From Acidimicrobiales bacterium (GTDB lineage Bacteria > Actinomycetota > Acidimicrobiia > Acidimicrobiales > CADCSY01): a stretch of DNA of 64,000 nt. Both the position numbers and the translations under genes were made by a program. The notes under the pieces were generated by a model that saw nothing but the letters and a program-made list of their open reading frames with translations, was not told the origin of the DNA and did no database searches. This document shows positions 1 through 64,000 of this stretch, piece by piece. Position 1 is the first letter of the stretch, and the number at the start of each line of letters is the position of its first letter. The DNA is taken from the NCBI GenBank assembly GCA_035942035.1, contig DASZDK010000063.1, positions 3,823 through 67,822 on the forward strand, written 5' to 3'.

Positions 1-1
1 C

Positions 2-1684
2 CGGATCCAGGACGCGGAGATCCTGGAGACGGACAACCGCATCGTCGGCCGCTACGACGGTGGCCGCTACTGGGTGGCGTACTCCGGGGCCAACGAGACG
101 ATCTTCGCCCGCCTCACGAGCGCTCTGGAGGACGCCGGCGTGCCGTTCTCCGTCACCCAGCAGCCCCTGAAGAACCTGGTGGTTCCCGTCACGCTGCTCC
201 TACCCGCCCTCATCATCGTCGACGGCCTGTTCATCCTGTTTCTTCTCTTCGGGAGGGGCGGCGACGGCTTCACCGCCTTCGGCCGCTCCAGAGCCCGGCG
301 ACTCCAGTCCGGCGACTCCAAGATCACCTTCGGCGACGTGGCCGGTCTCGACGAGGCCATCGAGGAGCTCGTCGAGGTGCGTGACTACCTGGGCAACGCA
401 GACAAGTTCCTGGCCATGGGGGCGTCGGTGCCGAAGGGAATCCTGCTGACCGGTCCGCCGGGCTGCGGCAAGACCCTGCTGGCCCGAGGCTTGGCTGGGG
501 AGTCCAACGTGCCGTTCTTCTCCATCTCGGGCTCCGACTTCGTGGAGATCTTCGTCGGGGTGGGCCCGGCCCGCATCCGCGACTTCTTCAAGGTGGCGAC
601 GGAGGCGGCACCGTGCATCGTGTTCATCGACGAGCTCGATGCCGTGGGCCGGGGTCGGGGCACGCACTCCCTCGGGGGTACTGACGAGCGTGAGGCCACC
701 CTGAACCAGCTCCTGGTGGAGATGGACGGCTTCGAGTCGGGGATGGGCGTGGTGGTGCTGGCCGCCACCAACCGCCCGGACATCCTCGATCCGGCACTGC
801 TGCGGCCGGGACGTTTCGACCGCCGGGTCAGCATCGACCGACCCGACCTCCGTGGCCGTGAAGGCATCCTCGCGATCCACGTTCGGGGCAAGCCCCTGGG
901 TGACGACGTCGACATGGGACAGGTGGCCCGGCGCACTGTGGGCTTCTCCGGCGCCGATCTGGCCAACGTGGTGAACGAGGCAGCGCTGCTCGCCGCCCGC
1001 CGTGGGGCCTCGGTGATCGAGATGCGCTACTTCCTGGAAGCCATCGAGCGCCTGATGGCCGGGCCCGAGCGGCGGTCCCGGATCCTGTCGCCCCAGGATC
1101 GCCACCGCATCGCCTACCACGAGGCCGGACACGCCCTCGTGTCCACGGCCCTGCCGGGGACCGATCCCGTGGGGAAGCTCTCGATCGTGGCACGTGGCCA
1201 CGCCGGCGGGTTCACCTGGTGGATCCCTGAAGGCGACCAGGTGTCGGTGACCCGCTCCCAGCTGCTCGACCGCATCGCGTCCATGCTCGGTGGCCGAGCC
1301 GCCGAGGAGATCGCCACCGGGGACCTCTCCAGTGGGGCGATGAGCGACTTGGATGCTGCCGTGTCCCTGGCCCGGCGCATGGTGACCGATTTCGGGATGA
1401 GCACTCGTCTGGGTCCGTTCTCGGTGCGTCCCCTGGTGACCGGGGCGCTCAAGGAGGGCCTCGTGGGGAGCGGGTACTCAGAGCGCGTCGCCTCGGAGAT
1501 CGACGCCGAGGTCCAAGAGGTGCTGGCCGAGGCCGAGGCCCGGGCCAAGGACATCCTCGTGGCCAACCAGGGAGTGCTCGACGCCATCGCCGACGCGCTG
1601 ATGGAGGCGGAGACGCTCGAGGGGGATCGGCTCGACGCCCTCCTGCTCGGCGTGACCAGGGTGAGCCCGGCGTCGGTGGCCTGA
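2..1684 (+). CDS. ftsH: ATP-dependent zinc metalloprotease FtsH (5-prime partial; frame is open from the window edge)
   Basis: Walker A GPPGCGKT, Walker B IVFIDELD, zinc motif HEAGHA. A TM helix precedes the AAA module. No start codon is needed in the window because the frame is open from nt 2. Confidence 0.95.
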
Positions 1685-2937
1685 TGGCGACTCCCGGGAC
1701 AGCCACCGAGACCTGCCGGCGCCACCGCCGGCGGGAGTCGTTGGCAGCCTGCACGAACTGTTCGGCACCGATGTGCAGCGACTGCATCGTCCAGACCCGG
1801 GTGGGCTTCAAGTGCCCGACGTGCAGCGGTGGGGCGCCGGCCCGTGGGCGAGGAGGTGGGCGCCGGCTCGTGGTGGCCACCGCGGCGATGGCCGTGATGG
1901 GGGCAGGACTCCTCCTGTCTCGTGTCGTGGGCGGAGGCGACTCGACGGCTCCGGCCGGCGACCCGTCACCGGCAGCGTCCGCCACGTCTGTGGAGCGCCC
2001 GGTGCAGTTCGAGGGCGCCGAGGGGCTGAGCTTGGGGGCGACGCTGGGATTGCCGCCAGGCGCGGGGATCGGGGGCGACCGGCCCGGCGTGGTCATCCTG
2101 CCCGGGTTCGGGCCCACGGATCGCAACGGGCTCTATCCCCCGGGGAGGCCCGCCGATCCGCTGTACCGGGATCTCAGCGCGGCGTTGCTTGACGAAGGCA
2201 TGGTGACCTTCCGCTACGACAAACGGGGGACCGGCCAGAGCGCCCTGCCCCCCGGGGAGCCGTTGCGCCTCGACGACATGGTGGCCGACGCCGGCTCCGC
2301 CGTGGACTTCCTCGCCGATCGCGCCGAGGTGGATCCGGAGCGCATCGCCGTGGTCGGCCACGAGGAGGGCGGCTTGGTGGCGCTGCGGCTGGCAGCGTCG
2401 GACCCGCGGATCGCCGGGCTCGTCCTGGTCTCGGTGCCGGGCCGACCGCTGGTCGAGGTCGTGGCCGAGGACTTCCGCAACTCCGGGCACGGTGAGGACG
2501 TCCAGCGGCTGGATTCGGTGGTGGCGGCTCTGCTGGCCGGCGAGCAGCTACCGGGGCCGGAGGGGCTGCCACCTTCGCTGCGCAACTTCTTCCCCCTCGA
2601 GCAGCAGGAGTACCTCCGGGACATCTTCTCGGTGGACCCGGTGGCGGTGGCCGGTGACGTCGACGTCCCCGCGCTCGTGGTTCGTGGCGAGCAGGCCACC
2701 GGCATCTCCGCCGCCGACGCCGACGCGCTCGTCGCTGCCCTCGGCGACGGAGCCGAGGCGGTGGCCGTGCCCGACGCCGGCCACACCCTGTTGCGGATGC
2801 CCGCGGCCGACGTCGGCGGCGGAGAGCCGGCGGGGCACGCCAGCGACGGACACGGAGGGCCCGCTGCTGCTTTCGGCCAGCGCCACGAGGAGGCGCTGAC
2901 TCGCATCCGGGAGTTCCTCGGCTCCGTCCTGGGCTGA
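1684..2937 (+). CDS. Membrane protein: N-terminal Cys-rich zinc ribbon (B-box-like), one TM helix, alpha/beta-hydrolase-fold domain with a degenerate nucleophile elbow
   Basis: ATGA overlap with the ftsH stop. The ribbon reads CRRH..CTNC..CSDC..CPTC and the TM helix reads VVATAAMAVMGAGLLL. The hydrolase-like core has GHEEGG where GHSxGG is expected, and keeps DAGHTLL near the C-terminus. Confidence 0.8.
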   Translation: MATPGTATETCRRHRRRESLAACTNCSAPMCSDCIVQTRVGFKCPTCSGGAPARGRGGGRRLVVATAAMAVMGAGLLLSRVVGGGDSTAPAGDPSPAASATSVERPVQFEGAEGLSLGATLGLPPGAGIGGDRPGVVILPGFGPTDRNGLYPPGRPADPLYRDLSAALLDEGMVTFRYDKRGTGQSALPPGEPLRLDDMVADAGSAVDFLADRAEVDPERIAVVGHEEGGLVALRLAASDPRIAGLVLVSVPGRPLVEVVAEDFRNSGHGEDVQRLDSVVAALLAGEQLPGPEGLPPSLRNFFPLEQQEYLRDIFSVDPVAVAGDVDVPALVVRGEQATGISAADADALVAALGDGAEAVAVPDAGHTLLRMPAADVGGGEPAGHASDGHGGPAAAFGQRHEEALTRIREFLGSVLG

Positions 2938-3141
2938 TGGCGGCGTCTCCTTCCCTCGGGGACGGGCCGTGCGTCTCCTGCCGGAAGGCAGTGCGCAGCC
3001 GTGGTGAGGAGGGCGGCGATCCGACGGGGGCGGCACAGGTAGCAACGGCAAAGTCCCTGCTCACGGCGCATTATTACAGTGCAGCCGTACTAGAATTGGC
3101 CGACAGTTAGCTGTGTGCGGCATGTAGTGAGTAGGACCCTA

Positions 3142-3171
3142 TTGCAAGTCGACCCGCGGGACGGGCATACT
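3142..3171 (+). promoter_or_regulatory. Candidate sigma-70-type promoter (TTGCAA, 18-nt spacer, CATACT)
   Basis: Lies in the A/T-richer intergenic region about 70 nt upstream of the 3239 start. Called by eye only. Confidence 0.25.
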
Positions 3172-3238
3172 GGTGGAAGCAGAAGATAGGTGGCCGTCAC
3201 GCGGTGTGGTCGCCATGCCCACAGAAAAGGAGCTCCAC

Positions 3239-3832
3239 ATGAGCCTCACGAAGAAGGGCCCGGCGTTCTTCGCCACGGCCATCGTGGCGATGGCGTTTAC
3301 GGCCGTTGCTGCCATGGCGTGCACGAACCTCGCCACCCTCAACCTCAGCTCGGCCAGTGGCTCGGTAGGCGACACGGTCACATTGACCGGGTCGTCCTTC
3401 TCGGTGCCTCGCAAGGCCGGCGACCCAATGGTTCCGGTCGCCTTGCACTGGAACGGTGTCGATGGTGCGGTCCTGGCCGAAGCGACGCCCGACAGCGCCG
3501 GCAACATCAGCGCCAGCTTCACCGTGCCTGATGGTTCGGCCGGCTACTACGTCATCGTGGCGACCCAGAAGAACGCCGAGGGCGTTGACCAGTACGGCAC
3601 GCCTGCCCGGGCCTCGTACCAGATCCTGGGCCCGAACGGTGAGTCCGTGGTCCAGCCCGCTGGCAGCGAGACGCCTGCGGTTGCGACTGAACCCAGCTCA
3701 ACTGGCATGATCGCCCTGACCGTGGGTCTCGGTGTGCTCGGCCTCGCCCTCTTCGCCGCCGGCTTCACCGCCTTCGTGCGCCAGGGTCGTGGACGTTCGG
3801 TGCCGGTGCCGTCCAAGGCTCGCAACGAGTAG
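3239..3832 (+). CDS. Secreted, membrane-anchored Ig-like (IPT/TIG-like) domain protein
   Basis: AAAGGAG Shine-Dalgarno 7 nt before ATG 3239. Signal-peptide-like N-terminus, GDTVTLTGSSF beta-sandwich-like core, and a C-terminal TM helix followed by RQGRGR. Confidence 0.7.
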   Translation: MSLTKKGPAFFATAIVAMAFTAVAAMACTNLATLNLSSASGSVGDTVTLTGSSFSVPRKAGDPMVPVALHWNGVDGAVLAEATPDSAGNISASFTVPDGSAGYYVIVATQKNAEGVDQYGTPARASYQILGPNGESVVQPAGSETPAVATEPSSTGMIALTVGLGVLGLALFAAGFTAFVRQGRGRSVPVPSKARNE

Positions 3833-3864
3833 TTAGTTCCAGCGCCTGCAACTGGCGCAGATCA

Positions 3865-3893
3865 GCGGAGCGCCCGGTCACCGGGCGCTCCGC
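3865..3893. terminator. Perfect 13-bp GC hairpin between convergent genes
   Basis: GCGGAGCGCCCGG-TCA-CCGGGCGCTCCGC. There is no U-tract, which is common in high-GC actinobacteria. Confidence 0.5.
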
Positions 3894-4048
3894 TCGCGCG
3901 CGGCACCCAACGACGGCAAGGACTCCGGGTGCCGGGACGACGATGCCCCCGGCGGCCACGGACCTGTCCACCAGCCTCACCGAGGCTGCGTCCCGCCTTG
4001 GCGGCTGTTCCGTTCTGCCTCCCGTTCGCAACGGCCGTGGGCGGTGGA

Positions 4049-4450
4049 CTACGAGCGGTAGGTGAGCGCCCAGACGACGCCGAGGACGAGGACTGCCAGC
4101 CCGGGGGCGCTGTGGTACACCGTGGCGCCCCATGGCGCCTGCTGGCGCGTGGCCTGAAGCACCAGCGGCAGATGCGTGGCGACCATCCAGAAGCCGGCCA
4201 GGACCACGGCGAGCCCAGCGGCGAACAGGAGCCGGTCGGCATCGTCCCGGCGGGTGACGAGCAGGCAGACCATGGACACGGCCAGCACCAGGATCCCCGG
4301 AACCACGTGGTCGGCGAACTCGACCCGTGCGGCGGTGTTCAGCGCCGGCCCCGTGTAGGGCGGCAGGAGTGCCCAGGCGCCGACCAGGAGGCCCGCTCCG
4401 GCGAGCATGGGAGCCGCTGCGGTGGCTACCCCCTCCCGCGCACCGCTCAC
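4049..4450 (-). CDS. Small polytopic membrane protein (about 4 TM helices); start uncertain (GTG 4450, ATG 4408 or ORF start 4540)
   Basis: Hydrophobic helices throughout. Lies directly downstream of the BNR paralog on the same strand. Confidence 0.55.
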   Translation of the reverse strand: MSGAREGVATAAAPMLAGAGLLVGAWALLPPYTGPALNTAARVEFADHVVPGILVLAVSMVCLLVTRRDDADRLLFAAGLAVVLAGFWMVATHLPLVLQATRQQAPWGATVYHSAPGLAVLVLGVVWALTYRS

Positions 4451-4493
4451 CGTTGCGTCGACCCGGATCGGCCCTTGCCGGCGGCCGCCACGC

Positions 4494-6071
4494 TCATCCT
4501 TGCTGCCTCCCGTCCGAGCCGGTGGATCGTGTCCCGACAAACCATGCCACGAGCCCCGCCACGACGGCCACGCCGACGATCAGCGCCCACAGTGGCGAGA
4601 CCGAGGAGCCCAAGCCGTGCACGGTCGTGGCGAACACGTCCTGGCGGCCACTGTCCCGGTCGCCGAGCCGGGTGTCGGTCCACGCGGCGACGGCACCGCC
4701 GTCGCCGCTGACCAGTCCCACACGAGTGCCGAAGTCGGTGCCGTAGAGCTCACCGAAGCTGGGGCCGACCTCGGAGCTGAAGGCCGCCGACGAGGCCGGC
4801 ACGTTGGTGAACGAGGCGCCAGCGTCGGTGGAGGTGGCGAGGTAGGCCTCGGTCATCACGTTGGCCGGGTCGTCACGCCGGTCGTAGAACAGCACGTCGA
4901 CCCGACCATCCGGAGCCACCGCCACCTGGGGCAGGTACTGGTCGGTCTGGTCCTCCACCGGGTTGTCGTTGACCCGTATGGCCTCGGTCCACGAGTCGCC
5001 CCCGTCGTCCGAACGGCGGACGAAGACGTCCTCGTCCCCGTTGCGCCCGTCGTGCCAGGCGGCGTACAGCACCCCGTCGGGACCGGTGGCCAGTGAGGGG
5101 GACTCGGGGAGGAAGACGAGGAAGCGCTCGGTGGGCACGATGCCGGCTTCCAGCTCGACGCCGGGCGAGAACGACGACCCGCCATCCTCGGAGCGGGTCA
5201 GCACCAAGGAGAAGAACCCGGAATGGGCGGGGCCCTCGAGGTTCTCGAAGTCCCGCCGGTCGTCCTTGAAGTCCTCGTAGAGCACGACGAGATCGCCACC
5301 CGAGTCCACGACCGGGCTGGGCGCGCCTACCCGTTCCCGCGCCGGGTCGCTGACGCGGACCGGGCCGGAGAAGGTCCCTCCCCCGTCCTGCGAGTACGAA
5401 GCGACGATGGCAGCCGACCCCACCAGGCGGTTGAGGCCGACGTTCGCGGCCTGGAGCCACACCACGTGCACGGTCCCGTCGGGGGCGACGGCGAGCCGGG
5501 CCTGGAACGTGAGCTCGCCCGCCACCTCGACCGGGGACTCGATGCTCCGCCCTCCGTCCTGCGACCGGGCCAGCCACAAGGTGGCTGGCGTGTTCCCGCG
5601 GCCCTCCAGGTGGACGTAGAGCACGTAGAGGGTGCCGTCGGGACCAAAGGCGACGTCCGGGGCGTAGGGGCATGGTGTCCGCTCGGGCGAGGCTGCGCAG
5701 GCGGGCGTGTCCGGCGGAAGGGGCAGTTTGGTGGCCTGCCAGCTGGCCCCGCCGTCCTCGCTCCACTCCAGGAGTGCGTCGAAGCCCGGGCGGTCGATGC
5801 GGTGAGCGACGACGAGGTGATCGGGCCGGGCCGGGTGGCGCACCACCGTGGGGGAGTTGTTGACGGTGATGATGCCGGGCGGGTTCACGAGGACGTCGCC
5901 AGCGTCTTGTGGGCCCGTGGTATTCGTCAACAGCACCACGGCCACGCCTACAGCGACCGCCAGTCCCACGACGGCGGCGACCAGGGCCACAAGCGAGCGG
6001 GTCACGTCTGCCTCATGCTCCTGGACTCCCTCGGTGCGGCGCGGCGATGCGGCGTCATTGGCAGGGCGCAC
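4494..6071 (-). CDS. BNR/Asp-box repeat beta-propeller protein with N- and C-terminal TM anchors (paralog 1)
   Basis: Six Asp-box motifs: SEDGGASW, SQDGGRS, SQDGGGTF, SEDGGSSF, SDDGGDSW, STDAGASF. TM helices at both ends. Collinear with 8692..10278. Confidence 0.85.
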   Translation of the reverse strand: MRPANDAASPRRTEGVQEHEADVTRSLVALVAAVVGLAVAVGVAVVLLTNTTGPQDAGDVLVNPPGIITVNNSPTVVRHPARPDHLVVAHRIDRPGFDALLEWSEDGGASWQATKLPLPPDTPACAASPERTPCPYAPDVAFGPDGTLYVLYVHLEGRGNTPATLWLARSQDGGRSIESPVEVAGELTFQARLAVAPDGTVHVVWLQAANVGLNRLVGSAAIVASYSQDGGGTFSGPVRVSDPARERVGAPSPVVDSGGDLVVLYEDFKDDRRDFENLEGPAHSGFFSLVLTRSEDGGSSFSPGVELEAGIVPTERFLVFLPESPSLATGPDGVLYAAWHDGRNGDEDVFVRRSDDGGDSWTEAIRVNDNPVEDQTDQYLPQVAVAPDGRVDVLFYDRRDDPANVMTEAYLATSTDAGASFTNVPASSAAFSSEVGPSFGELYGTDFGTRVGLVSGDGGAVAAWTDTRLGDRDSGRQDVFATTVHGLGSSVSPLWALIVGVAVVAGLVAWFVGTRSTGSDGRQQG

Positions 6072-6176
6072 TTATGATGCCAGGTACCAGCGCTGACCGG
6101 TGCCGCTCGACACCGGTCGCTGCGCCGGCTCCCGTCGTGCTGCTCGATTGAAGGGTGGTCCACCATCTCCTCGGAG

Positions 6177-7217
6177 TTGCAGGCCCGGGACCGGGCGGTC
6201 ACCGAGACGATGGCCCGCCAGCTCGACGTCGTAGAGGCGCTGGCGGCAACCGCACGGAGTGCCGCCGATGCGGGGACGAGGTGCTTGCGCTGGCTGGCCG
6301 TGGAGCGCCAGGCCACCACCTACCTGCGTCACCTCGCCTCCTGGGCCCAGACGCGGGTCCTCCGGGACCGGCTGTCCACCATTGCCGGCCACAGGACCGC
6401 CCTGGAGGCCCACGGGACGCGAGCGGGTGTGGAGCTCGAGGCGTTCGACGAGGAGGTCCGGCGCCGGGCCGTGGCCGACCTCGGGGTGCGGGTGGCGATC
6501 ATGGGAAAGGGGGGAGCGGGAAAGACGATGATCTGCGCCACGCTTGCCCGCCAGCTCGCCCGGCGGGGGCGGAAGGTGCTCGCCGTCGATCTCGACACCA
6601 ACCCTGGTCTGTCGATGAGCCTGGGGGTCGGGCCCAGTGCGCCGGGTCTCGGTCCAGAAGCGCTGGAGGAACATGCCGGCGCCAGCTACGGATGGCGCCT
6701 GGCGGAAGGGCTCACCGCCCTCGAAGCCGTGGAACGCCATTCCACGGTCGGCCCCGACGGTGTGCGCTTCCTGGCGGTGGGCAAGATCTGCTCAGTCGAC
6801 AAGACGGAGGCCAAGCGCTCGGTCCCGGCCATGACCGAGGTCCTTCTCGGCTTCGGTGCCCCTGACGTCGACGTGGTCGTCGATCTGGAGGCCGGACTCA
6901 CGACGCCCTTCGAGCGCTACCACTCCTTCGCCGACACCGTGGTGGTGGTGGTCGGCCCCGCTTGGAAGTCGGCGCTGACGGCCAGGCGGCTCCTGCCGAT
7001 GGTCGGCGAGCGGGACACCATCGTGGTGGCCAACCGGGTTGGGGACGAGCCGCACCACCCGGGTCTCGCACCGAGGGTGCGGGTCCCGTTCGACCCCTGC
7101 GTGGTCCACGCCGAACGGGAGGGGCGAGCGCCGATGGATGCCTGTCCGACCTCACCAGCGACGCGCGCGGTCGACACGCTCGGTGACGTTCTTCTGACCA
7201 AGGAGGAAACAGCATGA
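6177..7217 (+). CDS. CooC/MinD-family P-loop ATPase with an approximately 100-aa helical N-terminal extension (paralog 1)
   Basis: Deviant Walker A GKGGAGKT at residue ~110, and DLEAGL Walker-B-like motif. The extension keeps high GC3 in frame. Start is TTG 6177 or ATG 6210. No CXC motif. Confidence 0.8.
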   Translation: MQARDRAVTETMARQLDVVEALAATARSAADAGTRCLRWLAVERQATTYLRHLASWAQTRVLRDRLSTIAGHRTALEAHGTRAGVELEAFDEEVRRRAVADLGVRVAIMGKGGAGKTMICATLARQLARRGRKVLAVDLDTNPGLSMSLGVGPSAPGLGPEALEEHAGASYGWRLAEGLTALEAVERHSTVGPDGVRFLAVGKICSVDKTEAKRSVPAMTEVLLGFGAPDVDVVVDLEAGLTTPFERYHSFADTVVVVVGPAWKSALTARRLLPMVGERDTIVVANRVGDEPHHPGLAPRVRVPFDPCVVHAEREGRAPMDACPTSPATRAVDTLGDVLLTKEETA

Positions 7218-7963
7218 AGGTGGCGGTAGCAGGCAAGGGTGGGTCGGGCAAGAGCACGGTCAGCGGTGCGTTGGCCCGCTTCCTGGCGCGCCGAGGTCAC
7301 GAGGTGATCGCCATCGACGCCGATCCCAACCCCAACCTCGGGATCTCGCTGGGTCTGCCTCCAGGCTCGGTCGAGACCATGCGGCCCATCCTCAACGCCC
7401 TTCTCGACAGCGGTCACACTCACGACGACCCCACGCCGCCGGCCGACGAGCTGTTGTCACGGTACGGCGTCGAGGCGCCCGACGGCGTGACCTTGGTGGC
7501 CACCGGCAAGATCGAACGCCCGTCGAGCGCCTGCTTGTGCTGCGGCTCGCACAACACCACCCGGCAGTTCTTCGGAGAGCTTCCCGCCGACGACCGCGTC
7601 GTGGTGGCTGACCTCGAAGCCGGGCTCAACGACCTCATCTGGGCCCACCCCGGGCCCCAGGACGTCGTGCTCGCCGTGACCGAGGGCAGCGCCAAGTCGG
7701 TCGAGGTGGCCCGCCGTGCGTGCCGGCTCGCCGAAGAGCTCGGCGTCAGTCGCATCATCGCCGTCGCCAACCGGATGCTGAGCGAGGCGGACGTGGAGGT
7801 GGTTGCCGGGGCGCTCGGCGTCGAGGAGGTGGTGGGCGTTCCCGAGGATCCGGCCGTGGAGCACGCCGACAACCTGGGACTGGCGCCCATCGACGTGGAC
7901 CCGGGCTCGCCGGCGTTGGCGGCGCTCGACCAGCTGGCGCAGCGGCTCGTCGCCGCGACGTAG
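7214..7963 (+). CDS. CooC-type nickel-insertion-like P-loop ATPase (paralog 2)
   Basis: ATGA overlap with the upstream gene. MKVAVAGKGGSGKST at the N-terminus, Cys motif ACLCCGSH (CXC), and DLEAGLNDL. Confidence 0.85.
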   Translation: MKVAVAGKGGSGKSTVSGALARFLARRGHEVIAIDADPNPNLGISLGLPPGSVETMRPILNALLDSGHTHDDPTPPADELLSRYGVEAPDGVTLVATGKIERPSSACLCCGSHNTTRQFFGELPADDRVVVADLEAGLNDLIWAHPGPQDVVLAVTEGSAKSVEVARRACRLAEELGVSRIIAVANRMLSEADVEVVAGALGVEEVVGVPEDPAVEHADNLGLAPIDVDPGSPALAALDQLAQRLVAAT

Positions 7964-8012
7964 CCTCAGCCGACCCGGGAGCCCGGCCACGCCGGGATAC
8001 CGGGCGTGAGCA

Positions 8013-8801
8013 TCACTCGAAGGGAGTGCATCGAGGTCGACTCCGAGCGTCGGCACGTGAGATGACAGCGGCCAGCGCTTCGATCCCCTCGACCGCCGAT
8101 GCGGAAGGCTGCATGTCCAGCAGGCAGTGACCGGCTCGATCTGCTCGGATGATCGCCTCGTCCTCGGGGATCACCCCGAGCAAATCCACGCCGTGGTCCC
8201 CGGCGAAGGCTTCCAGGTGGTGCCGGTCGTCGTCGCCCGCTCGGTTGCCCACCAAACCGATCTCCGGGATGCCGAGTTGTCGCCCGAGGGCGATGGTTCG
8301 CGAGGCTGTGAGGAGCGACTTCACTTGAGGATTGGCCACCACGAGCAACAGATCAGCATGGCGAAGGGTGCCGCCGGCCCACGACAGGTGCTCGAGTCCC
8401 GCCTCCATGTCTGCGAGGACGATCGTCTCGGGGAGCACGGTCTCGATGTCCTGCAGGACGTCACGTACCGTGACGTGGGATACCCCCGTTCAACCGCTTC
8501 CGGCCTTCTCGACTCGGGCCCCGAGCACGAAGGTGACGCCGTCGGGTCCGGCCAGCCCGTACTCGGACAGAAGCTCCAGTGGTCGGAGCGATGGGACCTG
8601 CCGGTGGCCACCCGACTGGTCGAGCAAGGGTCGCATCGCAGACACCTGCTCTTCGGCGACCCCACTGTTGGCGGCGAGGTTGGGATCAGAGTCACAGTCG
8701 ACGGCGACGACGTGGTGGCCGGCGCGGGCGAGGAGCCGGCACAACACCGCCGCGATGCTGGTCTTGCCCGCGCCGCCCTTGCCGGAGATGCCTATGCGCA
8801 T
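8013..8801 (-). CDS. CooC-type P-loop ATPase (paralog 3) interrupted by one in-frame TGA at 8492..8490; selenocysteine candidate or fresh pseudogene
   Basis: ORFs 8490..8801 and 8013..8438 share one frame. MRIGISGKGGAGKTS at the N-terminus and ADMEAGLEHL after the TGA. The TGA aligns with the first Cys of the paralog's CXC motif. Confidence 0.75.
8458..8476 (-). promoter_or_regulatory. SECIS-like hairpin 13 nt downstream of the in-frame UGA
   Basis: mRNA reads ACGUCACG-GUA-CGUGACGU: a perfect 8-bp stem with a G/U-containing apical loop about 22 nt from the UGA. Confidence 0.35.
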
Positions 8802-10278
8802 GTACGGATGCTACGCCCATGGGACGCCAGGCGAGGATGGCGCCCACGAGCAGGAGGGCACCGCCGGTGGCGGCCAACGGCCAGCGAGGCCCCTGCGCTT
8901 CGGTCACCTCGACGGCGGCCATCGCCAGGTCCTGGATGTTGGTGGCCACCGAGCCTCTGGTGGTGTCGGCCCAGAACGAAAGCGCCCGGTCCTCTTGCGA
9001 GACCACGGCCAACTGGCTCCCCAGCTGGGGAAGGTCCTGGGCACTCCCGAAGCCGATGCGGGAGTCGAACGCCGTGGCCGACACGGTGGTGGCGACGAAG
9101 GTGGTCGCCCCGTCGTTAGAGGAGGCCAGCGTCACCTCGGCCAGCACGTCGGCGGGATCGGCACTGCGGTCGTAGAACGCCACGTCGACCCGGCCGCCGG
9201 GCGCCACCCCCACCGCCGGCAGGTACTGAGCACCAGGTCGAGGAAGCACGGCTCGAGCAGGTGACCACGTCTGCCCTGCGTCGTCGGAGTGGGCGAGGAA
9301 CACGTCGCGGGAGTCGGCCCGGCCCTCGTCCCAGACCGAGTAGAGGCGCCCCGACCCCATGTCCCAGGCGAACCCGGGGGTGGGGCCGAGGTTCACGATG
9401 ATGCGCGACGGCGGCACCACACCGTCGGCCACCACGGCAGCCGGACCGAAGGTGGCTCCTCGATCGTCGGACGTCCATGAGACCACCCGCCACGGCTCAT
9501 CGCTCGGTGGTCCTCCCTGCCCACCGTGGCGTGCCTCGTAGTCGGAGTGGTCAGCGCCGAGGTCGAGGGCGCCGATCACGACCCGGCCGCCCGGCCCGAA
9601 CAGCACCGTGGGCTGAAGCAGCAGGCGGTCGTCGGCGCTGACCTTCACCGGCGACCCGAAGCTCCGGCCACCGTCATCAGACCGGGCCAGAACGACCGGG
9701 TTGGGCGGTGGAGGAAAGCCGAGCGGGACCTCCGCCGCCGCCGGTCCAGCCTGTACCCAGGTCACCAACACCCGCGTGCCCTCGGTCGCCAGCCGAGCAT
9801 GGAACGCCTCGGGCCCGGCCACGACCACCGGTGCCCCCTCGGGTTGGTCCTCCCGAAAGCGATGGAGCCACACCCCGACCGGCTGGTTGAACCGTCCACC
9901 GGTGGCGGTACTGAGCACGAGCAGGTCGCCGGTGTCGGTGAAGGCGACGTCGGGGGCGTGGCAGTTCGGCTGTTCGGGAGCGAGGGGCAGGGGCAGGGAT
10001 TCCCATGTCACCCCACCGTTGGTGGACCGCCAGATCGAGCAGGAGAACCGGGGCGTGTCGATGCGATCCGCCACCACCAGGACCTCGGGACGTCGAGGAT
10101 GGACCGCCACCGCCGGCGAGTTGTGGGCGGCGATGCCGGGACGGTCCAAGTTGACGACGACGGTGTTGCCCCGTTCCAGGGCGGCGGGGCGAGGCTGAAC
10201 CGCCACCACGACGAGTACGACGCCGGCGACCGCCGCCAGCACGCCGCCGAGCGCCCGCCTGTTCCTCCACCGCTCCAC
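8692..10278 (-). CDS. BNR/Asp-box repeat beta-propeller protein with N- and C-terminal TM anchors (paralog 2)
   Basis: Five Asp-box motifs: STNGGVTW, SDDGGRSF, SDDRGATF, SDDAGQTW, SNDGATTF. GTG start at 10278. The last 110 nt overlap the start of the CooC-like gene out of frame. Confidence 0.85.
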   Translation of the reverse strand: MERWRNRRALGGVLAAVAGVVLVVVAVQPRPAALERGNTVVVNLDRPGIAAHNSPAVAVHPRRPEVLVVADRIDTPRFSCSIWRSTNGGVTWESLPLPLAPEQPNCHAPDVAFTDTGDLLVLSTATGGRFNQPVGVWLHRFREDQPEGAPVVVAGPEAFHARLATEGTRVLVTWVQAGPAAAEVPLGFPPPPNPVVLARSDDGGRSFGSPVKVSADDRLLLQPTVLFGPGGRVVIGALDLGADHSDYEARHGGQGGPPSDEPWRVVSWTSDDRGATFGPAAVVADGVVPPSRIIVNLGPTPGFAWDMGSGRLYSVWDEGRADSRDVFLAHSDDAGQTWSPARAVLPRPGAQYLPAVGVAPGGRVDVAFYDRSADPADVLAEVTLASSNDGATTFVATTVSATAFDSRIGFGSAQDLPQLGSQLAVVSQEDRALSFWADTTRGSVATNIQDLAMAAVEVTEAQGPRWPLAATGGALLLVGAILAWRPMGVASVHAHRHLRQGRRGQDQHRGGVVPAPRPRRPPRRRRRL

Positions 10279-10476
10279 CGAAAGATCGTCCCACGAAACT
10301 CCTACCGAGCCAGTCGAGCCAACCGCGTTCGCTGGGTGACGATGCCGGCACCATCGCCGCCGAACGGCATGAACTCCGGTTGCCGGGTGCCATCACGAGG
10401 GGGAGGAGGGCGCGCATGGGCGGGCGGGCGTCGCTGCCGGGCACACGTCTGAGCCCGGGCTGCCAGGAGTGAGCCC

Positions 10477-10968
10477 GTGGCTTCTCGTGACGTCGAACGC
10501 AACTATTCCGTCACCCAGGTCGCCGGCGAGCGCACGTGTGTGCCGAAGAGCGCCTCCATCAGCGTGGAGCACGAGCGAGACGACGACGAAGAAGAGGTCG
10601 AGTTCCAGCTCAAGTGGCAGCTCGCCGAGGTGGACGACCAGGACGAGACGGACGGGCGGCGAGACGGCGGTCGGACCCGGCGGTCCCGTGTAGGTTACAT
10701 AACGAGGATTATCGGCGGCGGTCTCCAGGAGTTGCATCGGCCGAAGAACCAGGGCCCCATGTTCGGCCTGTACGTCACGGCAACGACCCCCACACACGCG
10801 CCCCTGCCATCTGCTGCGGGGCTGCTGCTCGTTCGGCGCAGCGAGAGGTACTTACGTCGCCGCGGTCCCCAAGTCGTGCAGCTGTTCGCCGACGTCGGTC
10901 AGTGGTGCCTGTTTGTACTCGGAGCGCGGTCGTGCTGCTCACCCTGCTCGACGTCACATGGACCGTGA
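10477..10968 (+). CDS. Hypothetical acidic protein; coding signal is convincing only for about the first 70 codons
   Basis: High GC3 and an acidic run (EHERDDDEEEVEF..EVDDQDETD) up to about 10690. Codon bias then decays. Confidence 0.25.
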   Translation: MASRDVERNYSVTQVAGERTCVPKSASISVEHERDDDEEEVEFQLKWQLAEVDDQDETDGRRDGGRTRRSRVGYITRIIGGGLQELHRPKNQGPMFGLYVTATTPTHAPLPSAAGLLLVRRSERYLRRRGPQVVQLFADVGQWCLFVLGARSCCSPCSTSHGP

Positions 10969-11186
10969 TCGCCGCTGCGGTCGGCCGGGACCGCTTCTCC
11001 CGACTCATCACGAAAGCGGTACAGGGTAAGCAAGAGTGATCGGTGCCTTAGAGTTCACCCGGCTTCATCCGGCATGCTTGCGCAGCGCCGACCTCTGTGA
11101 CTCATCGCTGCATCTGATCGAGTCGGAAGCTGAAGGGAGGAAACAGTGTCGGAAATGGGCGAGGACTGGCGGAGGGGTGGACTGAG

Positions 11187-12197
11187 ATGACAGAGCACGA
11201 AGGTCGCAACACCGGACCACCCCGAGGGGCAAGACGAGCCAATGAGGCTACGAACAGTCCGACCGATGACCAGGCTCCCAAGAAGCCGGCGGACCTGGAG
11301 AAGCAGTCGTGGTGGGCGGTCCTCAAGCGCACGGTGCTCGAGTTCAAAGAGGACAATGTCACCGACTGGGCGGCGGCACTGACGTACTACGGGGTGCTCG
11401 CCATCTTCCCGGCCATCCTCGCTCTCGTCTCCATCCTCGGCCTCGTGGGCTCGTCCGCCACCCAGCCCCTGATCGACAACGTGGGCAAGGTGGCGCCGGG
11501 TCCGGCGAAGGACATCGTCACGGGCGCCATCCAGAACCTGCAGAAGAGCCAAGGTGCGGCGGGGGTCCTCTTCATCGTCGGCCTCGTCGCCGCCCTTTGG
11601 TCCGCGTCCGGCTACGTCGCCGCCTTCATGCGCGCCTCCAACGCAATCTACGACGTCGAGGAGGGAAGGCCGATCTGGAAGAAGGGCCCAGTTCGCCTCG
11701 GCGTGACCCTCGTGCTGCTGGTCCTGCTGGCCATCAGCGCGCTTGCTGTGGTTCTCACCGGTGGCCTGGCCGACCAGGTGGGGAAGCTCCTCGGCATCGG
11801 CTCGACGGTGGTGACGGTGTGGGACATCGTCAAGTGGCCGGTACTGCTGGTGATCGTCAGCTTCATGTTCGCCATCCTGTACTGGGCGTCGCCCAACGTG
11901 AAGCAGCCAGGATTTCGCTGGGTCAGCCCCGGTGGTGTGGTCGCGGTCGTGTTATGGGTCGTCGCCTCGGCGCTGTTCGCCTTCTACGTCGCCAACTTCG
12001 GCTCCTACAACAAGACCTACGGTGCCCTGGGCGGCGTCATCATCTTCTTGATCTGGTTGTGGATCTCGAACATCGCCGTCCTGCTCGGCGCCGAGTTCAA
12101 TGCCGAGCTCGAACGAAGTCGCCAGATCGAAGCTGGCCACCCCCCGGACAAGGAGCCGTTCTTGGAGCCACGCGACACGCGGAAGATGAAGGGGTAG
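11187..12197 (+). CDS. YihY/BrkB (ribonuclease BN-like) family membrane protein
   Basis: WWAVLKRTVLEFKEDNVTDWAAALTYYGVLAIFPAILALVSILG plus multiple TM helices. Confidence 0.9.
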   Translation: MTEHEGRNTGPPRGARRANEATNSPTDDQAPKKPADLEKQSWWAVLKRTVLEFKEDNVTDWAAALTYYGVLAIFPAILALVSILGLVGSSATQPLIDNVGKVAPGPAKDIVTGAIQNLQKSQGAAGVLFIVGLVAALWSASGYVAAFMRASNAIYDVEEGRPIWKKGPVRLGVTLVLLVLLAISALAVVLTGGLADQVGKLLGIGSTVVTVWDIVKWPVLLVIVSFMFAILYWASPNVKQPGFRWVSPGGVVAVVLWVVASALFAFYVANFGSYNKTYGALGGVIIFLIWLWISNIAVLLGAEFNAELERSRQIEAGHPPDKEPFLEPRDTRKMKG

Positions 12198-12640
12198 GGC
12201 TCGATGGCGGCGGCCACGTTGCGGTTCGAAAGGTCGTCGGTGTCGCGGTCGCCGGTGGGATGTGGCAGGCCCGGCTGCGCCCCCACGGGAGCACCGTGGC
12301 CGGGACGAGCGCTGCGTTCCGCGACGCGTTCCTAGTCCTCTCCTGCTTCGGTTTCCTCGCCATGCTCTCGCCTCCTGGGCACGGCGCGACACGAAACCGG
12401 TGGCGGCTCGGGCATCCGGCGAACGACCCGTTCGCCGCGCCACCGAGACCACCGAGACCGGTGACGAAGCACCACCAGAGGGACCCCTGAGCTCGCTGAA
12501 TCGCCCGGCCGCAGTCCCGGCTTCAGTGGAGGACGACGACCTGGCCCAGCCCAGCACCCGGCGGGCTGCGTCCAACTCCTGCTCCCGCACCGCACCGAGG
12601 TCGGGAACGGTCACAGCCTCCCTTTCGTCGTGGCGGCTGC

Positions 12641-13459
12641 ATGGTGCAGGATCACCGGTGCTATCACCTCGGCATGGGGATCTTCTCCCGCCGGCTGCGT
12701 GACCACGGCCAGCCCCGCTCCCCCAACGGGGCCTCCTCCATGCACCTGTGGTGGGAGTTGCCCGGCCGCCTGGTCGAGGTGGCCGCCACCCTCGAGGTGG
12801 TCGTCCCGCCGGCGGTGCCCCGCCTGTACTTCTGGGCCCTCCAGGCGGGCTTCGACGACGGGCGGCGCCACCGGGGTGGGGCACACCTCGGCCTGCAGGC
12901 CCATCCTTCGCACCCGGGAGGGACGGCGGTCAACTGGGGCGGGTACCGGGCGGCGGCTGACGGCGGCGGCGAGCTGGCCGGCTCGACGTCGCAGCTGGCC
13001 AGCGCCACGGACAACCCCAACACTCGGGACTTTTCGTGGGTGGCGCAACGGCGGTATCGGCTCCGCATCCTGGCCGCAGACCGGCACGGTTCCCCTCGAT
13101 GGCGAGGAGAGGTCACCGACCTGGCCACCGGGACGGCGACGGTCGTGCGCGACCTGGACGTGCCCGGTCGCTTCCTGGTCCAGCCCGTGGTGTGGTCCGA
13201 GGTCTTCGCCCGGTGCGACCACCCGACCGCCGCCGTGCGCTGGAGCGACCTGCGGGCGCGTGCCGCCGACCACCGCGAGCTGGAACCCACCGCCGTGCGG
13301 GTCTCGTACCAGTCCCGGGCCGAGGGCGGATGCGACAACACCACCGCCGCCATCGACGGTGACGGCGTGGTCCAGGTGACCAACGTCGAACGCAGGATCA
13401 GGCCCGGCACTGCCATCACCTGGCCACCCGACGGCGGCCCGGCTCAGCTGCCCAGGTAG
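12641..13459 (+). CDS. Hypothetical protein (start uncertain; ATG 12674 is also possible)
   Basis: Balanced composition with W/F/Y-rich beta-like segments (LYFWALQAGF, VNWGGY). No family recognised. Confidence 0.6.
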   Translation: MVQDHRCYHLGMGIFSRRLRDHGQPRSPNGASSMHLWWELPGRLVEVAATLEVVVPPAVPRLYFWALQAGFDDGRRHRGGAHLGLQAHPSHPGGTAVNWGGYRAAADGGGELAGSTSQLASATDNPNTRDFSWVAQRRYRLRILAADRHGSPRWRGEVTDLATGTATVVRDLDVPGRFLVQPVVWSEVFARCDHPTAAVRWSDLRARAADHRELEPTAVRVSYQSRAEGGCDNTTAAIDGDGVVQVTNVERRIRPGTAITWPPDGGPAQLPR

Positions 13460-13857
13460 GTGAACCGCACCCGCCGTTGGGGGTTGTCGGCGTTGAGGTC
13501 GACGAGCACCACCCGTTGCCACGTGCCGAGCAGCGGACGACCTTCACCCACCGGGAGCACCACTGAGGGGCTCACCACCACGGGCAAGAGGTGGTCCGCC
13601 CCGTGCCCGAGAGAACCGTGGCTGTGGCGGTACCGGTCGTCCCGCGGCAGAACCCGCTCGAGCAGCTCGAGCAGATCGGGCTCGGACCCCGAGCCCGTCT
13701 CCATGAGCGCCAGGCCGGCGGTGGCGTGAGGGGCGAACACGCTGAGCAGCCCGTCCCCTCGGTCCCCGCAGAAGCGGACGATCTCCTCGGTCAGGTCGAG
13801 GACCTTCTCGCTACTGGTGTCGAGGGTGATCTCGGTGCTCTCGAAGCTCGTCTCCAT
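13444..13857 (-). CDS. YjbQ/UPF0047 family protein (secondary thiamine-phosphate synthase-like)
   Basis: The pattern LLSVFAPHATAGL..E......D........P......H......GHGADHL matches the family as I recall it. Confidence 0.88.
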   Translation of the reverse strand: METSFESTEITLDTSSEKVLDLTEEIVRFCGDRGDGLLSVFAPHATAGLALMETGSGSEPDLLELLERVLPRDDRYRHSHGSLGHGADHLLPVVVSPSVVLPVGEGRPLLGTWQRVVLVDLNADNPQRRVRFTYLGS

Positions 13858-13898
13858 CTCGTCCAGCTTGTCATCCCGGCCCGATAGCGTGGGCGCCC

Positions 13899-15560
13899 GT
13901 GTCCAGCAGGATCGATGTCGAGCTGACCAGCGAACGCCCCGACGGCACCTGGACCTGGCGCGCCGCCGGTGCCCGCCAGCCCAAGGGGGTCCTCGACGGG
14001 TCGTTGCTGCCCGAAAAGACCAAGGTCGGTGACGTGATCCGCGCCGAGGCCGACTTCGACGTCGACGGCATCACCGTTACGGCCGTGCTCCCGCCTCGGT
14101 CCACGCGGCGCGAGCCACAGCGCATCGAGATCCTCGGCCCGCCACCTGAGGAGCGGCCCCCCGCCGGGCGTGCCGACCCCACCCGACACCCGAAGGGACG
14201 CGGGCCCGAGCGGCCGCGCCCTCCCCGTCCGGCCGACGGAGACCGACGCCGCCCGGACCGCGACGGTGAACGGCGCCGGCGCCCCGACCAGCGGCCGTCT
14301 CGGCGGGACACGGTGACGCAGGCGCCCTCGGCGCCGGCCCGACCCAAGCCGAAGAAGCTCCGTCCCGGACGTGCCCACCGCGACGCCGTGCTGGCTGAGC
14401 TGCCTCCCGAGCAGCACCCGATCGCCGTCCAGGTCCTGCGCGGAGGCATCCCGGCGGTGCGAACCGCACTCGAGGAGCAGAACGCCAAGGCCCGCAAGGA
14501 GGGACTGCCCGAAGCGCCGAACAACGCCGTGCTGGCCATCGCCGAGCGGCTGCTCCCCCGCCTCCGCGTCGCCGAGTGGCTCGACCGAGCGGAAGCGGCC
14601 CTGGCCGACGCCGACGACCTGGCCCTGCGCGACCTGCGCTCGGTGGTGGTCAGCGCCGACGACGTCGCCCGGGACCCCAGCACCCGGGAGGCAGCGGCCC
14701 GCCTGCGGGAGATCCTCGAACGACGGACGACAGCCGAGCATCAGGAGTGGCTCGCCGACCTGTGCGGGTCTCTCGAGTCGGGCCGGGTGGTACGGGCACT
14801 GCGCCTGTCGTCCCGCCCACCGCAACCCGGTGACCACCTCCCCCCGGAGGTGATCACCCGCCTGGCCGAGGCCGCGGGCGCGGCGATGACCGCCGATGCC
14901 GGCCCAGAGCGATGGGCAACCGTGCTCGATGCGGTGGCGTACTCCGCAGTGCGCCGCAACGTCACACCCGCCGGTGTCCCATCGGAGCCGGGCGAGGAGC
15001 TGCTGGCCCTGGTGCGCAAGCACGCAGGGCGCGTGCCGGGCATCGCCCAGCTCTTCGGGGTGGAGCCGACGACCGAGCGCAGCGGCCCCAAGCGTCGGGG
15101 GAGCTCGGCCGACCGGGCGCCCAAGCACCGGGGCCGCCAGCAATCGGAGCCTCCGTCCAAAGAAGGAGGGCCGGCGACCCGACCGCGGCGCATTCCCCCT
15201 CCGCCAGCATCCGAGGCGCCCGTGGCCGGGAGCCCCGTGGCCGAGCCGGCGCCGCCGACGACCTCGCCGGCCGATCCTCCTGCGGGTGCGGCCGTTCCTC
15301 CCGCCGGCGTGGCTCCCGCGACCGAGGCCCCCACGACCGAGCCCTCGGGTGACGCGCCCGCCACCGAGTCGCCCGCTGCGCCCGACGCGGCCGCCACCGA
15401 GTGGCCTGCCCCTGACGGGGCCACCCCCGAGCCGGTGGCTGAGCCGGTAGGCGAACCGGCTCCCGATCAGCCCCCGCCGGCGAGTGCCACCGCCGTCGAT
15501 CCCCTCACCAGGCGCGACCGCTCGGACCCCGACGGGCCCGCCCCGCCGACATCCACGTGA
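13899..15560 (+). CDS. Conserved hypothetical protein with an Arg-rich linker and Pro/Ala-rich C-terminal tail
   Basis: Long ORF with good GC3: a beta-rich N-domain, a helical middle and a low-complexity PAPE tail. Confidence 0.75.
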   Translation: MSSRIDVELTSERPDGTWTWRAAGARQPKGVLDGSLLPEKTKVGDVIRAEADFDVDGITVTAVLPPRSTRREPQRIEILGPPPEERPPAGRADPTRHPKGRGPERPRPPRPADGDRRRPDRDGERRRRPDQRPSRRDTVTQAPSAPARPKPKKLRPGRAHRDAVLAELPPEQHPIAVQVLRGGIPAVRTALEEQNAKARKEGLPEAPNNAVLAIAERLLPRLRVAEWLDRAEAALADADDLALRDLRSVVVSADDVARDPSTREAAARLREILERRTTAEHQEWLADLCGSLESGRVVRALRLSSRPPQPGDHLPPEVITRLAEAAGAAMTADAGPERWATVLDAVAYSAVRRNVTPAGVPSEPGEELLALVRKHAGRVPGIAQLFGVEPTTERSGPKRRGSSADRAPKHRGRQQSEPPSKEGGPATRPRRIPPPPASEAPVAGSPVAEPAPPTTSPADPPAGAAVPPAGVAPATEAPTTEPSGDAPATESPAAPDAAATEWPAPDGATPEPVAEPVGEPAPDQPPPASATAVDPLTRRDRSDPDGPAPPTST

Positions 15561-15572
15561 CCCCCCCGAGGC

Positions 15573-16055
15573 TCAGCTGACGTTGAGGGATGCCGCCTTG
15601 TTGGGCGGTGCGGTGCCCGGCGTGTGCAGGTAGCTCTCCACCGAGGCCAGGCCGGGGACCTCCGCCACCACCTTCTGCACCTCGTCGATGTGGTCGGCAT
15701 CATCGACCTGGCCCCGCAGCGTGGCAGCGCCTCCTACCACGTCGACCTTGACGTCACTGGTCGAGAATTCGAGTCCGGAGAACGCCTGCTTGATGGCGTG
15801 CAGGATGTCGGTGTCGTCCTCCGGGGTGAACTCCCCGGCTCCGGCAGAACGGGCGGCAGCGCCCTCCAGTTTGCCCTCGGCATAGCGCATACGGGCCTCG
15901 GTCTCTCGCTGACGCCGGCGGAGCGCGGCGGCCGCCTGGTCCTTGGTGCGGCTGCGGCGTGACCGGCCGCGGTCGGGATCGAAGAAATAGGCGCCGGCGG
16001 CTCCGAGCGCCCCGGCGACCAGTGCGGTCAGACCCTTTCCGGTTCGTCGGGCCAT
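15573..16055 (-). CDS. BON domain-containing (OsmY-like) protein
   Basis: GAGGAGGA Shine-Dalgarno before ATG 16055. N-terminal TM/YtxH-like segment, and a C-terminal BON-like segment VKVDVVGGAATLRGQVDD...VAEVPGL. Confidence 0.8.
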   Translation of the reverse strand: MARRTGKGLTALVAGALGAAGAYFFDPDRGRSRRSRTKDQAAAALRRRQRETEARMRYAEGKLEGAAARSAGAGEFTPEDDTDILHAIKQAFSGLEFSTSDVKVDVVGGAATLRGQVDDADHIDEVQKVVAEVPGLASVESYLHTPGTAPPNKAASLNVS

Positions 16056-16129
16056 TGGGGTCCTCCTCTTGTCGATGGCTCCATCGCGCCTACCCACTCT
16101 GCCGCGCCGCTGACACGCGCCAGGGCGGT

Positions 16130-16537
16130 TCAGGCGATGACGTCGAGAATGCCGTGAACGTGGAGGAACTCGGCCATCCCCTCCACCAGCTGCAGCTCGG
16201 CCACCTCGCCGAGGGGCACCCACGCCGCCTCCGCGGCGTCGTCCCCGGCGACTGGGTCCGTGCCCTCCAGCACCTCCACGGCGAAATCGAGGATCACGAA
16301 GTGATGGTCGTCGTCGATGCGCTCCACCCAATCGATGAGCGACCCGCACACGCCTTCGATTCCCGTCTCCTCGGCCAGCTCGCGCACCACGGCCTCGGCG
16401 AGGGTCTCCCCCGGGCCCACCCGGCCCCCGGGCACCGACCACTGGCCCGCCGCCGGCCCCCTCCCCCGGCGCACCAGCAGCAGGCGGCCAGCGTCGACGG
16501 CCACGGCGCCGACGCAGACCTGCGGCGGAGGCGTCAC
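16130..16537 (-). CDS. NUDIX hydrolase
   Basis: Nudix box [24 protein letters not shown]. Confidence 0.9.
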
Positions 16538-16547
16538 GGCCGGCAGC

Positions 16548-17036
16548 TCACGCCGGATCGGCGGCGAGGTCCACCAGCCGCCGGTGCACGATGATGGCCC
16601 GGGCGGTGAAGCCGAAGGTCTCGAAGAAGTTCTTGGTGTCCCGGTTGCCGGGAAGGGCCACGGCGTCGACGCCGCAGCACCCGTGCCCGCCGCACCAGCT
16701 CAGCACCTCCCCGATGAGTGCCTCGCCCACCCCCACGCTGCGGGCACCGGGCTCCACGAACAGATCGGTCACCACGCCCAGCAGGTCACCGCTGCGCAGC
16801 CGCTCGAGGCGGACGCCGGCGTACCCCACCACCACCTCGTCGATGGTGCCGGCCAGGAGCAGCTGGCCGTCGTCGTCGAGGCTCTCCTGCAGCGACGCCA
16901 AGGCCGGCAGCGGACGGGTTTCCCGAGACGCCCAGATGACGCCGCCCCGCTCGCCGGCCTGCTCGGCCACGGCCTCCCCGGCCAGCCGGGCCAAGGTCGC
17001 CAGGTCGTCGCAGGTGGCAAGGCGGGCGCCTTCCAC
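16548..17036 (-). CDS. GNAT family N-acetyltransferase
   Basis: Acetyl-CoA-binding-like segment [15 protein letters not shown], with typical size and layout. Confidence 0.85.
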
Positions 17037-17588
17037 CTACCGGCCCTGGAGCTGGGCGATCTTGTTCAGGATGGTCTTGCGACCCCGGTGGGCCTGCTCA
17101 TAGGCCCGTACGGCCTCCAGCTCGTCGTTCGACAAGCTCGAGAGCCGGGGCAGCACCTGGGACGCCGAGAGTGAGTCGTAGTCGGGGATGGCCAACGCGG
17201 CAGCAGCCGGCCCGTTCCCGGTACGAGGCACCGGAGGAGCGGCGGGAGCAACGATCGGCCCATCGGGCGGGGGCGGAGGCGGACTCGTCGCCGGCGTCGA
17301 GGACGCCGCAGGGCCCGGGCTGGGTTCGGAGTGGTCGAGCACGCCGAGTTGCTCGAGCGTGGCCTGGGCCGAGGCCACGGCGTGCTCCAGGGCCTTCTCT
17401 GCCTGGGACCGTCCCTGGGACACCGCCATCTGCCCGACCATGCGGGCCACGCCGACTTGAGGGTCGACCTGGCGGCGACCCCGCTCGACGAGCCCGGGTA
17501 CCAGGTCGCGCGCTGAGAGCGCCAGACCCACGGGTGCGTAGACGAAGAGCTCCACCACGCGGTCGAGCGGAGACTTGGAGTCGTTCAC
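17037..17588 (-). CDS. Hypothetical protein with a Pro-rich linker and a C-terminal HeH/Rho-N-like motif
   Basis: GGAAGGA Shine-Dalgarno before GTG 17588. C-terminus reads DYDSLSASQVLPRLSSLSNDELEAVRAYEQAHRGRKTILNKI. Confidence 0.65.
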   Translation of the reverse strand: MNDSKSPLDRVVELFVYAPVGLALSARDLVPGLVERGRRQVDPQVGVARMVGQMAVSQGRSQAEKALEHAVASAQATLEQLGVLDHSEPSPGPAASSTPATSPPPPPPDGPIVAPAAPPVPRTGNGPAAAALAIPDYDSLSASQVLPRLSSLSNDELEAVRAYEQAHRGRKTILNKIAQLQGR

Positions 17589-17656
17589 AGCAATGATCCT
17601 TCCCGATCTTCCCGATCCACGAAAGTCAGCGTGCGGCCGGGCAAGCGGCACGGAGA

Positions 17657-18175
17657 TCAGACGCAGTCCCGGCACAAGAGCACTTCGCCCTCGGCCAGCT
17701 GGCTGGGGTGCTTCACGAGGAAGCACGACTGGCACACGAACTCCCCGGGCGCCCGGGGGCGCACCTTACCGCCCTCGACCTTCTCCTCGGTCTCGGGAAC
17801 CTCGTCCTCCTCGTCGTCCTCCTCGTCGTCGGCGACGACCAGACGGTCCTTTAGAATGGTGTCGAGGTCGGCCTCCACGTCGTCGGGGTCGGGCTCGTCG
17901 TCGTCGTCGTCCCCACCGTCCTCCTCGTCGCCGGCAGGCTCGGCCACCTTGGCCTTGCCCCGCTTCGTCGGAGGCGGTTTGACGACGCTGTCCTCGTCGG
18001 ACTCCTCGTCGTGGTCGTCGGCGAACTCCGCGTCTGGGAACTCCTCGACACTCTCATCGTCGTCGTCGTCGAGAACCTCGTCGTCGTCGAGAACGTCCTC
18101 GTCGTCGAGGGCGTCCTCGTCGTCGGGCGCGTCCAGGCTCTCGTCGGTCTGGTCGTCGTCGAGATCGTCGGCCAT
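17657..18175 (-). CDS. DUF4193 family protein (hyper-acidic N-terminus, C-terminal CxxC..CxxC zinc ribbon)
   Basis: GAAGGAG Shine-Dalgarno before ATG 18175. Asp/Glu runs, then FVCQSCFLVKHPSQL..LLCRDC. Confidence 0.85.
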   Translation of the reverse strand: MADDLDDDQTDESLDAPDDEDALDDEDVLDDDEVLDDDDDESVEEFPDAEFADDHDEESDEDSVVKPPPTKRGKAKVAEPAGDEEDGGDDDDDEPDPDDVEADLDTILKDRLVVADDEEDDEEDEVPETEEKVEGGKVRPRAPGEFVCQSCFLVKHPSQLAEGEVLLCRDCV

Positions 18176-18550
18176 GGCTCCTTCGATGGCAAGAGGCGTG
18201 CGAGCGGAAGAACCGACGGCGGACTCTATCCATTCCCGGCCCGTGTTCGTCCATCCGGGCGCTGCACCACGGCCACGTCGGCGCCCCACCGGCTCGGCGG
18301 GGCGCCAGGAGCCGCAGGGGACCGGCGAGAAGGGTGCCCAGCGAGCCTTTGGGGCCGTCGACCATCCCGAACCGTCGCGGAGAGGCAATGCCTCTCTGTG
18401 ACGAACCGGCGCCTGAGACGTTTGCTACTGAGCTCGCTGGGCTACCCCGCCCAGGCCTTCTCCTCGGCCACCCGAGTAAAAGAAGGCCTGACCTTCTTGC
18501 CACGCCCCCGGGCGGCGTGTCAACCGACGGTGCCGAGCCAAACCATGACG

Positions 18551-18584
18551 CTGACCAGCCTCGACGCGCGTCGAGGCTGGTCAG
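18551..18584. terminator. Long perfect inverted repeat (16-bp arms) just downstream of the LysM/SLT gene
   Basis: CTGACCAGCCTCGACG-CG-CGTCGAGGCTGGTCAG with an A6/T6 tract beside it. Confidence 0.45.
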
Positions 18585-18611
18585 GGCAGGCAGAAAAAAC
18601 CTGTATCGGGA

Positions 18612-19508
18612 TCAGAAGTGGCGGTCGCGGAAGGCGAGGACGTCGGTGAGGTACACCGTCGTGGCGGGAGAGGGACCGAAGGCACGCACCGCCGCCAGGC
18701 CCTGGTAGTAGCCGGCCAGGGCGGTGGCCGGGTCACCCTCGGTGCGGTCGAGCAGCCAGCGCAGGTAGCGGGCGCTCATACGGATGTTGTCGTCCGGAAC
18801 GTCCGGGTCGAGAGACTCGCGCAGGACGATGTCGCGCATCCACGTCACCGTGTCGGGCATCAGCTGGCCGATGCCCATGGCCCCCGCACTGGAGACCACG
18901 TGGTTCTGCCAGCCGGACTCCACCCAGGCCATGGCCATGAGCAGGTCGGCAGGGATCCCGTAGGTCGCCGCCCAGTGCTCGAAGCGGGGCACGAGTTTCA
19001 GGCGCTCAGGCGAGGACTGCAGGCGCGAGGGCAGGCGTGACGCCTCGACCCCGGCGCCGCCCGGGCGGGGGCTGCCGGCAGCGGGGAGGGACAGGCGCTG
19101 GCCGCTGCGCACGAGATTGAGGTCGGTGATGCCGTTGGCGGCGGCAAGGCCCCGGACCGTCACCCTGTGGTCGGCGGCGATGCTCGAGAGGGTCTCCCCC
19201 GACCCGACGGTGTGAGTGGCGCCTCCCGCCGGACCACCGCCCCGAGGGGCCGCTCTGGTGCCGCCGGCGGCCGGTAGGGCGAGGGTGGCGCCGGCGAGCA
19301 CGCGGTGGACATCGGAGATGCCGTTGGCCTCAGCGAGGCCCCGGACGGTCACCCCGTGGTCGGCGGCGATGCCCGAGAGGCTCTCCCCGGGCCGAACGGT
19401 GTGGGAGCTGGTGGCAGCGGGCCCGGCGACGGCCAGGCCGGCGATCACGACCATGGCCACGCCCGGGCTCGATCGGTGCCGGCGGCTGGCAGGTGTGGGG
19501 ACGCGCAC
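18612..19508 (-). CDS. Secreted peptidoglycan lytic transglycosylase with two LysM domains
   Basis: Signal peptide, two copies of the pattern HTVxxGExLSxIAADHxVTVRGLAxANGI, and an SLT motif AWVESGW..AMGIGQLMP. Confidence 0.9.
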   Translation of the reverse strand: MRVPTPASRRHRSSPGVAMVVIAGLAVAGPAATSSHTVRPGESLSGIAADHGVTVRGLAEANGISDVHRVLAGATLALPAAGGTRAAPRGGGPAGGATHTVGSGETLSSIAADHRVTVRGLAAANGITDLNLVRSGQRLSLPAAGSPRPGGAGVEASRLPSRLQSSPERLKLVPRFEHWAATYGIPADLLMAMAWVESGWQNHVVSSAGAMGIGQLMPDTVTWMRDIVLRESLDPDVPDDNIRMSARYLRWLLDRTEGDPATALAGYYQGLAAVRAFGPSPATTVYLTDVLAFRDRHF

Positions 19509-19599
19509 GGTTACCTCCGTCCCCGCCCGCCAGCAGCAGTCTTACCCGACCACGTCGGCCACAGCAACCCCACTGGCAACAAGCGGCCGAGCCAACGGA

Positions 19600-21228
19600 T
19601 CAGTGGGAGGTGCTCGCCCTCCGGTGCTCGGCCCGGCGCTCGGCCTCGAGGCGCTCGAGCTCCGGCTCGCTGTGGTCGACGAAGTGCATCATGTCGGCCA
19701 CAGCCCGGTGACCGGCCTGCTCGGCGATGAGCCGGTGCATCTCCTGGCACACCCGCCGGTAGGCGGGATGGCCCTGGGGGGTGGTGCGCAGCTCCAGCAT
19801 GTGCATCGCCTCCCGGGCGTTGAGCTGCATCGAGAACCGCACCCGGTAGGCGAGGCACACGGCGTAGGCGGCCTGCCCGGGGAATTCCTCGGCCAGGGCG
19901 TCGTGCAGGGCGGCGGAGCGCTCCATCGCCTCGGCGAAGGGCTCGGCCGCCCCCGCCTCCACCACCGCCTCGGGCACGACGTACCCGTGCCGGGGGGTGA
20001 GGGGCTGCCACTCGATGGTGAGCATCCGGTGACGCTGGAGGTCGCGGAAGGCCCCGTAGTCGGCGCACACGTCGAAGCGGTAGCTGCTGCGCTCCAGCGC
20101 CCGTCCCGGCCGGTGGCGGCGGTTGCCCCGCTCCCCCGTGTAGGCCGCCACCACCGCCGCCCGGTCGTCGGCGCCGAGGCGCCGGACCCGCTCGAGCACC
20201 TCGGTCTCGGGTCGGTCGACGTGGGGATAGAGCATGGCGGCCAGGAGCTTGTCCTCGGCCTCCGGGTCGAAGTCGACCAGGGTCACCTCGGGGGCCGACT
20301 CCGGCTCGGTCTCCACGCCGGCAAAGAGCTTGGCCGCCACCTCGGCGGTGTCCTGCCGGGTCTGCCGGAGGTAGTCGGACCATGCACCGCCCCGATCGGG
20401 GAGGTCGAGCCGGGTGAGGAACGAGGGGATGACCTTGCGCAGCTCGGGGAGCATGAGCTCGGCGTAGCGGCGGGCCTCGGGCAGGGGCGAGGAACGCATG
20501 CGCAGCAGCAACGCCTCGTAGGCCTGGCCGGTGCCGTAGACGCCCACGTTGGACAACGAGGCGGCGGGCAGGATCCCGCGCACGGCGTCGAGGGCCTTGG
20601 CCCGGGTCGACTGGTGGTGGACGAAGTCGGAGTCACCGGGCTGCTTCGGGTAGCGCTGGCGGCACCACTCCTGCACCACGGGAACGAGGCCGGCGTAGGT
20701 GTCGAACAGCCGGTCCATCTCGCCGACGTAGCGGGTCCCGAGGGGTGAGGCCAGCAACTGGGGGTCGCGGTGGTAGCGGTAGCGGCCGCCGAGGCGGGCG
20801 TCGTAGGAGATGTAGCGAGTCGACTGCTCGAGGTAGGACATGAGCCGTCCCCGCTCCAGCACCTTGGTGAGCAGGTTGGAGGCCTGCTCGCAGGCCAGAT
20901 GCACACCACCGAGCTGCGCCACCGAGTCGTCGCCGTACTCGAAGAACACCCGGTCGTAGAGCCGCTCGGCCCGCTCCAACCCGACGGTGGCGTCGACGGC
21001 GGCGTCACCCTCGATGTCGAGGTCGTCCACGAACTCGTCGAGGAACAGCCGCCGCAGGCTCTTGTGGGTGCGGCTGTAGCGGGCGAACAGGGCGCCCTTG
21101 ACCACCTCGGGGAGGTTCACCAGAGCGAACACCGGGCCCTCGACGTTGGTGACGTAGCGCCGGAGCACGTCGGCCTCCTCGTCGGTGAACTCCTCACTGA
21201 CGTAGGGGGCGGTCACGGCAACCGGCAC
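19600..21228 (-). CDS. thyX: Tandem-domain ThyX-like (FAD-dependent thymidylate synthase family) protein; start uncertain (GTG 21228 or 21303)
   Basis: C-terminal half has FRDLQRHRMLT and MHMLELRT. N-terminal half has a degenerate copy (FARYSRTHKSLR). About twice the normal ThyX length. Confidence 0.8.
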   Translation of the reverse strand: MPVAVTAPYVSEEFTDEEADVLRRYVTNVEGPVFALVNLPEVVKGALFARYSRTHKSLRRLFLDEFVDDLDIEGDAAVDATVGLERAERLYDRVFFEYGDDSVAQLGGVHLACEQASNLLTKVLERGRLMSYLEQSTRYISYDARLGGRYRYHRDPQLLASPLGTRYVGEMDRLFDTYAGLVPVVQEWCRQRYPKQPGDSDFVHHQSTRAKALDAVRGILPAASLSNVGVYGTGQAYEALLLRMRSSPLPEARRYAELMLPELRKVIPSFLTRLDLPDRGGAWSDYLRQTRQDTAEVAAKLFAGVETEPESAPEVTLVDFDPEAEDKLLAAMLYPHVDRPETEVLERVRRLGADDRAAVVAAYTGERGNRRHRPGRALERSSYRFDVCADYGAFRDLQRHRMLTIEWQPLTPRHGYVVPEAVVEAGAAEPFAEAMERSAALHDALAEEFPGQAAYAVCLAYRVRFSMQLNAREAMHMLELRTTPQGHPAYRRVCQEMHRLIAEQAGHRAVADMMHFVDHSEPELERLEAERRAEHRRASTSH

Positions 21229-21332
21229 GGGCGCGATCCTACGGCGGGACCTCACCGGGCACGGGGATGGCGCCGCCCCCGGCGCCGGCGCATCCGGTGA
21301 CACCCGTGCCGGCGGTCGTAGCCTCGGCGGTG

Positions 21333-22250
21333 ATGGGCATCGCCGTGGGCACCTCGTCGTGGACGGACCCGACCCTCACCAAGGAGTCGGACTTCTATCC
21401 CCGCAGGTCGATGAGCGCCGAGCAGCGCCTGCGCCACTACGCGTCGATCTTCCCCGTGGTGGAGGTCGACGGCACCTACTACGCCCCGCCGACGGCCCGA
21501 ACGGCGCAGCTGTGGGCCGAGCGCACGCCCGCCGGCTTCCGCATGAACGTCAAGGCCTACGCGCTGTTCACCCAGCACCCGACCCGCCCGAACACCCTGT
21601 GGGAGGAGGTGCACGACGAACTGCCCGACGAGCACCGGGACAAGCGCTCGACCTACCTGGCCCACCTGCCCGCCGCCGCCGTCGACCGGGCGTGGGACCA
21701 CTTCGGCGACGCCCTCGTGCCCCTGCAGGCTGCTGGCAAGCTGGCCGCCGTGGTGTTCCAGTTCCCCCCGTGGTTCACCGCCCGGCGGGACAACCGGACC
21801 TACCTGGCCGAGCTGGCCGAGCGCCTGCCCGGGCATCAGCTCGCCGTGGAGTTCCGCCACCGCAGCTGGCTCGACGGCGACGACGACCGCAGGCGGACCC
21901 TCCGCCTGCTCGAGGAGCACGGGCTGGCCTTCGTCTGCGTGGACGGGCCCCAGGGCTTCGACAGCTCGGTCCCCCCGCTGGTCGCCGCCACCGCCGACTT
22001 GGCCATCGTTCGCTTCCACGGCCACAACCGGGAGACGTGGGAGGCCAAGGGGATCAGCGCCGCCGAGCGCTTCCGCTACCTCTACTCCGAGGAGGAGCTT
22101 GCGGCCTGGGTGGAGCCCATCAGAGGTCTGGCCGCGGCCACCAGCGAGACCCACGCCCTCATGAACAACTGCTACCGGGACTACGGCGTGCGCAACGCCC
22201 GCCAGCTCGGCCAGCTCCTCGGGGAGGGCCTCCAGGCGGGCGCCGGCTGA
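21333..22250 (+). CDS. DUF72 (YecE/UPF0759) family protein
   Basis: MGIAVGTSSWTD...FYP...LRHYASIFPVVEVDGTYYAPP. Confidence 0.88.
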   Translation: MGIAVGTSSWTDPTLTKESDFYPRRSMSAEQRLRHYASIFPVVEVDGTYYAPPTARTAQLWAERTPAGFRMNVKAYALFTQHPTRPNTLWEEVHDELPDEHRDKRSTYLAHLPAAAVDRAWDHFGDALVPLQAAGKLAAVVFQFPPWFTARRDNRTYLAELAERLPGHQLAVEFRHRSWLDGDDDRRRTLRLLEEHGLAFVCVDGPQGFDSSVPPLVAATADLAIVRFHGHNRETWEAKGISAAERFRYLYSEEELAAWVEPIRGLAAATSETHALMNNCYRDYGVRNARQLGQLLGEGLQAGAG

Positions 22251-22266
22251 CCCTTCGTGCTGGGGC

Positions 22267-24627
22267 TCATCCCCGTAGACGGGCCCCATGGGTTTCCTCC
22301 ACGGCGGCGATGAGGCGCCGGCGCACCGCTCCCACCTCGTCGTCGGTGAGGGTCCGGTCCGGCGCCTGGAGCCGGAGGGTCCAGGCCAGGCTGCGCCGGC
22401 CCTGGCTCACCTGGTCGCCCCGGTAGACGTCGAACAACCGCACGCCGGTCACCAGGCCGTCGCCGGCGCCGGCCAGGCTGCGCTCGATCGAGCCTGCCGG
22501 CGTGGCGTCGTCGACTTCGAAGGCCAGGTCGATGTCGCTGGAAGGGTACCGGCTGATCGGCCGGTAGGTCCCCGGGCCGTGGGGGCGCGCCAGCAGCCGT
22601 TCCAGGTCGAGCTCGAGCCACGCCACCCGCTCGTCGACGTCGAAGCGGGCCAGCACCCCCGGGTCGACCTCGCCCACCGTCCCGACGGGTTCTCCGTCGA
22701 CCACCACCCGGGCCGTGCGGGTCGGGTGCAGGCCGGGTGCGACGCAGGCCTCGAGCTGCCAGTCCCCCACCACCAGCCCGTCGGCCACCAGGTGCCACAG
22801 GGTCACCGCCTCGCGGGCGTCGGCGCCGGCGGTGGCCACCGCCACCATCTCGCGCTCGTCGGGGAGCTGCTGCCCGTCCGGCGGACGGCGGAAGCTGTGG
22901 CCCACCTCGAACAGCGACACCCCGGTGATGCGGTGGCGGGCGTTGCCGGCGACCGACCCGACCAGCCCGGGCAGCAGGGACGTCCGCAACCGCGACTCCT
23001 CGGCCACGAGAGGGTTGGCCACCACCACCGCCTCGCGCGGGTCGAGCCCACAGCGTTCCAGGTCGGACACGGCCAGGAACGTCGTGCTCCACGCCTCGTC
23101 GGCGCCGGCGCCGGCCAGGATCTGGCGCACCAGCCGGCGGTCGCGCTGGTACGGACTCAGACCGCCGGTCAACGGGCTGCGGGGGACGGTCGTGGGGACG
23201 TTGCGGTACCCGTGGAGCCGGGCGACCTCCTCGATCACGTCGATCTCGGCGGCGCTGTCGAGGCGCCACGTGGGCAGGGCCACGTCGAGCACGCCGGGGC
23301 CGGTGGTGCTGGTGGTGGTCGTGAACCCGATGGGGTCGAGGTACCCCGCGATCTCGGCGTCGCTCAGACCCGTGCCCAGCAGCTCGTTGACCCGGGCAGT
23401 GCGCACCCGAACGGGTGACCGCTCGGGCAGCACGCCGCGAACGTCGGTGGGTGGACCGACGCTGAGCTCCTCACCGCCGGCCACCAGCTCGACGAAGCGG
23501 GCCACGGCCCGGTCGATGACGGCCCAGTCACCGCCCTTCTCGAAGCGGGCCGAGGCCTCGGTTCGCAGCTTGAGCCGGCGGGCGCTGCGGGAGATGGCCA
23601 GCGGCTCGAACCAGGCCGCCTCCAGCACCACCTCGGTGGTGTGCTCGTCGATCTCGGTGGAGGCGCCGCCCATGATCCCGGCGATGCCGATGGGCTGGTC
23701 GCCGGCGTCGCAGATGAGCAGGTCGCCGTCGAGAACACGCTCGACGTCGTCGAGGGTGACGAGCGTCTCGCCGACACGTGCCTGGCGTACCCGGAAGCCC
23801 CGGCCCCCCAGGCGGGCGGCGTCGTAGGGATGGGTGGGCTGGCCCAGCTCGAGCATCACGTAGTTGGACGCGTCGACCACGTTGTTGATGGGCCGCATCC
23901 CCGCCCGGGTCAGCCGGTCGGCGATCCACGCCGGCGACGGGCCCACCCGTACCCCGGCGATGACGGTGGCCACGAAGCGCCCGCAGAGCTCGGGGGCGTC
24001 GATGGCGACCGAGGCGGGCTCGACCGGTGCCGGCGGGGGGAGCTCGGGCTCGGGCACGGTGAAGACCAGCCCCAGGCGGGCGGCCAGGTCGCGGGCCACC
24101 CCGGCCATGGACATGGCGTCGGGCCGGTTGGCGTTGACCTCCAGGTCGAGCACCACGTCGGGGCCGCCGCCGGCCACCTCGGCGAAGGGGGTGCCGGGCG
24201 AGGCCGCACCGGCCGGGAGCACGAGGATCTCGTCGTGGCCGCCGGGCAGGTCGAGCTCGTCCGGGGCGCAGAGCATGCCTCTCGACTCCACGCCCTTCAT
24301 CTTGCGGGCGCCGATCTCCATGCCACCGGGCAGCACCGTTCCCACCGTGGCGAGGGCCACCAGGTCGCCCGCGGCGAAGTTCCACGCCCCGCACACCACC
24401 TGGACCGGCTCGGGGTCACCGGCGTCGACCACCACCCGCTGGATGCGGTCGGCGCCGGCGATGGGCGCCAGCTCCAGCACCCGGGCGACCACGACGCCCT
24501 CCAGCCCCTCCCCCACCCGATCGACCGACTCCACCGCCAGCCCCAGGTCGTCGAGCGCGGTGACCAGCTCGTCGACCGGCAGCTCCAGCGGGACGAAGTC
24601 CCGCAACCACGACTGCAGGACCCGCAT
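22267..24627 (-). CDS. pheT: Phenylalanine--tRNA ligase beta subunit
   Basis: MRVLQSWLRDFV start with a 1-nt TGA/ATG overlap with pheS. tRNA-binding, B3/4, B5 and FDX-ACB regions are collinear. Confidence 0.95.
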   Translation of the reverse strand: MRVLQSWLRDFVPLELPVDELVTALDDLGLAVESVDRVGEGLEGVVVARVLELAPIAGADRIQRVVVDAGDPEPVQVVCGAWNFAAGDLVALATVGTVLPGGMEIGARKMKGVESRGMLCAPDELDLPGGHDEILVLPAGAASPGTPFAEVAGGGPDVVLDLEVNANRPDAMSMAGVARDLAARLGLVFTVPEPELPPPAPVEPASVAIDAPELCGRFVATVIAGVRVGPSPAWIADRLTRAGMRPINNVVDASNYVMLELGQPTHPYDAARLGGRGFRVRQARVGETLVTLDDVERVLDGDLLICDAGDQPIGIAGIMGGASTEIDEHTTEVVLEAAWFEPLAISRSARRLKLRTEASARFEKGGDWAVIDRAVARFVELVAGGEELSVGPPTDVRGVLPERSPVRVRTARVNELLGTGLSDAEIAGYLDPIGFTTTTSTTGPGVLDVALPTWRLDSAAEIDVIEEVARLHGYRNVPTTVPRSPLTGGLSPYQRDRRLVRQILAGAGADEAWSTTFLAVSDLERCGLDPREAVVVANPLVAEESRLRTSLLPGLVGSVAGNARHRITGVSLFEVGHSFRRPPDGQQLPDEREMVAVATAGADAREAVTLWHLVADGLVVGDWQLEACVAPGLHPTRTARVVVDGEPVGTVGEVDPGVLARFDVDERVAWLELDLERLLARPHGPGTYRPISRYPSSDIDLAFEVDDATPAGSIERSLAGAGDGLVTGVRLFDVYRGDQVSQGRRSLAWTLRLQAPDRTLTDDEVGAVRRRLIAAVEETHGARLRG

Positions 24628-25661
24628 CAGAACTGGCGCAGGAAGCGGACGTCGTTGGACACCAGCTCGCGCAGGTCGTCGATGCCGTGGCGCATGATCA
24701 CCATGCGGTCGATGCCGAAGCCGAAGGCGAAGCCTGACCACGTCTCCGGGTCGTAGCCCACGGCACGGAAGACGTTGGGGTGGACCATCCCGCACCCCCC
24801 GAGCTCGAGCCACCCGGTGCGCCCGCAGGTCCGGCACCCGTCGCCCTTGCAGAACACGCAGGTGATGTCGAACTCGGCCGACGGCTCGGTGAAGGGGAAG
24901 TACGAGGGCCGCAAGCGGGACCGGAAGCCGGGGCCGAAGTAGGCCTCGGTGAAGGCGTCGAGCGTGCCGGCCAGGTCGCCGAGGGTGATGTGGCGGTCGA
25001 CGACCAAGCCCTCGATCTGGTGGAAGTTGGGCAGGTGGCTGGCGTCGGCGGTGTCCTGGCGGTAGCACCGCCCGGGCATGACCGAGTAGATGGGCGGCTC
25101 CGTGGCCTCCATGACCCGTACCTGCACGGGAGAGGTGTGGGTCCGCAACAGCGTGGACTCCGGCGCCCCGAGCTCCAGGTAGAGCGTGTCGTACATGGCC
25201 CGGGCAGGATGGTCGGCGGGGAAGTTGAGGGCCTCGAAGTTGTACCAGTCGGTCTCCGCCTCCGGCCCCTCGGCCACGGTGTAGCCCATGCCGACGAACA
25301 CGTCCTCCAGCCGGTCACGGGCCTGGGTCACCAGGTGGAGATGGCCCCGTCGACGGGTGGGCACCACCTCAGTCAGGTCGAGCCGCTCTGCCTCCAGGCG
25401 CGACCGCCGCTCGGCCTCGTCGACCTCGGCCCGCCGGGCGGCTAGTGCCTCTTCGATGCGGGCCCGGGCGGCGTTGAGCTCCCGGCCCGCGTCCTTGCGC
25501 GCTTCGGGCGCCAGCGCGCCGAGGCCCGACCGCAGCGTGGCCAGCTGCGACCGGCGTCCGAGGAGCTCGGCCTCGAGCGACCGGACGGCGGCAGGGTCGC
25601 CGGCACGAGCGATCCGCTCGAGGGCGTCGGTGATGAGCGCACCGACGTCGGCTGCGGTCAT
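24627..25661 (-). CDS. pheS: Phenylalanine--tRNA ligase alpha subunit
   Basis: Class II aaRS motifs: HPARAMYDTLY, FRSRLRPSYFPFTEPSAEF, GCGMVHPNV. Confidence 0.95.
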   Translation of the reverse strand: MTAADVGALITDALERIARAGDPAAVRSLEAELLGRRSQLATLRSGLGALAPEARKDAGRELNAARARIEEALAARRAEVDEAERRSRLEAERLDLTEVVPTRRRGHLHLVTQARDRLEDVFVGMGYTVAEGPEAETDWYNFEALNFPADHPARAMYDTLYLELGAPESTLLRTHTSPVQVRVMEATEPPIYSVMPGRCYRQDTADASHLPNFHQIEGLVVDRHITLGDLAGTLDAFTEAYFGPGFRSRLRPSYFPFTEPSAEFDITCVFCKGDGCRTCGRTGWLELGGCGMVHPNVFRAVGYDPETWSGFAFGFGIDRMVIMRHGIDDLRELVSNDVRFLRQF

Positions 25662-26707
25662 CGGCGACCGAGGCCGTCGACGGGAAGGGTGAAGCGGAAG
25701 GCGCTGCCCCGGCCGGCCGTGCTGGCGGCGGTGAGCTGGCCACCGTGGGCCTCGACCAGCCCCCGGCTGATCCACAAACCCAGGCCCGACCCACTGGGCC
25801 GACCCTGGTGGCGCCGATAGAACTTGGTGAACACGTGCGGCAGGTCGGCGGTGGGGATCCCCGGCCCTTCGTCGACGACGACGACGGAGACCGCCTCGTC
25901 GGCGACGGCGCCCAGGACCCGCATGCCGGTGAGGCTGCCGTACTTGGCAGCGTTCTCCACCAGGTTGGTGAGCACCTGCTCGATCTTGTCCGGGTCGGCC
26001 CGCACGGGGGGAAAGTCCGGGTCGAACTCGACCGAGCAGTCGAGCGCGGGGTGAGCCAGGGCCACCTTGGCCACCACGGACGACACCACGGCCGGAAGGT
26101 CGACGAGCTGGTACTGGAGCTGGAGATGGCCGGTTTCGAGCCGGCTGATGTCGAGCAGCTCGTTCACCAGCCGGGTCACCCGGTCAGCGTCGTGATTGAC
26201 CTGCTCGAGCATCGTCTTCTTCTGCTCGTCGCTCAACTGGGACCACCGGCTCAGCAGCAGCGAGGTGTACCCCTTGACCGACGTCAGGGGCGACCTCAGC
26301 TCGTGACTGACGGTGGAGACCACGTCCATGCCGGCCACCGAGGCGTCGTCGCTCACCACCGGCCTCAACAGCAGCACCACGCCCGCCGGCGACCCGTCGC
26401 CGTCCTCGCGCCGGCGGCCGCTCACCACCACCGGCACCTGCCGGCCGTCGGGGCGCAGCACGCGCAGCTCGCGCTCGGCGACCGTGGGTGAGTCGTCGTC
26501 GGTCACACCGGCCCAGACGAGCGCGTCCCCGGCGGAATCAGCGTCGACGACCTCGTCGATGCGGCAACCCACCAGGCCGCCGGGCGGCCGACCGGCCAGC
26601 TCGTCGCCGGCGGCGTTGGCCGCCTCCACCTGTCCCTGGGCGTCGACCACCACCGCCGCCACCGCCAGGTCGTCGAGATCGACCGCCGCCCGCGTCCGAG
26701 ACGTCAT
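25658..26707 (-). CDS. Soluble PAS-domain sensor histidine kinase (no partner response regulator nearby)
   Basis: H-box SHELRSPLTSVKGY, N-box LVENAAKYG, G1 VDEGPGIP, G2 GSGLGLWISRG. Overlaps both neighbours by 4 nt. Confidence 0.9.
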   Translation of the reverse strand: MTSRTRAAVDLDDLAVAAVVVDAQGQVEAANAAGDELAGRPPGGLVGCRIDEVVDADSAGDALVWAGVTDDDSPTVAERELRVLRPDGRQVPVVVSGRRREDGDGSPAGVVLLLRPVVSDDASVAGMDVVSTVSHELRSPLTSVKGYTSLLLSRWSQLSDEQKKTMLEQVNHDADRVTRLVNELLDISRLETGHLQLQYQLVDLPAVVSSVVAKVALAHPALDCSVEFDPDFPPVRADPDKIEQVLTNLVENAAKYGSLTGMRVLGAVADEAVSVVVVDEGPGIPTADLPHVFTKFYRRHQGRPSGSGLGLWISRGLVEAHGGQLTAASTAGRGSAFRFTLPVDGLGRR

Positions 26708-27513
26708 CGGGCCGGCGCCTCCCGACGTCGCTGGCGCAGCGCCTCGAAGCACATCAACGCCCCCACCATCCCCACGTTGAGCGACTCGGTGCGGCCCACC
26801 ATGGGGATGGTGACTCGCACGTCGAGGTGGGGGTCCAGCGACGACGGCAGTCCTGAGGCCTCGTTGCCCAGCACGATGGCCACGGGAGGGCTGAGGTCGA
26901 CCTCGTCGTAGGGACGGCCGCCGCGGGCGACGGTCCCCATGCGCCGGAACCCTTGCTTGCCGATCCAATCGAGCACCGCAACCGGCTCGCCTCCGTTCAC
27001 CACCGGCACGTGGAACAGCGATCCCGCCGACGACCGCACCGTCTTGGGGTTGAACACGTCCACCGACCCTGTGCAGAAGACTACTGCGCCTGCCCCTGCC
27101 GCCTCTGCCGAGCGCAGCACGTTGCCGGCGTTGCCCGGATCGCGCACGTCGACACACACCACAACCGAGGTCAACGTCGAGATGGCGTCCAGGGGTACGT
27201 CCACCCACGGCGCCACCGCCAGCACCGGTTGAGGTGTGACCGTCTCCGCCACCCGCTGGAGGACGCCGGGCGCCAGCTCGTGGACCCGCAGGCCGGCGGC
27301 CCGGGCCCGTTCGACCACGGCCGGCACGCTGCCGGCGTCGGGCGCCACGAACACCGCCTCCAGCGGGACGCCGGCGTCGAGGGCCTCGGCCACCAGCGTC
27401 TCGCCCTCCAGCACGAAGGCCCGCTCGGAGCGACGGACGCTGCGGCGACGCAGGAGGCGCCGCAGACGGTCGACCTTCTTGTGGCGGGCGCCGAGCGGGC
27501 CCGGCCCGGCCAC
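26704..27513 (-). CDS. TrmH/SpoU family RNA 2-prime-O-methyltransferase
   Basis: SpoU motifs (DPGNAGNVLRSAEAAG, LGNEASGL, ESLNVGMVGALMCFE). Canonical position after rplT. Confidence 0.9.
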   Translation of the reverse strand: MAGPGPLGARHKKVDRLRRLLRRRSVRRSERAFVLEGETLVAEALDAGVPLEAVFVAPDAGSVPAVVERARAAGLRVHELAPGVLQRVAETVTPQPVLAVAPWVDVPLDAISTLTSVVVCVDVRDPGNAGNVLRSAEAAGAGAVVFCTGSVDVFNPKTVRSSAGSLFHVPVVNGGEPVAVLDWIGKQGFRRMGTVARGGRPYDEVDLSPPVAIVLGNEASGLPSSLDPHLDVRVTIPMVGRTESLNVGMVGALMCFEALRQRRREAPAR

Positions 27514-27522
27514 GGGTGGGGG

Positions 27523-27891
27523 CTACCCGGCCTGGGAGGCGGGAGCTTCGCCCGCCACCTGCACCAGGGCGGCGAAGGCATCCGGATCGCGAACCGCCAG
27601 GTCGGCCAGCACCTTGCGGTCGACCTCGACCCCTGCAGCCCGCAGGCCGGCGATGAACCGGCTGTAGCTCATCCCGTGCTCACGGGTGGCGGCGTTGATG
27701 CGCTGGATCCACAGCGATCGGAACTCGCCCTTGCGTGCCCGCCGGTCGCGGTAGGCGTAGCGGAGCGAGTGCATGACCTGTTCGTTGGCGGCGCGGTAGG
27801 ACCGGCTCTTGTTGCCGTAGTAGCCCTGCGCCTGCTCGAGCACGGCCCGGCGCCGCTTTCTGCCGGGGACACCCCGCTTGACCCTCGCCAT
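27523..27891 (-). CDS. rplT: 50S ribosomal protein L20
   Basis: [26 protein letters not shown]... Confidence 0.97.
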
Positions 27892-28024
27892 GATGCTCCT
27901 CCTGTCGCCGAACAGCCCGGCGACGGCTTCCTCGTGCTGCGGGCGCCCGCACCGTACCGGTGAACCCGGAAGCCGGCGCGGGGCCCGTCGCGGTGAACGG
28001 GTGGAATGGTTGCTGGGCCCGCCC

Positions 28025-28222
28025 TCAGCCCTGGCCGAGCATGCGCTTCACCTGGCGGACGTCGCTCCCGGTGACCTCGGCGCTCCGCTTCAGCCGGCGG
28101 GTCCGCTTCGACGGCTTCTTCTCCAGGATGTGGTTCATGCCCACCTGGCGACGCCGGACCTTGCCGCTGCCGGTCACCTTGAACCGCTTGGCCGCCCCCC
28201 GGTGCGTCTTCATCTTCGGCAC
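28025..28222 (-). CDS. rpmI: 50S ribosomal protein L35
   Basis: GTG start at 28222 gives (M)[20 protein letters not shown]. Confidence 0.95.
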
Positions 28223-28226
28223 GTCG

Positions 28227-28880
28227 TCACTGCTCCTTTTGTTCCTCGTTGGCCCCGACCGGAGCACCTTCGCCCGCTTCGGGGGACGCACCGTTGCCGG
28301 CCGTCCGGCGCTCCTCGGCGGCGGCCTTCTTGCGGGCCGCCTCCGCCGCTGCCTGCACCCGCTTGTCAGGGGCGAGGACCATGGTCATGTTCCGGCCGTC
28401 GAGCTTGGGAGCCGCCTCCACCTTGGCCAGGTGGTTGTTGTGCTCGGCCACCCGGTCGAGGATGCGCATGCCCAACTCGGGGTGATGGACCTCCCGGCCC
28501 CGGAACATGATCGTGATCTTCACCTTGTGACCCTCTTCCAAGAACTTCTGGACCTTTAGGGTCTTGGTGTCGAAGTCCCCCTTGCCGATCTTCACCCGGT
28601 ACTTCATCTCCTTGATGGAGACCTGGGTGGTCTTTCGGCGTGACTCCTTGGCCTTCTGCGCCGCCTCGTACTTGTACTTGCCGTAGTCCATGATCCGGCA
28701 CACCGGCGGCGACGCCTGTGGTGCCACCTCGACCAGGTCGAGGTCGAGGTCGCGGGCAATGGTCAGGGCTTCCGGCAGGGGTTTGATCCCCACCTGATCA
28801 CCGTCGGCCGACACGAGACGAACCTCCCGTGCCCGGATGCGATCGTTGATACGAAGCTCGTTGCTCTCCGCTGCGGCTAT
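28227..28880 (-). CDS. infC: Translation initiation factor IF-3, with a non-canonical ATA start
   Basis: The conserved RINDRIRAREVRLV lies upstream of the first GTG. An in-frame TGA sits at 28889..28887. AGGAG lies 9 nt before ATA 28880. Confidence 0.9.
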   Translation of the reverse strand: MAAAESNELRINDRIRAREVRLVSADGDQVGIKPLPEALTIARDLDLDLVEVAPQASPPVCRIMDYGKYKYEAAQKAKESRRKTTQVSIKEMKYRVKIGKGDFDTKTLKVQKFLEEGHKVKITIMFRGREVHHPELGMRILDRVAEHNNHLAKVEAAPKLDGRNMTMVLAPDKRVQAAAEAARKKAAAEERRTAGNGASPEAGEGAPVGANEEQKEQ

Positions 28881-29096
28881 CGGGCATCACTCCTGGCGTA
28901 GATCGGGCTCGCCGGAGGACGACGCCGGCGGGCGTCCCGGGAAGCGGACACCCGCCCACGGGAGCTCCGGCCGGAGGCCGGGTCCCGCTGGTGAGCGGCG
29001 TACGACCCGACGCACCCAGTAGGACGGTGGCCGGGTGGGGCGGTCCGGTGTGGACGAACCCGCTTCTCGAGTCGGTTGTGGCGTTAGGGTACCAGC

Positions 29097-29555
29097 ATGA
29101 GCTCCCTCTGGACACCGGGCGGCGAGCGCCCCGTGCAACGCGAGCCCGACGGGCCGTCTTCACCCCGCTCGTCTGCGCCTCCCGGCGGTGGCGCCAGCTC
29201 TGGGTCGCCCGAGCCCGACCTGAGCGCCGAGGAGCGGGCCCAGCTCGAGAACGAGCTGGCAGCCATGCAGGAGCAGGTCGCCAGCACGCCGGCAGCGGTG
29301 GTCGTGGCCAACCACGCCGTGGGCCTGTTCCAGCTGGCGGCCATCCACCTCAATCGCCAGCCGCCCAACCTCGGCGAGGGCCGCATCGCCATCGACGCCA
29401 TGGCGGCGCTCGTCGAGGGTATGGAAGGGCGCCTGGGCGACGAGGAGCAGGCGCTGCGCGACGGCCTGCGCCAGCTGCAGATGGCGTTCGTGCAGCTGAG
29501 CGGCAGCGGCCGAAGTGCCGGTGAGGATGCGGACGAGGGCGGGCCCTCGGCCTGA
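29097..29555 (+). CDS. DUF1844 domain-containing protein
   Basis: VVVANHAVGLFQLAAIHL....P.L.EGRIAIDAMAALVEG. Divergent from infC, as in other actinobacteria. Confidence 0.8.
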   Translation: MSSLWTPGGERPVQREPDGPSSPRSSAPPGGGASSGSPEPDLSAEERAQLENELAAMQEQVASTPAAVVVANHAVGLFQLAAIHLNRQPPNLGEGRIAIDAMAALVEGMEGRLGDEEQALRDGLRQLQMAFVQLSGSGRSAGEDADEGGPSA

Positions 29556-29604
29556 GGCCGGCGTCGCTCGTTTGACGACTCCGGTCGACGGGTAGCCGCC
29601 CGCC

Positions 29605-29838
29605 ATGCCCAACCCCCAGCAACCGGAGCTCTCCCGGAGCCGCCGCACGCCGCTCGATCCCGACAGCATCGGTAGCGATCTGGAGGCCGGCTCCACACCG
29701 GTGGAGGACGAGGCCACCGCGCCGGTTCCTCCTGAGAACCAGCCCGGCCACCACCCCGAGCACGACCAGGACAAGCCCGATGCCGAGGAGTTCCTGGCCC
29801 GGGCCCGGGAGGGTGCGTCCCCGGAGCGCGACGACTGA
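29605..29838 (+). CDS. Small hypothetical Pro/acidic-rich protein
   Basis: 77-codon ORF with high GC3. No family recognised. Confidence 0.4.
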   Translation: MPNPQQPELSRSRRTPLDPDSIGSDLEAGSTPVEDEATAPVPPENQPGHHPEHDQDKPDAEEFLARAREGASPERDD

Positions 29839-29952
29839 CTCCGCCGGCTGAGGCGCGGCCCCGGGCCCCGGGGCACAGCCGGTGCTGATGCCACCGCGGA
29901 TCGTGCCTGAACCGGTAACGTTCTCCCGCCGCTGACCAGCGAGGGAGTGTGG

Positions 29953-30696
29953 ATGGCCGAGTCCCCGGTCGTGGTCCTCGAGAAGGTCAACAAGTGGTTC
30001 GGCGACCTCCACGTCCTGCGTGACATCGACCTGTCGGTGGACGCGGGGGAGGTGGTCGTGGTGGTGGGACCGTCGGGGTCGGGCAAGTCGACGCTGTGCC
30101 GGTGCATCAACCGGCTCGAGCCCATCGACAGCGGCACCATCCTCGTCGACGGCGCCCCCCTCCCCGAGGAGGGCAAGGAGCTCGCCCGCCTCCGGGCCAA
30201 GGTGGGCATGGTCTTCCAGTCGTTCAATCTCTTCGCCCACAAGACGGTCCTTCAGAACGTGACCCTGGGGCCGGTGAAGGCCCTCGGCCAACCACGGGTG
30301 GCGGCCCGGGAGCGGGCCATGGAGCTGCTCGAGCGCGTCGGCATCGCCGAGAAGGCCGACCGCTACCCCGCCGAGCTCTCGGGCGGCCAGCAGCAGCGCG
30401 CCGCCATCGCCCGGGCCCTGGCCATGGGCCCCAAGGTCATGCTCTTCGACGAGCCCACCTCGGCGCTCGACCCGGAGATGATCAAGGAGGTGCTCGACGT
30501 GATGGTCGAGCTGGCCGAGGAGGGCACGACCATGATCGTGGTGTCCCACGAGATGGGCTTCGCCCGTTCGGCCGCCCAGCGGGTGGTGTTCATGGACGGC
30601 GGGCGCATCGTCGAGGTGGCGCCCCCCGAACGCTTCTTCAGCGAGCCGGAGAGCGAGCGGGCCCGTGACTTCCTGTCCAAGATCCTGGCTCACTGA
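29953..30696 (+). CDS. gluA: Polar amino-acid (glutamate-type) ABC transporter ATP-binding protein
   Basis: GPSGSGKST, LSGGQQQRAAIARAL, MLFDEPTSALD. GAGGGAG Shine-Dalgarno before ATG 29953. Confidence 0.93.
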   Translation: MAESPVVVLEKVNKWFGDLHVLRDIDLSVDAGEVVVVVGPSGSGKSTLCRCINRLEPIDSGTILVDGAPLPEEGKELARLRAKVGMVFQSFNLFAHKTVLQNVTLGPVKALGQPRVAARERAMELLERVGIAEKADRYPAELSGGQQQRAAIARALAMGPKVMLFDEPTSALDPEMIKEVLDVMVELAEEGTTMIVVSHEMGFARSAAQRVVFMDGGRIVEVAPPERFFSEPESERARDFLSKILAH

Positions 30697-30718
30697 GCCC
30701 GACTGCAAGGAGAGACAC

Positions 30719-31624
30719 ATGCACCACACTCGACCTCGCTGGTTGATCGGCCTGCTCTTGGGCCTGGCCATGGTGGCCACCGCCTGTGGCGGTGGAAACG
30801 GCGGCACCGACACCAGCCAAGGCTCCGACACCACCCAGGGCGGCAACAACGAGGAGACGATCGAGCACCCGCCGGGCTCGACCATGGCCGAGATCCAGGA
30901 CCGGGGCACCATCACGGTCGGGACCAAGTTCGACCAGCCGCTGTTCGGGCTCAAGCGAGCGACCACCGGCGAGGTCGAGGGCTTCGACGTGGAGATCGCC
31001 AAGCTCATCGCCGAGGCCATCGACCCCGATCTCGAGACCGAGTTCGTGGAGACGCCCTCGGCCGTGCGCGAGGACGTGCTCGTCAACGGCGACGTCGACA
31101 TGGTGGTGGCGACCTACACGATCAACGACAAGCGCAAGGAGCGGGTGGGCTTCGCCGGTCCTTACTACGTGGCCGGACAGGACATCATGGTCATGGCCGG
31201 CAATCCCGAGGACATCCAGGGCGTCGACGACCTGAACGGCAAGCGGGTCTGCTCGGTGCAGGGATCGACCTCGATCGAGAACGTCCGCGAGATGGCCCCC
31301 GAGGCAGAGGTCACCGAGTTCGGCACCTACAGCCAGTGTGCCGACGCCATGAGCGACGGCAGGGTCGACGCGGTCAGCACCGACAACGTCATCCTGCTCG
31401 GGCTCATCGAGGAGAGTGGCGGCGAGTTCGAGCTGGTGGGCAATCCGTTCACCACCGAGCCGTACGGCATCGGCGTCCCCAAGGACGACGACGAGTTCCG
31501 CGCCTTCATCAACGACCGCCTCGAGGAGATCTACGAGAATGGGGAGTGGGCCGAGGCCTACGAGCGCACGGTCGGCGTGGTCGACGAGAAGACCCCGGAG
31601 CCTCCGGAGGTCGACCGCTACTGA
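30719..31624 (+). CDS. gluB: Amino-acid ABC transporter substrate-binding lipoprotein
   Basis: AAGGAGA Shine-Dalgarno, a lipobox-like LAMVATAC, and a family-3 solute-binding-protein core. Confidence 0.9.
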   Translation: MHHTRPRWLIGLLLGLAMVATACGGGNGGTDTSQGSDTTQGGNNEETIEHPPGSTMAEIQDRGTITVGTKFDQPLFGLKRATTGEVEGFDVEIAKLIAEAIDPDLETEFVETPSAVREDVLVNGDVDMVVATYTINDKRKERVGFAGPYYVAGQDIMVMAGNPEDIQGVDDLNGKRVCSVQGSTSIENVREMAPEAEVTEFGTYSQCADAMSDGRVDAVSTDNVILLGLIEESGGEFELVGNPFTTEPYGIGVPKDDDEFRAFINDRLEEIYENGEWAEAYERTVGVVDEKTPEPPEVDRY

Positions 31625-31704
31625 TCGTGCCCTGGTCCGCCAGGGGCCTACGGGGGACGGAGGCCCACCTCCGCCCCCCGGCCCCCCAGCCGAGGTAGGC
31701 CGCG

Positions 31705-32349
31705 CTGGACGTCATCCTCGACAACCTGGGCCGCTTCGGCACGGGGATCCGCACCACCGTCACCCTGACCCTGCTGTCGTGGACGGCGGCGTTCGCCATC
31801 GGCCTGGTCGTGGCCTCGTTCCGGGTGGGCCCCATCGCACCGCTGCGGGCGGCGGCCACCACCTACGTGGAGCTGGTGCGCAACTGCCCCCTGGCGGTGC
31901 TGTTCGTGTTCTTCTTCTTCGGGCTGCCCAAGGTCATGGGCGTCTACCCGGCCTACACCACGGCAGTGATCGTGCTGGCGCTCTACACCGGCACCTACGT
32001 CACCGAGACCATCCGCTCCGGCATCAACTCGGTTGCCGGCGGCCAGGCCGAGGCTGCCCGCTCGCTGGGGCTGACCTTCCCCCAGCTCCTGGCCTACGTG
32101 GTCCTCCCCCAGGCGCTGCGGACCGTGGTGGCCCCCCTCGGCAACCTGTTCATCGCCCTCACCAAGAACTCCTCCATCGCCTTCACCATCTCGGTGGGCG
32201 AGCTCACCGGGACCGCCCAGCGGGTGGGCAACGCCACCGACAACTACCACGCCGCCTTCCTGGCGGCCGCCGTCGGCTACCTGCTGCTGACCATCCCTTC
32301 GGGCCTGGTCTTCGGGGCCATCGAGCGGCGGGTGGCGGTGAAGCGGTGA
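31705..32349 (+). CDS. gluC: Amino-acid ABC transporter permease (N-terminus precedes any canonical start; CTG 31705 proposed)
   Basis: The permease TM1 region (LDVILDNLGRFGTGIRTTVTLTLLSW) lies between the in-frame TAG at 31696 and the first GTG at 31810. GAGG lies 9 nt upstream of the CTG. Confidence 0.8.
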   Translation: MDVILDNLGRFGTGIRTTVTLTLLSWTAAFAIGLVVASFRVGPIAPLRAAATTYVELVRNCPLAVLFVFFFFGLPKVMGVYPAYTTAVIVLALYTGTYVTETIRSGINSVAGGQAEAARSLGLTFPQLLAYVVLPQALRTVVAPLGNLFIALTKNSSIAFTISVGELTGTAQRVGNATDNYHAAFLAAAVGYLLLTIPSGLVFGAIERRVAVKR

Positions 32350-33260
32350 CCCGCCGGCGCACCGCCACGACGGCGCTGCTGGGGGACGAGCTGGGGCCGC
32401 GCGGGCGGCGGCGGGTCCTCATCGGCTCGGTGGTGTCGGGGGCGCTGCTGGCCGTGATCGTCGTCGTGGCCCTCCGGCGGCTTGGGTCACGGGGCCAGCT
32501 CGACGCCGATCTGTGGCGGCCGCTGGCCGACCTGAGGGTCATGCGCTTCTTCCTCGTCGGTGCCCTCAACACGGGCAAAGCGGCGTCGGCGGCCATGATC
32601 GGCGCCGTCGCCCTGGGCATGGTGCTGGCCCTGGGGCGCCTGGCCCGCGCCGCTCCACTGCGCTGGCTGGCCGGCACCTGGGTCGAGTTCTTCCGGGGCT
32701 TCCCGCTGCTGTTGCTGCTGCTGTTCCTGGCCTTCGGCCTGCCCCGCTACGGCATCAAGCTGCCCCTGCTGTGGACCCTGGTGCTGGCGTTGACGCTCTA
32801 CAACGGCGCCGTGCTGGGCGAGATCTTCCGGGCTGGCATCCTGTCGCTCGACCGGGGCCAGACCGAGGCCGCCTACGCCGTCGGGCTCGGGTACTGGCGG
32901 GCCATGGGCTCGGTCATCGTGCCCCAGGCCTTCCGGCGGATGGTGCCGGCCATCGTCAGCCAGCTCATCACCCTGCTCAAGGACACGTCGCTCGGCTTCT
33001 TCGTCCAGTACGAAGAGCTCCTCCGTCGGGGTCAGCTGGCCGGCCAGGACTTCCGCAACCTCCTCCAGTCGCTGTTCGTCGTGGCCGCCATGTACGTCGC
33101 CGCGAACTTCGTGCTCAGCCGGTTGGCTCGGCGCCTCGAGGTCCGCCAGCGCCGGCGTTACCGGGCCGGCGGCATCGAGGTCACGGGCGGGCCCGAGGAC
33201 CTGGTCATGGTCGATTCCTCGACGCCGGCCCCCGCTCGGGCCGCGCCGGTCAGCAGCTGA
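32346..33260 (+). CDS. gluD: Amino-acid ABC transporter permease
   Basis: GTGA overlap with gluC. EAA-loop region GQTEAAYAVGL....M..VI.PQA. Confidence 0.88.
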   Translation: MTRRRTATTALLGDELGPRGRRRVLIGSVVSGALLAVIVVVALRRLGSRGQLDADLWRPLADLRVMRFFLVGALNTGKAASAAMIGAVALGMVLALGRLARAAPLRWLAGTWVEFFRGFPLLLLLLFLAFGLPRYGIKLPLLWTLVLALTLYNGAVLGEIFRAGILSLDRGQTEAAYAVGLGYWRAMGSVIVPQAFRRMVPAIVSQLITLLKDTSLGFFVQYEELLRRGQLAGQDFRNLLQSLFVVAAMYVAANFVLSRLARRLEVRQRRRYRAGGIEVTGGPEDLVMVDSSTPAPARAAPVSS

Positions 33261-33285
33261 GGACCCGGAGCGCGCCGTCGGCCAC

Positions 33286-33495
33286 TCAGTCGGCGGTGAG
33301 GGGCTCGAGGGCAGTGGCCTCCCATTGCCCGAGGTGGCCGGGCACCCGGCGGTAGGTCACCGGCGTGCCGGCAGCGATGCGGCGGCTGCCGTCGGCCACC
33401 GCGGTGCAGTGGAAGAACAGCGCCTCGCCGTCGTCGCCCCGCACGGTGCCCCAGCCCCGGGCGTCGTCGAAGGCCGCCACCCGGCCGCGAGTCAA
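33286..33495 (-). CDS. Small cold-shock-domain-like protein
   Basis: TTG start overlaps the hisG stop. GRVAAFDDARGWGTVRGDDGEALFFHCTAV. Confidence 0.65.
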   Translation of the reverse strand: MTRGRVAAFDDARGWGTVRGDDGEALFFHCTAVADGSRRIAAGTPVTYRRVPGHLGQWEATALEPLTAD

Positions 33496-34367
33496 TGGAC
33501 GATCTTCGACAGCGGGACCTCGATGATGTCGCTGGCGCCGGCGTCGGAGAGAGCGGGGATGAGGATGTTGATGTCGGTCTTGGGCACGACGGTCTCGACC
33601 GCGTAGCCGCCGGCACCGAAGAGCTTGGAGACCGTGGGCGCCTTCATGGCCGGCAGCATGGCGATGACCGCCTCCAGGTCCTCCTCGCCCACGTTGAGCT
33701 TGACCAGCACCTTTCCCCGCGCCTCGAGCGCGCCCTGCAGAAGGGTGTGGAGCTGCTCCATGGCGTGGCGCTTTGCCGGGTCGGCGTAGGCGTCGGCGTT
33801 GGCGATGAGCTCGGTGAACGACACCAGGATGGTGTCGAGGATCCGCAGCTTTGCCGCCCGCAGCGCCCGGCCGGTCTCGGTGATCTCCACCACGGCGTCG
33901 GCGACGTCGGGGATCTTGGCCTCGGTGGCCCCGTGGGACAGGCGCACCCGGGCGTCCACCCCGTGCTCGGCCAGGAACCGCCGGGTCAGCTGCGGGTACT
34001 CCGTCGACACCCGCACGCCGGCCGGGAGGTCGCCGACCTTGCGCCACGGCGAGTCGTCGGCCACGGCCAGCACCACCTTGATCGGACGGGCGGTGGCCTT
34101 GGAGTAGTGGAGCTCACCCAGCGACACCACCTCGCTGGAGGTCTCCTCGATCCAGTCGCGACCGGTGATGCCGAGGTCGTAGAGCCCCTCGGCCACGTAG
34201 CTGGGGATCTCCTGGGGCCGCAAGATGCGCACGTCGACGACCCGGGGGTCGGCGATGATCGCCTTGTAGTCCACCGTCGAGCTGCGGGCCACGGCCAGGT
34301 CGGCGGCCTCGAACAGCTCGAGGGTGGCCCGTTCGAGAGAACCCTTGGGCAACACCAGGCGCAGCAT
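33492..34367 (-). CDS. hisG: ATP phosphoribosyltransferase (long form)
   Basis: [11 protein letters not shown]...DLGITGRDW...; ATGA overlap with ribH. Confidence 0.95.
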   Translation of the reverse strand: MLRLVLPKGSLERATLELFEAADLAVARSSTVDYKAIIADPRVVDVRILRPQEIPSYVAEGLYDLGITGRDWIEETSSEVVSLGELHYSKATARPIKVVLAVADDSPWRKVGDLPAGVRVSTEYPQLTRRFLAEHGVDARVRLSHGATEAKIPDVADAVVEITETGRALRAAKLRILDTILVSFTELIANADAYADPAKRHAMEQLHTLLQGALEARGKVLVKLNVGEEDLEAVIAMLPAMKAPTVSKLFGAGGYAVETVVPKTDINILIPALSDAGASDIIEVPLSKIVH

Positions 34368-34843
34368 CAGGGGCGCCGCTTGGGCAGCTGGCGCAGCAGG
34401 TCGGCCATCTCCAGGGCGGTCTCGGCCGCCTCGTAGCCCTTGCTGCCGGCCTTGCCCCCGGCCCGTTCGAGGGCCTGCTCGACGCTGTCGGTAGTGAGCA
34501 CGCCGAAGGCGACGGGCACGCCGGTGTCGAGCCCAGCCCGCTGCAGGCCGCCGGCGCACTCGCCAGCCACGTGCTCGTAGTGGCCAGTGGCCCCCCGGAT
34601 GACCGCCCCCAGGGCGATCACCGCGTCGAACTCCCCCGAGGCGGCCAGGCGCTGAGCCACCAGCGGCAGCTCGAAGGCGCCTGGCGCCCACGCCACGGTG
34701 ATGGAGCCAGCGTCGACGCCGTGGCGCTGGAGACCGTCCCGGGCGCCGGCGAGCAGGCGCTCGGTGATCAGGTCGTTGAAGCGGGCGCAGGCGATGGCGA
34801 CCCGCAGCCCCTCACCCTGCAGCTGCCCGGCGTAGGTGGTCAC
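34367..34843 (-). CDS. ribH: 6,7-dimethyl-8-ribityllumazine synthase
   Basis: [18 protein letters not shown]...[11 protein letters not shown]...[14 protein letters not shown]. Confidence 0.95.
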
Positions 34844-36069
34844 TCGAGCCCCTCGAGCAGGTGGCCCATCCGCTGCTGCTTGGTGCGCAGGTAACGGATG
34901 TTCTCGGGGTTGGGCACGGACTGCAGCGGCACTCGCTCCACGATGTGGAGACCGTACCCGTCGAGACCGCCGTACTTGGCCGGATTGTTGGTGAGCAGCC
35001 GCATGGTGGTGACCCCGAGGTCGACCAGGATCTGTGCGCCGATGCCGTACTTGCGGCTGTCGACGGGCAGGCCCAGCTCGAGGTTGGCGTCGACGGTGTC
35101 GTGCCCCTCGTCCTGGAGGTTGTAGGCCCGCAGCTTGTGGGCGATGCCGATGCCCCGGCCCTCGTGGCCCCGGAGGTAGACGATCACGCCCAGGCCTTCG
35201 GCGGCGATGCGGCGGATGCCCTCCTGCAACTGCACTCGGCAGTCGCAGCGCATCGAACCCAGGGCGTCGCCGGTGAGGCACTCGGAGTGGACCCGCACCA
35301 GCACGTCGTCCTCGCCCTGGACGGCGCCCTTGACCAGAGCCACGTGCTGCTCGCCGTCGAGGAGCGACTCGTAGACGTAACAGGTGAAGTCGCCCCACTC
35401 CGTGGGGATACGGGCGTCGGCCACCCGCTTCACCAGCTTCTCCCGCTGGCGGCGGTGACGGATGAGGTCGGCGATGGTGATGATGAGCAGCCCGTGGCGG
35501 GCGGCGAGCTCTTCGAGCTCGGGGAGGCGGGCCATGGCGCTCTTGTCCTCCGTGACCACCTCGCTGAGCACGCCGGCGGGGTACAGGCCGGCCATGCGGG
35601 CCAGGTCGACGGCCGCTTCGGTGTGCCCGGCGCGGTTGAGCACCCCGCCGGCCCGGGCCCGCAGCGGGTACATGTGGCCGGGGCGGGCCAGGTCGGCGGG
35701 CTTGGTTGCCGGATCGATGAGGGCGGCGATGGTGGCCGCCCGGTCGCCGGCGGAGATGCCCGTGGTCGTCCCGTGGCGGTGGTCGACCGAGACGGTGAAC
35801 GCCGTGCGCTGGCTCTCGGTGTTGTCGACGACCATGGGCGGCAGCTCCAGCTCGTCGAGTCGCTCGCCGGTCATGGGCATGCAGATGACACCCGAGGTGT
35901 GGCTCAGAAAGAAGGCGATCTTCTCGGCGGTGGCGTGCTCGGCCGCCATGACGAGGTCGCCCTCGTTCTCCCGGTCCTCGTCGTCGACGACGATGACGAT
36001 CTCGCCCCGCCCGATGGCCTCGATGGCGTCGTCGACGGAGCCCAGGGCGGCGTTGCGCGGCGAGGTCAC
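34840..36069 (-). CDS. ribBA: Bifunctional 3,4-dihydroxy-2-butanone-4-phosphate synthase / GTP cyclohydrolase II
   Basis: [16 protein letters not shown] in the DHBP synthase part, and [14 protein letters not shown] in the GCH II part. Confidence 0.95.
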
Positions 36070-36644
36070 GAGCGGGCCTCCATGCCGGCGGCCATGAGCC
36101 GCTCGACGTACTTGGCCACCACGTCGAACTCGAGGTTGACCCGGTCGCCAGCCCTCCTGCGCCCGAGTGTGGTCACCTCGGCGGTGTGCGGCACCACGGC
36201 GACGGTGAAGTCGTCACCGCCGGCCTCGACCACGGTGAGGCTCACGCCGTCGACGGCCACCGCGCCCTTGGGCACGAGGTAACGGGCGAGGTCGCCGGAC
36301 ACCCCGACGCGCAGGTCGGGAGCAGGGCGCAGCACCTGGCCCACGGCATCGACGTGGCCCTGCACGAGGTGGCCGCCCAACCGGTCGGCCAGCCGCAACG
36401 GGCGCTCGAGATTGACCGGCTCGCCGATTGGCCGGCCGCCCAGCGTCGTGCAGCTGAGCGTCTCGTCGCTGAGGTCGGCCTCCCACCAGCCGTCGCCCAG
36501 CTCGACGGCGGTGAGGCAGCAGCCGTCGACGGCCACGGAACTGCCCACCGTGGTGCCTTCCAGCACCCGGGTGGCGGCGATGCGCAGGCGTCCGCCGCGC
36601 CGCCCGGCGACCGTGCCCACCTCTTCGACCAGGCCCGTGAACAC
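36066..36644 (-). CDS. ribE: Riboflavin synthase
   Basis: (M)[23 protein letters not shown]... followed by a second lumazine-binding repeat. GTG start at 36644. Confidence 0.93.
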
Positions 36645-36646
36645 CG

Positions 36647-37675
36647 CTACACCACCTGGAAGTGGGCGCTGGACGGGGCGCCGGCCGGGGAGGGCGCCGG
36701 GGCCGGCGCCAGGTCGATGCGCACGTCGTCGCCCAGCCGGTCGACGGCGACGACCCGGCCCTGCCACGCCTCGGCCAGCGTGGGGGCAGCAGGTCCGGCG
36801 AACAGGCCGCGAGCGTCCTCGCCCCCGAACAGGCGCGGGGCCAGGTAGAGCACGTAGCGGTCGACCAGCCCGGCCCGGTGGAAGGCACCGGCCACGGTGG
36901 CGCCCCCCTCGACCAGCACCTGGACCACCCCGCGCCGGCCCAGCTCGTCGAGCACCGTGGCCAGGTCGCCGGAGCGTTCGAGCGCCGGCCGCACCCGGGC
37001 GTGGGGAGGAATGCGGCCCAGCACCACCCGCAGCGGGTCCGGCCCCTCGGCCAGGCGGACGGTGAGCGCCGGGTCGTCGGCCCGGACCGTGCCGGCGCCG
37101 ACGATGACGGCGTCGCTCTCGGCCCGCAGCCGGTGGGCGTCGACGCGGGCCTCGGTGCCGGTGAGCCACTGGGACGAGCCGTCGGGGGCAGCGGTGCGGC
37201 CGTCGGCCGACGCCGCCAGCTTCAGCACCACCCACGGCCGCCCGGTGGTGCGGTGCTTGCGGTAGGGGGCCAGCTGCTCGGCGACCATGGCACGGCCCAC
37301 GCCGGTGAGCACTTCCACGCCGGCCCGGCGCAGGCGCTCCAGCCCCCGGCCGGCGACGCGGGCGTCGGGGTCGGCCAGGGCCACCACGACCCGCCGCACG
37401 CCGGCGGCGATCACGGCGTCGGCGCACGGCGGAGTCCGCCCGTGGTGGGAACACGGCTCGAGGGTGCACCACAGGGTGGCACCCCGGGCGGCGTCGCCGG
37501 CGGCGGCCAGGGCGGCGGCCTCGGCGTGCGGGCCGCCCGGCGGAGCGGTGGCTCCTTCGAACACCCGGCCGTCGGCGCTCTCGAGCACCGCCCCCACCCA
37601 GGGGTTGGGGGCGGTCACGGCACGGACGCCGGCGGCCAGGGCCACCGCCCGGCACATCGCCCGCTCGTCGTCCAC
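36647..37675 (-). CDS. ribD: Bifunctional riboflavin-biosynthesis deaminase/reductase
   Basis: Deaminase motif HAEAAAL..TLEPCSHHGRTPPC plus a reductase domain. Confidence 0.95.
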   Translation of the reverse strand: MDDERAMCRAVALAAGVRAVTAPNPWVGAVLESADGRVFEGATAPPGGPHAEAAALAAAGDAARGATLWCTLEPCSHHGRTPPCADAVIAAGVRRVVVALADPDARVAGRGLERLRRAGVEVLTGVGRAMVAEQLAPYRKHRTTGRPWVVLKLAASADGRTAAPDGSSQWLTGTEARVDAHRLRAESDAVIVGAGTVRADDPALTVRLAEGPDPLRVVLGRIPPHARVRPALERSGDLATVLDELGRRGVVQVLVEGGATVAGAFHRAGLVDRYVLYLAPRLFGGEDARGLFAGPAAPTLAEAWQGRVVAVDRLGDDVRIDLAPAPAPSPAGAPSSAHFQVV

Positions 37676-37738
37676 CGGGCCAGCTTACGAGAGCGCCGGC
37701 ACGGTGGCCGAGTACGGGCAGCGGCCGTGGGGGCGCCC

Positions 37739-38266
37739 TCAGTGCTCCCGGTGGCCGGCGAGGAGGCGCAGGGCATGGGGAAGGACGTCGAGCACCGCCT
37801 CCAGGCACTCGACGGCGCCGGCGGTGGAGCCGGGAACATTGAGCACCAGGGCCCGCTCCACCGTGCCGGCCAGCGCCCGGGAGAGACGGCCCAGCGGGTT
37901 GGCCAGGCGCATGGCCTCGGCCAGGCCCGGGGCCTCTCGCTCCACCACCGCCCGGGTGCCCTCGGGGGTCAGGTCCCTCGGTCCGAAGCCGGTGCCGCCG
38001 GTGGTCACCACCAGCCCGGCGAAGCCCGAGCACAGCCGGCGCACGGCGGCGGCGACCGCCTCGGTGCCGTCGGGCGCCACCTGATGGTCGACGACCTGGA
38101 AGCCGGCGTGGCCCAGGCGCTCGACCAAAGCGACGCCGGAGCGGTCCTGCCTCGTGCCCGCCACCACCCCGTCGGACACGGTGAGCACCTTGGCTTCCAG
38201 TGGCTGCTCGCCCTCCCCAGCTTGGCCCACCCCGAGCTCCCGTCTCCTCGCCGGCGATGGGACCAT
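37739..38266 (-). CDS. mog: MogA/MoaB family molybdenum cofactor biosynthesis protein
   Basis: VLTVSDG....R.DRSG...VVTTGGTGFGPRD.TPE motif set. Start uncertain. Confidence 0.82.
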   Translation of the reverse strand: MVPSPARRRELGVGQAGEGEQPLEAKVLTVSDGVVAGTRQDRSGVALVERLGHAGFQVVDHQVAPDGTEAVAAAVRRLCSGFAGLVVTTGGTGFGPRDLTPEGTRAVVEREAPGLAEAMRLANPLGRLSRALAGTVERALVLNVPGSTAGAVECLEAVLDVLPHALRLLAGHREH

Positions 38267-38339
38267 CTTGTCGCCCTCTCCGCTCTGGCGGTGAAAACGG
38301 TGCGGAACCCGTACCGATGTCGCCGCCAGGAGGGAGGGT

Positions 38340-39464
38340 TCAGCGCCGGCGCAGGCGCAGCACCGCCATGCCGTCGGTGCCGGCGGCCTGGGGCAGCAGC
38401 AGGGCGCCCCGGCCGTGCGGGCGCCACGGCGGGCCGGGCGCCGGCACCGCCTCCAGCTCGGGGTGGGCGCCGGCCAGCCAGGCGTCGATCTCGACGGTCT
38501 CCGCCGCGGTGAGGGTGCACACGCTGTAGACCAGGGTCCCTCCGGGACGGACCAGGCCGGCGCCGGCACCGAGCAGCTCCCGTTGCAAGGCGGCCAGGCG
38601 GGGCAGGTCGTCGGGCCGACGCCGCCAGCGGGCGTCGGGACGACGGTGGAGCACGCCCAGGCCCGTGCACGGTGCGTCGATGAGCACGCGGTCGAAGCTC
38701 GCCGGCGGCCACGGGGGCAACCGCCCGTCGGCCACGGCGACCACCACCGACGCGGCACCGGTGCGCTCGACGGTGGAGGCCACGAGGCTGGCCCGGTCGG
38801 CGTCGACGTCGGTGGCCCAGACGCGGGCGCCGGTCCCGGCCATGGCCGTGGCCTTCCCCCCGGGGGCGGCGCACAGGTCGGCGACCCGCTCCCCCGCTCC
38901 GGCACCGACCGCCGCCGCCACCCACTGCGAGGCTGAATCCTGGGCGTAGCCGTCGTCGCGCTCGGTGACGCCCGGCGCCCGGTTCATCTGCTCCAGGGCG
39001 GCGAGGGCGTCCTGCTCGCCGAGGTCGCACACCAGCCGATCGACGACCCAGTCGGGGTAGCTCAGCCGGGTGGGCACGTTGGGCCACTCCACCACCGCCC
39101 CGGACACCCGTCGGAGCACGGCGTTGACCAGGCCCCGCGACCGCCGGGGAGCGACGTCCACGGTGGCTGACACCGCGGCGTGGGGTGGCGTGCGCAGGAA
39201 GTGCAGCTGGTAGGCGCCGAGGCGCAGGACCACCCGGGTGGGCACGTCGAGCGCCCGCAGCACGAAGCGGTCGACGAGGAAGTCGCAGGCCCGGCGCATG
39301 CGGGTGGTGCCGTAGACCAGCTCGGTGGCGAAGCCCCGGTCGGCGCTGCGCAGCCGGCCGGCGCCCAGGCGCTCGGCCAGTACGGCGTTGGCCCGCCCAC
39401 CGTGCTCGATCTCCACCAGGGCGTCGAGCGCCAGCCGCCGGGCGTCGGCCACCCCGGCGCTCAC
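38340..39464 (-). CDS. rsmB: 16S rRNA (cytosine-C5)-methyltransferase RsmB/Sun-like
   Basis: DLCAAPGGKAT, DAPCTGLGV, TLVYSVCT. GTGA overlap with fmt. Confidence 0.88.
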   Translation of the reverse strand: MSAGVADARRLALDALVEIEHGGRANAVLAERLGAGRLRSADRGFATELVYGTTRMRRACDFLVDRFVLRALDVPTRVVLRLGAYQLHFLRTPPHAAVSATVDVAPRRSRGLVNAVLRRVSGAVVEWPNVPTRLSYPDWVVDRLVCDLGEQDALAALEQMNRAPGVTERDDGYAQDSASQWVAAAVGAGAGERVADLCAAPGGKATAMAGTGARVWATDVDADRASLVASTVERTGAASVVVAVADGRLPPWPPASFDRVLIDAPCTGLGVLHRRPDARWRRRPDDLPRLAALQRELLGAGAGLVRPGGTLVYSVCTLTAAETVEIDAWLAGAHPELEAVPAPGPPWRPHGRGALLLPQAAGTDGMAVLRLRRR

Positions 39465-40345
39465 GTGCCCAGGCGCTCGCCCGGCGCCGGCCGGGCCCCG
39501 TGCAACCACGCCGGCGCCGGCTGGGCGGCCCGGCCCTCGGGCTGGACCTCGACCAGCTCCAGCGCCCCCTCCCCCGTGCCCACCACCGTCGCCTCCAGCG
39601 CGCCGGGGCCGGGCGCCTCGGCGCCGGCCGGCGCCACGCGTGCCCGGTGGACCTTGAGCCGCCGGCCGCGAAAGGTCGTCCACGCCCCACCCACCCGCAC
39701 CACCCGGTGGAGCTCCACCGCCGGACGGGACCAGTCCAGGCGCAGCTCCTCGGGGCCGAGCTTGGCGGCGTAGGTGGGTTCCCCCTCCTGGGGTGCGGGC
39801 ACCCCCAGGCCGGTGGCCAGGGTGGCGAGGAGCAGCTCGGTGCCGAGGGCGACCAGACGGCTGCGCAGCTCGTCGGCTGTCTCCTCCGGGCCGATGCCCA
39901 CCCGCTCGCAGGCGTAGATCGGGCCGGTGTCCAGCCCTTCCTCCAGGCGCATCAGACACACCCCGGTCTCGTCGTCGCCGGCCAGGACGGCCCGCTCGAC
40001 GGGCGTCGCCCCCCGCCAGCGGGGCAGCAACGAGAAGTGGAGGTTGACCATGGCCAACTCGGCCAGCACGTGGGGACGGACGAGGCGGCCGAAGGCCACC
40101 ACCACCCCGAGGTCGGCGCCGGCGCCGAGCACGTCGTCGACCCGGTCGGTGACGGGCAGGCCGAGCTCCACCGCCACCGCCTTCACCGGCGTCGGGCGCA
40201 GCCGGCCGCCGCGGCCCCGCTTGCGGTCGGGCTGGGACACGACCAGGGCCACGTCCCAGCCGGCATCCACCAGCGCCCGCAGCGGGGCGACGGCGACCTC
40301 GGGACTGCCCAGGTAGACGAGCCGCCGTGGTGCCTGCGGTGCGAT
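39461..40345 (-). CDS. fmt: Methionyl-tRNA formyltransferase (N-terminus lacks a canonical start; ATC 40345 proposed)
   Basis: RRLVYLGSPEVAVAPL (beta1/P-loop-like N-terminus) lies upstream of the first GTG at 40270. HFSLLPRWRGATP motif. Confidence 0.85.
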   Translation of the reverse strand: MAPQAPRRLVYLGSPEVAVAPLRALVDAGWDVALVVSQPDRKRGRGGRLRPTPVKAVAVELGLPVTDRVDDVLGAGADLGVVVAFGRLVRPHVLAELAMVNLHFSLLPRWRGATPVERAVLAGDDETGVCLMRLEEGLDTGPIYACERVGIGPEETADELRSRLVALGTELLLATLATGLGVPAPQEGEPTYAAKLGPEELRLDWSRPAVELHRVVRVGGAWTTFRGRRLKVHRARVAPAGAEAPGPGALEATVVGTGEGALELVEVQPEGRAAQPAPAWLHGARPAPGERLGT

Positions 40346-40352
40346 CGGACCC

Positions 40353-40895
40353 TCAGCCCCGGCCGGGCAGGCGCAGCCGGCGGCGTTCGCCGGCGCCCTC
40401 GGCGGCCAACACCTGGTCCCGCAGCGCCCGCTTGGCCTGCCGGCGCTGGTCGTCGTCGAGCCGCTCGAGCAGCAGCACGCCGTCGAGATGGTCGACCTCG
40501 TGCTGGAACAGCCGGGCCAGGAGCTCGTCGGCCTCGAACGAGACCTCGTTGCCGTCGAGGTCTCGCCCGGTCAGGTGCACCTCCTTGGGCCGGACGATCT
40601 CCCATGACAGCCCTGGCACCGAGAGGCAGCCCTCCTCGTAGACCCACTCGCCCCGCGTCTCGGTGATGACCGGGTTGACCAGCACGTGGGCGCCGTCGCC
40701 GTCGTGCAGGTCGTAGACGAACAGCCGCTTCTGGACGCCGACCTGGGGAGCGGCCAAGCCGATGCCCGGCGCCTCGTACATGGTCACGATCATGTCCTCG
40801 GCCAAGCGGGCCAACCGGCCGTCGATCTCGGTCACCGGGGCTGCCGGTTGACGCAGCACGGGGTCACCGACGATGCGAATCCCGTACGGAGCCAT
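40353..40895 (-). CDS. def: Peptide deformylase
   Basis: GIGLAAPQVG, EGCLSVPG, HEVDHLDG. Confidence 0.95.
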   Translation of the reverse strand: MAPYGIRIVGDPVLRQPAAPVTEIDGRLARLAEDMIVTMYEAPGIGLAAPQVGVQKRLFVYDLHDGDGAHVLVNPVITETRGEWVYEEGCLSVPGLSWEIVRPKEVHLTGRDLDGNEVSFEADELLARLFQHEVDHLDGVLLLERLDDDQRRQAKRALRDQVLAAEGAGERRRLRLPGRG

Positions 40896-41138
40896 GCCGG
40901 TCAGGCTAGTGCTGTCCCCGGAGAGGTCCCCTGCCCCAGGCACCGATCACGCCTCCGTGGCCCTCCCGGCCCCGTGCTGCGCCTTCGGCGGTCATGCCGG
41001 CGGCCGAAAGCTCCCGGCCAGGAAGGGACACCAGTCCCTGGTCGACGGGACAATTCGCCCACCACGCTGCCCCTTGGCCGTTTTCGGACAACGGGGCCTC
41101 CCGGCCCCGTCCTCGGCCACGGAGACCAGGAGGCCACC

Positions 41139-42518
41139 ATGAGCCCGCCCCACCACGGTTCGTTCGAGCAGCGAGGCCAGAAGACGCCCGCCGGCAATCG
41201 ACAGCTCGAAGGGCGGTTCGGCTTCATGTTCAAGCACCTCGACCCGTTCTCACCCCCCGACGAGCTGTTGCGAGGGCTGGCCGCCACCATGCACCAACCA
41301 CCGCCCGACCCGGCGACCCAGTTCGACAACCCCGAGATTCCCGCTGGCTACACCTTCTTCGGGCAGTTCGTCGACCACGACCTCACCTTCGACCCGGTCT
41401 CTCAGCTCGAAAGGGACCAGGACCCAGAGGGCCTGAAGAACTTCCGGACGCCGGTCTACGACCTCGACTCCGTCTACGCCGGCGGCCCCGGTGTCACCCC
41501 CCGGTTGTACGACGGCGCCAAGCTGCGCCTGGACCACCACGACGGGTTGGACGACCTTCCCCGCAAGGACGACGGCGCCGCCGACATCGGCGACCCTCGC
41601 AACGAGGAGAACGCCGTCATCCACCAGCTGCAGATCGCGTTCGTCAAGTTCCACAACGCCGTGGTCGACCACGTGGCCGGCTCCGGCACCCCAAACGGCG
41701 ACGTGTTCACCGAGGCCCGCCGCCTCGCCCTGCGCCACTACCAGTGGGCCGTGCTCACCGACTTCGTGCCTCGTATCTGTGGCCAGAACGTGGTCGACAC
41801 CATCCTGACCAAGCCGTCCGGCAACGCGCCCATCCGAGCCGACCTGCGCTTCTACAAGCCCAAGAAGGTCCCGTTCATGCCGGTCGAGTTCTCGGTGGCG
41901 GCCTACCGCTTCGGCCACAGCCAGATCCGTGCGGGCTACCGGCTGACCGACACCACCGGAGGGGTGTTCTTCCAACCCGAGGCCGGTGAGCGCAACCTCA
42001 ACGGCTTCCGGCCCCTCCTGCCCTCGCTGAAGCTCGACTGGCCGCACTTCTTCGACATCCCGGGCTCGCCCACGAGCCCCCAGCGCTCCATGCGCATCGA
42101 CTCCAAGATCTCCTTCCCGCTGTTCCAGCTGCCCTTCGGAGGCCCGCCGGCGTCGCTCGCCGAGCGCAACCTGCTGCGGGGCAAGGCCCTGCGATTGCCG
42201 TCGGGCCAGGCGGTGGCCGTCGCCATGGGCCTCCAGCCCCTGTCCAACGCCACCCTCGGCATGCCCGACGACCGGGGATGGGACGGCCAGGCGCCGCTGT
42301 GGTTCTACGTGTTGAAGGAGGCGGAGCTGCAGCACGCCGGGACCCGCCTGGGCCCGGTCGGTGCCCGCATCGTCGCTGAAACCCTCGTCGGGCTGCTGGC
42401 CCAGAACCGCGACTCGTTCTTCCGCCTCGACCCGGGCTGGAAGCCGGTGCCCCCGATCGCCCCCACCGAGGGCACATTCGGCGTAGGTGACCTCCTGGCC
42501 TTCGCCACCCGATCGTGA
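41139..42518 (+). CDS. Bacterial member of the animal-haem-peroxidase (peroxidase-cyclooxygenase) superfamily
   Basis: AGGAGG Shine-Dalgarno. Distal-His motif FFGQFVDHDLTF and proximal-His region AAYRFGHSQI. Confidence 0.82.
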   Translation: MSPPHHGSFEQRGQKTPAGNRQLEGRFGFMFKHLDPFSPPDELLRGLAATMHQPPPDPATQFDNPEIPAGYTFFGQFVDHDLTFDPVSQLERDQDPEGLKNFRTPVYDLDSVYAGGPGVTPRLYDGAKLRLDHHDGLDDLPRKDDGAADIGDPRNEENAVIHQLQIAFVKFHNAVVDHVAGSGTPNGDVFTEARRLALRHYQWAVLTDFVPRICGQNVVDTILTKPSGNAPIRADLRFYKPKKVPFMPVEFSVAAYRFGHSQIRAGYRLTDTTGGVFFQPEAGERNLNGFRPLLPSLKLDWPHFFDIPGSPTSPQRSMRIDSKISFPLFQLPFGGPPASLAERNLLRGKALRLPSGQAVAVAMGLQPLSNATLGMPDDRGWDGQAPLWFYVLKEAELQHAGTRLGPVGARIVAETLVGLLAQNRDSFFRLDPGWKPVPPIAPTEGTFGVGDLLAFATRS

Positions 42519-42627
42519 GAGAGGACCTTCCCCAGCGGGCAGGCAGGGCGTACGCTCGGAGGTGATGTTCCGGTTGTCGCACTGGTGACGTCGGGCGGCT
42601 CGAGCCGCCATCCGCGCCCCCCGCAGC

Positions 42628-43761
42628 GTGCTCGTGGCGCTGCTCGCCGTCCGGCTGCTCGACGAGTCGACCTCGTTCGTCCTGCCGGGCACCTTCGAGT
42701 CACTGCGCGCCGACCTCGACCTCACCTACTCGCAGGCCAGTAGCGCCTTCCTGGCCATCGCCGTCGGGGCCGTCGCCGGGGGCCTGGCGACCGTGGCCGC
42801 CGACTACCGGAGCCGCCGGGTCATCGCCGGCGGGGGTGCGCTCGCCTCCGCCGCGGCGTTGCTGGTGATCGGTGCCGCTGACTCGTACGGGCTGTTCCTC
42901 ACCGGCGCCTTCATGGTGGGGGCCGCCTCCACCGCCATGGTCGACACCTGCGAGATCGCCCTCGCCGACCTCGCCGGCGACGACTACTTGGAGGACCACC
43001 TCACCGTGCAGAACGTCTGGGGCTCGGTGGGGGACCTGCTGGGCCCGGCCATCGTGGTCGCCGTCGCCGCCCTCGGCCTGTCGTGGCGTGTGTCGTACGT
43101 GGTGGGCGCCGCGCTCGTCCTCGCGTACGGCGCATGGCTCGCGTCCCTGCCCTTTCCCCCGCCGCAACCGCACGAGGACGGGTACCGGGTGGGCAGCGCC
43201 GTGGTCTCGGTGCTGCGTGACCCTGGCGTGTGGCTCGTCGGCCTGGGCGTGATGCTGCTGGGCCCCCTCGACGAGCCCATGCTCGCCTTCCTCATCGCCC
43301 ACCTCCAGCAGGCCCGGGGGCTGACGGAGACGGGTGCGACGCTCATCGCGGCGCTGTCGGTCGTGGGTGCCTTGGCCGGCTATGCCACCCTCCGCCGCTG
43401 GACGAGCGCACTGGCGTCCGACGCCGCCCTCCTCGCCCTGGCCACGTCGGCGTTGGTTGCCGCGCCGGACGCCCTCACCGCCAGCGGCGTCTCATTGCTC
43501 GTCGGCGTGTTCCTGGTCCGGGTGTGGGTGGCACTCCAGGCCCGGGTGCTGAGGGTCCGACCGGGCCAGGCGGGAACGGTCAAGGCCGTCGTCGCACTGG
43601 TCGAGACCACGGGCTGGGGGCTGCCGTTGCTGGCCGGTGCCGTCGCCGACCGCACCAACGTCACCGCCGGCCTCGCCGCCTATGCGGCCGTGGCGTGGGC
43701 GCTCGCCGGCATCACCGTGCTGCTCGTGCGGACCTGCCGGACTGCCACAGTTGAGGCATGA
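42628..43761 (+). CDS. MFS transporter
   Basis: About 11-12 TM helices with an MFS-like layout. First in-frame start is GTG 42628. Confidence 0.82.
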   Translation: MLVALLAVRLLDESTSFVLPGTFESLRADLDLTYSQASSAFLAIAVGAVAGGLATVAADYRSRRVIAGGGALASAAALLVIGAADSYGLFLTGAFMVGAASTAMVDTCEIALADLAGDDYLEDHLTVQNVWGSVGDLLGPAIVVAVAALGLSWRVSYVVGAALVLAYGAWLASLPFPPPQPHEDGYRVGSAVVSVLRDPGVWLVGLGVMLLGPLDEPMLAFLIAHLQQARGLTETGATLIAALSVVGALAGYATLRRWTSALASDAALLALATSALVAAPDALTASGVSLLVGVFLVRVWVALQARVLRVRPGQAGTVKAVVALVETTGWGLPLLAGAVADRTNVTAGLAAYAAVAWALAGITVLLVRTCRTATVEA

Positions 43762-44552
43762 GCTCCGAAGGCAGTGCTGGACCGCGAACCTCCGGTCGGC
43801 GGGAGCCGCCGCGGTTCCGGCGGGTCCTGGTCCGGGCCTTCGAGCAACTGACCCCGCGGATGCAGCGGATCGTCCTCGGCGGTCCCGAGCTCCAGGGATT
43901 CGAGGTCCCCGAGCCGGCATCCAGCGTCCGCCTCCTCCTTCCGCCGCCGGGCGGGGACACCTTGGTCATGCCGGAGTGGGACGGCAACCAGTTCAAGCTG
44001 CCCACCGGTGAGCGAGCGCCGATCCGTACCTTCACGCCGCGGCATCTCGACACCGAGCGACTCGAGCTGACGCTCGACATCGTCGTCCACGAAGGCGGTG
44101 TCGCCTCCGAATGGGCCCGCTCGGCTGAGCCCGGCCTCGAGGCGGCGGTCTCCGGTCCGGGCCGGGGCTACGCCCTCGCCGCCACCGCCCCGGCCTATCT
44201 GCTGGCGGGTGACGAGACCGCCATCCCCGCCATCAGCCAGATGCTCGAGCGGTTGCCGGCGGAAACACCGGTGCGGGTGCACATCGAGGTCGCCGATGCC
44301 TCCGCCCGTCTCGAGCTGCCCTCGTACCCCAAGGCCGAGGTGACCTGGCACGAGCTGGCTCCAGGGTCGCGGCCCGGTGACGCCCTGGTTGCTGCGGTCG
44401 AGGCGATCGAGCAGATCCCGGGTGCCGCCTGGGTGGCGGGTGAGGCGGCCTCCGTCCAGCGAATTCGCAAGCACCTCTTCGACGTCAGAGGCATGGCCCG
44501 CTCCGCGGCGACGGTCCGGGGCTACTGGAAGATGGGCCGCTCCGCCACGTGA
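43758..44552 (+). CDS. Siderophore-interacting (SIP/ViuB-type) FAD-binding reductase
   Basis: ATGA overlap with the MFS gene. RTFTPR FAD motif, LLAGDETAIPAI, and VRGYWK at the C-terminus. Confidence 0.85.
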   Translation: MSSEGSAGPRTSGRREPPRFRRVLVRAFEQLTPRMQRIVLGGPELQGFEVPEPASSVRLLLPPPGGDTLVMPEWDGNQFKLPTGERAPIRTFTPRHLDTERLELTLDIVVHEGGVASEWARSAEPGLEAAVSGPGRGYALAATAPAYLLAGDETAIPAISQMLERLPAETPVRVHIEVADASARLELPSYPKAEVTWHELAPGSRPGDALVAAVEAIEQIPGAAWVAGEAASVQRIRKHLFDVRGMARSAATVRGYWKMGRSAT

Positions 44553-44724
44553 GGGCTCGCTGGGTTACCGACGCAGCCGCTCACCGGGATGGGATCTGCC
44601 CTCACGTGAAGGTACGCTGGCACCCGCTCGGGAAGGGGCTCCTCAAGCACATGAAGCCGCTCCAGTTCAGCCTGGAGGAGCTGCGGGACGAGCTCCTCCG
44701 CCACCGGACCAGCGTCCGCAGCCG

Positions 44725-46308
44725 GTGATCGGAACACCCAGCGGCATCGCCGCCGAGGCAGCTCGCCGGCGCACCTTCGCCATCATCAGCCACCCCGACG
44801 CGGGCAAGACGACCCTGACCGAGAAGCTGTTGCTCTACGGGGGCGCGGTGGCCGAGGCCGGTGCGGTCAAGGCTCGCTCCGGTCGGCGCAAGGCCACCTC
44901 GGACTGGATGGCCCTCGAGCAGCAGCGGGGCATCTCGATCACGTCCACGGTGCTGCAGTTCTCCTACCGCGACCACGTCATCAACCTGCTCGACACCCCG
45001 GGTCACCGCGACTTCTCCGAGGACACCTACCGGGTGCTGGCCGCCGCCGACGCCGCCGTCATGGTTCTCGACGTGGCCAAGGGCGTCGAGGACCAGACCC
45101 GCAAGCTGTTCGAGGTGTGCCGGGCCCGGTCGTTGCCCACGCTGACCTTCCTCAACAAGTACGACCGCCCCGGCCGAGAACCGCTCGAACTGCTCGACGA
45201 GGTCGAGGACCAGATCGGGCTGCGCCCCACGCCGGTCACCTGGCCGGTGGGCATCCCCGGCGAGTTCCGGGGCGTGATCGATCGTCGCAGTGGTGAGTTC
45301 ACCCGCTTCGCCCGCACCGCCCGCGGCTCGACGGAGGCGCCCGAGGAGCTCATCGAGCGATCGCGGGCGGCGACGGAGGAGACCCCGTGGTGGGAGCCGG
45401 CCATGGAGGAGTGCGCCCTGCTCGACGCCGTGGGCGCCGATCCCGACCTGAAGTCGTTCCTGGCCGGCGAGTCGAGCCCCACCTTCGTGGGCTCGGCGCT
45501 GACTAACTTCGGGGTCCGCCACCTGCTCGACGCCCTGCTCGACATGGCGCCCGCCCCCGGGCCACGCAACGACGTCCACGGCGAGCCCCGCCCCCTGGAC
45601 AAACCCTTCTCCGGGTTCGTGTTCAAGGTGCAGGCCAACATGGACCCCGCCCACCGCGACCGGGTGGCCTTCGTGCGGGTGTGCTCGGGCCGCTTCGAGC
45701 GGGGCATGACGCTGACGCATGAGCCCAGCGGGCGGCCCTTTGCCACCAAGTACGCCACCTCGGTGTTCGGTTCCGAGCGCGACACCATCGACGAGGCCTA
45801 CCCCGGCGACGTGATCGGGCTGGTCAACGCCACCGACCTCGGCATCGGCGACACCCTCCATCAGGCGGAGCCGGTGGCCTTCCCCCGCATCCCCACCTTC
45901 GCCCCCGAGCTGTTCGCCGTGGCCCGGGCCCGGGACACCTCCCGGTTCAAGCAGTTCCGCCGGGGCCTGGCCCAGCTCGCCGAGGAGGGCGTGGTCCAGG
46001 TGCTGCGAGACGAGGCCGCCGGCGACGTGGCGCCGGTGCTCGCCGCCGTGGGGCGGATGCAGTTCGAGGTCTTCGCCCACCGGCTGGAGCACGAGTTCGG
46101 CGCCGCCGTCGAGATCTCCCCCACCTCCGACAAGGTGGCACGTCGCACCGATGCCGCCACCGCCGAACATCTCCGGTCGACGTCGGGGGCCCGGGTGCTC
46201 ACCCGCACCGACGGCGTGCTCCTCGCCTTGTTCACCAGCCCCCGCTGGCTCGAACGGGTCGAGGCAGACCATCCCGACTGGACCCTCGACCCCATCGTGG
46301 TGGACTGA
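44725..46308 (+). CDS. prfC: Peptide chain release factor 3
   Basis: RRRTFAIISHPDAGKTTLTEKLL, DWMALEQQRGISITS, DTPGHRDF, NKYD. Confidence 0.93.
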   Translation: MIGTPSGIAAEAARRRTFAIISHPDAGKTTLTEKLLLYGGAVAEAGAVKARSGRRKATSDWMALEQQRGISITSTVLQFSYRDHVINLLDTPGHRDFSEDTYRVLAAADAAVMVLDVAKGVEDQTRKLFEVCRARSLPTLTFLNKYDRPGREPLELLDEVEDQIGLRPTPVTWPVGIPGEFRGVIDRRSGEFTRFARTARGSTEAPEELIERSRAATEETPWWEPAMEECALLDAVGADPDLKSFLAGESSPTFVGSALTNFGVRHLLDALLDMAPAPGPRNDVHGEPRPLDKPFSGFVFKVQANMDPAHRDRVAFVRVCSGRFERGMTLTHEPSGRPFATKYATSVFGSERDTIDEAYPGDVIGLVNATDLGIGDTLHQAEPVAFPRIPTFAPELFAVARARDTSRFKQFRRGLAQLAEEGVVQVLRDEAAGDVAPVLAAVGRMQFEVFAHRLEHEFGAAVEISPTSDKVARRTDAATAEHLRSTSGARVLTRTDGVLLALFTSPRWLERVEADHPDWTLDPIVVD

Positions 46309-46309
46309 C

Positions 46310-46912
46310 CTGCCGCACTACTTCGATCCCGAGCCGTCGGCGGCGTCCGATCGCCAGACGATCACGCTGGCCCTTCCCGACGTCAACCTCGAGCTCACCA
46401 CCGACCGCGGCGTGTTCTCCCGCACTGGCATCGACCCCGGGACCAAGCTGCTGCTGCTCGAGGGGCCGCCGCCGCCGGCCGAGGGCGACCTGCTCGACTT
46501 GGGCTGCGGCTACGGCCCCATCGCCCTCACGCTGGCCCGCCGGTCCCCCGCCGCAACCGTCTGGGCGGTCGACGTGAACCGCCGGGCCCTCGGTCTGGTC
46601 GAGGACAACGCCGCCGCCGCCGGCATCGAGAACGTGCGCCCCGCCGCTCCCGAGGACGTCCCGGCCGAGGTTCGCTTCGCCGCCATCTGGTCGAACCCAC
46701 CGGTGCGCGTGGGCAAGGAGCAGATCCATGCCATGCTCCGCGCCTGGCTCCGCCGCTTGCAGCCGGACGGCACCGCCTGCCTGGTGGTGCACAAGCACCT
46801 GGGCGCCGACTCCCTGGCCCGCTGGCTGGCGGGCGAGGGGTTCGCCACCCGCCGACTGCGGTCCCGGATGGGCTACCGCCTGTTGGAGGCTCGACGGGAG
46901 ACCACCGCATGA
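46310..46912 (+). CDS. Class I SAM-dependent methyltransferase, RsmC/RlmG 'small domain' type (no canonical start; CTG 46310 proposed)
   Basis: HYFDPEP...TDRGVFS, DLGCGYGPI, WSNPPVRVG. The only upstream in-frame canonical start (ATG 46151) would overlap prfC by 158 nt. Confidence 0.8.
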   Translation: MPHYFDPEPSAASDRQTITLALPDVNLELTTDRGVFSRTGIDPGTKLLLLEGPPPPAEGDLLDLGCGYGPIALTLARRSPAATVWAVDVNRRALGLVEDNAAAAGIENVRPAAPEDVPAEVRFAAIWSNPPVRVGKEQIHAMLRAWLRRLQPDGTACLVVHKHLGADSLARWLAGEGFATRRLRSRMGYRLLEARRETTA

Positions 46913-47463
46913 AAAACCTGGGAGACACCGACCTGAAGCGCCTGCACCGCCAGTGGCGGCGGCGGACCACCGGCCGCCTGGCCCTGCTGCTCGACTCGGT
47001 CCAGACGCCGTTCAACGTCGGCGCCATCGTTCGCATGGCGGCCGCCGAGCGGGTCGAGCACCTGTACGTGGCCGGCGCCTCCGCCGCACCCGACCATCCC
47101 CGCTCCCGCAAGACCTCGCTCGGCACCGAGCGGTCGGTGCCCTGGACCGGCTACGAGACCGCCGCCGCCGCCCTGGCCGCGGTGCGCGACGCCGACCTGT
47201 TCCTGCTCGGGATCGAGCTGGCCGACGGTGCCGTACCCCTCCACGAGGTGGCCCTCCCCGCCGACGTCTGCCTGGCCCTCGGCCATGAGGACCGGGGGCT
47301 GTCGGCTCGCACCCTCGAGGCCTGCGACGCCGTGGCCTTCGTCCCCCAGCTCGGTCGGGGCGGGTCCCTCAACGTCGCCTCCGCCGCCGCCATCGCCATG
47401 TACGAGGTGCGGCGCCGGGAGTGGTCGTCGACGCCGGCCGACGAGGCCCCGGCGTCGCCCTAG
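46909..47463 (+). CDS. SpoU/TrmH family RNA methyltransferase
   Basis: ATGA overlap with the upstream gene. FNVGAIVRMAAA, LGHEDRGLS, GSLNVASAAAIAMYE. The TAG stop lies inside the CTAG target duplication of the transposon. Confidence 0.85.
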   Translation: MKNLGDTDLKRLHRQWRRRTTGRLALLLDSVQTPFNVGAIVRMAAAERVEHLYVAGASAAPDHPRSRKTSLGTERSVPWTGYETAAAALAAVRDADLFLLGIELADGAVPLHEVALPADVCLALGHEDRGLSARTLEACDAVAFVPQLGRGGSLNVASAAAIAMYEVRRREWSSTPADEAPASP

Positions 47464-47471
47464 GAGGGTCC
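47459..47471. repeat. Left copy of a 13-bp perfect inverted repeat (CCTAGGAGGGTCC), read as CTAG target duplication plus the IR-L terminus
   Basis: The exact reverse complement is at 50081..50093. Inward similarity continues, with 14 of the first 17 element bases matching. Confidence 0.6.
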
Positions 47472-47639
47472 GGCGATTCGACCGGTGAAAGTCGGCGGGA
47501 TCACGGCCGGATGCTACGTCGACACCCGGACAGGCGGTGAGGACGCATGAGTAACGCCCGCATGGCGTTTGCGGACGCGACAAGGCGCCGAGGGGCGCGC
47601 TTCACCCTCGGCGGTCCTACTGGTCGGGATAGAGCGGCG

Positions 47640-48758
47640 CTACGCCGCGAGCGGAACGGCGCGGGCTTTGGCCAGCGCCACGGCAAGCCGAGACAGGATC
47701 GTCAGGTCGGCGTGCAGCCGTACCCGCTCGATCCGACGCACCCGGAGGGGCAGCAGCGCCCATTCGTGCTTCAACCGGCCGAAACCTCGCTCGACGCCAC
47801 CACGGCTCCGGTAAAGGGCCTTCCAACGGGCCGTCTCCCGAGGGATGAGGGTGTGCAGCCGGTCAGCCTTGATCCACACGCTGGCCGGGGAGCACTCGCC
47901 AGAGGGGCAGCGGTACTTGGCCGCTCCACGCTTGGCGTCGGAACCGGCGGAGGTCCACCGGCCGTGCTCGCACGAAGGGGGCAGGTGCTAACCAGCCACG
48001 ACCTTGCCGGTCATGCGGAGCGGTGCCACCGGTCGGACGTTGCGAGCCTCGCACGCTTCGTAGAACGAACCGGCGTCGTAGCCCTTGTCAGCGATGCAGA
48101 CGGAAGGCGTGATCCCGTAGCCGGCCAGCTTGTCCGGCAGCGCCGGAACGACCGGGACCTTTGCGTCTCGCGCCGTGTGCGTCTCCCACGCCACCGGAAG
48201 GTCAGTGGCCGTGCAGACGGCAGCGTGGAGTTTGTAGCCGTAGAACCCTCCGCCCTTGCGGGTGGAGACGGCCGAACGGTGGCCCCACGACGCGTCGGGG
48301 TCAGAGAACCGCTCCCGCAGCTTTCCGCCCTTGCACACGAGCCGCTGGCCGTTGGCGTAGGCGGGAAGATCGGAGCCGTCGATGGCGACGTGCTCGCCGT
48401 ACTCAGGCAACTCGACGTGCAGGGAGGCGATGACGGCTGCGATGCAGGTGTCCAGCGCACCCCTGTGCTCGCGCAGCTTGCGGGTGAAGCGGTAGCAGGC
48501 GTCAACCGAGGGAGCGCCACCGATGGCCTTGCGGAGCGCAGCGTGCTCGCCTACCAAACGAACGGTGCGGGTCCACGTCGGCAGCACGTAGAGCGACTTC
48601 ACCAGCGTCATGCCCACCATCGTGCGGATGGGGTAACCAGGGCGCCCGGTGCAGCGCGTCGCTTGAAGATCGGCGATGAGAGCGGCGACCTCCGGGCTAC
48701 GGAAGCAGGCTCGCAAGCTGTTCGGCGTCGCGCCGAGGAGTACGGTGGCCTTGGCCAT
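47640..48758 (-). pseudogene. IS5/IS1182-like DDE transposase interrupted by one in-frame TAG (47990..47988)
   Basis: ORFs 47988..48758 and 47640..47879 share one frame. DUF772-like N-terminus (GRPGYPIRTMVGMTLVKSLY) and a DDE triad context: AIDGSD, IADKGYD, VERGFGRLKHEW. Confidence 0.85.
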
Positions 48759-48907
48759 GGAGGTGCAACTCCTTGGTCCAGACCCCGGGAGGTTGCCGCC
48801 TCGCCGGGGTCACTCCTTCGTTTAGGTCGTCCTACCTCTCATACTACGAGAGGGGTGGGACAGTAATGAACCCGTTGCGCCCACCTATTGAAGCGAAATA
48901 CCCCTCG

Positions 48908-49756
48908 TTACGCAGCTGGCTCGAAATCGCGGAGCAGTTGGGCGAACAGAGTACCAGCGGCATCAAGGAACTCCACGGGGCCCCATACATACTCAGGCGG
49001 CATCCCCAACGCTGTGGGGGATTCCAGGATGACTTTCCCGGTGACTTGGATATTGAAGTCACAATCGGGATGAGGGCCGGTGGGTACCACGAAGGCTCTC
49101 AATACTTCCACGTCCGGCTCCAGCACACGCAGGTCGCCGTTGATCTCCACGGAAACGAGCGACCCGTCCGGCATTGGACGGCTACCGGGTTGGCAGTCGC
49201 GGTATGCGCTGAGGAGGTGCTGGTATGTGCTCTGATGAGCAACATCAGTGACAACATGCAAGAGTCGGTGTTTGTCGATGTTGGAAAACACGGTGAGGTC
49301 GAAGAACGCATTTCGTTCGCTCGGCCCACGCGGGTTGAACGGCTGGTCCCGTTTCAAGAAGGCCTTGTCCTCGGCGGTCATCTGCTGAGTGTGCCGGTGT
49401 CCTTCCCAATCGTGCTCACTCATGACCACCGGGAATTGGACCGAGCGAGCCAGTTTCTCGGCTGGCTCTCTGCCGTCGTTAAAACGAATGGCAAGCTGCC
49501 ACGCCAAATGATCAACGACGCACCGGAGATTGTGGAGGGCATCTCCGAGGATGAGCGCCCAGTCCTCCGGTACTTCGGGGACTTCTTTGATGCGACAGAC
49601 AACGGCTTGCTCCTCAGCGTCGTATTCACGCCAAACGGGGATACCGTCGGTGTAGGGCTTCCATGCCTCAGCAATCTCACCACGCAGCCGGTCGGCATGG
49701 TGTTTCGCTCTAGCGAGCTTTGCCCAGCAGCTTGATAAGTCGAGTTGATAGGTCAC
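48908..49756 (-). CDS. Hypothetical passenger protein of the transposon (start uncertain; frame is open to TTG 50014)
   Basis: The lowest-GC gene in the window by eye, with real-looking composition. AAGGGG lies before GTG 49756. Motifs NLRCVVDHL (Rx4H) and SNIDKHRLLH. Confidence 0.65.
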   Translation of the reverse strand: MTYQLDLSSCWAKLARAKHHADRLRGEIAEAWKPYTDGIPVWREYDAEEQAVVCRIKEVPEVPEDWALILGDALHNLRCVVDHLAWQLAIRFNDGREPAEKLARSVQFPVVMSEHDWEGHRHTQQMTAEDKAFLKRDQPFNPRGPSERNAFFDLTVFSNIDKHRLLHVVTDVAHQSTYQHLLSAYRDCQPGSRPMPDGSLVSVEINGDLRVLEPDVEVLRAFVVPTGPHPDCDFNIQVTGKVILESPTALGMPPEYVWGPVEFLDAAGTLFAQLLRDFEPAA

Positions 49757-50080
49757 GATGCCCCTTACGCTTCCCTTTCGCGTCGGTCCCACAACGCAAA
49801 AGGGCCACCCGGCGAGGGGGGGCCCAAAGAGAAGGACGGCGCTGCTCTTGACAGCGTCTTCGATCGGTCCGGGAGGCTCCCCGTGCCGGTCGGCTCCGGT
49901 GCTCACCCTGGCAGGGGTGGGCACCTTCGCGTTGGCGCGCGCGAGGCTACCGGTCGGAATGACAAACGGTGTCGATTTTGTTATTCGCTGCCCCGTGGGG
50001 TAGCCGACCGGCAATCGTGAGGTACTGCCAACCCCGCTACCGGCGAACGGACGCCCCTACCTGCGCCGACGCGTTTCGCT

Positions 50081-50093
50081 GGACCCTCCTAGG
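50081..50093. repeat. Right copy of the 13-bp perfect inverted repeat (GGACCCTCCTAGG), read as the IR-R terminus plus CTAG
   Basis: Reverse complement of 47459..47471. Confidence 0.6.
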
Positions 50094-50113
50094 CACCAGC
50101 ACGGGCCCGGGCT

Positions 50114-50422
50114 TCACCCCCATACCGCTTCCAGGGCCACCAGCATCGCCATCCCGACCACCAGGGTCACCCCCACGTTGCGGGTGCGCCACGCCACCAG
50201 CGCCGCCACCACCCCGGCGAACAGTCGTGGCTGGAGCAGGTGCAGCTGCCCCTCGGGCCGAACCAGCGCCGGCACGACGAGGGCGGCCAGCGCGGCCGGG
50301 GGGATCTGGCGCAGGAGGCGTGCCACACCGGGCGGCACGTGTGCCAGGCGGTGGGCGGCGGCGAGGAACGAGGCGCGCATGGCGTAGGTACCCACCCCGG
50401 ACACCACGATGGCCAGCCACAC
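50114..50422 (-). CDS. azlD: AzlD-like branched-chain amino-acid exporter small subunit
   Basis: About 100-aa, 3-4 TM protein directly after azlC. GTG start at 50422. Confidence 0.8.
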   Translation of the reverse strand: MWLAIVVSGVGTYAMRASFLAAAHRLAHVPPGVARLLRQIPPAALAALVVPALVRPEGQLHLLQPRLFAGVVAALVAWRTRNVGVTLVVGMAMLVALEAVWG

Positions 50423-50426
50423 CCCG

Positions 50427-51149
50427 CTACTCACGGGCCGTCCGGTCGGGACGGTGCCCGGCGCGCTCCGCGAGTGCGTCGACGACCGCTCCCGAGGCGA
50501 TGCCCAGTGCGGCACCGATCACGATGGACAGCGGCCCGGCGCCCAGCTGGGCGGCGGCGACGGCGCCTGCGCCCCCGATCACCGCCGCGGCCACGGCGGG
50601 GCGGGTGGTGACCAGCGGGACGAGCAGCACGAGGAAGACCAGCGGCACGGCGAAGTCGAGGGGGAGCTCCGCGGGGACGGCCCCGCCCAACACCACGCCG
50701 GCGATGGTGGCCGCTTGCCATGCCACCCACAGCACGACCGCGCCGCCCAGGTAGAAGGACAGGCGCGCCTCGGGGTTCCCGCCGCCGGCCCACCGGGCGA
50801 TCGAGAGTGCATAGGCCTGGTCGGTCAGCAGGTAGGCGGCACCGAGGCGACGAGCGAGGCGCTCATGGCGCAGGTACGGCCCCAACGACGCCGAGTACAG
50901 CACCATGCGCAGGTTGATGGTCCACGCCACCAGGACGGCGGCGAGGGCGGAGCCGCCGTTGGCCAGCACCTCGGCGGCGGCGAGCTGCGAGGCGCCGGCG
51001 AACACGATGGTCGACAGGCCGAGCGCCGCCCATCCGCCGAGGCCCCCGGCGACCGGCGCGGCGCCGGCCACCAACCCGAAGGGCACGACACCGAGGAGCA
51101 TCGGTGCCACGGCGACGGCCCCGGCACGGGCTTCGGACAACGACCACAT
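50427..51149 (-). CDS. azlC: AzlC family branched-chain amino-acid transport protein
   Basis: PFGLVAGA...FAGASQLAA...LRMVLYSASL...LLTDQAY pattern. Confidence 0.88.
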   Translation of the reverse strand: MWSLSEARAGAVAVAPMLLGVVPFGLVAGAAPVAGGLGGWAALGLSTIVFAGASQLAAAEVLANGGSALAAVLVAWTINLRMVLYSASLGPYLRHERLARRLGAAYLLTDQAYALSIARWAGGGNPEARLSFYLGGAVVLWVAWQAATIAGVVLGGAVPAELPLDFAVPLVFLVLLVPLVTTRPAVAAAVIGGAGAVAAAQLGAGPLSIVIGAALGIASGAVVDALAERAGHRPDRTARE

Positions 51150-51213
51150 CCGACGATGATGGTGGTTCTCACCCCCGGGGGGCGCACCATTTCCGGGCCC
51201 GGCCGATGGTGCG

Positions 51214-52989
51214 TCAGATTCGCGGCGGGTCGACCGCCACCCGCAGTCGCCCGGGGGGCCGGGGAACGGCGGCCAGGGCATCGCACAGGCGGCGATGGTC
51301 GGGCGCCCGCACCAACCAGGAGCCCTCGGCCGGACCGAGGACCTCCACCTCCGGCTGCTCGCGGACCTGCTCGACGAACGCTGGCGCCGGTCCGCCCGAG
51401 ACCACCGCCAACGCCGTCGTAGGCGGAAAGCGCAGCGCCTCCCGCCGCTCGGCCTCGGCCGCCGCCACCCGTGCCGGGTCGGCGTGCAGGGCCGCCTCCA
51501 CCACTTCGTGGCGGGGCAGCCGGGTCTGCAGCACCAGGCGCCCCCCTTCCGACTTGCCGCCGAGGAGGCGGGCGGCCCGGGCCACCAGGGCCATGGCCTG
51601 CTCGGCCGCCCGATACCGGGGCGCCAGGAGCTCGGCATCCAGGTCGAGGAAGGCCACGACACCCGCAGAGGGGGCCCGGTGGAGCACGGCCTCGGTGCCG
51701 ACCAGCACCCGTCCCTCGGTGCCTCCCCCGGTGTCACGGTCACCGGTGACCTCCTTCACCGGGGTGCCCGCCAGCCGCTCGAGGTCCTCCCGGGCCCGGC
51801 TCACCCCCGGGCGCAGCAGCCTGAGCCGGCCCGCCCCGCACGACAGGCAGCTGGACGGGCGGGCGGCGTCACAGCGCCGGCACACCAGCACCGCCTCCTC
51901 GTCGCCGACGGCCACCACCGCGCCACAGTCAGGGCACCGGGCCAGGTCGCCGCAGGCCCGGCAGGCCAGCATGGCAGCTCGTCCCTTGCGGTTGAGCACG
52001 CACACCGCCGGCCGGGTGCTGCCGGCGCCGGTGCTCGCACCGCCGGCCGCCGCCGCCCGCACCAGCCCCACCAGCCGGGGCGAGTACAGGTCCGCCCGCA
52101 GCGGCTCCTCCTTGCGCCGGTCGACCACCTCCACCACCGGCCATCCCGCCCGCTCCGCCGCCCGGGACGGGACCAGCTGCGGCGCCCAGGCCAGGGCCTC
52201 CAGCGAGGGGCAGGGCGAGACCCACACGCAGCGGGCGCCGGCGCGACGAGCCCGCTCAGCGGCGACGTCACGGGCGTTCCACGTCGGCTGCGACTCCTCC
52301 TGGTGGGCCTCGTCGTGCTCGTCGAGCACCACCACGGCGGCCAGGTCGACCGCCGGCGCCCACGCCGCCGCCCGGGCGCCGACCACCACCCGCGCCCCGG
52401 CCGCCGCCGCCGCCCACTCCCCCGGCACCAGCGCCCTCGACACCCCGGTGCGCCGCAGCCGGCGGGCCAGATCGGCGGCCGCCGCCGTGGACGGCGCCAC
52501 CACCAGGGTCGTCCCCCGCCGGGCGGCCTCGACCACCAGCGGAAGGACATCCGCCCCAGGCGGCAGGCGCAGCACCGAGCGGGGCAGCGCCAGCGCCTCG
52601 GCGGTCAGCTCATCGGCACCGGCGCCGCCTCCCGCCGGCGGCGCTGCGCGGGCGAGCGAGGGCAGTGCCCGTACCGCCCGCGGCGGCGAGGCGGTGCGCA
52701 GCAGGTGGGCCCGCCGGCCCGACCACCGCCACGCCGCCCACACCGCCAGCTCCAACAGCTCGGGCGCCGGCCCCCAGCCGGTGACCTTGGCCAGCGGCCG
52801 CAGCGCCACGCCCGCCGGGGGCGACACGTGGTCGGCCACCACCCAGCCCCGCACCCGCCGGCCGTGGAGCTGGACCCGCACCATGGTCCCCGCCCGCACG
52901 TGGTCGGCCATGCCCTCGGGGACGAGGTAGTCGAACTCCTTGTCGATGGCAGGGACGTCCGGGAGGACCCGGACGGCGCGGGCGGCCAG
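51214..52989 (-). CDS. priA: Primosomal protein N-prime (PriA), actinobacterial type with a degenerate Walker A (no canonical start; CTG 52989 proposed)
   Basis: The conserved N-terminus AVRVLPDVPAIDKEFDYLVPEG lies upstream of the first ATG at 52911. Cys-rich zinc region CRACG..CPDCG..CRRC..CLSCG. VVLDEHDEAH. Confidence 0.88.
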   Translation of the reverse strand: MAARAVRVLPDVPAIDKEFDYLVPEGMADHVRAGTMVRVQLHGRRVRGWVVADHVSPPAGVALRPLAKVTGWGPAPELLELAVWAAWRWSGRRAHLLRTASPPRAVRALPSLARAAPPAGGGAGADELTAEALALPRSVLRLPPGADVLPLVVEAARRGTTLVVAPSTAAAADLARRLRRTGVSRALVPGEWAAAAAGARVVVGARAAAWAPAVDLAAVVVLDEHDEAHQEESQPTWNARDVAAERARRAGARCVWVSPCPSLEALAWAPQLVPSRAAERAGWPVVEVVDRRKEEPLRADLYSPRLVGLVRAAAAGGASTGAGSTRPAVCVLNRKGRAAMLACRACGDLARCPDCGAVVAVGDEEAVLVCRRCDAARPSSCLSCGAGRLRLLRPGVSRAREDLERLAGTPVKEVTGDRDTGGGTEGRVLVGTEAVLHRAPSAGVVAFLDLDAELLAPRYRAAEQAMALVARAARLLGGKSEGGRLVLQTRLPRHEVVEAALHADPARVAAAEAERREALRFPPTTALAVVSGGPAPAFVEQVREQPEVEVLGPAEGSWLVRAPDHRRLCDALAAVPRPPGRLRVAVDPPRI

Positions 52990-53025
52990 GGGGCTGGGGG
53001 TTGACGCCCGTCCGACCCGGCTGCC

Positions 53026-54216
53026 CTAGAGCCCGAGGGCGGAGGTCAGGTCGTCGAGGCGGGGGGTGGCCTCCCAGGTGAAGTCCTTGTCGGCCCGGCC
53101 GAAGTGCCCGTAGGCGGCGGTGCGCTGGAAGATGGGCCGGCGCAGGTCCAGGTCACGCAGGATGGCCGCCGGCCGCAGGTCGAAGATGTCCTGGACGGCG
53201 CCCTCGATCTTCGCCGGGTCGACGGTCTCGGTGCCGAAGGTCTCCACCAGCAGGGACACCGGGTGGGCGACGCCGATGGCATAGGCCACCTGGACCTCGC
53301 AGCGGCTGGCGGCGCCGGCGGCCACGACGTGCTTGGCCACCCAGCGGGCGGCGTAGGCCGCCGAGCGGTCGACCTTGGTCGGGTCCTTGCCCGAAAAGGC
53401 GCCGCCGCCGTGGCGGGCCGTCCCCCCGTAGGTGTCGACGATGATCTTGCGCCCGGTGAGGCCGGTGTCGGCGGCGGGTCCGCCCAGCTCGAAGGTCCCG
53501 GTGGGGTTGACCAGGACGTCGATGTCGTCGTCGAAGCCGGCCGGCAGGAGCGGGTGGATGACGTGCTCCTCGAGGTCGGGCTTGATGAGGGTCTCGGTGT
53601 CGAGGCCGGGCTGGTGCTGGGTGGACACCACCACCGTGCGCAGCCGCACTGGGCGACCGTCCTCGTAGTCGAAGCTCACCTGGGTCTTCCCGTCGGGGCG
53701 GAGGTAGGGCAGGATCCCCGCCTTGCGCACCTCGGCCAGACGGCGGGCCAGGCGGTGCGCCAGCCAGATCGGCATGGGCATCAGGTCTTCGGTCTCGTCG
53801 CAGGCGTAGCCGAACATCATCCCCTGGTCGCCGGCGCCCTGGGCGTTGAGGGCGTCTTCCATCGACAGGCCGGTGCGGCGCTCGTAGGCCGTCTCGACGC
53901 CGCGGGCGATGTCGGGTGACTGCTCGTCGATCGAGATCATCACCCCGCAGGTGTGGCCGTCGAAGCCGAAGGACTCCCGGTCGTAGCCGACGCCGCAGAT
54001 GGTCTCGCGCACGATCTTGGGGATGTCGACGTAGGCGTCGGTGGTGATCTCACCGGCGACCACGGCCAGGCCGGTGGTGAGCAGTGTCTCGCACGCCACC
54101 CGCCCGTAGGGGTCGTTGGCCAGGATGGCGTCGAGGATGGCGTCGGAGACCTGGTCGGCCATCTTGTCGGGATGGCCCTCGGTCACCGATTCCGAGGTGA
54201 AGGTGTAACGGTTCAC
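53026..54216 (-). CDS. metK: S-adenosylmethionine synthase
   Basis: [53 protein letters not shown]. Confidence 0.96.
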
Positions 54217-55412
54217 GAACTGCTCCTGTGGGCGAGGACGGCGTCGAGCACGGCGCGGGCGATGGCCCGCTTGTCGTCGAGCCCTCCATTCAAGTCGATC
54301 CCCGACGTCGACAGGACCGTCACGGCGTTGGTGTCGTGCTCGAAGCCGGCACCGGGCGCCGACACGTCGTTGGCCACCACCAGGTCGACGCCCTTGGCGC
54401 GCAGCTTCTCGGCCGCGCCGGGGCGGGGGTCGCCCCACTCGGCGGCGAAGCCCACCAGGGTCTGCCCGGGACGGCGGCGGGCGGTCAGCGCGGCGAGGAT
54501 GTCGGGGGTCGGCTCGAGGGCGACCTCGGGAAGACCGTCGGCCCGACGCAGCTTGGACGGCGCCACCGCCCGGGGCCGGAAGTCGGCGACCGCCGCCGCC
54601 ATCAGCACCACGTCGGCGGCGTCGCCGTGCGCCAGCACCGCCTGTTCCATCTCCGCCGCCGTGTCGACGTTCACCACGTCGACGCCCGGCGCCACCGGGC
54701 GCTCAGCAGTGGTGACCAGGGTGACCCGGGCCCCCCGGGCGGCGGCCTCGTCGGCCAGGGCGTGGCCCTGCTTGCCCGAGGAGCGGTTGCCGAGGAAGCG
54801 CACCGGGTCGAGGGGCTCGCGGGTGCCGCCGGCGGTGACCAGCACCCGCAGCCCGGCCAGGTCGCCGGTGCCGGCGCCACCCAGCACCGAGGCGCAGGCG
54901 GCCACGATCTCGGCCGGCTCGACCAGGCGCCCGGGGCCCACGTCTCCCCCGGCCAGGGGCCCGGCCGCCGGCCCGACCACGTGCACGCCCCGTTGGCGCA
55001 GGGTCGCCACGTTGGCCTGCACGGCTGGCTGCTCCCACATCTCGGTGTGCATGGCCGGGCAGACCACCACCGGCGCCCGGGTGGCCAGCAGGGTGGCCAC
55101 CAGGAGATCGTCGGACAGACCGACGGCGTAGGCGGCCAGCAGTCGGGCGGTCGCCGGCGCCACCACCACCAGGTCGGCCTCGCCGCCCAGCGTGGTGTGG
55201 GGGCTGGGCTCGGGCCCGTCCCACAACGAGGTGCGGGCCGGCTCGCTGGCCAGCGCCGAGAACGTGGTGGCGGTGACGAAGCGGAGAGCGGCTTCGGTGA
55301 GCACAGGGCGCACCACGGCGCCGGCGTCGACCAGCAGCCGGCAGACCTCGATGGCCTTGTAAGCGGCGATGCCGCCGGAGACGCCGAGGACGACCCGGCG
55401 ACCCTCGAGCAC
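54213..55412 (-). CDS. coaBC: Bifunctional phosphopantothenoylcysteine decarboxylase / phosphopantothenate--cysteine ligase
   Basis: [43 protein letters not shown]. Confidence 0.94.
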
Positions 55413-55419
55413 CGGGGTG

Positions 55420-55773
55420 CTACGAGGGCTCGGGGGCTTCGCCTCCGGCCGTCTCGTCGCCGGCCACCTCGTCGCTGAGTGTGCCCACCGGGCCCCATTC
55501 GCGATCGGTCTCGAGCTGCTGCTCGACGCTGTCGAGCCCGGTGTCGTCGGCGGTGCGCTCGTAGGTGATCTTGGCAGCGGCGATCTCCTCGAAGGCGATG
55601 GAGAGCGGCTTGCGGGCGGTGGAGGCCACCTGGGGCGGGACGATGGCCCCGAGGCCTTCACCCAGGTGGTTGAAGTAGGAGTTGATCTGGCGGGCCCGGC
55701 GGGAGGCCACCGTGACGAGGGTGAACTTCGAGTCGACCCGCGCGAGCAGGTCCTCGATGGGCGGGTTCATCAT
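55420..55773 (-). CDS. rpoZ: DNA-directed RNA polymerase subunit omega
   Basis: MMNPPIEDLLARVDSKFTLVTVASRRARQIN, plus an acidic C-terminal tail. Confidence 0.9.
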   Translation of the reverse strand: MMNPPIEDLLARVDSKFTLVTVASRRARQINSYFNHLGEGLGAIVPPQVASTARKPLSIAFEEIAAAKITYERTADDTGLDSVEQQLETDREWGPVGTLSDEVAGDETAGGEAPEPS

Positions 55774-55844
55774 GGTGTCCTGGCGCCACGGCATGGGCGC
55801 AAGACTACCAGGCCCCCTCGGGCGCGCCCCTCGCTCGCTCGTTG

Positions 55845-56390
55845 CTAGTGGCCTCGCTCGGCCCGGGCGGCGGCGATGAGGCAGACCATCTCCTCCACGG
55901 CCCGGTCCAGGTCGTCGTTGACCACCACCGCCGCGCCCAGCTCGCCCGCCGCCGCCGCCTCTTCCCCCGCCTTGGCCAGGCGCTGGGCGATCAGGTGCTC
56001 GGCGTCACCCCGGCCCTCCAGGCGGCGCCGCTGCTCCTCGGGCGACGGCGGCACCACGAAGATCAACAGCGCCGTCGGGTCCCGCTCGTGGACCTGGCGG
56101 GCCCCTTGGACCTCGATCTCCAGCAGGGTGTCGCAGCCGGGCGGCGGCGACGGCACCGGGGTGCCGTACAGGTTGCCCAGGAACTCGGCCCACTCCAGGA
56201 AACCCTCACGCGCCACCTCCCGGAGGAAGCGCTCGCGGTCGACGAACACGTAGGCGTCGTCAGGCTCACCCGGCCGGCGGGGGCGGGTGGTCCATGACCG
56301 GCTCAGCCACAACCGGGGGTCGAGCTGCAACAGGCGCTCGACCAGCGTTCCCTTCCCGACCCCTCCGGGGCCGGAGACGACGACGAGCAC
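55845..56390 (-). CDS. gmk: Guanylate kinase
   Basis: VVSGPGGVGKGT P-loop and a GMP-binding region. Confidence 0.94.
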   Translation of the reverse strand: MLVVVSGPGGVGKGTLVERLLQLDPRLWLSRSWTTRPRRPGEPDDAYVFVDRERFLREVAREGFLEWAEFLGNLYGTPVPSPPPGCDTLLEIEVQGARQVHERDPTALLIFVVPPSPEEQRRRLEGRGDAEHLIAQRLAKAGEEAAAAGELGAAVVVNDDLDRAVEEMVCLIAAARAERGH

Positions 56391-56399
56391 GTGCCGGCG

Positions 56400-56717
56400 T
56401 CAGCGGGGGAAGCGCTTGAGCAGAGCCTCCCGCTGTTGCGTGCCCAGCCCGCGCACGCGGCGGTTCTCGCTGATCTGGAGCTCCTCCATCAAGCGGCGGG
56501 CCTTGACCTTGCCCAGCCCGGGCAGCGACTCGAGCACGGTGAGGACCTTCATCTTGCCCACCGTCTCGTCCCGCTCGGCCAGGTCGAACAGCTCGGGCAG
56601 CGAGGTGGAGCCCATCTTGAGCTTCTCCTTCAGCTCTGCCCGCACACGCCGGGCGACCGCCGCCTTGTCGAGCGCGGCCTGGCGCTGGTCGGGCGAGAGC
56701 TCTGGCGGCAGCGGCAT
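56400..56717 (-). CDS. mihF: Actinobacterial integration host factor MihF
   Basis: LSPDQRQAALDKAAVARRVRAELK...LPGLGKVKARRLMEEL. Canonical position between pyrF and gmk. Confidence 0.9.
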   Translation of the reverse strand: MPLPPELSPDQRQAALDKAAVARRVRAELKEKLKMGSTSLPELFDLAERDETVGKMKVLTVLESLPGLGKVKARRLMEELQISENRRVRGLGTQQREALLKRFPR

Positions 56718-56753
56718 GGCCGCGAACCCTAGTGCAGGGCCCTCGCCGCCGGC

Positions 56754-57461
56754 TCAGGCGCGCAGGCTCTCGATCAGCGCCTCGGCGGCGGCGACCCGGT
56801 CGGGTGCGGCGGTGACGGCCCGGCCGACCACGAGCAGGTCGGCGCCGGCGGCCAGTGCCGCGGCGGGCGTGTCGGTGCGGGCCTGATCGTGGGCATCGGT
56901 GCCGGGGGGCCGGGTGCCGGGTACCACCAGGAGCAGCCGGGGGGCGAGCTCGCGCACGTCGGCCACGTCGGGGGCGCCACAGACGAGCCCCCCGCATCCG
57001 GCGTCGAGCGCCACCTGCACCCGCTTGGGGACGATGTGGGACGGGGCGGAGTCGTCGCTGGTGAGCACGGTCACGGCCAGGGCCACGGGAAGCTCCAACC
57101 CCGCCCGCGACGCCCCCCGGTGGAGCCCCTCGACGCCGGCCCGCAGCATGGGGCCGCCGCCGGAGGCGTGCAGCGTCAGGTAGCGAACCCCGTAGGCGCC
57201 GACCACGGCGGCGGCCCGGCCCACCGTGGTGGGGATGTCGTGCATCTTGAGGTCGAGGAACACGTCGTAGCCGAGGTTGGCCAGCGCCGTCACCGCGTCG
57301 GGGCCGGCGGCGGTGTAGAGCTCGAGGCCGACCTTCGCCACCCCGAACCACGGGTGGAGCTCACGGGCCAGGCGCAGTGCCGCCACCATGTCGTCGACGT
57401 CGAGGGCAAGGGCGAGCCGGGAACGGAGCTCGGCCCCCGGAGGGCGCGGAGCGTCAGTCAT
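56754..57461 (-). CDS. pyrF: Orotidine 5-prime-phosphate decarboxylase
   Basis: LALALDV, FLDLKMHDIPTT, GRAV at the C-terminus. Confidence 0.93.
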   Translation of the reverse strand: MTDAPRPPGAELRSRLALALDVDDMVAALRLARELHPWFGVAKVGLELYTAAGPDAVTALANLGYDVFLDLKMHDIPTTVGRAAAVVGAYGVRYLTLHASGGGPMLRAGVEGLHRGASRAGLELPVALAVTVLTSDDSAPSHIVPKRVQVALDAGCGGLVCGAPDVADVRELAPRLLLVVPGTRPPGTDAHDQARTDTPAAALAAGADLLVVGRAVTAAPDRVAAAEALIESLRA

Positions 57462-58488
57462 GGTCGCCGCCCCTGCCCCCCCGGTGGACGGCGCCGACGA
57501 CCTCGGGCAGCGACCGCACGCCCCGTCGCTGCGCCCAGGCGCGCAGGCCCGCCAGCACCGCGGCAGGGGCCCGGGGGTCGGCGAAGGTGGCGGTGCCCAC
57601 CTGCACCGCCACCGCGCCGGCCAGGAGCAGCTCGGCGGCGTCCTCACCGCTCGCCACCCCACCCACACCCACGATGGGGAGGTCCGGCACGGCGGCGGTC
57701 ACGTCGTGCACCGCCCGTATCGCCACTGGGTGGATGGCCGGCCCCGACAGGCCGCCACCGGGACCGCCCAGGCGTCGGCGCCCCGTCGCCGGATCGATGG
57801 CCATGGCCGGGACGGTGTTGATCAACGTGACCGCCTCGGCCCCGCCCACCCGGGCGGCAGCGGCGACTGCGACCAGGTCGCCGGCGCCGACGCTGAGCTT
57901 GGCCCACCGCGGCCGCCCGCAGGCGGCGGTGGCCTCCATGGCCTCGTTGGTGGCTGCCTCCGACGAGGCGAACAGCCGGGCCCGGCCCGGCGCCCCGCCG
58001 GGAGCCGAAGGGTCGATGTTGGGGCAGCTGAGGTTGACCTCGACGGCGACCACCTCGGCTGGGGCATCGGCCAGCAGGGCCGCCGCCTCGGCGTAGTCCT
58101 CGACGCGGTGCCCCCAGATGCTGGCCACCACCCGGGCACCGGAGGCGACCAGCGCCGGCAGATCGCACGCCAGCCATGCCTCGACCCCGGGGCCCTGGAG
58201 GCCCACGCTGTTGAGCATCCCCGCCGACGTCTCGTAGATGCGGGGCCCCGGGTTGCCCGGCCAGGGACGGGCGGACAGCGACTTGACCACCACCGCCCCG
58301 AGGCTCGACAGGTCGAGGTAGCGCCCCAGCTCGGCGCCGTGCCCGGAGGTGCCCGAGGCGGTCATGACCGGGTTGGGCAGGGCCACCGAGCCCACCCGGG
58401 TGGCAAGGTCGGCGGGCGGCGCTCGGCGGTGAGCCCGCACGTCGGCGGTGCGGTCAAGCACCGCCGCCAGGGCCGCCGGCGGCCTCAT
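57454..58488 (-). CDS. pyrD: Dihydroorotate dehydrogenase, class 1 type (Cys catalytic base)
   Basis: [30 protein letters not shown] overlap with the carB stop. Confidence 0.9.
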
Positions 58489-61400
58489 TCCAGCCACTCC
58501 TGCAGCGACCGCACGGCCAGGCCGTGCTCCGCCCAGTCGGCCATGCCGTTGGCGGCGGCCAGGGCGGCGGCGACGGTCGTGAGGCAGGGCAGGTGGTGCA
58601 CGGCGGCGGCGGCCCGGATGTAGTCGCCATCGGCCCTGGGTCCGCCCCCTCTCGGGGTGTTGACCACCAGGTCGACCATGCCCGAGGCGATGAGGTCCAC
58701 CGCCGTCGATCCATCGCCGCCGTCCCCCAGCTTGCCCACCACCGTGGCCACCACCACGCCTTGGTCGTGCAGGAACGCCGCCGTGCCCGTGGTGGCGGCG
58801 ATGGCGAAGCCCAACTCGGCGAACCGGCGGGCGGCGGCCAGCCCGGCGGGCTTGTCACGGTCGGCCAGCGACAGGAACACCGCCCCCTTCTCGGGAAGCT
58901 GGTCGCCGGCGGCGATCTGGCTCTTGGCGAAGGCCAGGCCGAAGCTGCGGTCGATGCCCATGACCTCGCCCGTGGAGCGCATCTCCGGCCCCAGCACGGT
59001 GTCGACCTCGGGGAAGCGGTTGAACGGCAGCACCGCCTCCTTGACCGCCACGTGGCCCTCGCCGCGGGGAGGGCACAGCAGGCCTTCGTCGCGCAGCTGC
59101 GCCAGCGTGGCGCCCACCATCACCCGCGCCGCAACCTTGGCCAGCGGCACGCCGGTGGCCTTGGACACGAACGGGACCGTCCGGCTGGCCCGGGGGTTGG
59201 CCTCGATCACGAACACCTGGCCCCGCTTGACCGCGTACTGCACGTTGAGCAGGCCCCGGACGTCGAGGTCGTCGGCGATGGCCCGGGTGTAGCCCTCGAT
59301 GACCTCGATCACCGCCGGAGCCAGGGTGGGCGGAGGGATGGCGCAGGCGCTGTCGCCCGAGTGGACCCCCGCCTCCTCCACATGCTCCATCACCGCGCCG
59401 ATGAGCACCTCGCCGGTGGCGTCGCGCACCGCGTCGACGTCGACCTCGACTGCGTCCTCGAGGAAGCGGTCGATCAGCACCGGGCGCTCGGCCGACAGCC
59501 CACCCTCGCGGCCGAGCGAGCCGAAGCCGGCCAGCTCGGCCATGGCCGCCTTCAGGCTGGCGTCGTCGTAGACGATCGACATGGCCCGCCCGCCGAGCAC
59601 GTAGCTCGGCCGGACCAGCACCGGGTACCCCACCCGTTCGACCACGGCGGCGGCCTGCTCGAAGGTGGCGGCCACCCCGCCCGCCGGCTGGGGGATCTCC
59701 AGCCGGGCGCACAGGGCGTTCCAGCGCTCGCGGTCCTCGGCCCGGTCGATGGCGTCGGGTGAGGTGCCCAGCACCAGCTCGACCGGCACGGCGCCGGCCA
59801 GCTTCAGCGGCGTCTGCCCACCGAGGCTGACCACCACCCCGACCAGCTCGCCGGAGCGGGCTTCGGCGTCCAGCACCGCCAGCACGTCCTCGGTGGTCAG
59901 CGGCTCGAAGTAGAGCCGGTCAGAGGTGTCGTAGTCGGTGGACACCGTCTCCGGGTTGCAGTTCACCATGACGGTCTCGTAGCCGGCGTCGCCCAAGGCG
60001 AAGCTGGCGTGGACGCAGCAGTAGTCGAACTCGATCCCTTGGCCGATGCGGTTGGGCCCCGAGCCGAGGATGACCACCTTGGGCCGCCGGCCCGGCTCCA
60101 CCTCGTCCTCGTCCTCCCACGCCGAGTAGTGGTACGGCGTGGTGGCCTCGAACTCGGCTCCGCAGGTGTCGACGGTCTTGTAGGTCGGCGCCACCCCGGC
60201 GGCCAGGCGGGCGGCGCGGACGGTTCCCTCGTCGACACCCCACAGCCACGCCAGTTGGGCGTCGGCGAAGCCCAGCCGCTTGGCCCGCCGCCAACGCCGG
60301 CGGGTCATGGCCTCGAAGCCGACCTCGGCTAGCGCCGTCCGCTCCTCGACGATGCGGAGGATCTGGTCGAGGAACCAGGGATCGACGGCGGTGGCGGCGT
60401 GGACACGCTCGAGGGAGATGCCCCGGCGCAGGGCGGCCTCGAGGTGGAAGGGGCGGTCGGGGGTGGCGATGGACGCACGCTGCACCAGCTCGTCGTCGGA
60501 GAGGTCGTCGACCGCCGTCTCGCCAGGATCGCAGTTGAGGCCCAGCCGGCCGTGCTCGAGCGAGCGCAGGCCCTTCTGCAGCGACTCGGGGAAGGTGCGG
60601 CCGATGGCCATGGCCTCGCCCACCGACTGCATCGAGGTGCCTAGGACGCCGGGGATCCCGGGGAACTTCTCGAAGGTCCAGCGGGGCACCTTGGTGACCA
60701 CGTAGTCGATGGTCGGCTCGAAGCTGGCCGGTGTCTTGCCGGTGATGTCGTTGGCGATCTCGTCGAGGGTGTAGCCCACGGCCAGGCGAGCGGCGATCTT
60801 GGCGATGGGGAACCCGGTGGCCTTGGAGGCCAGCGCCGAGGAGCGGCTCACCCGGGGATTCATCTCGATCACCACCATCTCGCCGTTGGCCGGGTCGAGG
60901 GCGAACTGGACGTTGGAACCGCCGGTCTCCACGCCCACCCGGCGGATGCAGGCGAAGGCGGCGTCGCGCATCTCCTGGTACTCGACGTCGGACAGGGTCT
61001 GGGCCGGCGCCACGGTGATGGAGTCGCCGGTGTGCACACCCATCGGGTCGAGGTTCTCGATGGAGCACACGACCACGCAGTTGTCGGCCCGGTCGCGCAT
61101 GACCTCGAGCTCGTACTCCTTCCACCCCGCCACCGACCGCTCGACGAGGATCTCGGAGATGGGGCTGGCCTCCATGCCCACCGCCGCCACCCGGCGGAAC
61201 TCGTCGAGGGTGGCGGCCATGCCCGCGCCCTTGCCGCCCATGATGTAGGCGGGACGGACGATCACCGGAAGCCCGATCTCCTCGATGACCTCCATGGCCT
61301 CGTCGAGGGTGCGGGCCACGCCCGACGGGGGCACGGCCAGGCCGATCTCCTGCATGGCCTGCTTGAAGCGGTCACGGTCCTCGGCGGTGGCGATGGCCTC

Positions 61401-61760
61401 GGCGTTGGCCCCGATGAGCTCGATGCCGTAGCGATCGAGGGTGCCCCGCTCGACCAGCTGCATGGCCAGGTTGAGGGCCGTCTGCCCGCCGAGGGTGGCC
61501 AGCACCGCCTGCGGGCGCTCCCGTTCGATGATGGCGGTGATGACGTCGACGTCGAGCGGCTCGACGTAGGTGCGGTCGGCGAAGTCCGGGTCGGTCATGA
61601 TCGTCGCCGGGTTGGAGTTGGCGAGGACGACCCGGTAGCCCTCCTGGCGCAGGATGCGGCACGCCTGGGTGCCCGAGTAGTCGAACTCGCTGGCCTGGCC
61701 GATGACGATGGGCCCCGACCCGATCAGCAGGATGGTCTCGATGTCGTCCCTGCGGGGCAT
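58485..61760 (-). CDS. carB: Carbamoyl-phosphate synthase large subunit
   Basis: 1091 aa with duplicated ATP-grasp halves and an MGS-like C-terminus. Confidence 0.97.
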
Positions 61761-61768
61761 CTAGATTT

Positions 61769-61790
61769 CGCCGGCGATAATCCGCCGGCG
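61769..61790 (-). promoter_or_regulatory. Perfect 8-bp GC hairpin with an A/T loop 8 nt upstream of the carB start
   Basis: mRNA reads CGCCGGCG-GAUUAU-CGCCGGCG, then AAAUCUAG-AUG. Confidence 0.3.
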
Positions 61791-61861
61791 CCCGTTGCAC
61801 GGAGCTGCACCAGCGACGGGTGCTGCTCCGCCTGGCGGTCTCCGCAGCGTGACCAGCTTCA

Positions 61862-62947
61862 TCAGGCTCCTCTCTCCATCAGCGCCTCGAACTCGGCGAA
61901 CAGGTAGCGGGCGTCGTGGGGGCCGGGCCCGGCCTCGGGGTGGTACTGGACACTGAACGCCGGCGCCTCCCGGCACGACAGCCCCTCGACCACGCCGTCG
62001 TTGAGGTTCACGTGGGTCACGTCGGCTCCCGCCACGGTGCCGTCGGCCACCGCGTAGCTGTGGTTCTGGCTGGTGATCTCCACCGCTCCGGTTGCCAGGC
62101 GGCGCACCGGGTGGTTGCCCCCGTGGTGGCCGAAGGGAAGCTTGTAGGTCTGCCCACCCAGGGCGGTGGCCAGGAGCTGGTGGCCGAGGCAGATGCCGAA
62201 CACCGGCACGTGCCCGAGCAGGCCGGCGACGGTCTCACTGGCGCCCCGCACGGCGGCAGGGTCGCCGGGGCCGTTGGACAGAAAGACCCCGTCCGGGGCC
62301 CGGGCCAGGACGTCGTCGGCGGGGGTGGACGCCGGCACCACCTCCACCGTGGCCAGGCGGCCGAGGTGGCGCAACATGGTGGCCTTGACCCCGAAGTCGT
62401 AGGCCACCACCCGCCGGGGCCCGTCGCCGGTCACGTAGGGCTGGGCGCAGGTGACGGCGTGGACCAGGTCGACGCCCTCGGTGCCGGGGTCGGAGCGGGC
62501 AGCGGCCAGCAGCGTCGCCTCGTCGGCGGTGCCGAAGGCCCCGACCAGCGCGCCCCGGTCGCGCAGGTGGCGGGTGAGCCGGCGGGTGTCGACCCCGGCG
62601 ATCCCGGGCACGCCGGCGTCGCGGAGGAAGGCGTCCAGGTCGCCCTCGGCCCGCCAGTTGCTCCGGCGGCGGGCCAGGTCGCGCACCACCACGCCCCGGC
62701 AGGCGGGGCGGCGGGCCTCGTCGTCGAGTCCAGTCACGCCGTAGTTGCCGATGTGGGCAGTGGTGAAGGTGATGATCTGGCCGGCGTAGGAGGGGTCGGT
62801 GATGACCTCCTGGTAGCCGGTGAGCACGGTATTGAACACCACCTCGCCGCTGGCAGCCTCGACCTGGGCGCCCACGGCCTCGCCCTCGAACACCTCGCCG
62901 TCGGCCAACACCAGCAGTGCGTCCTGCACGTCGCCTCCTCCGGTCAT
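61862..62947 (-). CDS. carA: Carbamoyl-phosphate synthase small (glutaminase) subunit
   Basis: GICLGHQLL catalytic Cys region and HHGGNHPV. Confidence 0.96.
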
Positions 62948-62954
62948 CGGTCCA

Positions 62955-64000
62955 CTATCGCTGCGCCTGGGCGTCGATCACGACGGGCTCTCCTCGCAGC
63001 ACGGTGTGGCGAGCACGGCCGGTCAGGGTGCGCCCCCCATAGGGTGTGTTGCGGCTTCGACTGGCCAGCCGCTGCGGGTCGACCACCCACGTGTCGCTGG
63101 GGTCGACCACGCACAGGTTGGCGGGTGCGCCGGCACGGACGGGGCCACCGTGGCTGCCGGCCAGGCCGGCGATGGCGGCCGGCCGCCACGACAGCAGTGC
63201 CAACACCTCGCCGACGGGCAGGCCCAGCTCCCCCAGCGCCAGCGGCAACGCCGTCTCCAGGCCCAGCATCCCCGGCGGTGCCTGGTCGAACGGGGCCTCC
63301 TTGGCCTCGGGCGGGTGGGGGGCGTGGTCGGTGGCGATGGCGTCGATGGTGCCATCGGCCAGGCCCGAGCGCACCGCCGCCACATCAGCGTCGCTGCGCA
63401 ACGGGGGGTTCACCTTGAACACCGGGTCGTACGACGCCACCGCCGCTTCCGTCAGGCAGAAGTGGTGGGGAGCAGCCTCGGCGCTCACTCGGACGCCATC
63501 GGCCTTGGCCGCTCGGACCAGGGCCACCGAGCCGGTGGTGGAGAGGTGCAGGAAGTGCACCGGCGCCCCCGTCAGGCGGGACAGGGCGATGTCGCGGGCG
63601 ACCATCAGCTCCTCGGCCTCCGACGGCACGCCGGGAACGCCGAGGCGGCTCGACCACTCCCCCTCGTGCATGTGGCCGCCGGCCGCCAGGCCGGCGTCCT
63701 CGCAGTGCTGGGCCAGCGTGACCCCGAGGGACGACGCGTACTCCAGCGCCCGGCGCATCAGCCGGCTGTCCTGCACGCCGGCCCCGTCGTCGGTGAACAA
63801 CCGGACCCCGAGCGCCGCCATCTCGGCCAGCGGCGCCAGCGCCGTGCCCGCCCGGCCCCGGGTGATGGCGCCGGCCGGGCGCACCTCGCAGCACGCGCCG
63901 GTGCCCAGCTCGAGGACCTCGCGCACGACGCCGGCCGAGTCGATGGGCGGCTCGGTGTTGGGCATGGCCACCACCGCGGTGTAGCCACCCAGGGCGGCGG
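62955..64000 (-). CDS. pyrC: Dihydroorotase (5-prime partial; continues past the window end)
   Basis: The frame stays open upstream of the listed Met (..[18 protein letters not shown]). HCED, DHAPH motifs. Confidence 0.93.

What the first reader, a model, noticed from the sequence alone, without database searches (positions are those of the whole stretch)
8013..8801. In-frame TGA on the metal-ligand Cys position of a CooC-like ATPase, followed by a SECIS-like hairpin
ORFs 8490..8801 and 8013..8438 are in the same frame (8801-8438 = 363 nt). They are separated only by one TGA (8492..8490) and 17 sense codons. The merged product is 262 residues and collinear with the neighbouring paralog at 7214..7963. 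An ungapped alignment of ELLSRYGVEAPDGVTLVATGKIERPSSAC (paralog 2) with ELLSEYGLAGPDGVTFVLGARVEKAGSG[TGA] places the TGA exactly on the first Cys of the C-L-C-C (CXC) motif. Thirteen nt downstream the mRNA forms a perfect 8-bp hairpin, ACGUCACG-GUA-CGUGACGU (8476..8458). Its G/U-containing apical loop sits about 22 nt from the UGA, which is the geometry bacterial SECIS models expect. The 141 codons after the TGA remain open and keep family motifs (ADMEAGLEHL). The gene is therefore either a selenocysteine-containing CooC-type NTPase, which I am not aware has been described, or a very recent TGY->TGA nonsense pseudogene among three redundant paralogs.
Basis: partly seen in the sequence, partly recalled or inferred. 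Interest (0 to 1): 0.8.

Follow-up and report, generated by a model that had tools for sequence, protein, structure and literature searches.

The report
Selenocysteine-coding CooC/MinD-like ATPase gene
The apparent stop codon inside this metal-chaperone-like ATPase gene is kept at the same place in about 95 independent actinobacterial sequences, sits where relatives have a metal-binding cysteine and is followed by a conserved RNA hairpin, so it almost certainly encodes selenocysteine, in a protein family absent from the selenoprotein list I checked.

Summary
Gene 8801..8013 (- strand) is one 262-codon reading frame with a single in-frame TGA at 8492..8490, followed by a hairpin at 8476..8458.

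It is not a pseudogene. The four closest relatives found by protein search carry TGA at the same codon. A DNA pattern scan then found the same TGA-containing gene in 51 species-representative Actinomycetota genomes and 44 metagenome contigs, with no off-target hits.

- About 150 codons stay open after the TGA, with dN/dS of 0.43.
- More distant orthologues have TGC (Cys) there and no hairpin.
- The TGA column aligns with Cys112 of the CXC motif of CooC1 (PDB 3KJE).
- The hairpin core, GUCAC-[S G U N C]-GUGAC, is invariant in 92 distinct sequences, including three synonymous sites. One of them is the rare Arg codon CGT, used in 74 of 74 genes.
- The hairpin fits the published bacterial SECIS model. 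TGA is otherwise the main stop codon in the window.

Best reading: a Sec-containing CooC/MinD-type P-loop ATPase. It belongs to a U/C-x-G subfamily that has lost the second Cys of the CXC motif.

No such family appears in a 2026 catalogue of 119 prokaryotic selenoprotein families. NCBI annotates it as truncated fragments.

Not shown: selA, selB, selC and selD in the same genomes (none in the window or in any locus I held), selenium in the protein, and the client or metal.

The parts
8013..8801 (-). Complete gene for a 262-residue CooC/MinD-like P-loop ATPase with one in-frame UGA (residue 104). It ends in TGA at 8015..8013.
   Evidence: Translation. Pfam CbiA 1.6e-19 and Fer4_NifH 6.4e-14 over the full length. 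CooC1 3KJE at E=3.4e-17. AlphaFold model with pLDDT 90.9, and Foldseek matches to MinD, FlhG, CooC1 (TMq 0.74) and NifH.
8490..8492 (-). In-frame TGA, the proposed selenocysteine codon (U104).
   Evidence: TGA at the same alignment column in L001, L003 and L004 and in 92 of 92 distinct family sequences. Cys (TGC) at that column in more distant orthologues. Aligns to CooC1 Cys112.
8458..8476 (-). SECIS-like hairpin. In the window it is an 8-bp stem with a GUA loop. The family-conserved core is GUCAC (8474..8470), loop G-G-U-A-C (8469..8465) and GUGAC (8464..8460).
   Evidence: Sequence. MFE -10.6 kcal/mol. Core stem and G25/U26 invariant in 92 sequences. Codons Val GTC, Arg CGT and Asp GAC fixed in 74 of 74 genes, although CGT is only 9.7% of Arg codons in these genes. 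No hairpin in the Cys-form orthologues. Fits the bSECIS criteria quoted.
8760..8783 (-). Deviant Walker A / P-loop, GKGGAGKT (residues 7-14).
   Evidence: Translation. Conserved in all family members.
8694..8696 (-). Cys36 (D-C-D), conserved specifically in the U/C-x-G subfamily.
   Evidence: C in 74 of 74 Sec forms and 9 of 10 CxG forms, but T in 97 of 103 CxC forms.
8475..8477 (-). His109, five residues after the Sec, conserved across the wider family. A possible extra ligand (inference).
   Evidence: H in 103 of 103 CxC forms and 7 of 10 CxG forms. In the Sec forms the search pattern required it; the four unbiased Sec forms also have it.
8124..8126 (-). Cys226, the second cysteine specific to the subfamily.
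   Evidence: C in 72 of 74 Sec forms and 8 of 10 CxG forms; variable (V/S/A/P) in CxC forms.
7214..7963 (+). Context: convergent paralogue with a canonical Cys-rich motif (S-A-C-L-C-C-G-S-H).
   Evidence: 36% identity to the Sec gene.
6177..7217 (+). Context: second paralogue, with an N-terminal extension of about 100 residues.
   Evidence: called as a 335-aa gene in L104.
8692..10278 (-). Context: BNR/Asp-box repeat protein immediately upstream on the same strand. Its ORF overlaps the ATPase start by about 110 nt. A second copy lies at 4494..6071 (-).
   Evidence: Weak Pfam BNR_2/BNR matches. A BNR protein together with paralogous ATPases next to the Sec gene recurs in L029 and L053; a BNR homologue also lies near the Sec gene in L045 and L017.

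Best explanation
Gene 8801..8013 (-) most likely encodes a selenoprotein.

**What it is.** It is a homodimer-type P-loop ATPase of the MinD/CooC/NifH (SIMIBI) class. In it, the cysteine that in CooC1 ligates the metal at the dimer interface (Cys112 of the C-X-C motif) is replaced by selenocysteine.

**Proposed decoding (inferred).** During translation the ribosome reaches UGA (8492..8490). The hairpin 15 nt downstream has a 5-bp core, GUCAC/GUGAC, and presents an invariant G-U in a loop of 3 to 5 nt. It would act as a bacterial SECIS: it recruits SelB-GTP-Sec-tRNA(Sec), Sec is inserted, and translation continues for 158 more codons.

**Proposed function (inferred).** ATP-driven dimerisation would bring two Sec104 residues together. 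Possible additional ligands are His109 and the subfamily-specific Cys36 and Cys226. Together they would form a soft-metal or cluster-binding site that hands a cofactor to a client that is still unknown.

**Shown here:**
- conservation of the TGA;
- the Cys/TGA alternation among orthologues;
- selection on the hairpin at the RNA level;
- purifying selection on the downstream half;
- homology and fold.

**Inferred, not shown:**
- SelB-dependent Sec insertion;
- the dimer-interface metal site (from CooC1 and NifH);
- the chaperone function.
For: 1. TGA is conserved at one column. It is present in the window, L001 (GCA_030447365.1), L002/L003 and L004, which are 62-71% identical and were found by protein similarity alone. 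It is also present in 51 GTDB species-representative contigs and 44 metagenome contigs found with a degenerate DNA pattern. All 95 are this gene, with the P-loop about 104 codons upstream.
2. Orthologues alternate between Cys and TGA. Ten CxG forms and 103 CxC forms have Cys at that column. L100, L101 and L103 use TGC.
3. The TGA column equals CooC1 Cys112, the first Cys of C-Y-C.
4. The hairpin is under RNA-level selection. Positions 19-23 and 29-33 and G25/U26 are invariant in 92 distinct sequences. Of 101 columns with a conserved amino acid, only codons +6 (GTC), +9 (CGT) and +10 (GAC) show zero synonymous variation. CGT is a minor Arg codon (9.7%), while the loop codon +8 varies freely.
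5. The hairpin occurs only with TGA. MFE is -10.6 (window) and median -7.1 in Sec forms, against 0 to -0.9 in Cys forms.
6. The geometry matches the published bSECIS model: loop of 3-9 nt, stem of at least 4 bp, G[G|U] at the start of the loop, and 16-37 nt of spacing, here 20-21 nt.
7. The downstream half is under purifying selection. There are 74 unique full-length genes, with dN/dS of 0.30 upstream and 0.43 downstream of the TGA.
8. TGA is the ordinary stop codon here. It ends 40 of 59 candidate genes in the window and ends this gene itself.
9. The other conserved cysteines in the same gene use TGC or TGT.
10. Sec decoding exists in the phylum, including class Acidimicrobiia.
Against: - No selA, selB or selD gene and no tRNA-Sec was found in the 64-kb window or in about 700 kb of related loci. 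These are only small parts of genomes, so this neither supports nor refutes the reading. My attempt to reach actinobacterial SelA failed.
- No base pair shows a compensatory change. The stem is invariant, so the structure rests on synonymous-site conservation, not covariation.
- The conserved core hairpin alone (median -7.1 kcal/mol) is slightly weaker than the model's -7.5 threshold, although 99% of sequences pass over nt 4-48.
- The invariance of the peptide T-G-x-x-H-V-T-V-R-D in the 95 scan hits is partly built in by my search pattern. Only the four protein-search hits are unbiased for it.
- Four of 95 copies look damaged (L012, L021, L030, L038).
- Every carrier genome found in the scans is a MAG or a metagenome contig; the window's own source genome could not be identified. 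There is no experimental evidence.
Confidence: 0.85

Rival explanations
1. Non-Sec recoding. The hairpin promotes read-through of UGA by a standard or unusual tRNA, inserting Cys or Trp. One example would be a tRNA-Sec-like tRNA(Cys) delivered by SelB. The full-length protein would then be made without selenium.
For: All the sequence evidence for recoding fits this equally well: the conserved TGA, the hairpin and the intact downstream frame. No Sec machinery was seen in any DNA I held. Cys at this position is clearly functional in orthologues.
Against: If Cys were the product, a TGC codon would do the job without a hairpin, as it does in the sister Cys forms. Maintaining UGA plus a constrained hairpin in 51 species is hard to explain without a benefit specific to Sec. 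The loop has the G-U signature of SelB-binding SECIS elements. The two long 'tRNA-Cys' calls near the gene carry a GCA anticodon and have no Rfam support.
Confidence: 0.07
2. Split gene. The TGA is a true stop, and the two halves are made as separate polypeptides of 103 aa and about 141-158 aa. The hairpin would serve translational coupling or re-initiation.
For: Gene callers and NCBI annotate two ORFs, such as the 103-aa 'AAA family ATPase' MBW3547978.1 and 144-145-aa C-terminal fragments. In-frame GTG or ATG codons exist downstream in individual sequences.
Against: The downstream start is not conserved. It is codon +18 in the window, and about +12 and +13 in L001 and L003. Codons between the TGA and those starts still evolve like coding sequence in this frame, with synonymous and conservative changes at +3, +4 and +11 to +20. 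They encode the T-G-x-x-H segment that is part of the protein in the uninterrupted Cys forms. The stop sits exactly on the conserved metal-ligand Cys, which a random split would not do.
Confidence: 0.05
3. Recent nonsense pseudogene among redundant paralogues.
For: Two paralogues lie next to the gene. Four of 95 family members do show extra stops or frameshifts.
Against: The same TGA occurs in about 95 independent contigs from Acidimicrobiales, Mycobacteriales, Pseudonocardiaceae and Nitriliruptorales. In 74 unique full-length genes about 150 codons stay open after it, with dN/dS of 0.43.
Confidence: 0.01
4. Genetic-code change, with TGA read as Trp or Gly throughout the genome.
For: JGI's gene call for P0001 translated the TGA as W.
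Against: TGA ends 40 of 59 candidate genes in this 72% G+C window, including this gene itself. About half of the orthologues also end in TGA. The W in P0001 is a gene-caller artefact on a 1-kb contig.
Confidence: 0.01

Closest known systems
CooC1 of Carboxydothermus hydrogenoformans (PDB 3KJE), the ATPase that matures Ni-CO dehydrogenase
   Same: Best sequence match among solved structures (E=3.4e-17 over residues 1-224) and the same fold (TMq 0.74). It shares the deviant Walker A motif and the D-x-E-A-G-x-E-H switch motif. The TGA column equals Cys112 of its metal-binding C-X-C motif.
   Different: The second Cys of the motif is Gly here (U-T-G). Extra subfamily-specific Cys36 and Cys226 are present. 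The Pfam scans of the window's called ORFs returned no CO dehydrogenase family. The hosts are high-G+C Actinomycetota. No Sec form of CooC turned up in my literature searches.
CobW-related selenoprotein (NF041053, UxxC; COG0523 G3E GTPase)
   Same: The closest entry I saw in the 2026 catalogue: a metallochaperone-type P-loop NTPase with Sec in a UxxC motif. By my own knowledge, not tested here, that motif is the family's metal-binding Cys motif. It is a precedent for Sec in a metal-handling NTPase.
   Different: It belongs to a different branch of P-loop NTPases, by my own knowledge: a G3E GTPase rather than a MinD/CooC-type ATPase. Its motif differs (UxxC rather than U-x-G). The catalogue's source for it is ref. 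60, which the same review cites for the Olavius algarvensis Delta 1 symbiont selenoproteome.
Selenoproteins in which Sec ligates a metal: FdhA (Sec-Mo/W) and [NiFeSe] hydrogenase large subunit (Sec-Ni)
   Same: In each, Sec replaces a metal-ligand Cys, UGA is followed by a hairpin inside the coding sequence, and Cys-containing homologues coexist.
   Different: Those are the catalytic metalloenzymes themselves, mostly in anaerobes. Here the Sec sits in an accessory-type ATPase.
Nitrogenase Fe protein NifH / BchL
   Same: Full-length Pfam Fer4_NifH match (6.4e-14) and Foldseek TMq up to 0.78. By my own knowledge, the Sec lies where NifH Cys97 (G-x-G-C-x-G) ligates the [4Fe-4S] cluster at the dimer interface. 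This was not aligned residue by residue here.
   Different: No NCBIfam NifH-type or BchL-type model comes near its cut-off. I did not identify a second cluster Cys at the position of NifH Cys132.

Membership tests
Bacterial selenoprotein gene (SelB/SECIS-dependent UGA recoding) | In-frame UGA conserved among orthologues, with an intact downstream reading frame under selection | tested here: met
   TGA at the same column in 92 of 92 distinct sequences. There are 74 unique full-length genes, with dN/dS of 0.43 downstream.
Bacterial selenoprotein gene (SelB/SECIS-dependent UGA recoding) | Cys-containing homologues with Cys aligned to the UGA | tested here: met
   113 of 114 full-length homologues from the protein search have Cys at the column. 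The codon is TGC in L100, L101 and L103.
Bacterial selenoprotein gene (SelB/SECIS-dependent UGA recoding) | bSECIS stem-loop: loop of 3-9 nt with G in its first two positions, upper stem of 4-16 bp, 16-37 nt from the UGA, MFE <= -7.5 kcal/mol (criteria quoted) | tested here: met
   The stem is 5-6 bp (8 bp in the window). The loop is GUN or SGUNC with invariant G-U. Spacing is 20-21 nt. MFE is -10.6 in the window. The core alone has a median of -7.1, and 99% of sequences reach <= -7.5 over nt 4-48. Support comes from invariant synonymous sites, not from covariation.
Bacterial selenoprotein gene (SelB/SECIS-dependent UGA recoding) | selA, selB, selC (tRNA-Sec) and selD present in the same genome | not testable with these tools
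   None was found in the window or in any held locus. Whole genomes could not be queried. A masked-SelA search returned only Klebsiella. The trait is known in Actinobacteria and in class Acidimicrobiia.
Bacterial selenoprotein gene (SelB/SECIS-dependent UGA recoding) | Selenium in the full-length protein | not testable with these tools
   Needs 75Se labelling or mass spectrometry.
CooC (Ni-CODH maturation ATPase, MinD/SIMIBI class) | Deviant Walker A motif GKGGxGK[ST] and MinD-like fold with full-length homology to CooC1 | tested here: met
   GKGGAGKT. 3KJE at E=3.4e-17. TMq 0.74.
CooC (Ni-CODH maturation ATPase, MinD/SIMIBI class) | C-X-C metal-binding motif | tested here: not met
   The motif is U-T-G. 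The second Cys is Gly in all 74 Sec forms and in the 10 sister Cys forms, while 103 more distant homologues keep CxC.
CooC (Ni-CODH maturation ATPase, MinD/SIMIBI class) | Genomic association with Ni-CO dehydrogenase (cooS/acsA) | tested here: not met
   Pfam scans of the ORFs I called across the 64-kb window returned no CODH family. The neighbours of related loci are variable.
NCBIfam / PGAP curated selenoprotein or named ATPase families | Score above a curated model's cut-off | tested here: not met
   The best hit, TIGR01969 minD_arch, scores 81 bits against a cut-off of 201.75. No selenoprotein model matched.

The most novel reading that the evidence does not exclude
The carrier genomes lack the canonical selABCD system. 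The conserved UGA-plus-hairpin would then be decoded by some other route, either a SelB-independent or non-canonical tRNA mechanism that inserts Cys or Sec, or a programmed split. That would be a new recoding mechanism in high-G+C Actinomycetota. The more likely and less radical reading is that this is an ordinary SelB-decoded but previously unrecognised selenoprotein family, and possibly one of the proteins that keep the Sec trait alive in soil actinobacteria.
Probability: 0.06. Interest if true: 0.9.

Novelty: new member of a known kind. Interest (0 to 1): 0.65.

Why it matters
- **A new selenoprotein family.** If confirmed, it adds a family to the catalogue. That catalogue lists 119 families or subfamilies as of 2026, and none is of the MinD/CooC/ParA type.
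- **An unusual place for Sec.** Sec would sit at what, by homology with CooC1, is the metal-binding site of an accessory-type ATPase, not in a redox enzyme. Its carriers are Actinomycetota MAGs and metagenome contigs, whereas the review describes selenoprotein-rich bacteria as predominantly anaerobic.
- **An annotation error to fix.** The gene is currently split into a 103-aa 'AAA family ATPase' and an unnamed C-terminal fragment, or mistranslated with Trp.
- **A natural comparison.** Sister Sec forms (U-x-G) and Cys forms (C-x-G) of one chaperone-like ATPase allow a direct test of what selenium contributes to metal handling.
- **A marker.** The simple, invariant SECIS could help find Sec decoding in Acidimicrobiia and related MAGs.

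Tried and rejected
1. **Sec machinery in the held DNA.** ARAGORN and Rfam on the window found nothing. Pfam scans of about 50 window ORFs found no SelA, SelB or SelD domains. The SelB-like GTPase hit is RF3 at 44344..46308. tblastn with E. coli SelA, SelB and SelD against all loci gave only GTPase-domain noise. ARAGORN on all 95 loci found no tRNA-Sec.
2. **Reaching actinobacterial SelA.** I queried the big protein database with an E. coli/Aquifex consensus whose variable positions were masked with Ala. The top 120 hits were all Klebsiella-like, so the search was wasted. Whole-genome co-occurrence therefore remains untested.
3. **Two long 'tRNA-Cys(GCA)' calls.** They are 79 nt (L036) and 86 nt (L066). 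I considered them as possible tRNA-Sec-like species. Rfam gave no tRNA match, so they are probably false positives, and the anticodon is wrong for UGA.
4. **Rfam SECIS models.** There was no match at gathering threshold. At E<=10 on 8380..8560 the only hit was a chance sRNA match on the opposite strand.
5. **Other copies of the hairpin core.** One unrelated match was found in 699 kb, so this gave no second selenoprotein gene.
6. **Conserved neighbours as a clue to the client.** There is no universal partner. The leuCD, WYL-regulator and signal-peptidase synteny is lineage-specific. An upstream 277-aa gene present in 29 loci has no Pfam match. A NifU-like gene lies next to the Cys forms L101 and L102 but is absent from all Sec-form loci.
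7. **Literature.** The 'CooC' hit in the mBio 2017 paper was the word 'cooccurrence'. Searches on CooC or 'CO dehydrogenase maturation factor' together with selenoprotein or selenocysteine found nothing relevant.
8. **Covariation.** There is none to count, because the stem is invariant.
Full report
**1. The observation**

On the minus strand, 8801..8013 reads as a single frame: 103 sense codons, TGA at 8492..8490, 158 more sense codons, and a terminal TGA. Thirteen nucleotides after the internal TGA lies ACGTCACG-GTA-CGTGACGT (8476..8458), a perfect 8-bp hairpin with an MFE of -10.6 kcal/mol on its own.

The window is 72% G+C. No tRNA and no Rfam family is detected anywhere in it.

With Cys placed at the TGA, the merged product matches Pfam CbiA (1.6e-19) and, over its full length, Fer4_NifH (6.4e-14). 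It is collinear with the convergent paralogue at 7214..7963.

**2. Is it a pseudogene? No.**

A protein search with the merged sequence returned many full-length homologues. Its closest relatives were either C-terminal fragments (P0021, P0023; 69-71% identity) or a protein with Trp at the critical column (P0001).

I fetched their DNA. All of them carry an in-frame TGA at exactly the same column. They are L001 (NCBI GCA_030447365.1), L002/L003 (two Logan assemblies) and L004 (JGI). The 'W' in P0001 is a gene-caller artefact.

I then scanned two large collections with the degenerate pattern GGN-TGA-ACN-GGN-N6-CAY-RTN-ACN-RTN-CGN-GAY. It hit 51 contigs of GTDB species-representative genomes. All are MAGs, labelled Acidimicrobiales, Acidimicrobiia, Actinomycetota, Mycobacteriales, Pseudonocardiaceae, Nitriliruptorales or Actinomycetales. 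It also hit 44 metagenome contigs.

Every one of the 95 hits is this gene. Wherever the 5' part is on the contig, a GKGGxGK P-loop lies about 104 codons upstream of the TGA. In nearly all of them 145-170 codons stay open after it.

Among 74 unique full-length genes, Nei-Gojobori dN/dS has a median of 0.30 upstream and 0.43 downstream of the TGA. A recent nonsense mutation cannot produce this picture.

Four of the 95 copies do look damaged. L012 and L021 have frameshifts, L030 has two in-frame TAG codons, and L038 has an extra TGA 19 codons upstream. That is occasional decay or assembly error, not the rule.

**3. Is TGA simply a sense codon here? No.**

TGA ends 40 of 59 candidate genes in the window. 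It ends this gene too, and about half of its orthologues.

**4. What stands at that column in relatives?**

In an alignment of the 74 Sec-type genes with 114 full-length homologues from the protein search, the column is:
- Cys in 113 homologues;
- Ser in one divergent protein.

The three Cys-form genes whose DNA I fetched use TGC. Against solved structures the best match is CooC1 of Carboxydothermus hydrogenoformans (3KJE, E=3.4e-17). The TGA aligns with Cys112 of its S-Q-C-Y-C segment.

By my own knowledge of the CooC1 structures, that C-X-C motif binds the metal at the dimer interface. This is not a tool result.

An AlphaFold model (pLDDT 90.9) places residue 104 in the loop before helix 106-122. 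It superposes on MinD, FlhG, CooC1 (TMq 0.74) and NifH (TMq up to 0.78).

**5. The hairpin**

Counting the U of UGA as position 1, the 92 distinct sequences share:
- an invariant stem, G19-U-C-A-C23 paired with G29-U-G-A-C33;
- invariant G25 and U26 in the loop;
- a variable N27;
- a 24:28 pair that forms (G-C) in 62 sequences and does not (C.C) in 30.

The outer pairs that make the window's hairpin 8 bp long are lineage-specific. The 18:34 pair forms in only 6 of 92 sequences, while A17-U35 can form in 90.

There are no compensatory changes, so covariation cannot be invoked. Synonymous sites can. My search pattern left all third codon positions free. Even so, of 101 alignment columns with a conserved amino acid, only three show zero synonymous variation:
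- Val +6, always GTC;
- Arg +9, always CGT;
- Asp +10, always GAC.

These are exactly the stem codons. CGT accounts for only 9.7% of Arg codons in these genes, and every other conserved Arg column mixes CGC and CGG. The loop codon Val +8 varies freely (GTC, GTG, GTT, GTA).

The Cys-form orthologues encode a similar peptide with different codons and have no hairpin there (0 to -0.9 kcal/mol).

The element fits the consensus bacterial SECIS model as quoted in a 2026 review: a loop of 3-9 nt starting with G[G|U], a stem of at least 4 bp, and 16-37 nt between the UGA and the loop. Here the spacing is 20-21 nt. The model also asks for an MFE of -7.5 or lower. The window gives -10.6. The bare core has a median of -7.1, and 99% of sequences pass over nt 4-48.

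**6. Explanation**

These are the standard criteria for a bacterial selenoprotein gene:
- a conserved UGA;
- Cys in homologues at that position;
- a SECIS-type hairpin at the right distance that is present only with UGA;
- a downstream frame under selection.

I conclude, at about 0.85, that the gene encodes a Sec-containing CooC/MinD-type ATPase.

How it would work is inference from CooC1 and NifH. ATP-dependent dimerisation would juxtapose the two Sec104 residues to form a metal or cluster site.

The subfamily is distinctive. All Sec forms and their ten nearest Cys forms have U/C-x-G rather than C-x-C. They co-conserve Cys36 (74/74 in Sec forms) and Cys226 (72/74). In the CxC forms those positions are Thr (97/103) and variable. 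His109 is conserved throughout. The binding site has therefore been remodelled, and the protein should not be called CooC. The CXC feature is not met, and no CO dehydrogenase family appeared in the Pfam scans of the window's ORFs.

**7. What is not shown**

No selA, selB or selD gene and no tRNA-Sec occurs in the window or in any of the roughly 700 kb of related loci. That says little, because these are small parts of genomes.

I could not query whole assemblies. An attempt to pull out actinobacterial SelA with a masked consensus returned only Klebsiella.

Sec decoding is documented in Actinobacteria. A 2026 preprint reports it in class Acidimicrobiia, in Actinomarina. The trait is therefore plausible in these lineages but unproven for these genomes.

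The remaining rivals are non-Sec read-through (0.07) and a true split gene (0.05). The split-gene idea is weakened in three ways:
- no downstream start codon is conserved;
- codons between the TGA and the candidate starts still evolve like coding sequence;
- the stop sits exactly on the ligand Cys.

**8. Context**

In the window the Sec gene follows a BNR/Asp-box repeat protein (8692..10278) on the same strand. It converges on two paralogous ATPases (6177..7217 and 7214..7963), and beyond them lies a second BNR protein (4494..6071). The combination of a BNR protein and paralogous ATPases next to the Sec gene recurs in L029 and L053. A BNR homologue also lies near the Sec gene in L045 and L017.

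Across all loci the neighbours vary and suggest no client. The rest of the window is housekeeping: ftsH, pheT, rplT, infC, thyX, hisG, ribBA, ribD, fmt, prfC, metK, priA, gmk, pyrF and carAB.

**9. Novelty**

The 2026 catalogue of 119 prokaryotic selenoprotein families and subfamilies contains no CooC-, MinD-, ParA- or NifH-type ATPase. Its nearest entry in spirit is the CobW-related selenoprotein, a G3E GTPase with UxxC.

The checks for prior description gave the following:
- No NCBIfam model reaches its cut-off.
- NCBI names the 103-aa fragment 'AAA family ATPase'.
- Literature searches on CooC or its synonyms together with selenoprotein found nothing relevant.
- The text of the deep-Sep paper does not mention such a family. 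I did not read its supplementary tables.

This is a new member of a known kind: a new selenoprotein family decoded, in all likelihood, by the ordinary bacterial mechanism. It is well supported, taxonomically widespread and currently mis-annotated.

Noticed in passing
window 8692..8801 (- strand): The ORF of the upstream BNR-repeat protein (8692..10278) overlaps the well-conserved start of the Sec-ATPase gene (ATG at 8801) by about 110 nt in another frame. Either this is an unusually long overlap or the BNR gene really ends earlier.
   Followed up: no
window 4494..10278: There is a mirror-like cluster: BNR protein (4494..6071, -), ATPase paralogue with an N-terminal extension (6177..7217, +), CxC-type paralogue (7214..7963, +), Sec-ATPase (8013..8801, -) and a second BNR protein (8692..10278, -). 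A BNR protein together with paralogous ATPases recurs next to the Sec gene in L029 and L053; a BNR homologue also lies near it in L045 and L017. Its function is unknown.
   Followed up: partly
L036 6432..6510 (-) and L066 5281..5366 (+): ARAGORN calls unusually long tRNA-Cys(GCA) genes of 79 and 86 nt a few kb from the Sec-ATPase gene. Rfam finds no tRNA there at E<=0.01, so these are probably false positives in G+C-rich DNA.
   Followed up: partly
L004 209..970 (protein P0001, JGI 3300061607): JGI's gene call translated the in-frame TGA as Trp, apparently by choosing a Mycoplasma-type code for a 1-kb, high-G+C contig. This annotation artefact hides the selenoprotein candidate.
   Followed up: yes
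L030 (two in-frame TAG at codons +116 and +135), L038 (extra TGA at codon -19), L012 and L021 (frameshifts): Four of the 95 TGA-form genes carry additional disruptions. These may be pseudogenes or assembly errors.
   Followed up: partly
L101 5715..5969 and L102 4007..4261 (also L100 1422..1676): An 84-aa NifU-domain (Nfu-type Fe-S carrier) gene lies immediately upstream of the Cys-form (C-T-G) orthologue in two assemblies, but is absent from all Sec-form loci. It is a weak hint that the subfamily handles Fe-S clusters rather than nickel.
   Followed up: partly
window residues 36 and 226 of the gene (8694..8696, 8124..8126): Two cysteines are conserved only in the U/C-x-G subfamily. They are Thr and variable, respectively, in the CxC forms. 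This suggests that the metal site was rebuilt when the second Cys of the CXC motif was lost.
   Followed up: partly
window 40608..42518 (+): A 636-aa ORF matches the animal haem peroxidase family (PF03098, 3e-19). It is followed by an MFS transporter and a siderophore-interacting FAD-binding protein. I found this an unexpected family to see in an actinobacterial housekeeping region.
   Followed up: no
window 47640..50056 (-): A DDE transposase (47988..48809) sits next to a 382-aa ORF with clearly lower third-position G+C (0.68 against about 0.9) and the only TAA stop among the called genes. This is probably an inserted mobile element.
   Followed up: no
L001 329..4396: About 5-9 kb upstream of the Sec-ATPase gene in GCA_030447365.1 lies a run of redox genes: Redoxin/thioredoxin, DsbA, a zf-HC2 anti-sigma factor and DUF3179. 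Redoxin, DsbA-like and DUF3179 families have Sec forms in other bacteria. Here they were called as uninterrupted ORFs.
   Followed up: no

What the first reader, a model, noticed from the sequence alone, without database searches (positions are those of the whole stretch)
47460..50092. 2.6-kb IS5-like transposon with passenger gene, CTAG target duplication, inserted exactly at the stop codon of a SpoU methyltransferase
A 13-bp perfect inverted repeat (CCTAGGAGGGTCC at 47459..47471, with its reverse complement at 50081..50093) brackets the only clearly lower-GC stretch of the window. I read this as a CTAG direct duplication (47460..47463 and 50089..50092) plus terminal inverted repeats GAGGGTCC(G/A)GCGA(TT/AA)CG, which are 8 bp perfect at the tips and match at 14 of 17 positions. 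This fits IS5-group elements, which duplicate YTAR tetranucleotides. Inside are a DDE transposase and a second unrelated gene. Removing the element reconstructs ...TCGCCCTAGGCACC.... The methyltransferase keeps its TAG stop only because the target duplication supplies it.
Basis: partly seen in the sequence, partly recalled or inferred. Interest (0 to 1): 0.55.

Follow-up and report, generated by a model that had tools for sequence, protein, structure and literature searches.

The report
Cargo-carrying insertion sequence, transposase now dead
A 2.6-kb jumping gene carrying one extra gene of unknown function sits on the stop codon of a methyltransferase gene; its transposase is now broken, and it belongs to an undescribed actinobacterial lineage in which every copy I could delimit carries variable, mostly defence-type cargo.

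Summary

**The element.** Window 47464-50088 is one transposable element. It has 17-nt imperfect terminal inverted repeats (GAGGGTCC...) and a 4-bp CTAG target duplication. The left CTAG supplies the TAG stop of the SpoU gene.

**Contents.** It holds a 373-codon DDE transposase of the IS5/IS1182 superfamily and an intact 282-aa passenger gene.

**New findings:**
1. The transposase is a pseudogene: a GAG/AAG-to-TAG nonsense codon at position 257 plus a compensated -1/+1 frameshift. The lesions are identical in three further assemblies.
2. Relatives with non-palindromic flanks (CTAA/CTAA, ATAG/ATAG) prove a 4-bp duplication.
3. All 45 related elements with both ends found (2.05-5.7 kb) carry extra DNA upstream and/or downstream of the transposase. 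Cargo includes Xre-type regulators, DNA methylases, Mrr nucleases, PIN toxins and antitoxins.
4. The passenger family recurs in 10 elements of this lineage, in an IS1595 element with an 8-bp duplication, in Gordonia phages and in a conjugative element. It has no Pfam match and no PDB fold match.
5. CTAG is 5- to 12-fold depleted in these genomes, and about half of the insertions lie on TAG stop codons.

No empty site was found. I class it as a new variant of a known kind, the transporter IS.

The parts
46909..47463 (+). Flanking host gene: SpoU-family RNA 2'-O-methyltransferase, 184 aa. Its TAG stop (47461-47463) lies inside the left target-site copy.
   Evidence: PF00588, E = 5.3e-31. The MTS-SpoU gene pair is conserved in 80 related loci.
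47460..47463 (.). Left copy of the 4-bp target-site duplication, CTAG.
   Evidence: Family-wide, 36 of 45 elements have CTAG/CTAG; the CTAA/CTAA and ATAG/ATAG cases prove direct duplication.
47464..47480 (+). Terminal inverted repeat at the transposase-distal-3' end (IRR in the transposase orientation), GAGGGTCCGGCGATTCG. It is followed by a subterminal repeat of the CCGG(C/T)GA motif at 47483-47489.
   Evidence: The same terminus occurs in L004, L005, L007, L008, L014 and L044.
47640..48758 (-). DDE transposase pseudogene, 373 codons, IS5/IS1182 superfamily. It has an in-frame TAG at codon 257 (47988-47990). A 1-nt deletion near 48738/48739 and a 1-nt insertion near 48702 scramble codons ~8-19.
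   Evidence: translation. (PF01609, PF05598). (IS1182 127 bits against cut-off 270; IS5_4 55 against 140). (K/E/R at that column in 108 homologues). (DNA alignment with L086, L004, L005). (same lesions in three other assemblies).
48781..48811 (-). Conserved hairpin in the transposase leader (GACCCCGG-C-GAGG-CGGCAA-CCTC-CCGGGGTC). It lies just 5' of the Shine-Dalgarno AAGGAG (48769-48774) and marks the inner edge of the upstream cargo slot.
   Evidence: 8 of 11 pairs show compensatory double changes in 59 family members; homology between copies starts here; no Rfam match.
48908..49756 (-). Passenger gene: intact, 282 aa (GTG start at 49756, AAGGGG 5 nt upstream), 58% GC. It belongs to an unannotated family with the signature GDxxHNLR ... 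FP ... QP ... NxDKHRL.
   Evidence: No hit in Pfam, NCBIfam, PADLOC or PHROGs. dN/dS = 0.39 against L086. Model pLDDT 86.8 with no PDB match and two phage matches.
50072..50088 (-). Terminal inverted repeat at the cargo end (IRL in the transposase orientation), GAGGGTCCAGCGAAACG on the minus strand.
50089..50092 (.). Right copy of the target-site duplication, CTAG.
50114..50515 (-). Flanking host gene: AzlD-family branched-chain amino-acid transport protein, convergent with SpoU. In the reconstructed empty site only 21 nt separate the two stop codons.
   Evidence: PF05437, E = 1e-21. Coordinates.

Best explanation
Window 47464-50088 is a single 2,625-bp transporter insertion sequence (tIS), meaning an IS that carries a passenger gene inside its terminal repeats. 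Its DDE transposase belongs to an undescribed clade of the IS5/IS1182 superfamily, found in MAGs labelled Acidimicrobiales, Solirubrobacterales, Thermoleophilaceae and other Actinomycetota.

**How it inserted.** Like IS5, this clade inserts at the tetranucleotide CTAG (rarely CTAA or ATAG) and duplicates it. CTAG is 5- to 12-fold depleted in these high-GC genomes. About half of the surviving insertions lie on C+TAG stop codons. Here the element landed on the stop codon of SpoU, in a 21-nt gap before the convergent AzlD gene. The duplication regenerated the stop, so neither host protein changed.

**Architecture.** The order is: terminal repeat, a variable cargo slot, a conserved leader hairpin with the ribosome-binding site, the transposase gene, a second optional cargo slot, terminal repeat.

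**Cargo.** In this copy the cargo is one 282-aa gene from an unannotated family associated with mobile elements. I infer that it gives the element or its host a retention advantage through defence, exclusion or addiction. That step is inferred, not shown.

**Current state.** The transposase has since been inactivated by a nonsense codon and a frameshift pair, while the passenger ORF stays intact under moderate purifying selection. The element is therefore now an immobile, fixed relic unless a transposase is supplied in trans.

Shown: boundaries, duplication, family architecture, transposase lesions, recurrence of the cargo family. Inferred: the historical transposition event, the passenger's function, the role of the hairpin.
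For: - **Boundaries and duplication:**
- **Independent copies with the same termini and CTAG flanks:** L004 and six others. A matrix built without flank information finds both ends in 45 of 82 loci. Of these, 36 are CTAG/CTAG, one is CTAA/CTAA and one is ATAG/ATAG.
- **Transposase identity:** PF01609 and PF05598. Thousands of ~372-aa uninterrupted homologues exist.
- **Lesions:** in-frame TAG where 108 homologues have K, E or R; a -1/+1 indel pair; identical sequence in three other assemblies.
- **Cargo is part of the unit:** no internal terminus; L086 is 92% identical and collinear over passenger, leader and transposase 5' end; 0 of 45 delimited relatives lack extra DNA.
- **Cargo content:** HTH/Xre, N6_N4 methylases, Mrr_cat, PIN, SocA/Panacea, IrrE-like proteins.
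- **Passenger family recurrence:** 10 elements of this clade, on either side of the transposase; an IS1595 tIS with an 8-bp duplication, AACAATGA; Gordonia phage gp32; a conjugative element; a Streptomyces plasmid region rich in transposases.
- **Stop-codon bias:** 16/33 insertion sites against 28/128 other CTAGs (p = 0.004), or 27/33 against 57/128 by ORF length alone (p = 0.00015). CTAG counts are 13 against 163 expected in the window and 224 against 1034 in the host flanks.
- **IS5 duplicates CTAG:** PMC10379815.
Against: - No empty site was recovered. The closest SpoU relatives are at most 75% identical and lack AzlD downstream, so the insertion event is reconstructed, not observed.
- Only one insertion site of this exact element is known. 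All other contigs carrying it are the same locus, and L086 lacks flanks.
- Almost all duplications are CTAG, so they cannot certify that a given left and right end belong together. The statement 'no cargo-free copy' therefore rests on matrix-called ends in 45 of 82 loci.
- The transposase fails the curated IS5 and IS1182 cut-offs, so its family placement is approximate.
- The passenger's function is untested, and the HEPN idea failed.
- dN/dS of 0.39 rests on only 41 differences.
Confidence: 0.85

Rival explanations
1. The passenger gene is not part of the IS. Under this view, an ordinary ~1.5-kb IS inserted next to a resident or separately acquired gene, and the outer repeat at 50072-50088 is a solo end or a chance match.
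For: The passenger has a distinctly lower GC (58%) than the transposase (69%), which suggests a different origin. Homologues also exist as stand-alone chromosomal genes.
Against: - No terminus-like sequence lies between the passenger and the transposase.
- The CTAG duplication flanks the whole 2,625 bp.
- L086 keeps passenger, leader and transposase collinear at 92% identity.
- All 45 delimited relatives enclose cargo within the same termini.
- No SpoU relative has the passenger.
- The 13-mer pair is not a chance match.
Confidence: 0.03
2. The duplication is only TA (or is a 6-bp CCTAGG), and the outer C...G (or more) belongs to the inverted repeat. The element would then not be IS5-like in target choice.
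For: CTAG and CCTAGG are palindromes, so in the window alone these readings cannot be told apart from a 4-bp duplication.
Against: - L004 has CTAG followed by T, which excludes CCTAGG.
- L037 has CTAA on both sides and L072 has ATAG on both sides. These are direct, non-palindromic repeats of all four bases, which is incompatible with outer bases belonging to an inverted repeat.
Confidence: 0.03
3. The transposase is still functional. The in-frame TAG would be an assembly error or is read through, and the N-terminal difference is natural variation, so the element is an active tIS.
For: Termini and duplication are perfect, and the frameshift pair restores the frame after ~12 codons.
Against: - The same TAG and indels appear in three other assemblies from different samples at 99.9-100% identity.
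- None of 108 full-length homologues has a stop there.
- The truncation removes the C-terminal part that carries the near-invariant D274 and E323.
- No recoding signal was looked for or seen.
Confidence: 0.05
4. Domestication. The element is retained because the host benefits from the passenger gene, or from altered 3' expression of SpoU or AzlD. Under this view, transposase decay reflects selection on the cargo only, not recent neutral decay.
For: The passenger ORF is intact with dN/dS of 0.39 while the transposase has three lesions. The insertion is fixed in three samples.
Against: The ORF may be intact simply because the insertion is young. The dN/dS comparison is with another IS-borne copy (L086), not a domesticated one. 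No expression or phenotype data exist. This is a refinement of the best explanation rather than an exclusive alternative.
Confidence: 0.25

Closest known systems
IS5 of E. coli and the IS5 subgroup of the IS5 family
   Same: It has a DDE transposase with a DDE_Tnp_1 domain and an N-terminal DUF772. It makes a 4-bp target duplication with CTAG as the preferred target (IS5/CTAG in PMC10379815). It has short imperfect terminal repeats beginning GA/GG (the ISfinder feature is from my own knowledge).
   Different: - The protein scores only 55 bits against the best IS5 NCBIfam model (cut-off 140) and scores higher against IS1182.
- The transposase is ~372 aa, with a Cys/His-rich insert (CEHGRW...YRCPSGEC).
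- The elements are 2-5.7 kb because every delimited copy carries cargo, whereas IS5 is a 1.2-kb single-gene IS.
- The hosts are uncultured high-GC Actinomycetota.
IS1182 family
   Same: This is the best-scoring curated model (NF033551, 127 bits, matching the C-terminal catalytic half). Distant plasmid hits are annotated IS1182 or IS5/IS1182.
   Different: The score is far below the 270-bit cut-off. The protein is ~115 aa shorter than the 488-position model, and only residues 151-355 align.
Transporter IS (tIS) of the IS1595 and IS66 families
   Same: The architecture is the same: one transposase gene plus passenger gene(s) enclosed by a single pair of terminal repeats and one target duplication (definition in the TnCentral preprint, 10.1101/2021.05.26.445724). 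The window's passenger family is itself carried by an IS1595 tIS (L002).
   Different: [quoted passage not shown]
- Here cargo is found in every delimited copy (45/45), in one or both of two slots flanking the transposase, and is dominated by defence and addiction-type genes.
Defence or 'moron' genes of temperate actinobacteriophages (Gordonia phages Samba and ZiggyZoo, gp32)
   Same: The passenger is homologous to gp32 in sequence (25% identity over 180 aa, E = 4e-8) and matches two unnamed phage proteins in BFVD in fold (A0A514TZW7, E = 5e-13, TM 0.66), which I did not map to gp32. gp32 is a reverse-oriented insert among tail genes near the integrase.
   Different: Neither protein has a demonstrated function. 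The carrier is a phage rather than an IS.

Membership tests
IS5 family (IS5 subgroup) | DDE transposase with a DDE_Tnp_1 (PF01609) catalytic domain | tested here: met
   PF01609, E = 2.7e-12 and 1.4e-6 on the two ORF halves; PF05598 (DUF772) at the N-terminus.
IS5 family (IS5 subgroup) | 4-bp target-site duplication, preferentially CTAG/YTAR | tested here: met
   CTAG on both sides in the window. 36 of 45 relatives are CTAG/CTAG, plus one CTAA/CTAA and one ATAG/ATAG.
IS5 family (IS5 subgroup) | Protein reaches the curated score of an IS5-family model | tested here: not met
   Best IS5 model is NF033581 at 54.6 bits against a cut-off of 140; the others score 30 bits or less.
IS5 family (IS5 subgroup) | Compact 1-1.5-kb element that encodes only the transposase | tested here: not met
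   The element is 2,625 bp with a second, unrelated gene. Relatives span 2,053-5,672 bp.
IS1182 family | Protein reaches the curated score of NF033551 | tested here: not met
   127.4 bits against a cut-off of 270. Only residues 151-355 align, to model positions 249-478 of 488.
Transporter IS (tIS) | Passenger gene(s) enclosed with a single transposase gene by one pair of terminal inverted repeats and one target duplication | tested here: met
   No internal termini.
Transporter IS (tIS) | Passenger and transposase move and evolve as one unit | tested here: inconclusive
   L086 is collinear at 92% identity, and family-wide cargo lies inside the termini. However, only one insertion site of this exact element is known and no empty site was found.
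HEPN-domain RNase (considered for the passenger protein) | Conserved R-x4-6-H catalytic motif | tested here: not met
   R78 is conserved (57/61), but H83 is present in only 17 of 61 members.
HEPN-domain RNase (considered for the passenger protein) | Sequence or fold similarity to known HEPN families | tested here: not met
   No Pfam, NCBIfam or PADLOC hit. No PDB sequence hit. No Foldseek PDB hit with E below 0.5, using a model of pLDDT 86.8.
Known anti-phage defence systems (PADLOC) - passenger protein | Match to a model of a described defence protein | tested here: not met
   0 families at E up to 1. By contrast, cargo of sister elements does match control proteins, methyltransferases and others.

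The most novel reading that the evidence does not exclude
This IS5/IS1182-type clade may be a dedicated cargo shuttle. It would be an IS lineage in which carrying a small defence or addiction module, in one of two slots beside the transposase, is the rule rather than the exception. Cargo would be exchanged with unrelated IS families (IS1595), phages and conjugative elements. CTAG targeting in CTAG-depleted genomes would act as a safe-harbour strategy that parks the element on stop codons. The window's passenger would then be the founding member of a new single-gene defence or exclusion family, with a fold not represented in the PDB and an invariant H-N-x-R / D-K-H-R catalytic cluster.
Probability: 0.3. 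Interest if true: 0.7.

Novelty: new variant of a known kind. Interest (0 to 1): 0.5.

Why it matters
IS elements are usually treated as bare transposase carriers. A 2021 curated resource (TnCentral) lists IS with passenger genes as confined to the IS1595 and IS66 families.

Here an abundant IS5/IS1182-type lineage of soil Actinomycetota carries cargo in every copy that could be delimited. Much of that cargo is restriction-modification, toxin-antitoxin or regulator genes. At least one cargo family is shared with an IS1595 element, phages and a conjugative element.

If general, simple IS would be a significant vehicle for spreading mini defence systems in uncultured high-GC bacteria. Their cargo slots would be a cheap place to mine new defence genes; the 282-aa passenger, which has no PDB fold match, is one candidate.

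The link between CTAG and stop codons gives a simple, testable explanation for why these elements sit harmlessly at gene ends.

For this particular window the practical conclusion is modest. It is a fixed, transposition-dead relic that leaves both neighbouring proteins unchanged.

Tried and rejected
1. **HEPN RNase assignment for the passenger.** The idea came from NLRCVVDH. I rejected it because H83 is not conserved and no Pfam or fold support exists.
2. **Fold assignment by Foldseek against the PDB.** Two models (pLDDT 74 and 87) gave nothing below E = 0.5. The PDB sequence profile search also found nothing.
3. **Empty-site search through SpoU relatives in metagenomes.** The 80 loci keep MTS-SpoU synteny, but none has AzlD downstream, so no empty site is available.
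4. **Extra copies.** The window has none. The contigs L001/L184, L185 and L186 proved to be the same locus. The multi-contig counts for P0174 and P0190 reflect one chromosomal locus seen in many samples, not multiple copies.
5. **First inverted-repeat finder.** An exact 8-mer seed worked only for the seven closest loci. I replaced it with a position weight matrix built without flank bases.
6. **dN/dS for the transposase 5' end against L086.** This is invalid because of the indel pair; I discarded it.
7. **Annotated collections.** Plasmids hold only a fragment of this clade, in Iamia, so they provide no ISfinder-style name.
8. **Other scans.** Rfam found nothing. The promoter and terminator scan found nothing above chance.
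9. **Literature.** Searches found no description of cargo-carrying IS5/IS1182 elements. The library lacks the main ISfinder reviews, so absence is weak evidence.
Full report
**1. Observation.**

The sequence is as described. CCTAGGAGGGTCC lies at 47459-47471 and its reverse complement at 50081-50093. That gives CTAG at 47460-47463 and 50089-50092. Inside these flanks are the arms GAGGGTCCGGCGATTCG and GAGGGTCCAGCGAAACG, which match at 14 of 17 positions with the first 8 perfect.

The 13-mer occurs twice in 64 kb against 0.11 expected, and 0 of 100 shuffles gave two matches. No other zero-mismatch terminus exists in the window.

The GC minimum of the whole window lies inside the element. Values are 58% against 72% overall, with the transposase part at 68.7% and the passenger at 58.2%.

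**2. Contents.**

All genes in the element are on the minus strand.

The two ORFs at 47988-48758 and 47640-47879 are one 373-codon frame interrupted by TAG at codon 257. This frame carries DDE_Tnp_1 and DUF772. Its best curated model is IS1182 at 127 bits against a cut-off of 270. The next is IS5_4 at 55 bits against 140. It therefore belongs to the IS5/IS1182 superfamily but is not a certified member of either family.

Thousands of uninterrupted ~372-aa homologues exist in Actinomycetota metagenomes. At the stop column, 108 homologues have K (72), E (18), R (7) or other residues, and never a stop.

A DNA alignment with three relatives shows two further lesions. These are a 1-nt deletion and, 37 nt downstream, a 1-nt insertion, which scramble codons ~8-19. 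The same sequence occurs in three further assemblies, from at least two other samples, at 99.9-100% identity. The lesions are therefore real, and the transposase is a pseudogene.

The second gene (49756 to 48908, 282 aa, GTG start with AAGGGG upstream) is intact.

**3. Boundaries and duplication, tested on relatives.**

The closest transposase (P0018, 87% identity) lies on a contig that reads CTAG|GAGGGTCCGGCGAAACG ... CGATTCGCCGGACCCTC|CTAG-T. This is an independent 3,875-bp copy whose right flank excludes a CCTAGG duplication.

From 80 genome loci I built a matrix of the 18 terminal bases, without flank information. It finds both ends in 45 of 82 loci.

| Flanks (left/right) | Elements |
|---|---|
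| CTAG/CTAG | 36 |
| CTAA/CTAA | 1 |
| ATAG/ATAG | 1 |
| One-base mismatch between flanks (ATAG/ATAA, TTAA/CTAA) | 2 |
| TTTG/CTAG (flanks differ at three positions) | 1 |
| AATT/AATT (a divergent subclade) | 4 |

The non-palindromic direct repeats prove that all four bases are target duplication. They belong neither to the inverted repeat nor to a 2-bp TA duplication. This matches IS5, for which CTAG is the reported duplication (PMC10379815).

**4. The passenger is inside the unit, and cargo is the rule in this clade.**

There is no terminus between the passenger and the transposase. L086, from another sample, is 92% identical and collinear across passenger, leader and transposase 5' end.

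Across the 45 delimited relatives:
- The distance from the left end to the transposase start is 198-3,898 bp.
- The distance from the stop to the right end is 174-1,935 bp.
- The total length is 2,053-5,672 bp (median 3,137).
- None is near the ~1.5-kb minimum.
- Twelve have extra DNA upstream only, 7 downstream only and 26 on both sides.

I called 142 cargo ORFs, which fall into 89 clusters. Pfam and PADLOC scans of 136 of them find:
- Xre-type HTH or 'control' proteins (9)
- N6_N4 DNA methylases (6)
- Mrr_cat nucleases (4)
- PIN toxins (3)
- SocA/Panacea, IrrE-like peptidase, DUF3800, SSB, HSDR_N and others

This is a defence and addiction-type repertoire. Homology between copies resumes about 10 nt upstream of a leader hairpin and extends only ~35-40 nt in from the left tip. 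These limits define the cargo slot.

**5. The passenger family.**

Cluster 1 contains the window gene plus nine others. They lie upstream of the transposase in the window and L008, and downstream in L009, L017, L030, L034, L045, L060, L067 and L080. These copies share only 20-23% identity with the window protein, although their transposases are 56-74% identical to P0018, the window's closest intact relative.

In contrast, the 55%-identical homologue P0004 lies inside an IS1595-family element. That element is bounded by ~28-bp imperfect repeats and an 8-bp duplication, AACAATGA. The cargo has therefore been exchanged between unrelated IS families.

Other members occur in several settings:
- Alone between housekeeping genes
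- In a conjugative element beside a relaxase
- On a Streptomyces plasmid amid transposases
- As gp32 of temperate Gordonia phages, reverse-oriented among tail genes

None of 73 database members has a Pfam domain or a name.

The conserved signature is G71-D72-x2-H75-N76-L77-R78, F108-P109, Q138-P139 and N159-x-D161-K162-H163-R164-L165. The R-x4-H motif that suggested HEPN is not conserved, because H83 is present in only 17 of 61 members.

A confident model (pLDDT 86.8, pTM 0.83) matches no PDB structure; the best E-value is 0.55. It does match two unnamed phage proteins, with E = 5e-13 at TM 0.66 and E = 1e-4.

dN/dS against L086 is 0.39, based on 23.5 non-synonymous and 17.5 synonymous differences. 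I infer a defence, exclusion or addiction role from this context, but nothing here demonstrates it.

**6. Why the insertion sits on a stop codon.**

CTAG occurs 13 times in the window against 163 expected from base composition. In the host flanks of the relatives it occurs 224 times against 1,034 expected.

I reconstructed the empty sites and asked whether the insertion CTAG provides the TAG stop of a long ORF.

| Criterion | Insertion CTAGs | Other CTAGs in the same flanks | Fisher p |
|---|---|---|---|
| Coding-like ORF of at least 100 codons | 16/33 | 28/128 | 0.004 |
| ORF length alone | 27/33 | 57/128 | 0.00015 |

The window case fits this pattern. The CTAG at the SpoU stop is the only CTAG in the short gap before the convergent AzlD gene, where 21 nt would separate the two stops in the empty site. 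The left duplication copy keeps the stop, so SpoU is unchanged.

Whether the enrichment reflects target choice or the survival of harmless insertions is not resolved.

**7. What could not be shown.**

No empty site was found. SpoU relatives (at most 75% identity) keep the upstream MTS gene but have other downstream neighbours, and none has the passenger or the transposase. Only one insertion site of this exact element is known.

**8. Comparison and novelty.**

The element behaves like IS5 in its CTAG target, 4-bp duplication and GA... termini. Its architecture is that of a transporter IS. [quoted passage not shown] I found no paper describing cargo-carrying IS5/IS1182 elements, although the main ISfinder reviews are not in the searchable library.

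I therefore class it as a new variant of a known kind. The individual element in this window is an ordinary, dead, fixed insertion. The interest lies in the lineage and in its cargo family.

Noticed in passing
window 48781-48811 (minus strand), with SD at 48769-48774 and the start codon at 48756-48758: There is a conserved hairpin in the transposase leader (GACCCCGG-C-GAGG-CGGCAA-CCTC-CCGGGGTC). Across 59 family members, 8 of 11 pairs show compensatory double changes; one pair appears as GC 24, UA 14, CG 13, AU 7. It has no Rfam family. Downstream, the SD GGAG is followed by a complementary CTCC just before the start codon in most copies, which could occlude the ribosome-binding site. It may act as an insulator or translational control element for the transposase.
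   Followed up: partly
whole window; CTAG at 3090, 12332, 25442, 40906, 47460, 49710, 50089, 53026, 55845, 56729, 60329, 60641, 61761: CTAG is about 12-fold under-represented: 13 observed against 163 expected from base composition. It is 4.6-fold under-represented in the 382 kb of host flanks of related elements. Several of the remaining sites are TAG stop codons of long ORFs.
   Followed up: partly
L002 4864-6932 (JGI 3300044801, Ga0480579_000139): This is an IS1595-family transporter IS of about 2.07 kb, with ~28-bp imperfect inverted repeats and an 8-bp duplication, AACAATGA. It carries a 55%-identical homologue (P0004) of the window's passenger. That is closer than any homologue carried by the window's own IS lineage.
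   Followed up: yes
L004 1-3883 (GCA_017884105.1, JAGELI010004630.1): The closest intact relative of the element is 3,875 bp, with an uninterrupted transposase 87% identical to the window's. Instead of the window's passenger it carries an N6_N4 DNA methyltransferase (527-aa ORF) and a 169-aa unannotated protein. It would be a good candidate for a transposition assay.
   Followed up: partly
L065, L070, L075, L077 (also L068, L076, L078), element ends: A divergent subclade (56-58% transposase identity) has CTAATT|GAGGG ... CCCTC|AATTAG at its ends instead of CTAG. Either the target and duplication changed to AATT within CTAATTAG, or the termini grew by several bases. This is not resolved.
   Followed up: no
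L037 4666-5148, L048 4422-4985 and about 20 other elements (cargo clusters 0 and 2): Pairs of adjacent small genes (~80-100 aa) recur as cargo, often downstream of the transposase on the opposite strand. Nine of the 136 cargo proteins scanned match Xre-type HTH or 'control protein' models, but I did not map those hits to these clusters. They could be toxin-antitoxin pairs or element-encoded regulators.
   Followed up: partly
L183 3953-4780 (Gordonia phage Samba gp32; also ZiggyZoo gp32): A homologue of the passenger lies in temperate Gordonia phages. Together with gp33 it is oriented opposite to the surrounding tail genes and lies a few genes from the serine integrase. This is the typical placement of prophage-expressed accessory or defence genes.
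   Followed up: partly
window 48829-48861: An imperfect inverted repeat (GTCCTACCTCTC ... GAGAGGGGTGGGAC) lies ~50 nt downstream of the passenger stop and just upstream of the conserved transposase leader. It is a possible terminator for the passenger, but it has no T-run and the terminator scan did not call it.
   Followed up: no
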